In this document: positions 1 to 14,026 of the stretch, one piece after another
How positions within the stretch are numbered: position 1 is the first letter of the stretch
Layout of the letters: the number at the start of each line of letters is the position of its first letter
NCBI GenBank assembly: GCA_000004985.1
Contig: GG738984.1
DNA from: Naegleria gruberi
Lineage: Eukaryota
DNA: 14,026 bases
Direction: 5' to 3' (one strand)
Made by a program: the position numbers and the translations under genes
Notes under the pieces: generated by a model
What the model saw: only the letters and a program-made list of their open reading frames with translations
Databases searched by the model: none
Told to the model about the DNA's origin: nothing

Positions 1-495
1 AAGACTCAAGTCCAACAATATGTTGACTTGGTTGCTAAGGGCCCATTCAGCCAATTGACTGATTTGGATTTGTACTTTGAAGCTAATCGTAGATATTACA
101 GATTCAACATCAAGTTGCCAATCGTTCCACACAAGTTTGTTGAACCATTGGTCATCCAAGGTGCTGAAAACTTCTTTAAACAATGGCACGCAATTGGAAA
201 GGAACAAGAAGTCCAAAAGATTTTCCCATGCACTCCTGTATATTCTGATGTAAATGCCTGTGCTAAGGTTTTGTCTGAAGGTTTCCGTTTGGCCATTTTG
301 ACTGGTATTGACAATCCAAGTAATATTGTTGCTGCTGGTTCTTTCTTCTATGATCCTGTTGGTAAGGTTAACGTTTTATTACGTCTTGAATACAATGCTC
401 CAAAGCAAGCTTACAGATTAACTGTCAAGGCTCAAGATGCCACTATTGCTCAACAAGTTTTCAATTACATCTTACAAGAACTCACCTCCCAATAA
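1..495 (+). CDS. 3' end of a gene entering from upstream of the window; the C-terminal about 164 aa. The tail resembles the C-terminal platform of an AP-complex beta subunit (beta-adaptin appendage). Product call is tentative.
   Basis: Frame 1 is open from base 1 to the TAA at 493-495. The M at 28 in the track is a TTG, so it is not a real start. Codon usage is strongly biased (gtt, gct, aag, cca, ttc, ttg, ggt, aga), as in highly expressed genes. The tail ...RLEYNAPKQAYRLTVKAQDATIAQQVFNYILQEL shows the same pattern as the beta2-adaptin C-terminus (..LSLKCRAPEVSQYIYQVYDSILKN), recalled from memory. The upstream FFKQWHAIGKEQEVQ is similar to the adaptin VFLATWKDIPNENELQ. AATAAA-like signals follow at 487-494. 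Confidence 0.75.
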   Translation, partial: KTQVQQYVDLVAKGPFSQLTDLDLYFEANRRYYRFNIKLPIVPHKFVEPLVIQGAENFFKQWHAIGKEQEVQKIFPCTPVYSDVNACAKVLSEGFRLAILTGIDNPSNIVAAGSFFYDPVGKVNVLLRLEYNAPKQAYRLTVKAQDATIAQQVFNYILQELTSQ

Positions 496-636
496 TTTAA
501 ATAAACCTAATTTATTTACTTAGTGTAAAATGATTAATCTATTATTTGAGCTAGCTCCAATTAGAGATTTGCAGCCTATTTATTGGAGGTCTTTCATTTA
601 GAACTCATCTTTGTTCATAACAGAGCTCAAAATAAA

Positions 637-1005
637 TTACTCCAAAGTATTATTTGGAGATAGGTAGGCTTCTTGATTGATTGTCAAGGTAATATTATCA
701 TTGTTTCTTGTTGGTGTTTTGGGTTCATTCAATGTTTCAAGATTTGCAGAATTTTTCTTTTGTAAAATGTTTAAACTTGTTCTCAACATGTCAGTGAAGG
801 ATGGAACAAGAGCTGGAGTGTGATGTTTCTCATGCAACATGTAAGCAATACATTCACCTTTTCCTTTCACATTTAAATGTCTTTCTTCAAAAGTGAAACC
901 CAAATCATAAACTCTTTCATAGGTTGATCTGGAAATTTGAATTCTTCCTGGAATTGAATTAGATTCCATTCTTGAAGCTGTATTAATTGTATCTCCCCAT
1001 AAATC
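637..1005 (-). CDS. Terminal exon of a PAS-domain class III nucleotidyl cyclase. It covers the C-terminal half of the catalytic domain (DLWGDTINTASRMES...VKGKGECIAYML) plus an N/T-rich tail of about 65 aa. Stop codon is at 637-639.
   Basis: The reverse complement of 991-1005 reads GAT TTA TGG GGA GAT ..., giving D-L-W-G-D-T-I-N-T-A-S-R-M-E-S. This is the canonical class III cyclase motif with the transition-state Asn and Arg, and it is in frame with track ORF 637-969. A CAG acceptor (plus 1006-1008 revcomp) and polypyrimidine tract precede it. The downstream GKG..YML block is the usual end of the cyclase fold. Confidence 0.9.
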   Translation of the reverse strand, partial: DLWGDTINTASRMESNSIPGRIQISRSTYERVYDLGFTFEERHLNVKGKGECIAYMLHEKHHTPALVPSFTDMLRTSLNILQKKNSANLETLNEPKTPTRNNDNITLTINQEAYLSPNNTLE

Positions 1006-1112
1006 CTATTTAATTAATATTCAATTAATAATCAAATAATAATAAGTGAAAATGTACACAAATAATACACATTGCCATTGTTAAATTAAAAATGTTAAAA
1101 TTAAAAACATAC
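1006..1112 (-). other. Intron (107 nt) within the cyclase catalytic domain. Donor is GTATGT and acceptor is AATAG; it is phase 0.
   Basis: The upstream exon ends ...GVIGRKKFAY (TAT at 1113-1115) and is followed directly by GTATGT on the minus strand. Without splicing the read continues VCF then stop. Splicing to 1005 restores the conserved YDLWGDT motif. The intron is about 85% AT. Confidence 0.85.
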
Positions 1113-1975
1113 ATAGGCAAATTTCTTCCTCCCAATAACACCTGCAATAACACTTCCAGTATTAATACCAACACGAATATTAATTTGTTCAGATGGTTGT
1201 TTTCCTGATTTGGAATTAAATCTTTGTAAAACATCAAATGTATCAATGGAAAATCTCAAAATTCTTTCAGGATGATCTGATTGTGCATTTAATCCATGTA
1301 ATCCACCCACACAAAAATATGAATCTCCAATCGTTTTAATCTTTTCCAAATTATATTTGTCTGTCAAATCATCAAATCCAATTACAATTTCATTCAACAT
1401 TTGAACCAATTCAGATGCTTGAATTCCAGTACTTAATTTTGTAAATCCAACCATATCACTAAAAAAACATGAAACATCATTGAATTTCTCTGCAATATAA
1501 GTTTCTCCTGATTTCAATTTACTTGCTACTGCACTTGGTAAAATATTCAATAATAATTCTTCAGAATGTTTCTTTTCTTCTGTCAATAATGAATTATGTT
1601 TCTTCTCTGTTGTAATATCCTTAATGAAACAAGTGACAATACTTTGAGAATTGTGAAGAGTGGCAAAAATATTGACACGTGATGGGAAGCTTGTTTGATT
1701 CTTTCTGATACATTCCAATTCAATAGAATCTCCTTTCGAATCACCTCTTGCTGCATTCACTAACATTTCATCAATGAGGTTTTTAATTTTCGATTGCTCA
1801 TTCTTTTCAAATAATTGATACAATGATCTGCCAATCGTTTCTGTTTGATTATATCCAAATATCTTTTGAGCTGCTGGATTGAATATTTCAATATCAACCT
1901 TCTCTCCACTGCACATCACTGCTCCATCTACAGATGCGTTCAAAATGCTTCGAACTTTTGAGTCGCCCTCTGATG
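1113..1975 (-). CDS. Penultimate exon of the cyclase (partial; its 5' end runs into the gap). It holds a PAS domain (about 1615-1975), a guanylyl-cyclase-like linker (EELLLNILPSAVASKLKSGETY), and the first half of the cyclase domain (FFSDMVGFT...KIKTIGDSYFCVGGL..., about 1113-1484).
   Basis: The frame is open from 1113 through 1943 and on to the gap edge at 1975. The M at 1943 is a TTG. PAS signature: ..SILNASVDGAVMCSGEKVDIEIFNPAAQKIFGYNQTETIGRSLY. Both metal-binding Asp residues are present (FSDMVGF and TIGDSY). The substrate-specifying residue is Lys in KIKTIGD, which is the adenylyl-cyclase type. Confidence 0.9.
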
Positions 1976-4900
1976 NNNNNNNNNNNNNNNNNNNNNNNNN
2001 NNNNNNNNNNNNNNNNNNNNNNNNNNNNNNNNNNNNNNNNNNNNNNNNNNNNNNNNNNNNNNNNNNNNNNNNNNNNNNNNNNNNNNNNNNNNNNNNNNNN
2101 NNNNNNNNNNNNNNNNNNNNNNNNNNNNNNNNNNNNNNNNNNNNNNNNNNNNNNNNNNNNNNNNNNNNNNNNNNNNNNNNNNNNNNNNNNNNNNNNNNNN
2201 NNNNNNNNNNNNNNNNNNNNNNNNNNNNNNNNNNNNNNNNNNNNNNNNNNNNNNNNNNNNNNNNNNNNNNNNNNNNNNNNNNNNNNNNNNNNNNNNNNNN
2301 NNNNNNNNNNNNNNNNNNNNNNNNNNNNNNNNNNNNNNNNNNNNNNNNNNNNNNNNNNNNNNNNNNNNNNNNNNNNNNNNNNNNNNNNNNNNNNNNNNNN
2401 NNNNNNNNNNNNNNNNNNNNNNNNNNNNNNNNNNNNNNNNNNNNNNNNNNNNNNNNNNNNNNNNNNNNNNNNNNNNNNNNNNNNNNNNNNNNNNNNNNNN
2501 NNNNNNNNNNNNNNNNNNNNNNNNNNNNNNNNNNNNNNNNNNNNNNNNNNNNNNNNNNNNNNNNNNNNNNNNNNNNNNNNNNNNNNNNNNNNNNNNNNNN
2601 NNNNNNNNNNNNNNNNNNNNNNNNNNNNNNNNNNNNNNNNNNNNNNNNNNNNNNNNNNNNNNNNNNNNNNNNNNNNNNNNNNNNNNNNNNNNNNNNNNNN
2701 NNNNNNNNNNNNNNNNNNNNNNNNNNNNNNNNNNNNNNNNNNNNNNNNNNNNNNNNNNNNNNNNNNNNNNNNNNNNNNNNNNNNNNNNNNNNNNNNNNNN
2801 NNNNNNNNNNNNNNNNNNNNNNNNNNNNNNNNNNNNNNNNNNNNNNNNNNNNNNNNNNNNNNNNNNNNNNNNNNNNNNNNNNNNNNNNNNNNNNNNNNNN
2901 NNNNNNNNNNNNNNNNNNNNNNNNNNNNNNNNNNNNNNNNNNNNNNNNNNNNNNNNNNNNNNNNNNNNNNNNNNNNNNNNNNNNNNNNNNNNNNNNNNNN
3001 NNNNNNNNNNNNNNNNNNNNNNNNNNNNNNNNNNNNNNNNNNNNNNNNNNNNNNNNNNNNNNNNNNNNNNNNNNNNNNNNNNNNNNNNNNNNNNNNNNNN
3101 NNNNNNNNNNNNNNNNNNNNNNNNNNNNNNNNNNNNNNNNNNNNNNNNNNNNNNNNNNNNNNNNNNNNNNNNNNNNNNNNNNNNNNNNNNNNNNNNNNNN
3201 NNNNNNNNNNNNNNNNNNNNNNNNNNNNNNNNNNNNNNNNNNNNNNNNNNNNNNNNNNNNNNNNNNNNNNNNNNNNNNNNNNNNNNNNNNNNNNNNNNNN
3301 NNNNNNNNNNNNNNNNNNNNNNNNNNNNNNNNNNNNNNNNNNNNNNNNNNNNNNNNNNNNNNNNNNNNNNNNNNNNNNNNNNNNNNNNNNNNNNNNNNNN
3401 NNNNNNNNNNNNNNNNNNNNNNNNNNNNNNNNNNNNNNNNNNNNNNNNNNNNNNNNNNNNNNNNNNNNNNNNNNNNNNNNNNNNNNNNNNNNNNNNNNNN
3501 NNNNNNNNNNNNNNNNNNNNNNNNNNNNNNNNNNNNNNNNNNNNNNNNNNNNNNNNNNNNNNNNNNNNNNNNNNNNNNNNNNNNNNNNNNNNNNNNNNNN
3601 NNNNNNNNNNNNNNNNNNNNNNNNNNNNNNNNNNNNNNNNNNNNNNNNNNNNNNNNNNNNNNNNNNNNNNNNNNNNNNNNNNNNNNNNNNNNNNNNNNNN
3701 NNNNNNNNNNNNNNNNNNNNNNNNNNNNNNNNNNNNNNNNNNNNNNNNNNNNNNNNNNNNNNNNNNNNNNNNNNNNNNNNNNNNNNNNNNNNNNNNNNNN
3801 NNNNNNNNNNNNNNNNNNNNNNNNNNNNNNNNNNNNNNNNNNNNNNNNNNNNNNNNNNNNNNNNNNNNNNNNNNNNNNNNNNNNNNNNNNNNNNNNNNNN
3901 NNNNNNNNNNNNNNNNNNNNNNNNNNNNNNNNNNNNNNNNNNNNNNNNNNNNNNNNNNNNNNNNNNNNNNNNNNNNNNNNNNNNNNNNNNNNNNNNNNNN
4001 NNNNNNNNNNNNNNNNNNNNNNNNNNNNNNNNNNNNNNNNNNNNNNNNNNNNNNNNNNNNNNNNNNNNNNNNNNNNNNNNNNNNNNNNNNNNNNNNNNNN
4101 NNNNNNNNNNNNNNNNNNNNNNNNNNNNNNNNNNNNNNNNNNNNNNNNNNNNNNNNNNNNNNNNNNNNNNNNNNNNNNNNNNNNNNNNNNNNNNNNNNNN
4201 NNNNNNNNNNNNNNNNNNNNNNNNNNNNNNNNNNNNNNNNNNNNNNNNNNNNNNNNNNNNNNNNNNNNNNNNNNNNNNNNNNNNNNNNNNNNNNNNNNNN
4301 NNNNNNNNNNNNNNNNNNNNNNNNNNNNNNNNNNNNNNNNNNNNNNNNNNNNNNNNNNNNNNNNNNNNNNNNNNNNNNNNNNNNNNNNNNNNNNNNNNNN
4401 NNNNNNNNNNNNNNNNNNNNNNNNNNNNNNNNNNNNNNNNNNNNNNNNNNNNNNNNNNNNNNNNNNNNNNNNNNNNNNNNNNNNNNNNNNNNNNNNNNNN
4501 NNNNNNNNNNNNNNNNNNNNNNNNNNNNNNNNNNNNNNNNNNNNNNNNNNNNNNNNNNNNNNNNNNNNNNNNNNNNNNNNNNNNNNNNNNNNNNNNNNNN
4601 NNNNNNNNNNNNNNNNNNNNNNNNNNNNNNNNNNNNNNNNNNNNNNNNNNNNNNNNNNNNNNNNNNNNNNNNNNNNNNNNNNNNNNNNNNNNNNNNNNNN
4701 NNNNNNNNNNNNNNNNNNNNNNNNNNNNNNNNNNNNNNNNNNNNNNNNNNNNNNNNNNNNNNNNNNNNNNNNNNNNNNNNNNNNNNNNNNNNNNNNNNNN
4801 NNNNNNNNNNNNNNNNNNNNNNNNNNNNNNNNNNNNNNNNNNNNNNNNNNNNNNNNNNNNNNNNNNNNNNNNNNNNNNNNNNNNNNNNNNNNNNNNNNNN

Positions 4901-6426
4901 NNNNNNNNNNNNNNNNNNNNNNNNNNNNNNNNNNNNNNNNNNNNNNNNNNNNNNNNNNNNNNNNNNNNNNNNNNNNNNNNNNNNNNNNNNNNNNNNNNNN
5001 NNNNNNNNNNNNNNNNNNNNNNNNNNNNNNNNNNNNNNNNNNNNNNNNNNNNNNNNNNNNNNNNNNNNNNNNNNNNNNNNNNNNNNNNNNNNNNNNNNNN
5101 NNNNNNNNNNNNNNNNNNNNNNNNNNNNNNNNNNNNNNNNNNNNNNNNNNNNNNNNNNNNNNNNNNNNNNNNNNNNNNNNNNNNNNNNNNNNNNNNNNNN
5201 NNNNNNNNNNNNNNNNNNNNNNNNNNNNNNNNNNNNNNNNNNNNNNNNNNNNNNNNNNNNNNNNNNNNNNNNNNNNNNNNNNNNNNNNNNNNNNNNNNNN
5301 NNNNNNNNNNNNNNNNNNNNNNNNNNNNNNNNNNNNNNNNNNNNNNNNNNNNNNNNNNNNNNNNNNNNNNNNNNNNNNNNNNNNNNNNNNNNNNNNNNNN
5401 NNNNNNNNNNNNNNNNNNNNNNNNNNNNNNNNNNNNNNNNNNNNNNNNNNNNNNNNNNNNNNNNNNNNNNNNNNNNNNNNNNNNNNNNNNNNNNNNNNNN
5501 NNNNNNNNNNNNNNNNNNNNNNNNNNNNNNNNNNNNNNNNNNNNNNNNNNNNNNNNNNNNNNNNNNNNNNNNNNNNNNNNNNNNNNNNNNNNNNNNNNNN
5601 NNNNNNNNNNNNNNNNNNNNNNNNNNNNNNNNNNNNNNNNNNNNNNNNNNNNNNNNNNNNNNNNNNNNNNNNNNNNNNNNNNNNNNNNNNNNNNNNNNNN
5701 NNNNNNNNNNNNNNNNNNNNNNNNNNNNNNNNNNNNNNNNNNNNNNNNNNNNNNNNNNNNNNNNNNNNNNNNNNNNNNNNNNNNNNNNNNNNNNNNNNNN
5801 NNNNNNNNNNNNNNNNNNNNNNNNNNNNNNNNNNNNNNNNNNNNNNNNNNNNNNNNNNNNNNNNNNNNNNNNNNNNNNNNNNNNNNNNNNNNNNNNNNNN
5901 NNNNNNNNNNNNNNNNNNNNNNNNNNNNNNNNNNNNNNNNNNNNNNNNNNNNNNNNNNNNNNNNNNNNNNNNNNNNNNNNNNNNNNNNNNNNNNNNNNNN
6001 NNNNNNNNNNNNNNNNNNNNNNNNNNNNNNNNNNNNNNNNNNNNNNNNNNNNNNNNNNNNNNNNNNNNNNNNNNNNNNNNNNNNNNNNNNNNNNNNNNNN
6101 NNNNNNNNNNNNNNNNNNNNNNNNNNNNNNNNNNNNNNNNNNNNNNNNNNNNNNNNNNNNNNNNNNNNNNNNNNNNNNNNNNNNNNNNNNNNNNNNNNNN
6201 NNNNNNNNNNNNNNNNNNNNNNNNNNNNNNNNNNNNNNNNNNNNNNNNNNNNNNNNNNNNNNNNNNNNNNNNNNNNNNNNNNNNNNNNNNNNNNNNNNNN
6301 NNNNNNNNNNNNNNNNNNNNNNNNNNNNNNNNNNNNNNNNNNNNNNNNNNNNNNNNNNNNNNNNNNNNNNNNNNNNNNNNNNNNNNNNNNNNNNNNNNNN
6401 NNNNNNNNNNNNNNNNNNNNNNNNNN
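1976..6426. other. Assembly gap (4451 N)
   Basis: A run of N. Track ORFs 1879-6438, 1894-6441, 1934-6430 and 1940-6523 are open only because N translates to X. Confidence 1.
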
Positions 6427-6429
6427 GTG

Positions 6430-6523
6430 AAGTACTAGCAATAGAGATTGAATCCTCTTCTATGGCAATATTGTTGTTGTTAGTATTATTCAATTGATTT
6501 ATGCTAGCATTGGGATGCAACAT
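6430..6523 (-). CDS. Candidate first coding segment, possibly the N-terminus of the same cyclase gene, continuing into the gap: MLHPNASINQLNNTNNNNIAIEEDSISIASTS..
   Basis: ATG on the minus strand at 6521-6523 is preceded by AAAAAAAC, an A-rich start context typical of AT-rich amoebae. Poly-N low complexity follows. It has the same orientation as the cyclase, and the frame is open to the gap edge. Linkage across the gap cannot be shown from this sequence. Confidence 0.35.
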
Positions 6524-6992
6524 GTTTTTTTGTAGTTGTTTTGTTGTAGACTTTCGTTTGGAATGAATCTAAGAATTATTTTCTAATCCATTGTTTGAAA
6601 CTTTCTGATTTAAACTTGATAGAGAATTTGGATATAAATAGAAATATTAAGCAGTGTACCGTTAGAATTTAAAATACAATAATGAGCTAGATGTGTTTTC
6701 AGGTAATGCACATATACAGATTACGTAATTCTTGAAGAAGTATTAAATAACTTCATTTAACTTCATTTAGCTAGAATGCTAGCACCATACAATTATACAT
6801 CAGATTGATTCATTATGAAAACATGTCTGTGTCCATCAAACAGTTACATCAAAAAGCAATTAACGGACCATTAGAAATAAATAAATTCTAATTTATCATC
6901 AATTTTCAATATTTGGAAATTTAAATTCCATTTAAATACAGTTCCCTGTTTGCATTCCGTGCTTGTAATATAATAATAATTAGTATCATCAT

Positions 6993-7010
6993 TAGTGATA
7001 ATTATCACTA
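6993..7010. repeat. Perfect 18-bp palindrome TAGTGATAATTATCACTA
   Basis: Read directly from the sequence. Its reverse complement is identical. It lies in the intergenic region about 470 bp upstream of the candidate cyclase start, next to the partial inverted element tatcatcattagtgata. Confidence 0.9.
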
Positions 7011-7029
7011 CATATTCGAAAAATCAGCT

Positions 7030-7200
7030 GCCAAGTACGATTTTTTGGTTTTTTTTACGTTATTCCCGCTAAACCCTTTTCGCAAATGCTGGCTTGACTT
7101 TTAACGATTTTTTGTTAATGGATTTTTGCGATGTGAGCGAAATGTAGAATTGCCCAAGCTCGACTTGTAAATTTTTTCGAAACTATTTGAAATTTCACCA
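7030..7200. other. Non-coding segment with an atypical CpG-containing composition. It has internal direct repeats: CGATTTTTTG twice, GCTTGACTT and GCTCGACTTG, and CCAAG twice.
   Basis: Nine or more CG dinucleotides occur in about 170 nt, although CG is otherwise rare here. The motifs acgattttttgg (7038-7049) and acgattttttgtt (7104-7116) repeat. Several T6-8 runs are flanked by CG. No ORF is present. Confidence 0.4.
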
Positions 7201-7223
7201 AGTCTTGAAATTAATAAAGTCTA

Positions 7224-7555
7224 TATTAAATGTATTGATTGTTGTAATGAACTGGAATAGGCCTGTTTGGAAGGGTCAAGAATAACACACGGAACCTTTT
7301 TCCTTGATATCTCAATGATACGTTTCGGATCTTCAATAGCAAGCTGTATTGAATAAAAGTCATTAGAAAAGGACTCAACCTGACAAACCTTCTTGGTTTT
7401 TGTATCAAAGCATCTCGTTTCTTACTCACTACATAGTTGCCAGCAATACATTGTCCTGAGTTTAAGGGTTCATTCAGATCAAGAAGATCACATAATTGAC
7501 ACCTATCATAATACGTAATGGATTCTATTGAACTTGTTCTGCAGGTGTTAAAGGA
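7224..7555 (-). CDS. Possible 3'-terminal two-exon fragment of an unknown minus-strand gene: exon 7430-7555 (..CRTSSIESITYYDRCQLCDLLDLNEPLNSGQCIAGNYV), intron 7344-7429 (GTGAGT..CAG, 86 nt), exon 7224-7343 (LAIEDPKRIIEISRKKVPCVILDPSKQAYSSSLQQSIHLI), with TAG at 7221-7223.
   Basis: Two open frames of about 40 codons each are phase-compatible across a canonical GTGAGT donor and a CAG acceptor. The intron is of typical size, and the exons are richer in GC than the surrounding DNA. No family was recognised. The 5' part would lie in gap 2. Confidence 0.3.
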
Positions 7556-7673
7556 TTAGCAAGATTTGTTTCCGTAAAGAAGGCAACTCCAAATTTTCTG
7601 TGAACTAGTTATATGCTGTTGATTGTACGGCCCTTAGCAATGAATTCTGCCTTTTTGGAGAAGGTCTCATTTT

Positions 7674-9481
7674 NNNNNNNNNNNNNNNNNNNNNNNNNNN
7701 NNNNNNNNNNNNNNNNNNNNNNNNNNNNNNNNNNNNNNNNNNNNNNNNNNNNNNNNNNNNNNNNNNNNNNNNNNNNNNNNNNNNNNNNNNNNNNNNNNNN
7801 NNNNNNNNNNNNNNNNNNNNNNNNNNNNNNNNNNNNNNNNNNNNNNNNNNNNNNNNNNNNNNNNNNNNNNNNNNNNNNNNNNNNNNNNNNNNNNNNNNNN
7901 NNNNNNNNNNNNNNNNNNNNNNNNNNNNNNNNNNNNNNNNNNNNNNNNNNNNNNNNNNNNNNNNNNNNNNNNNNNNNNNNNNNNNNNNNNNNNNNNNNNN
8001 NNNNNNNNNNNNNNNNNNNNNNNNNNNNNNNNNNNNNNNNNNNNNNNNNNNNNNNNNNNNNNNNNNNNNNNNNNNNNNNNNNNNNNNNNNNNNNNNNNNN
8101 NNNNNNNNNNNNNNNNNNNNNNNNNNNNNNNNNNNNNNNNNNNNNNNNNNNNNNNNNNNNNNNNNNNNNNNNNNNNNNNNNNNNNNNNNNNNNNNNNNNN
8201 NNNNNNNNNNNNNNNNNNNNNNNNNNNNNNNNNNNNNNNNNNNNNNNNNNNNNNNNNNNNNNNNNNNNNNNNNNNNNNNNNNNNNNNNNNNNNNNNNNNN
8301 NNNNNNNNNNNNNNNNNNNNNNNNNNNNNNNNNNNNNNNNNNNNNNNNNNNNNNNNNNNNNNNNNNNNNNNNNNNNNNNNNNNNNNNNNNNNNNNNNNNN
8401 NNNNNNNNNNNNNNNNNNNNNNNNNNNNNNNNNNNNNNNNNNNNNNNNNNNNNNNNNNNNNNNNNNNNNNNNNNNNNNNNNNNNNNNNNNNNNNNNNNNN
8501 NNNNNNNNNNNNNNNNNNNNNNNNNNNNNNNNNNNNNNNNNNNNNNNNNNNNNNNNNNNNNNNNNNNNNNNNNNNNNNNNNNNNNNNNNNNNNNNNNNNN
8601 NNNNNNNNNNNNNNNNNNNNNNNNNNNNNNNNNNNNNNNNNNNNNNNNNNNNNNNNNNNNNNNNNNNNNNNNNNNNNNNNNNNNNNNNNNNNNNNNNNNN
8701 NNNNNNNNNNNNNNNNNNNNNNNNNNNNNNNNNNNNNNNNNNNNNNNNNNNNNNNNNNNNNNNNNNNNNNNNNNNNNNNNNNNNNNNNNNNNNNNNNNNN
8801 NNNNNNNNNNNNNNNNNNNNNNNNNNNNNNNNNNNNNNNNNNNNNNNNNNNNNNNNNNNNNNNNNNNNNNNNNNNNNNNNNNNNNNNNNNNNNNNNNNNN
8901 NNNNNNNNNNNNNNNNNNNNNNNNNNNNNNNNNNNNNNNNNNNNNNNNNNNNNNNNNNNNNNNNNNNNNNNNNNNNNNNNNNNNNNNNNNNNNNNNNNNN
9001 NNNNNNNNNNNNNNNNNNNNNNNNNNNNNNNNNNNNNNNNNNNNNNNNNNNNNNNNNNNNNNNNNNNNNNNNNNNNNNNNNNNNNNNNNNNNNNNNNNNN
9101 NNNNNNNNNNNNNNNNNNNNNNNNNNNNNNNNNNNNNNNNNNNNNNNNNNNNNNNNNNNNNNNNNNNNNNNNNNNNNNNNNNNNNNNNNNNNNNNNNNNN
9201 NNNNNNNNNNNNNNNNNNNNNNNNNNNNNNNNNNNNNNNNNNNNNNNNNNNNNNNNNNNNNNNNNNNNNNNNNNNNNNNNNNNNNNNNNNNNNNNNNNNN
9301 NNNNNNNNNNNNNNNNNNNNNNNNNNNNNNNNNNNNNNNNNNNNNNNNNNNNNNNNNNNNNNNNNNNNNNNNNNNNNNNNNNNNNNNNNNNNNNNNNNNN
9401 NNNNNNNNNNNNNNNNNNNNNNNNNNNNNNNNNNNNNNNNNNNNNNNNNNNNNNNNNNNNNNNNNNNNNNNNNNNNNNNNN
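7674..9481. other. Assembly gap (1808 N)
   Basis: A run of N. Track ORFs 7605-9494, 7613-9556 and 7667-9562 are artefacts. Confidence 1.
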
Positions 9482-9590
9482 TTGTATGATGCAAAAGTTT
9501 ACATCAAGAAATTGTTGAAAATCTACCTTCTTTTTTGTCTGATCCCTTTCTGGTAGTGTCATTAATTAATATGCTTGGTTGTTCAATCAG

Positions 9591-10553
9591 TCCCAGGCAG
9601 TATTGGATGTTTTTGGTGGGTACAATGGACAAGATGTGGCCGTGTTAAATGTTACATTGTCAGCTCTTTACAAGGATGGTTTAATTCATAATGCTCTCAA
9701 TCTATTCTATGAAAATACGAAAAATTACAAGTTTGATGAAAAAACATTTACAATTATTTTAACAATGTGCAAAGACATGCAAAACGACGATAGTGTAAAG
9801 GGTCAACAATATTTTGAAATGATGAAACAATATGAAGTTGAACCAAATATCTTCCATTATACATGTCTTATCAAGTGTTTTCTCTCAGAAAAGCAATTTG
9901 AAAGGGCTCTGGATATTCTCTTTGATATTCATTTGACAGGAATTCTAATTGATGATGCTTGCTTTAACTCTTCCGGGGGGTCTCTTTAAATCATGATCAT
10001 TATGAAAATTACAATGGAATTGCATCAAATAATCATCACGATGAAGGAAACTTTTCATTCTTCTTTTATTGATTTCTGTGCCCAGTACAGTATGAGAGAA
10101 TTGGCTGGTAGAGTTCACATATAATGAAAGATTTTGGACATAAACCAAATATACAACTCTTCAATATGCTAAATATGTACTTGAATGTTGGAAATTTTGA
10201 AAAAGCTCTAGAACTGTATAAAGAATTAAGAAATCAAGCCAATATTATCACTTGCAACATTCTCATATCTGGATTAACTTTGAATGGGCAGGGTAAAGAA
10301 GCTATTAGGATATTCAAAGAAATGAATATAGCCCCTAATGGCACCACATTTGCTGCAGTGTTGAATGCATGTAGTCATTGTGGATTAATTAAGGAAGGAT
10401 TTCAAATCTATGAAAGTATGCAAACAAATCATGGTATTGAACCAGATGGTCGGACTTTTAATGTTTGACAACCAACCTACATTAAAAGTTATTGTAACCT
10501 TACAAAAAAACTATTATTGGAGAGATGGTGAACTTTGCTATTGTGGTAATTTC
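9591..10553 (+). pseudogene. PLS-class pentatricopeptide repeat (PPR) gene ending in a DYW-like C-terminal block. The reading frame is broken three times, so it is a candidate pseudogene unless the breaks are sequence errors. Its 5' end lies in gap 2.
   Basis: Segment A, 9591-9986 (frame 0), carries P/L-type repeats and ends at a TAA (9987-9989) where the S-motif needs a hydrophobic residue. Segment B, 10014-10121 (same frame), reads MELHQIIITMKETFHSSFIDFCAQYSMRELAGRVHI and ends at TAA 10122-10124. Segment C, 10124-10465 (frame +2), matches the plant S2/E1 consensus almost exactly: ..NIITCNILISGLTLNGQGKEAIRIFKEMNIAPNGTTFAAVLNACSHCGLIKEGFQIYESMQTNHGIEPDGRTF. After another frame change, 10470-10553 reads TLKVIVTLQKNYYWRDGELCYCGNF. 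This aligns with the DYW-domain terminus [25 protein letters not shown]. There is no in-frame ATG. A possible acceptor is caatcag|TCC at 9588-9591. Confidence 0.5.
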
Positions 10554-10643
10554 CCGCACTTTCTATTTTCATTTTTCAACAACAAAAAAAACAAATCAAA
10601 CAATTATTTAAATAATAATCTAAAACAATTGATAAGAAAGAAA

Positions 10644-11016
10644 ATGTGTACTAATAATAATAATAATAATACTCTCACTGGTAAATTAATCATGAGAAAG
10701 AACAAGGAAGAAAGTATTGAAAAGGTTTTCCAATTAATTAATTTCGGAGGCTTGAATGAATCTGTTAGAGAATTTGTTCAAGATTTGTCATCTGCTACTT
10801 CTTCTGATGAAGTGTTATTATCCACTTTCAAGATCAAGGCTATTGTTCCATCTTCTGAGAAGAGAAAAACAATTTATATAATTAATAATGAAAATGATTT
10901 TTCTGAAATGATGAAATTAATTCAAGAAATTCCACAAGATAAACCAATTCTTTTCAGAGTAATGAAGAAGAAATTGAATCATGAAAAGAAGGAAAGAAAG
11001 GAAAAGAAAGAAAGAA
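10644..11016 (+). CDS. Hypothetical protein, N-terminal part, running into gap 3: (MCTNNNNNNTLTGKLI)MRKNKEESIEKVFQLINFGGLNESVREFVQDLSSATSSDEVLLSTFKIKAIVPSSEKRKTIYIINNENDFSEMMKLIQEIPQDKPILFRVMKKKLNHEKKERKEKKER..
   Basis: The frame is open for more than 200 codons (10410-11016) in AT-rich DNA. In-frame ATGs sit at 10644 (aaaATG context) and 10692. Coding triplet texture is present and there is no stop before the gap. The frame is also open upstream into the PPR DYW-like block, so this could be a C-terminal extension of the PPR gene rather than a separate gene. No family was recognised. Confidence 0.4.
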
Positions 11017-12059
11017 NNNNNNNNNNNNNNNNNNNNNNNNNNNNNNNNNNNNNNNNNNNNNNNNNNNNNNNNNNNNNNNNNNNNNNNNNNNNNNNNNNNN
11101 NNNNNNNNNNNNNNNNNNNNNNNNNNNNNNNNNNNNNNNNNNNNNNNNNNNNNNNNNNNNNNNNNNNNNNNNNNNNNNNNNNNNNNNNNNNNNNNNNNNN
11201 NNNNNNNNNNNNNNNNNNNNNNNNNNNNNNNNNNNNNNNNNNNNNNNNNNNNNNNNNNNNNNNNNNNNNNNNNNNNNNNNNNNNNNNNNNNNNNNNNNNN
11301 NNNNNNNNNNNNNNNNNNNNNNNNNNNNNNNNNNNNNNNNNNNNNNNNNNNNNNNNNNNNNNNNNNNNNNNNNNNNNNNNNNNNNNNNNNNNNNNNNNNN
11401 NNNNNNNNNNNNNNNNNNNNNNNNNNNNNNNNNNNNNNNNNNNNNNNNNNNNNNNNNNNNNNNNNNNNNNNNNNNNNNNNNNNNNNNNNNNNNNNNNNNN
11501 NNNNNNNNNNNNNNNNNNNNNNNNNNNNNNNNNNNNNNNNNNNNNNNNNNNNNNNNNNNNNNNNNNNNNNNNNNNNNNNNNNNNNNNNNNNNNNNNNNNN
11601 NNNNNNNNNNNNNNNNNNNNNNNNNNNNNNNNNNNNNNNNNNNNNNNNNNNNNNNNNNNNNNNNNNNNNNNNNNNNNNNNNNNNNNNNNNNNNNNNNNNN
11701 NNNNNNNNNNNNNNNNNNNNNNNNNNNNNNNNNNNNNNNNNNNNNNNNNNNNNNNNNNNNNNNNNNNNNNNNNNNNNNNNNNNNNNNNNNNNNNNNNNNN
11801 NNNNNNNNNNNNNNNNNNNNNNNNNNNNNNNNNNNNNNNNNNNNNNNNNNNNNNNNNNNNNNNNNNNNNNNNNNNNNNNNNNNNNNNNNNNNNNNNNNNN
11901 NNNNNNNNNNNNNNNNNNNNNNNNNNNNNNNNNNNNNNNNNNNNNNNNNNNNNNNNNNNNNNNNNNNNNNNNNNNNNNNNNNNNNNNNNNNNNNNNNNNN
12001 NNNNNNNNNNNNNNNNNNNNNNNNNNNNNNNNNNNNNNNNNNNNNNNNNNNNNNNNNNN
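11017..12059. other. Assembly gap (1043 N), immediately preceded by a GAA/GAAA purine microsatellite (10975-11016)
   Basis: A run of N. Track ORFs 10410-12125, 10917-12113 and 10981-12096 are joined across the N run and are artefacts. Confidence 1.
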
Positions 12060-12096
12060 TGTAGCAGGTTTTCTATTTATTGTGGGACTATTGTAA
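12060..12096 (+). CDS. C-terminal fragment (..VAGFLFIVGLL, then stop) of a plus-strand gene emerging from gap 3. The hydrophobic tail suggests a C-terminal membrane anchor.
   Basis: Only 11 codons are visible before the TAA at 12094-12096, all hydrophobic and consistent with the end of a transmembrane segment. Linkage to the ORF before the gap is unproven. Very short. Confidence 0.25.
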
Positions 12097-12192
12097 ATAT
12101 GACAATGGACCAAAGGTTAGTTTAAAGAAAGAAAACAAAGGTAAAGAAAAAGGAGTGAATACATTTATATTTCACACTTTAAGTAATCGAAT

Positions 12193-12312
12193 GGCTACGG
12201 CCATATCACGATGAATGCACCTCATCCCGTCCGATTTGAGAAGTTAAGCATCGTAGAGCCACATCAGTACTGAGGTTGGAGACAACTTGGGAACCTGTGG
12301 TGCTGTAGTCTT
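12193..12312 (+). rRNA. 5S ribosomal RNA gene
   Basis: GGCUACGGCCAUAUCACGAUGAAUGCACCUCAUCCCGUCCGAUUUGAGAAGUUAAGCAUCGUAGAGCC...GUACUGAGGUUGGAGACAACUUGGGAACCUGUGGUGCUGUAGUC matches universal 5S blocks (GGCCAUA.., CCCGUCCGAU, GAAGUUAAGC, GUACU, GGGAA, GGUGCUGUA). The 5' GGCUACGGC pairs with the 3' GCUGUAGUC to form a 9-bp helix I with two G-U pairs. Length is about 120 nt. An oligo-T follows immediately. Confidence 0.9.
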
Positions 12313-12316
12313 TTTT
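12311..12316 (+). terminator. Pol III oligo-T terminator (TTTTTT) for the 5S gene
   Basis: A T6 run lies directly after the helix I 3' strand. Confidence 0.6.
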
Positions 12317-12630
12317 GTTAACAACAGAATTAAATGTATTAAATGTAAGTTATCATATTCCTTCCGTTGGTGTTAAGTCTTGTCTTTTCACTCCTTAATT
12401 GCATATTTATTTTGTAATGCGATCACAATGATGATGCAAGCAACAACGTCACCAAAAACAATCTCCGAGAAATCAACAAGCCAGAAATTTCATCACTAAA
12501 ATTTTAGCTAGAAAAAATTACTTGTCACCAAAACAAAAGAAAAATCAAGCAAACTTGTTCACTCCAAGAAGAAGATCAAAGGCTAGCGATTTTGAAAGTG
12601 TAAATAAAGAGAACCAATAATAACAATAAC

Positions 12631-13561
12631 ATGAGAAAAAGAGAAGCATTGATGGACGAGTTTTCCGATCCATCACCAAAGAAATTATTGGATGATGATG
12701 ACGAGGAAACTTCTGATTTTATTGAACATAAGAAATCGACCAAGAAGAAGAGTAGTAGCAAGACAAAGAATCAACATAATAGAACATTCTCATCATCGAG
12801 TACGGGGAGTACAGGGAGTGGTGGTGGCGGAAATGTAACTTTTGGATATGGAAAAAAGCAACAACACACAAGAACACAATCATCAACATCGAGTACAGGT
12901 TCTCCTGTTGGAGGAGGTTATCAATCATCGGGTATATATGATGGTGATTCCTCTCCTGTTGTTACATCAGATAATTATGATAATAATCGATTGAATTACT
13001 CTGCATCGAATAGTAATATTGATAAATACAAGGGAATAAGTTCAAGAGATATGGGAAAGGTTAATAGTATGCCATCAATTTCGGAATCATATGAAAATTC
13101 ATCATCATCATCATACTCTAATGATCCACGTATTGGTACCATGAAGAATAATTATTATGAACAGGCAAGAAAGAGACAAAACGAAGAGAGTGGTCCATAC
13201 ATTTTGCAAGTTATTGCCGATATGTTAAAGTATATTTATTCATCAATTACAGAAACTGCCAATATTGGAGGATCTAGATTGACAAGTGCCGTCTCGGGAA
13301 TGAATTTCAGACAGAATCAATCCAATGCAAATCCAAGAGCAGGAGGTGATTTCCCATCTCCAGAGATTTATTTAGAACCTGAAAAGAAGCAAATTTTGGA
13401 ACAATTCAAAAAGTATTGCTCTAAAAAGTTCGACATTGAGAATGACAAACATCAAAAACTGTTATTCTCACTCTACAAGTGTTGTACTCAGAAGAAGACT
13501 ATTTTAACTGAGGGAGAACATTGGAAATTCTTGGGATTCCAAAACACAAAACCAGAAACTG
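12631..13561 (+). CDS. ELMO-domain protein, exon 1. The N-terminal about 230 aa are S/G/N/T-rich low complexity; the start of the ELMO domain follows (..EHWKFLGFQNTKPET).
   Basis: ATG at 12631 is the first in-frame ATG after a TAA at 12601-12603, in an aacATG context. The frame is open to 13561 and the exon ends in a GTAAGT donor. The apparent stop of track ORF 12631-13569 (TAA at 13567-13569) is part of that donor. Confidence 0.85.
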
Positions 13562-13653
13562 GTAAGTAATCACTATTGTTTTATTAATAATGTTTCATAA
13601 CTTTACTTGTTCAATTTCATCAATAATTGGATCGGAATAATTATTAATAACAG
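13562..13653 (+). other. Intron (92 nt, GTAAGT..AACAG, phase 1) splitting the ELMO-domain T-D-F-R-G motif
   Basis: Exon 1 ends ..ACT G. After the acceptor CAG (13651-13653), exon 2 starts AC TTT AGA GGA GCA GGT. The spliced read is ..KPETDFRGAGILGLRNLLYF, matching the ELMO consensus W..LGFQ...P.TDFRG.G.LGL..L.YF. Confidence 0.85.
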
Positions 13654-14026
13654 ACTTTAGAGGAGCAGGTATTCTTGGGTTGAGAAATTTACTCTACTTC
13701 TCCAAACATTACAAGAAGAGATTCAAGAATTACTTTGGAAAATGTACAAATGAGATTTCTGTCACTGATGATGGTACTTTCACAAGTTATCCATTTGTTA
13801 TTGCTGGGTTGAATGTGACAATGTTGCTCTTGTCCTTCCTAGGTATTGGATTCCAAGCATCTAAGGTACATAATGTGACGGCCAAGAAGAATTTCATTGA
13901 ACTTTTAACATCCGAAAGAGGAAAACCAGTTCTTGAAGAGGATGAAGACGAAGAGGAGGATGAAGATTCTACACCTGTAGTTACAGAAGGAACACTGCTT
14001 TCCTTTGATGACATTCCAGAACAAAA
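13654..14026 (+). CDS. ELMO-domain protein, exon 2 (partial, continues past the window end): DFRGAGILGLRNLLYFSKHYKKRFKNYFGKCTNEISVTDDGTFTSYPFVIAGLNVTMLLLSFLGIGFQASKVHNVTAKKNFIELLTSERGKPVLEEDEDEEEDEDSTPVVTEGTLLSFDDIPEQ
   Basis: No stop codon from 13654 to 14026 in the spliced frame. Carries ELMO-domain hallmarks. The antisense track ORF 13787-14014 is rejected. Confidence 0.85.

What the first reader, a model, noticed from the sequence alone, without database searches (positions are those of the whole stretch)
637..1975. PAS-domain class III cyclase with adenylyl-cyclase specificity residues, in a gene that may span more than 5.8 kb
The visible two exons encode a PAS domain fused through a GC-type linker (LLLNILPSAVASKLKSGETY) to a complete homodimer-type catalytic domain. 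Both metal-binding Asp residues, the Asn/Arg pair and a GKG..YML end are present. The two positions that discriminate ATP from GTP are Lys (KIKTIGD) and Asp (Y|DLWGD), which is the adenylyl-cyclase combination even though the linker looks guanylyl-cyclase-like. The classically described nucleotidyl cyclases of social amoebae (12-TM, CHASE-sensor and response-regulator types) lack a PAS domain next to the catalytic domain. A PAS-gated soluble AC would therefore be a candidate new ligand- or redox-sensing cAMP source if the host is a dictyostelid. If the host is a heterolobosean, it belongs to a known expanded family. About 4.5 kb of the gene is hidden in the gap, so more sensor domains are likely.
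Basis: partly seen in the sequence, partly recalled or inferred. Interest (0 to 1): 0.6.

Follow-up and report, generated by a model that had tools for sequence, protein, structure and literature searches.

The report
Naegleria membrane PAS adenylyl cyclase fragment
This is the 3' end of an already catalogued Naegleria gruberi gene for a PAS-domain adenylyl cyclase, one of that amoeba's large cyclase family, and its relatives suggest that the part lost in the assembly gap is a long multi-pass membrane region rather than nothing.

Summary
On the minus strand, two exons (1113-1975 and 637-1005) are joined across a 107-nt GT..AG intron. They encode a PAS domain, a cyclase-transducer helix and a complete class III catalytic domain. 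Pfam gives PAS_9 at 2e-15 and Guanylate_cyc at 2e-54. Both metal Asp, the Lys/Asp ATP-specifying pair, Asn, Arg and the KGKG Lys are present.

The window is a whole 14,026-bp Naegleria gruberi scaffold. The gene is NAEGRDRAFT_54669 (EFC35924.1, 'predicted protein'), whose public model is cut short by the gap.

The 'GC-type' linker is the transducer element that adenylyl and guanylyl cyclases share.

The long-gene idea is supported indirectly. The PAS-cyclase part sits in a clade (82% bootstrap) whose complete members are 1,400-1,813 aa. They have about 8 TM, a TPR_TmcB region, two TM-loop-TM modules, then PAS and cyclase. That length fits the 4.45-kb gap. The enzyme is therefore probably membrane-bound, not soluble.

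The gap could not be closed. The PAS ligand is unknown; the FixL heme His and the LOV Cys are both absent.

The parts
637..1005 (-). Last exon. It carries the C-terminal half of the catalytic domain (DLWGDTINTASRMES...VKGKGECIAYML), a 63-aa low-complexity tail and the TAA stop at 637-639.
   Evidence: Translation; Pfam Guanylate_cyc covers it; specificity Asp, Asn, Arg and KGKG Lys are conserved.
1006..1112 (-). Intron of 107 nt, GTATGT...TAG, phase 0, lying between FAY and DLWGD.
   Evidence: Sequence. The unspliced frame stops. The junction is contiguous in all homologues. There is an intron at the identical position in relative L002, at 4150-4205.
1113..1975 (-). Exon that is open to the gap edge. 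It encodes the PAS domain, a linker helix, the cyclase transducer element (LLLNILPSAVASKLK) and the N-terminal half of the catalytic domain (FFSDMVGFT, EKIKTIGD).
   Evidence: Translation; Pfam PAS_9/PAS/Guanylate_cyc; AlphaFold model of P0001 with pLDDT 88.8, showing a PAS fold, helix 102-125, helix 128-135, then the cyclase fold.
1976..6426 (.). Assembly gap of 4,451 N. It is inferred to hold the 5' part of the gene, by analogy with relatives: about 8 TM, TPR_TmcB, then two TM-loop-TM modules.
   Evidence: N run. The JGI model P0001 starts at an internal Met just after the gap. Relatives are 1,400-1,813 aa. Length fit. The content is inferred, not seen.
6427..6523 (-). Candidate first coding segment (MLHPNASINQLNNTNNNNIAIEEDSISIASTS) that runs into the gap. 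It is polar and N/S-rich, like the cytosolic N-termini of long-form relatives. Its assignment to this gene is unproven.
   Evidence: ORF. A-rich context before the ATG and AT-rich, ORF-free DNA upstream. Composition resembles the N-termini. The HMM test was not significant (E=6, rank 14 of 207). No Pfam match.

Best explanation
Window 637-1975 (minus strand) is the 3' third of Naegleria gruberi gene NAEGRDRAFT_54669.

Shown:
- It encodes a PAS domain, a linker helix, the cyclase transducer element and a single class IIIa-type catalytic domain.
- That domain carries every residue that mammalian cyclases divide between C1 and C2.

Inferred from family knowledge:
- The enzyme must act as a head-to-tail homodimer with two symmetric active sites.
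- With Lys/Asp at the base-recognition positions, it should make cAMP from ATP.

Inferred from relatives:
- The missing 5' part encodes a large polytopic membrane region. It would have a polar cytosolic tail, about 8 TM helices, a cytosolic TPR_TmcB region, and two modules of TM, a helical extracytoplasmic loop of about 190 aa, and TM.
- The last TM would lead through a conserved juxtamembrane segment into the PAS domain.

Proposed mechanism (inferred):
- A signal is sensed by the membrane or loop region, or by the PAS pocket.
- It changes the PAS dimer and the register of the linker/transducer helices.
- That aligns or misaligns the two catalytic halves, as in soluble guanylyl cyclase and Rv1625c-type cyclases.

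The PAS ligand is unknown. It is not a FixL-type heme PAS and not a LOV domain.
For: - Identity and host: 100% match to EFC35924.1 / D2W4S9 on a 14,026-bp contig.
- Domains: Pfam.
- Catalytic and specificity residues. The Lys/Asp = AC and Glu/Cys = GC rule is in PMC7384201.
- Closest solved sequences: mammalian AC8/9/5 C2 and mycobacterial Cya/Rv1625c, all class IIIa.
- Foldseek: best hits are a bacterial adenylyl cyclase soluble domain (5o5k/5o5l), GC-A and RhGC, with M. tuberculosis Cya/Rv1625c (7yzk) also listed. sGC chains align over 306-368 columns, that is PAS, coiled coil and catalytic domain together.
- Model: PAS fold, long helix, short 'handle' helix, catalytic fold, at pLDDT 88.8.
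- Long-form inference: relative L002 carries an uninterrupted ORF of more than 1,100 codons that ends in the first half of its PAS domain. N. lovaniensis and N. fowleri proteins of 1,813, 1,808 and 1,477(+333) aa have TPR_TmcB + PAS_9 + Guanylate_cyc.
- phmmer of the N-terminal 1,000 aa finds 103 representatives, mostly 1,400-1,740 aa. Every named one is from Naegleria or Willaertia. Of the 32 scanned, 30 have TPR_TmcB, 28 have PAS_9 and 24 have the cyclase domain.
- Bootstrap NJ tree: the window groups with L003 and N. lovaniensis C9374_013611 (1,595 aa) at 82%. It lies inside the long-form clade, also at 82%.
- The upstream ORF of L003, one of the window's two closest relatives, aligns to TM11-loop-TM12-PAS of P0121 (E 3e-45).
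- Length fit: the transducer motif starts at median residue 1,454 in 21 long forms. The window offers about 1,660 codon-equivalents between that codon and the ATG at 6523.
- The intron position is shared with L002.
Against: - The N-terminal part is not visible, and no orthologue closer than about 66% identity was found.
- The 32-aa ORF at the far edge of the gap shows no significant similarity to long-form N-termini.
- The gap length is an assembler's estimate.
- The tree is a distance tree on 350 columns with moderate support.
- Shorter relatives exist: Acrasis kona proteins of 374 and 644 aa, the 644-aa one from an intronless gene, and N. gruberi P0008, which starts MGGSLASK about 35 aa before its PAS.
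- TM counts come from a simple hydropathy scan.
- No enzymology exists for any PAS member of this family in the literature I could search.
Confidence: 0.7

Rival explanations
1. It is a short, soluble or only peripherally attached PAS-adenylyl cyclase of about 430-650 aa. Its start codon lies a few hundred bases inside the gap. The ORF at 6427-6523 belongs to a different gene, and the rest of the gap holds another gene or a repeat.
For: - Shorter relatives exist: Acrasis kona AKO1_007975 (374 aa) and the 644-aa Acrasis adenylate cyclase encoded by an intronless 1,935-bp gene.
- N. gruberi P0008 begins MGGSLASK about 35 aa before its PAS domain.
- The far-edge ORF has no significant similarity to long-form N-termini.
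- By my own recollection of the genome paper, N. gruberi is gene-dense, so 4.45 kb could hold more than one gene.
Against: - The window protein does not cluster with the Acrasis-type short forms. It clusters with long forms (82% bootstrap).
- PAS identity is 40-52% to L002, L003, P0002 and P0121-P0123 (40-44% to the three complete long forms), against 26-31% to P0008 and the Acrasis proteins.
- Several 'short' Naegleria models are truncated or split. P0002 aligns to the last loop of long forms. P0123 and P0124 are one gene split into two models. P0009 shares a cluster with a 1,267-aa protein.
- L003, one of the two closest relatives, has at least 330 aa of TM-loop-TM upstream of its PAS domain.
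Confidence: 0.2
2. It is a dead or artefactual copy: a gene fragment on a small, gap-ridden scaffold (a collapsed repeat or haplotig) that is not expressed as a functional cyclase.
For: - The 14-kb scaffold has three gaps covering 52% of its length.
- The neighbouring PPR reading frame is broken by stops.
- No second copy of the protein exists in any public assembly searched (cluster of one).
Against: - The frame is open for 409 codons with a clean GT..AG intron.
- All eight catalytic residues and the transducer motif are intact.
- The nearest N. gruberi paralogue is only 52-58% identical, so this is not a haplotig of a known gene.
Confidence: 0.07
3. It is a guanylyl or dual-specificity cyclase, as the reader's 'GC-like linker' might suggest.
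For: GC-A, RhGC and sGC are among the good sequence and structure matches. Substrate choice in class III cyclases is not determined by two residues alone (discussion in PMC7384201).
Against: - Lys and Asp occupy the two base-recognition positions. Among the 36 aligned relatives, Lys is in all 36 and Asp in all 33 that cover that column. In the long-form set, the Lys (EKIKTIGD) and Asp (F-x-[YF]-D) motifs were found in most sequences, and no Glu or Cys variant was seen.
- The best sequence matches are adenylyl cyclases.
- The linker motif is equally present in AC8 and AC9.
Confidence: 0.05

Closest known systems
Heterolobosean long-form PAS-cyclases, uncharacterised (for example N. lovaniensis C9374_011659 at 1,813 aa, N. 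fowleri FDP41_003313 at 1,808 aa, N. gruberi NAEGRDRAFT_72081 at 1,736 aa)
   Same: - The PAS-transducer-catalytic region is 58-66% identical.
- The KVRxxLNAxVDG lead-in to the PAS domain is the same.
- All have the Lys/Asp pair.
- The intron position is shared with L002.
- The window falls in the same clade.
   Different: The window shows only the last ~410 aa. The 12-TM/TPR_TmcB part is inferred, not seen. No member has been studied experimentally.
Mycobacterial Cya / Rv1625c (class IIIa; 6 TM + helical domain + one catalytic domain; homodimer)
   Same: A single catalytic domain with all catalytic residues, a Lys/Asp pair and a transducer helix directly before the catalytic domain. It is among the best sequence and structure matches.
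   Different: Rv1625c has no PAS domain and only 6 TM. The Naegleria relatives have about 12 TM, TPR_TmcB and a PAS domain.
Mammalian membrane adenylyl cyclases AC1-9 and Dictyostelium ACA (12 TM, class IIIa)
   Same: These are the best PDB sequence matches, with C2 domains at E 1e-57 to 5e-66. They share the linker motif and a membrane-embedded design with about 12 TM.
   Different: They have two different catalytic domains in one chain (6TM-C1-6TM-C2), with catalytic residues split between them. They have no PAS domain and are regulated by G proteins.
Soluble guanylyl cyclase (H-NOX-PAS-coiled coil-catalytic)
   Same: The order PAS, helical linker, catalytic domain is the same, and structures align over 306-368 columns. 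The PAS domain has no cofactor and serves dimerisation and signal transmission. This is a plausible model for how the domain works here.
   Different: sGC is a heterodimer with Glu/Cys (GTP) specificity. It has a heme H-NOX sensor and is soluble.
Bacterial (mostly cyanobacterial) PAS- and receiver-domain adenylyl cyclases
   Same: PAS_9 + Guanylate_cyc architecture, at 39-54% identity to the query by BLASTP local alignment.
   Different: They form a separate clade (100% bootstrap split) and lack the heterolobosean N-terminal membrane module.
NgPAC1-4, BLUF photoactivated adenylyl cyclases of N. gruberi
   Same: Same organism, and class III adenylyl cyclases with an N-terminal sensor. They are the only Naegleria cyclases with experimental data that turned up in my literature searches (PMC5608697).
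   Different: They have BLUF flavin sensors and are soluble and short. The present protein has a PAS domain without flavin or heme signature residues.

Membership tests
Class III nucleotidyl cyclase (Pfam PF00211) | Full-length match to the catalytic-domain profile above the gathering score | tested here: met
   184.1 bits against a cutoff of 21.9, profile positions 3-182 of 183.
Class III nucleotidyl cyclase, catalytically competent homodimer type | Two metal-binding Asp, transition-state Asn and Arg, and phosphate-binding Arg and Lys, all in one domain | tested here: met
   D154, D198, N276, R280, R248, K317 (P0001 numbering). They align to the AC8/AC9 C1 and C2 residues. Dimerisation itself was not tested.
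Adenylyl (not guanylyl) cyclase | Lys and Asp (or Thr) at the two base-recognition positions; Glu and Cys/Ser in GCs | tested here: met
   K194 (EKIKTIGD) and D269 (YDLWG). The rule is quoted in PMC7384201.
Adenylyl (not guanylyl) cyclase | Measured preference for ATP | not testable with these tools
   Needs an enzyme assay.
Class IIIa subclass (Linder and Schultz classification, from my own knowledge) | Asp (not Thr) as the second specificity residue, the cyclase transducer element before the domain, and closest similarity to tmAC, GC and Rv1625c | tested here: met
   D269. The LLLNILPSAVASKLK motif aligns to the AC8/AC9 linkers. The top PDB matches are tmAC C2 and mycobacterial Cya. Other subclass markers, such as arm length, were not examined.
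PAS domain | Profile match above the gathering score, and a PAS fold | tested here: met
   PAS_9 57.3 bits (cutoff 27) and PAS 34.9 bits (cutoff 22.6). The predicted model has a helix-rich N-terminal segment (helices 14-56), then three beta strands (63-100) and a C-terminal helix, at pLDDT >90. The model (P0001) lacks the N-terminal strands because the public gene model starts inside the PAS domain.
Heme-binding PAS (FixL/DosP type) | Proximal His on the F-alpha helix (PMC10468136) | tested here: not met
   FixL is the best PDB match for the PAS part (E 3e-7). Its His200 (RSRHDSY) aligns to Ile in SKIKNL. That column holds His in only 1 of 36 relatives.
LOV (FMN) PAS | Photoactive Cys in the GRNCRFLQ motif | tested here: not met
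   The corresponding segment is GRSLYQLF, with Leu at the Cys position.
Heterolobosean long-form membrane PAS-cyclase (about 8 TM, TPR_TmcB, two TM-loop-TM modules, PAS, cyclase) | The PAS-cyclase region falls in the long-form clade | tested here: met
   82% bootstrap for the clade and 82% for window + L003 + C9374_013611. This is a distance tree only.
Heterolobosean long-form membrane PAS-cyclase (about 8 TM, TPR_TmcB, two TM-loop-TM modules, PAS, cyclase) | Presence of the N-terminal polytopic region with TPR_TmcB (PF25474) | not testable with these tools
   That part would lie in the N run 1976-6426. The length fit is compatible. The far-edge ORF gave an inconclusive result.

The most novel reading that the evidence does not exclude
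The window gene may be a full-length member of a heterolobosean-restricted class of receptor-like adenylyl cyclases that nobody has studied. These would be roughly 1,800-aa proteins in which a 12-TM body signals through a cofactor-less PAS domain and the transducer helix to a homodimeric class IIIa catalytic domain. The body comprises about 8 TM of unknown function, a cytosolic TPR_TmcB region and two extracytoplasmic helical loops. That design differs from the 6+6 TM two-domain cyclases of animals and Dictyostelium, and from trypanosome receptor cyclases. Naegleria has expanded it to dozens of paralogues, possibly one per environmental ligand.
Probability: 0.3. Interest if true: 0.5.

Novelty: new member of a known kind. 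Interest (0 to 1): 0.3.

Why it matters
For this locus the result is mostly tidy-up.

- The gene is already in GenBank and UniProt as a truncated 'predicted protein'.
- It belongs to the cyclase expansion noted for Naegleria. The pangenome paper PMC9928731 reports at least 81 cyclases. From memory, the 2010 genome paper reported about 108.

The useful points are three:

- The public model NAEGRDRAFT_54669 is cut inside its PAS domain by an assembly gap. Several other short Naegleria cyclase models are also truncated or split versions of genes encoding 1,400-1,800 aa.
- The 'soluble PAS-gated AC' reading is probably wrong. Relatives are polytopic membrane proteins.
- The family's N-terminal module was found only in Heterolobosea at phmmer sensitivity. 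It has no known function and no experimental literature that I could find.

This module may be worth study as a candidate environmental-sensing receptor family, including in the pathogen N. fowleri.

Tried and rejected
1. My first reading was that only about 200-300 aa were missing and that the 5.8-kb idea was unfounded. It rested on the 527-644-aa relatives. I dropped it after the contigs behind the closest metagenomic relatives showed long upstream ORFs in the same gene. Complete 1,477-1,813-aa Naegleria proteins then turned up.
2. Exact look-ups of P0001 and P0002 for genomic context returned nothing on record.
3. A word-indexed search with the 8-TM/TPR region of P0121 returned only one protein, P0124, and missed obvious homologues. 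Its only use was to show that P0123 and P0124 are one split gene. The exhaustive phmmer search replaced it.
4. An HMM of three long-form N-termini against all six-frame fragments of the window did not pick out the 6427-6523 ORF (E=6).
5. A scan of JGI metagenome contigs for an orthologue to bridge the gap found only bacterial cyclases at 48% identity or less.
6. A test for internal duplication between the two TM-loop-TM modules of P0121 gave no significant similarity (z=0.8).
7. The second AlphaFold model (P0002) shows a helical last loop, but at only moderate confidence (pLDDT 75.5, pTM 0.44). I did not run a fold search on it.
8. Literature searches for TmcB returned nothing relevant. The 2010 Naegleria genome paper is not held in the library.
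9. Pfam scans of other small ORFs (7229-7555, 10644-11015, 7072-7182, 6428-6523) found no families.
Full report
**What is in the sequence**

On the minus strand, 1113-1973 is open from the edge of the N run and reads SEGDSKVRSILNASVDG...GRKKFAY. On the same strand, 637-1005 reads DLWGDTINTASRMES...NNTLE followed by a stop at 637-639.

Between them lies a 107-nt intron, 1006-1112. It starts GTATGT, ends TAG and is in phase 0.
- Left unspliced, the frame ends after FAYVCF.
- Spliced, it recreates the KFAYDLWGDT block, which is uninterrupted and nearly invariant in all relatives.

Pfam on the spliced 409 residues gives Guanylate_cyc at 2.4e-54 over almost the whole profile, PAS_9 at 2.1e-15 and PAS at 1.7e-8.

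**Whose gene it is**

The protein search returned a 100% identical 390-aa 'predicted protein [Naegleria gruberi]' on a contig of exactly 14,026 bases. The window is therefore a complete small scaffold of the N. gruberi assembly.

The accessions are EFC35924.1 / XP_002668668.1 / UniProt D2W4S9, locus NAEGRDRAFT_54669. That public model starts at an internal Met (MCSGEK...) inside the PAS domain, directly after the gap. Two things follow:
- The N run was a real assembly gap at annotation time.
- The deposited protein is truncated.

The other readable pieces of the scaffold are ordinary eukaryotic genes and a 5S rRNA gene.

**Catalytic chemistry**

The alignment to mammalian AC8 and AC9 places residues as follows:
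- FFSD and TIGD fall on the two C1 metal-binding Asp residues.
- EKIKTIGD, YDLWG, TINTASRM and VKGKG fall on the C2 Lys, Asp, Asn, Arg and Lys.

All eight positions are conserved in 36 relatives.

One domain that carries both the C1 and the C2 residue sets is the homodimeric arrangement with two active sites. This rests on established knowledge of class III cyclases; dimerisation was not tested here. Lys and Asp at the base-recognition positions specify ATP, whereas guanylyl cyclases have Glu and Cys/Ser there (PMC7384201).

The closest solved sequences are tmAC C2 domains and mycobacterial Cya/Rv1625c, which is class IIIa. Foldseek with a confident model (pLDDT 88.8) agrees.

**The 'GC-like' linker**

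The segment LLLNILPSAVASKLKSGETY aligns to the linkers before C2 in AC8 (MLRNILPSHVARHFL) and AC9 (LLRNIIPYHVAEQLKVSQTY). It is the short 'handle' helix, or cyclase transducer element, described for class III cyclases generally (PMC7384201). There is no conflict between the linker and the AC residues.

**The PAS domain**

Its best solved relative is the heme domain of FixL (E 3e-7). However, the proximal His of FixL aligns to Ile, and relatives do not conserve a His there. His on F-alpha is the main determinant of heme binding in that PAS cluster (PMC10468136). The LOV Cys position is Leu.

The ligand or cofactor is therefore unknown. Soluble guanylyl cyclase chains align to the model over 306-368 columns, covering PAS, coiled coil and catalytic domain in the same order. 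That makes sGC, whose PAS domain is a cofactor-free transmission module, a reasonable working analogue.

**How long is the gene?**

At first the longest complete-looking relatives were 527-644 aa, which suggested that only about 0.7-1 kb was missing. This turned out to be an artefact of fragmentary gene models.

*The closest metagenomic relatives*
- The contig behind relative P0007 (L002) carries an uninterrupted 1,126-codon ORF that runs off the contig start. It ends with ...VRNILNASVEGCLLCNHNYEIEIYNPAAQR, which is the first half of that gene's own PAS domain.
- After removing a 46-nt and a 56-nt intron, the L002 protein is at least 1,502 aa. Its second intron sits at exactly the FAY|DLWGD position of the window intron.
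- Pfam finds TPR_TmcB (PF25474) in the L002 upstream ORF.

*Complete Naegleria proteins*
- Searching with that ORF found N. lovaniensis C9374_011659 (1,813 aa), N. fowleri FDP41_003313 (1,808 aa) and FDP41_010089 (1,477 aa). All three have TPR_TmcB + PAS_9 + Guanylate_cyc.
- The N-terminus of FDP41_010089 is the adjacent model FDP41_010088.
- A hydropathy scan of the 1,813-aa protein gives about 8 TM between residues 90 and 390. Then come TM at about 800, 1,015, 1,083 and 1,290, separated by two loops of about 190 aa. Each loop has Cys residues and N-x-S/T sites. The PAS domain begins at 1,365.

*Size of the family*
- An exhaustive phmmer search with the N-terminal 1,000 residues of FDP41_010089 found 103 representatives, 28 of them below 1e-30 and most 1,400-1,740 aa long.
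- Every one that carries a name is from N. gruberi, N. fowleri, N. lovaniensis or Willaertia magna.
- Of the 32 scanned, 30 have TPR_TmcB, 28 have PAS_9 and 24 have the cyclase domain.

**Does the window gene belong to these long forms?**

- In the PAS-to-catalytic region it is 66% identical to L003, 62% to L002, 58-59% to the 1,477-1,813-aa proteins and 58% to P0002. It is only 44% identical to the Acrasis proteins.
- In a bootstrapped distance tree, the window groups with L003 and N. lovaniensis C9374_013611 (1,595 aa) at 82%. The clade of Naegleria-type long forms is recovered at 82%. The bacterial PAS-cyclases are separated at 100%.
- L003's upstream ORF runs off its contig. It aligns colinearly to TM11-loop-TM12-PAS of the 1,813-aa protein (E 3e-45).
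- The transducer motif starts at median residue 1,454 in 21 long forms. In the window there are about 1,660 codon-equivalents between that codon (1544) and the ATG at 6523. That leaves roughly 0.6 kb for introns and gap-size error.

*What remains unproven*
- The 32-residue ORF at 6427-6523 is polar and N/S-rich, like long-form N-termini. It shows no significant similarity to them and has no Pfam match.
- No closer orthologue or alternative assembly could be found.

I put about 0.7 on the long membrane form and about 0.2 on a shorter gene with something else in the gap.

**Mechanism**

*Shown:* the domain order PAS, helix, transducer element and catalytic domain, and a full catalytic residue set with the ATP-type pair.

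*Inferred from family knowledge:* a head-to-tail homodimer that makes cAMP.

*Inferred from relatives:*
- The enzyme is anchored by about 12 TM.
- The last TM feeds a conserved juxtamembrane segment (LR.MLNY...E.LRN[YF]) and then the PAS domain.
- Signals from the membrane or loop region, or from a PAS ligand, would be passed through the helical linker to the catalytic dimer.

What the 8-TM and TPR_TmcB parts do is unknown.

**Comparison with known systems and novelty**

The protein works like a class IIIa homodimeric membrane cyclase of the Rv1625c type. It has an sGC-like PAS-helix-catalytic output. It belongs to the heterolobosean cyclase expansion. PMC9928731 reports at least 81 cyclases in the genus; the 2010 genome paper reported about 108, which I cite from memory because the paper is not held.

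The only Naegleria cyclases with experimental data that turned up in my literature searches are the BLUF-type NgPACs (PMC5608697).

The locus itself is a new (in fact already deposited) member of a known kind. The long-form architecture is visible in the databases but, as far as my searches show, undescribed in the literature. That is the only part with some discovery value.

**Verdict**

- Observation: confirmed.
- Interpretation: partly supported. The PAS-AC assignment, the intron, the heterolobosean family and the probable great length hold up. The 'soluble', 'GC-type linker' and dictyostelid-novelty points do not.
- Interest: 0.3.

Noticed in passing
window 12193-12311 (+): A complete 5S rRNA gene (Rfam RF00001, 106.5 bits, model 1-120). 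It stands alone between an assembly gap and the ELMO-domain gene.
   Followed up: no
window 9579-10468 (+): Two adjacent pentatricopeptide-repeat ORFs (PPR_2 at 6e-10 and 3e-20) are separated by stops or frame changes around 9990-10120. This could be an unrecognised intron, sequencing errors in a low-coverage contig, or a decaying gene.
   Followed up: no
window 1-495 (+) and 12631-14026 (+): Flanking genes. The first is the C-terminal appendage of an alpha-adaptin (Alpha_adaptin_C, 2e-21). It converges on the cyclase with only 141 nt between the two stop codons. The second is an ELMO/CED-12 domain gene (1e-29) that runs off the scaffold end, with a probable short intron near 13562-13655. I guessed that splice by eye.
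   Followed up: partly
public gene models P0001, P0002, P0009, P0123/P0124: Several short Naegleria cyclase models are truncated or split versions of much longer genes.
- P0001 starts inside its PAS domain.
- P0002 (606 aa) starts inside the last extracytoplasmic loop.
- FDP41_010088 and FDP41_010089 are two halves of one gene.
- P0009 (365 aa) shares a cluster with a 1,267-aa protein.
Counts of 'soluble' cyclases taken from these proteomes would be inflated.
   Followed up: partly
L002 1-4801 and L003 1-2207 (ENA ERZ929261, PRJEB11402 metagenome): These metagenome contigs carry Naegleria-like long-form cyclase genes with very short introns (46, 56 and 76 nt). A prokaryote-style gene caller had split them into separate proteins.
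   Followed up: yes
P0121 residues ~90-1310 and homologues: The N-terminal module (about 8 TM, TPR_TmcB, then two TM-loop-TM units) was found only in Heterolobosea among named hits. It has no Pfam family other than TPR_TmcB. The two loop modules show no detectable similarity to each other.
   Followed up: partly
window 10644-11016 (+): An ORF begins MCTNNNNNNTLTGK... and ends in a Lys/Glu-rich stretch that runs into the third gap. It has no Pfam match.
   Followed up: partly

Follow-up and report, generated by a model that had tools for sequence, protein, structure and literature searches.

Does the stretch at 9482-10553 of the window (the whole DNA analyzed here, 14,026 nt) still encode a C-to-U editing factor, or does it hold the remains of one? 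The earlier note had read 9591-10553 as a PLS-class PPR protein of the plant type with a DYW terminus, apparently decaying, and had offered a divergent non-catalytic derivative as a second possibility. We favor, with a probability of roughly 0.7, the reading that 9482-10553 covers the 3' portion of a pseudogene, a decayed DYW-type PLS PPR paralogue from Naegleria (or an orthologue from a close species) that has undergone an internal deletion. DYW-type PPRs were described in N. gruberi as early as 2010 (Knoop & Rudinger 2010, as cited in a passage of PMC4202320). Where PMC4202320 cites Rudinger et al. 2011, 10-11 DYW PPRs of N. gruberi stand against two verified mitochondrial C-to-U sites, and because of this excess an extra decayed copy is to be expected. 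Physarum and Acanthamoeba are further carriers of DYW-type PPRs, as are rotifers, Acrasis, Laccaria, other malawimonads, and diplonemids (PMC4202320; bioRxiv 10.64898/2026.09.04.749523). With the latter five groups added, the description of these proteins as limited, outside plants, to a handful of protists is outdated.

Readable sequence in the window is confined to four blocks (1-1975, 6427-7673, 9482-11016, and 12060-14026), the remainder being N, and the G+C content is ~32-35%. The PPR locus lies in the third block, an island of 1,535 nt that is flanked by 1,808 and 1,043 nt of N. The other blocks contain ordinary eukaryotic genes. At 1-492 lies the C-terminal appendage of an alpha-adaptin (Pfam Alpha_adaptin_C, E=2e-21), and the minus strand encodes a PAS-domain adenylate/guanylate cyclase (640-1005 and 1104-1973). 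A 5S rRNA gene (12193-12311; 106 bits) and an ELMO/CED-12 protein (12604-13566 and 13641-14024) follow. Coding in these neighbors is uninterrupted over 164 codons in the adaptin, 290 and 122 in the PAS-cyclase, and 321 and 128 in the ELMO protein; within the PPR block itself, an ORF further downstream, at least 108 codons long, is likewise free of breaks. Both introns that can be recognized in the neighboring genes have GTAWGT donors. Repeats and tRNAs were looked for in the PPR block, where nothing relevant was found.

On the + strand, 9482-10468 holds about nine tandem PPR motifs. The reading path through them was rebuilt from the three-frame display together with motif periodicity, and the resulting frame-corrected reading of 349 aa matches Pfam PPR_2 in six stretches with E=8.2e-27 (93.5 bits against a cutoff of 30), PPR with 77 bits (cutoff 25), and PPR_3 with 56 bits. 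Uncorrected ORFs give the same picture: 10112-10465 reaches E=2.6e-20 (72.7 bits) for PPR_2 and E=6.6e-18 for PPR, and 9579-9989 reaches 6.3e-10 for PPR_2, 4.5e-06 for PPR, and 2.1e-05 for PPR_3. PPR repeats of ~31-37 aa (PF01535/PF13041) are hence found above the Pfam gathering thresholds. When Naegleria, Willaertia, and plant PLS proteins are used as tblastn queries, the homology lies in frame +3 over 9579-9971 and shifts to frame +2 at 10118.

PLS arrays are told from uniform runs of 35-aa P motifs by their mixture of P, L (35-37 aa), and S (30-32 aa) motifs and by their P2-L2 end, and the array shows both. Segmented by hand into motifs of 30-37 aa, it reads L(partial)-S(~30)-P(34)-L(37)-P/S(35)-L(35)-S(30)-S(31)-P2(32)-L2(36), with L-type (G..LH..I) and S-type (LI.MY...G....A..VF) patterns recurring along it. 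The partial L-type motif (9482-9549; ..LYDAK / SLHQEIVENLPSFLSDPF in the three-frame display) sits at the edge of the readable block, and the array probably extends upstream into the N run 7674-9481. An S-type motif follows at 9550-9638, split by a frameshift into LVVSLINMLG and then FNQSQAVLDVFGGYNGQDV, with tblastn matches from 9579 in frame +3. Three motifs in one frame, P-like (34 aa), L-like (37 aa), and P/S-like (35 aa), occupy 9639-9956 and are supported by Pfam and tblastn. The next L-type motif (9957-10061, 35 codons; ACFNSSGGSL-stop-IMIIMKITMELHQIIITMKETFHS) has a TAA inside, and the S-type motif after it (10062-10153; SFIDFCAQYSMRELAGRVHI, then MKDFGHKPNI) is again split by a frameshift, at which tblastn passes from +3 to +2. 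The S (31 aa), P2 (32 aa), and L2 (36 aa) motifs at 10154-10450 form the best-kept portion of the array and are recovered by Pfam, tblastn, our own HMM, and alignment. All of these motifs lie on the + strand.

Two details of the earlier description change with this segmentation. The array begins at the block edge (9482) instead of at 9591. Further, the block NIITCNILISG...HGIEPDG, which is indeed present on the + strand at 10244-10450 and scores strongly as PPR, had been taken for S2/E1; it corresponds instead to P2 and L2 and precedes the S2 motif of the Naegleria, Willaertia, and plant proteins in the alignment.

The array is crossed by two clear frameshifts, and its frame path runs from f1 to f0 to f2. 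At 9580-9581, two orphan bases lie between the frames, as though one base had been lost. At 10118-10123, CACATATAATG reads HI in both frames, which fits a duplication of TA or the loss of 1 nt. TAA 9987-9989 stands in frame, and the 35-codon register of its motif continues unchanged across it, with F in position 3 and LH in positions 22-23; the interruption is therefore a nonsense codon and not a frameshift. A third lesion near 9497 is possible, either a -1 frameshift or an in-frame TGA (9487-9489), and is read from five upstream residues. Finally, TGA 10466-10468 closes the L2 frame. Of three frame breaks proposed before, 9580-9581 and 10118-10123 hold, 9987 is the in-frame TAA, and the possible third near 9497 falls outside the start then given.

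Introns as an explanation for the breaks were considered and ruled out: each break lies inside a PPR motif that is complete without extra sequence, and no GTAWGT donor occurs in 9482-10600. Rescue by splicing is very unlikely, and the interpretation as a relic is upheld by several disabling lesions beyond its reach. A functional editing factor would be expected in a single continuous ORF; the locus carries two to three frameshifts, TAA 9987, and TGA 10466, and the longest stop-free stretch in the array measures 139 codons. These frameshifts and stops within the PPR array also disfavor the divergent non-catalytic derivative.

By alignment, the nearest known relative of the pseudogene is NAEGRDRAFT_76525 (XP_002668558.1). 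A search of the reconstruction against 5.8 billion proteins gave three matches, namely two plant PPR proteins with E motifs and one N. gruberi DYW protein. In tblastn, 10322-10447 aligns with residues 1-44 of XP_002668558.1 at E=1e-18, with 37 of 44 positions identical (84%), and XP_002668558.1 scores 90.7 bits with Pfam DYW_deaminase. A profile search of 1.8 billion representatives returned nothing closer than this protein, with a profile that is in effect the one of XP_002668558.1, the window-only columns having been dropped; it also supplied the intact Naegleria and Willaertia DYW proteins for comparison. A metagenome scan for orthologues yielded a single locus with 41% identity and was uninformative. 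Judged by its sequence, the locus is a PLS-class PPR gene of a DYW-carrying lineage and belongs to a heterolobosean, Naegleria-like genome; as to the gene class, the PPR scores and the 37/44 identity agree with the earlier note.

The similarity to XP_002668558.1 falls from 84% to background directly after IEPD (10447). Our own HMM from P2 to DYW (240 positions, 59 sequences) matches at positions 4-65 only (E=2e-7); none of the six frames offers a counterpart to its positions 66-240, which span S2 to DYW. The Pfam E motifs (PF20431, PF20430) and DYW (PF14432) give no match at E<=10, and a regular-expression scan of the six frames of the readable window finds none of CxxCH, H[SAC]E[KR]xA, HxEKLA, and PGxSW. 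Members of the E/E+ subgroup carry S2, then E1 and E2 after L2, and a DYW core consists of the PG box (PGxSWIE), HxE, and CxxCH. Here, S2, E1, E2, PG box, HxE, and CxxCH are all missing from the readable sequence. The lack of the central HxE and CxxCH had been noticed from the outset and is confirmed over the six frames, while the size then assigned to the deletion, about 140 codons, was too small. With boundaries inferred from the protein alignment, the missing part amounts to ~175 codons relative to XP_002668558.1 and to ~213 aligned columns when measured against intact DYW proteins of N. gruberi.

The L2 motif is followed by a junction of 34 nt on the + strand (10451-10484), which holds TGA 10466-10468 and is unassignable, showing no S2, E, or DYW match. 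The tblastn alignments of two query proteins extend past L2 to 10489-10495. A further PPR motif reaching past L2 through the TGA was tried and rejected, since shuffles score equally (P=0.63).

A truncated PLS protein might nevertheless be expressed from the locus and act as a specificity factor that recruits a DYW deaminase in trans, or serve another RNA-binding role. The good preservation of the P2-L2 segment would suit such a function, and plants offer precedents: E-type PPRs rely on deaminases acting in trans (bioRxiv 10.64898/2026.09.04.749523), and truncated CRR21 is under purifying selection in plants that lack the editing site (PMC3441922). We consider this highly improbable. Its translation would need two or three changes of frame as well as read-through of TAA, with at most 139 codons open at a time, intron signals that could restore the frame are missing, and so are the E1/E2 motifs that plant E-type factors require.

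What lies beyond the junction bears on whether the gene once ended in a deaminase. We took as a DYW C-terminal end the pattern ..IIVRDxxRFHHFxDGxCSCxDYW with a stop codon directly after it. At 10485-10553 on the + strand, KVIVTLQKNYYWRDGELCYCGNF is a probable remnant of such an end according to Smith-Waterman and MAFFT alignment, although its terminal W is replaced and a stop codon is absent after it; VIVTLQKNYYWRDGELCYCGNF, at 10488-10553, is in a frame other than that of the P2+L2 block. The region tested was fixed as the 153 nt that directly follow the homology break. The tail obtains a Smith-Waterman score of 41 when compared with nine DYW C-termini (Naegleria, Willaertia, and three AT-rich relatives), and this score was reached by none of 2000 dinucleotide shuffles (maximum 40) and, in a single frame, by none of 5000 (maximum 35). 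The 228 other window segments, taken in three frames, attain 39 at most. Most of the score comes from RDG and CxCG, and MAFFT sets YYWRDGELCYCGNF under HHFKDGK-CSCGDYW. Identity to XP_002668558.1 is ~8/16 in the tail and 37/44 in the adjacent L2, a puzzling gap if tail and L2 have been drifting equally long.

This resemblance could be fortuitous. The locus would then be a PLS PPR gene or pseudogene that has lost its E/DYW part entirely or never had one, and the sequence after 10468 would be intergenic or belong to the 5'-UTR of the next gene. Pfam DYW is silent for the tail at E<=10. A DYW-tail HMM of our own (59 sequences) gives it -0.5 bits, with chance matches elsewhere in the window ranking higher, and the six-frame scan with our own HMM leaves it unreported. 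Moreover, the alignment score is owed mainly to two Cys residues, G, and DG, a segment elsewhere in the window gets 39 against the 41 of the tail, and compared with plant-type tails a random antisense segment scores 36.6 and the tail 37.1. We still hold coincidence to be doubtful, given that 0 of 5000 shuffles reach the score (null maximum 35) and that the tail is the top segment of the window, on the same strand and at the expected end of the gene. It starts 34 nt past the homology break and ~90 nt ahead of the first ATG of the next gene, and the closest relative of the array bears a DYW domain. The tail is thus probably the remnant of a DYW C-terminus. Position and the shuffle test speak for the DYW terminus that had been claimed, and Pfam and our own HMM do not; in the profile check named beforehand, the PPR models score and the E and DYW models fail.

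The lesions and the deletion could also have arisen during sequencing and assembly. An intact PLS(-DYW) gene would then underlie the locus; base calls made wrongly in a contig of low coverage would account for the frameshifts and stops, and misassembly or a collapsed join for the missing 0.5-0.65 kb. Only 1.5 kb long, block 9482-11016 has N runs on both sides, and the first possible lesion lies at most 15 nt from its edge. If the N runs are assembly gaps, very few reads may underlie the island; some of the small lesions could therefore be errors and the junction a misjoin. Additionally, the window ORFs and the adaptin fragment (searched at E<=1e-10) are absent from annotated proteomes, which fits a poorly assembled, unannotated scaffold, and exact-product look-ups of ORFs 10124-10465 and 12631-13566 for independent copies gave no match. 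An origin of this kind nonetheless appears unlikely to us. The other coding sequence in the window is clean, also in the ORF of 108 or more codons that follows the PPR locus within its block, and the lesions lie outside long homopolymers. The large loss is beyond base-calling error, which also leaves unexplained the many substitutions of the tail relative to the DYW consensus and its lost stop. A misjoin, in turn, would by coincidence have to land in this very gene again, with its orientation kept and ~23 codons short of its end.

Under the favored reading, a decayed DYW-type paralogue with an internal deletion, the history of the locus may be sketched as follows. Going by its family, the ancestor would have been a protein destined for mitochondria, with a PLS array that bound one transcript just 5' of the target C, one motif per nucleotide, and with a C-terminal zinc-dependent DYW cytidine deaminase that converted this C to U. 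An internal loss of ~0.5-0.65 kb has taken S2, E1, and E2 as well as the PG box and the two signatures for zinc binding, leaving a junction of ~34 nt and, in another frame, a diverged stub of ~23 terminal codons. The array that is left carries two or three frameshifts of 1-2 nt and a nonsense codon. From such a copy, the editing factor could presumably no longer be made. Relaxed selection on a redundant member, or replacement of the editing site by a genomic T, would be the likely cause; in plants, editing-factor PPRs turn into pseudogenes or become truncated at the C-terminus once their editing site is lost (PMC3441922). A more far-reaching version would see the relic and NAEGRDRAFT_76525 as a young pair of paralogues at two stages of loss, reflecting birth-and-death of a horizontally acquired editing-factor family and possibly tied to the recent loss of one particular mitochondrial editing site. 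We regard this version as quite improbable.

What is new here is solely one unannotated degenerate member of the known DYW-type PPR family of Naegleria and its relatives. The family is characterized by lineage-specific expansion and loss (PMC4202320; bioRxiv 10.64898/2026.09.04.749523), and a decayed copy agrees with such turnover, as in plants. Knowledge of the distribution or mechanism of C-to-U editing is unchanged. The locus should be labelled as a pseudogene or fragment and kept out of counts of editing factors.

Among known proteins, the closest counterpart is XP_002668558.1 (EFC35814.1, NAEGRDRAFT_76525), a 234-aa "predicted protein" of N. gruberi with PPR and DYW_deaminase domains. The likeness covers the end of P2 and the whole of L2 and includes non-consensus positions (FQIYESMQTNH.IEPD). 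XP_002668558.1 has S2, E1, HCE, CGDCH, and a terminal CSCGEYW directly before its stop codon. In contrast, the window copy lacks the first four of these and retains a diverged, out-of-frame stub in place of the CSCGEYW end. XP_002668558.1 is itself atypical, as it is without ~38 residues across E2 and the PG box and without 9 residues (ASRFHHFKD) ahead of the CSCGEYW end. It thus looks eroded too and may, together with the relic, form a young pair on its way out.

The intact DYW-type PPRs of N. gruberi (XP_002682650.1, XP_002673292.1, and XP_002674667.1) and of Willaertia magna (KAL9655006.1 and KAL9657062.1) share 23-26% identity with the window array over 200-330 aa (E from 1e-12 to 1e-19). 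They likewise consist of a PLS array ending in P2-L2, their genomes are similarly AT-rich, and their proteins are rich in N, K, and I to a similar degree. While these proteins are encoded by ORFs of 660-860 aa with complete E1-E2-DYW regions ending in CSCG(D/G)(Y/N)W, the window copy is broken.

The best overall sequence matches are found in land plants, whose PLS-E/DYW C-to-U editing factors follow the same motif grammar. A Platanthera E-type PPR is 24% identical across 94% of the query (E=6e-24), and against the set retrieved with the DYW profile, phmmer reaches 8e-87. In contrast to the window copy, the plant factors belong to another kingdom, retain their catalytic or E domain intact, and have been shown to function in editing. 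A parallel for the presumed fate of the locus is provided by plant PLS editing factors that have likewise lost the C-terminal extension and/or become pseudogenes, a fate linked in plants to the disappearance of the cognate editing site; CRR21 in Brassicaceae without the target site is an example (PMC3441922). The ORF of truncated CRR21 is intact and under purifying selection (PMC3441922), whereas in the window the PPR array itself is broken.

Runs of N make up 52% of the window and fall into three blocks of 4,451, 1,808, and 1,043 nt (1976-6426, 7674-9481, and 11017-12059, respectively). These runs represent either scaffold gaps or masking, and they limit every statement on sequence quality and on the 5′ portion of the PPR gene. 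The onset of the third run lies within a GAA-rich, low-complexity coding stretch.

Several protein genes accompany the PPR gene. The window opens with an exon on the plus strand (1-492) encoding an alpha-adaptin C-terminal appendage (Pfam Alpha_adaptin_C, E = 2.4e-21) and ending in a stop codon. As this exon returned no match at E ≤ 1e-10 in a collection of 5.8 billion proteins, it is contained in no annotated protein of that collection. It is followed on the minus strand by a two-exon gene for a PAS-domain adenylate/guanylate cyclase (640-1973), which carries an intron donor GTATGT at 1112-1107 and extends into an N run. At the opposite end, an ELMO/CED-12 domain gene (12604-14024, plus strand) with one intron (donor GTAAGT at 13562) encodes a long, Ser/Asn-rich N-terminal region and is incomplete, passing the window end. 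Between this gene and an N run lies a complete 5S rRNA gene (12193-12311, plus strand; Rfam RF00001, 106.5 bits, E = 5e-23), with a GTAAGT hexamer closely downstream at 12345.

Downstream of the DYW-like tail of the PPR gene, an open frame on the plus strand (10644-11016; MCTNNNNNN.. / MRKNKEESIEKVFQLINFGG..) extends into an N run and has no Pfam match. Presumably, it belongs to the next gene, starting ~90-140 nt past the PPR tail. The same frame is free of stops as far back as 10389 and thus runs on without a break from that of the DYW-like tail.

Using the last two PPR motifs of the array (P2-L2, within 10154-10450) as query, a single environmental locus was found (positions 241-387 of metagenome contig Ga0209930_1003011). 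Its identity of just 41% over 48 residues marks it as a distant PPR rather than an orthologue. The closest relative of the PPR gene in the window, N. gruberi XP_002668558.1 (NAEGRDRAFT_76525, 234 aa), is encoded outside the window on a 10.5-kb scaffold. This protein is itself atypical, its gene model beginning within a PPR motif. Its E motif scores under the Pfam cutoff, and it lacks both ~38 residues spanning E2 and the PG box and nine residues (ASRFHHFKD) ahead of the terminal CSCGEYW. The closest relative could itself be a mis-modelled or eroding gene.

Follow-up and report, generated by a model that had tools for sequence, protein, structure and literature searches.

The window analysed here, a stretch of DNA of 14,026 nucleotides, carries an intact 5S ribosomal RNA gene, and we are confident that this is a normal and probably functional nuclear 5S gene from scaffold_147 of Naegleria gruberi, whose genome contains about 280 such copies, nearly identical and dispersed. 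The gene is a true 5S gene of undamaged structure, its host is N. gruberi, it stands as a single copy between protein-coding genes, and it belongs to a dispersed family that has been described in the literature.

Results

Identity and structure of the 5S rRNA gene

A covariance-model search yielded a full-length match of the plus strand to the Rfam family 5S_rRNA (RF00001), which spans model positions 1–120 and reaches 106.5 bits (E = 5e-23) at a gathering score of 38 bits, with zero non-standard pairs flagged. The upper-case positions of the RF00001 consensus are matched throughout, except for both partners of a single helix IV pair, and the conserved loop motifs are present, namely CAUA in loop A, CCCGUCCGAU in loop C, and AGUA/GAA in loop E. 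Helices I–V are all paired in the alignment to the covariance model, and the free minimum-free-energy fold of the RNA (−41.5 kcal/mol, z = −2.76 versus shuffles) shows the three arms of the canonical structure, in which helix I has 9 bp and helix IV, capped by a GAGA loop, has 6 bp. The GC content is 50% in the gene and 30% in its flanks. The 3′ end of the gene reads ...GTAGTC and is followed by TTTTTT, and the T-run thus directly abuts the gene. An earlier note on this DNA had placed a complete 5S gene, oligo-T terminator included, at 12193–12316 and had proposed the RF00001 search as a check; the search, which returned the full model, bears this description out, the T6 run fits the 3′ end, the coordinates are right, and the 3′ half of the gene that was quoted there is found in the sequence as written. 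The window gene is a real and intact 5S rRNA gene, and its features are compiled in Table 1.

Table 1. Features of the 5S rRNA gene and the sequence immediately around it (window coordinates).
Feature	Position	Strand	Basis
5S rRNA gene, mature RNA of about 119 nt	12193..12311	+	RF00001; family member R33904
Oligo-T run TTTTTT, presumed RNA polymerase III terminator	12311..12316	+	Direct reading; terminator function suggested by general Pol III biology
Internal control region, Box A-like part (+51 to +65)	12243..12257	+	Core GTTAAGC at 12243–12249 (+51 to +57)
Internal control region, Box C-like part (+82 to +97)	12274..12289	+	Consensus GRTGGGNGWCCNYNNG, 2 mismatches
TATA-like element TTTATATTT, TATAT core at −27 to −23	12164..12172	+	Direct reading; candidate TBP/TFIIIB site, putative function

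The 3′ domain had been regarded as unusual in the earlier note. In the free fold, the segment AGGUUG-GAGA-CAACUU forms a perfect 6-bp helix IV that is capped by a GAGA tetraloop, and a comparison of the window segment GGUUGGAGACAAC with the Rfam consensus GgUGgGuGAcCaC reveals a G-C pair of helix IV that is replaced by U-A, plus one weakly conserved loop nucleotide. This replacement is a compensatory double change, and its two positions are the only strongly conserved ones that are altered relative to the consensus. The 3′ domain is an ordinary covarying helix with one compensatory pair, and the impression of an unusual domain was not confirmed. Nor is the motif suited as a dictyostelid marker, as N. 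gruberi has it and as it occurs unchanged in two metagenome contigs that come from Naegleria relatives (L001 and L003, described below).

Host and genomic surroundings

Slightly more than half of the window consists of N bases (7,302 of 14,026, or 52%). They form three runs (1976–6426, 7674–9481, and 11017–12059) that may represent assembly gaps or masking, and they conceal the gene upstream of the 5S gene plus most of the pentatricopeptide-repeat (PPR) gene and neighbouring genes. Only 133 nt of real sequence lie 5′ of the 5S gene, after the third run; a reading frame stops there at 12123–12125, a putative counterpart of the protein-coding gene end that the earlier note had placed about 100 bp upstream of the 5S gene, and the N run lies further upstream. 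On the other side, the ORF for an ELMO/CED-12 protein starts at 12631 and thus 320 bp past the end of the 5S gene, which is the distance that the earlier note had estimated. Besides the 5S gene, the window contains the C-terminus of alpha-adaptin, a minus-strand gene for a PAS/guanylate-cyclase protein, the PPR gene, and the ELMO/CED-12 gene. The description of the 5S gene as a single copy between Pol II genes is correct, and the further statement that it lies outside an rDNA unit or tandem array is valid just for that half of the window which is not masked.

5S_rRNA is the one Rfam family that exceeds its threshold anywhere in the window. When other RNA genes were searched for in the whole window (52% N) with Rfam at E ≤ 1, two chance-level matches were all that was obtained, and no other rRNA was among them; ARAGORN found no tRNA genes in the window. 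The two matches are to SNORD20 (10889–10957, plus strand, 27 bits versus a threshold of 43) and to a CRISPR repeat model (13393–13427, plus strand, 24.7 bits versus a threshold of 50). In the unmasked part of the window, the 5S gene is not adjacent to 18S, 5.8S, or 28S genes.

The cyclase ORF is 100% identical to a protein annotated as 'predicted protein [Naegleria gruberi]' (P0003), and its next relatives are from N. gruberi, N. fowleri, and Acrasis kona. The window as a whole corresponds to one small scaffold of the assembly of N. gruberi. The GC content of the window is 32.5%; for Naegleria genomes, 33–37% GC and sizes of 27–54 Mb have been reported. As side observations, the gene for this PAS-domain and class III nucleotide cyclase protein extends over 637–1943 on the minus strand with a short intron at about 970–1100, and outside of Naegleria and Acrasis its nearest named relatives are mostly cyclases of cyanobacteria, of the PAS or response-regulator kind. 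The PPR gene (9579–10468, plus strand) consists of two ORF pieces, runs out of the upstream N run, and gives PPR_2/PPR Pfam matches with E values of 1e-10 to 1e-20.

The dispersed 5S gene family of N. gruberi

A catalogue of 279 putative 5S genes in the JGI genome of N. gruberi has been published (Feng et al., 2012; PLoS One 7:e36878; PMC3369914), and the row of its Table S1 that corresponds to the window gene reads 'R33904, scaffold_147, 12196-12312' (PMC3369914). R33904 is the sole entry for scaffold_147, and its coordinates agree with those of Rfam within 3 nt. Membership of a dispersed family had been the fallback of the earlier note, and this is what the row R33904 among 279 scattered copies establishes. 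Table 1 of the same study lists the N. gruberi 5S genes as lying apart from the rDNA units, with an internal control region (ICR) and a TATA box present, and it lists TFIIIB and TFIIIC as present and TFIIIA as not found; T-run terminators were reported for these genes as well (Feng et al., 2012; PMC3369914).

The same Table 1 also assigns a 'tandem arrangement: Y' to the N. gruberi 5S genes (Feng et al., 2012; PMC3369914). This label is contradicted by the coordinates of the same paper, as our re-analysis of the 279 Table S1 entries (PMC3369914) gave a different picture of the family organisation: the copies are spread over 117 scaffolds, 57 of which have one copy each, and the gaps between copies (n = 162) have a median of 33.9 kb, with 1 under 1 kb and 32 under 5 kb. 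A neighbouring copy is found at a distance of 5 kb or less for 62 of the 279 copies, there are four loose triplets with an irregular spacing of 2–5.5 kb, and regular 5S arrays are absent among the 279 copies. The N. gruberi 5S copies are scattered, and since they occupy 117 scaffolds with such a median gap, a lone copy amid protein-coding genes is the norm in this organism. Most copies (264 of 279) have a length of at least 110 nt; the 15 shorter ones include clearly truncated copies. The catalogue similarity of R33904 is 0.7417, one step under the modal value of 0.75 that is shared by 161 copies in Table S1.

The chromosomal location of the family follows from the known organisation of the other rRNA genes. 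The rDNA of Naegleria is a circular extrachromosomal plasmid of 13–15 kb that has been described as having single copies of the 18S, 5.8S, and 28S genes only, and the 5S genes must therefore be chromosomal.

Related copies in metagenomes

An ENA metagenome contig (L001) is 96.9% identical to window positions 12223–13695, i.e., over about 1.5 kb. Of the 5S gene, L001 contains the 3′ 89 nt, and the ELMO gene comes next as it does in the window. Judged by this sequence, L001 represents the orthologous locus of a closely related strain, and the order of 5S gene and ELMO gene is stable. Differences between the strains were also seen outside of the 5S gene. Just past the terminator, at 12329–12346, the window has a 9-nt tandem duplication (ATTAAATGT twice), and as L001 has one copy only, the duplication reads as a strain polymorphism. 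Several indels distinguish the window from L001 in intron 1 of the ELMO gene (GT...AG, 13561–13655), where the column identity is 82%, versus 99.5% in exon 1. A constraint test on the window–L001 pair compared 1 substitution in 89 positions with 2 in 319 (Fisher p = 0.48), at a divergence that is too low for such a test.

A second contig (L003), from a JGI metagenome, was found via the 3′ motif and has a full-length 5S copy with an RF00001 score of 106.3 bits. Its alignment with the window is confined to 12191–12314 (124 nt, 98.4% identity, 2 mismatches), and the flanks are unrelated: in L003, a hydrolase-like ORF on the opposite strand starts 166 bp from the 5′ end of the 5S copy. As the likeness ends at the gene borders, the repeated unit is essentially the 5S gene itself, a conclusion on gene-only similarity for which one paralogous copy, that of this metagenome relative, was compared. 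L003 was the one JGI metagenome match, and further Naegleria-type 5S copies were found neither in the GTDB genomes nor in IMG/VR.

Among the window, L001, and L003, the 5S sequence varies at two sites, both unpaired, which correspond to alignment columns 24 and 64. Column 24 is U in the window and A in L003, and column 64 (window position 12255) is A in the window and C in both L001 and L003. Because of this private A at 12255, together with a catalogue similarity below the modal value, the window copy is a minor variant within the family. The copies also differ in their terminators, as L003 has TTTT where the window gene has T6.

Promoter elements

The putative internal control region has its two parts at the positions given in Table 1. 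The core of Box A matches the consensus S-Y-Y-A-A-N-C (Feng et al., 2012; PMC3369914), a degenerate motif that is informative by position only, as the window contains 18 matches versus 19.6 expected. For Box C, the site in the 5S gene is the only one in the window that agrees with the consensus GRTGGGNGWCCNYNNG with at most two mismatches. This Box C-like sequence doubles as helix IV and loop D and is identical with the motif GGTTGGAGACAACTTG that the earlier note had considered odd; its two mismatches fall exactly on the U and the A of the compensatory pair in that helix.

An element resembling a TATA box lies upstream of the window gene, and L003 has TATAG at −22 to −18. These upstream elements were read in the two copies with upstream sequence, and TATA is present in about 5% of the 21-nt windows of this DNA.

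Discussion

With the identity of the gene and the organisation of its family at hand, the expression of the window copy can be discussed. Judging from its sequence features, it is probably active as a 5S gene. On the basis of general Pol III biology and of the analysis by Feng et al., RNA polymerase III would start transcription at about 12193 and would terminate within the T6 run at 12311–12316. The internal control region (Box A at +51, Box C at +82) would govern initiation, and the upstream TATA-like element at about −25 probably positions TFIIIB. The resulting RNA of about 119 nt is predicted to fold into the canonical three-arm 5S structure and to enter the large ribosomal subunit. The approximately 280 copies of the family at large are placed singly or in loose pairs among protein-coding genes.

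Other readings of the locus have to be weighed against this one. The headline of the earlier note was that the host may be a dictyostelid with a 5S copy dispersed in its chromosomes, which was based on a supposed likeness of helix IV to Dictyostelium 5S rRNA; the AT-richness of the window and its Asn/Ser-rich ORFs are superficially slime-mould-like as well. A dictyostelid host is refuted by the 100% protein match of the cyclase ORF to N. gruberi and by the catalogue row R33904, in which scaffold and coordinates are those of an N. gruberi 5S gene (PMC3369914). In addition, PAS-cyclase relatives occur in N. fowleri and Acrasis, and the GC content of the window fits that of Naegleria genomes, so that we assign virtually no probability to this reading. 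The copy had been called notable if the host were a dictyostelid, given that the D. discoideum 5S genes reside on the rDNA palindrome, and as the host is Naegleria gruberi, this point falls away. A silent or decaying pseudocopy in place of an expressed gene is a more serious consideration, as the catalogue does contain clearly truncated copies (15 of 279 are shorter than 110 nt), as the similarity of the window copy is below the modal value (0.7417 versus 0.75), and as the A at 12255 is private to the window copy when compared with the orthologous L001 and the paralogous L003. Yet this substitution is located in an unpaired bulge, and it is the A of the window that corresponds to the Rfam consensus ('uag') and not the C of the other two copies. 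The window copy is moreover of full length with every helix intact, its covariance-model score equals that of L003 (106.5 versus 106.3 bits), and both a terminator and a TATA-like element are present. We therefore regard a pseudocopy as distinctly improbable.

It could also be asked whether, in place of a free-standing gene, there is a mobile element that begins with the 5S sequence, for example a SINE derived from 5S, a Cassandra-like element, or a small element with terminal inverted repeats. The dispersal of the family would be in line with this idea, and so would short inverted repeats around the window gene, which involve 12150–12167 on the one side and 12331–12340 plus 12387–12396 on the other: upstream, they consist of AAGGAGTGAA/TACATTTA, and on the downstream side the complement occurs in two pieces with about 46 nt between them. 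Of 500 dinucleotide shuffles, 17 reached the alignment score of these repeats, which are thus marginal. At L003, however, there is no comparable flanking inverted repeat (the score was reached in 174 of 500 shuffles), and the likeness of the two copies ends 2–3 nt from the gene borders (12191–12314). Neither a shared tail nor an A-rich tract nor a target-site duplication was found at the window 5S gene, the Rfam match is complete at both ends, and the terminator follows the gene immediately. The inverted repeats that flank the window gene are probably due to chance, and a mobile element is an extremely unlikely explanation. A normal nuclear 5S gene of the dispersed N. gruberi family thus remains our preferred reading.

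A separate question concerns the transcription factors that act on this family. The classical type 1 Pol III promoter, as known from Xenopus and yeast, comprises Box A, an intermediate element, and Box C, and is recognised with the help of TFIIIA. The window gene resembles it in having the Box A core at +51 and a Box C-like sequence at +82 to +97, both canonical positions, and in its oligo-T run, and it differs from it in the two deviations in Box C, in the TATA-like element at about −25, and in that TFIIIA has not been identified in N. gruberi. Box C is the main TFIIIA contact in the classical model, as known from the Xenopus system. In the N. gruberi genome, a BLAST search in 2012 did not detect a TFIIIA homologue (Feng et al., 2012; PMC3369914), and we found no literature on TFIIIA in Naegleria beyond that study. 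Due to the two misses in Box C and the TFIIIA homologue that was not found, the initiation mechanism is not certain for the N. gruberi 5S genes. It may be that TATA/TFIIIB together with TFIIIC, or else a factor that has escaped recognition, drives about 280 genes that share only the transcribed 120 bp. Such a transcription without classical TFIIIA would concern the whole family and would not be special to the window locus. It is suggested by the negative BLAST result of 2012, the deviations in Box C, and the TATA-like sequences at about −20 to −27 upstream of two copies, and we consider it rather unlikely at present.

How does the Naegleria family compare with 5S genes elsewhere? With respect to the N. 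gruberi family of Feng et al. (2012; PMC3369914), the window gene is the same object, and there is no difference in the gene. In Dictyostelium discoideum, the large rRNA genes are extrachromosomal and multicopy as they are in Naegleria, and the 5S gene is in both cases a Pol III gene of about 120 nt; however, the 5S genes of D. discoideum are on the extrachromosomal rDNA palindrome together with the 17S and 26S genes, whereas those of Naegleria are chromosomal and the plasmid carries 18S, 5.8S, and 28S genes only. Scattered 5S genes are known but uncommon, with Neurospora crassa, Schizosaccharomyces pombe, and Acanthamoeba castellanii as examples (Haeusler and Engelke, 2006; PMC1635290). As in these three organisms, the Naegleria 5S genes are dispersed among Pol II genes with only the transcribed region being conserved, and a separate promoter and terminator are presumably present at every copy. 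Unlike these three, Naegleria belongs to the Heterolobosea within the Discoba, and its copy number of about 280 is higher. For Acanthamoeba, a TFIIIA activity has been described, in contrast to N. gruberi, where the search for a homologue of TFIIIA found none.

In summary, the window gene, its host, the copy number of the family, and its separation from the rDNA have already been published, and the analysis has little weight as a discovery; its outcomes are mainly corrective. That the host is N. gruberi and not a dictyostelid changes the reading of every other finding from this window. By the published coordinates, Naegleria joins Neurospora, S. pombe, and Acanthamoeba in the small group of eukaryotes whose 5S genes are scattered, and the common statement that the rRNA genes of Naegleria are found exclusively on the plasmid does not extend to the 5S genes.
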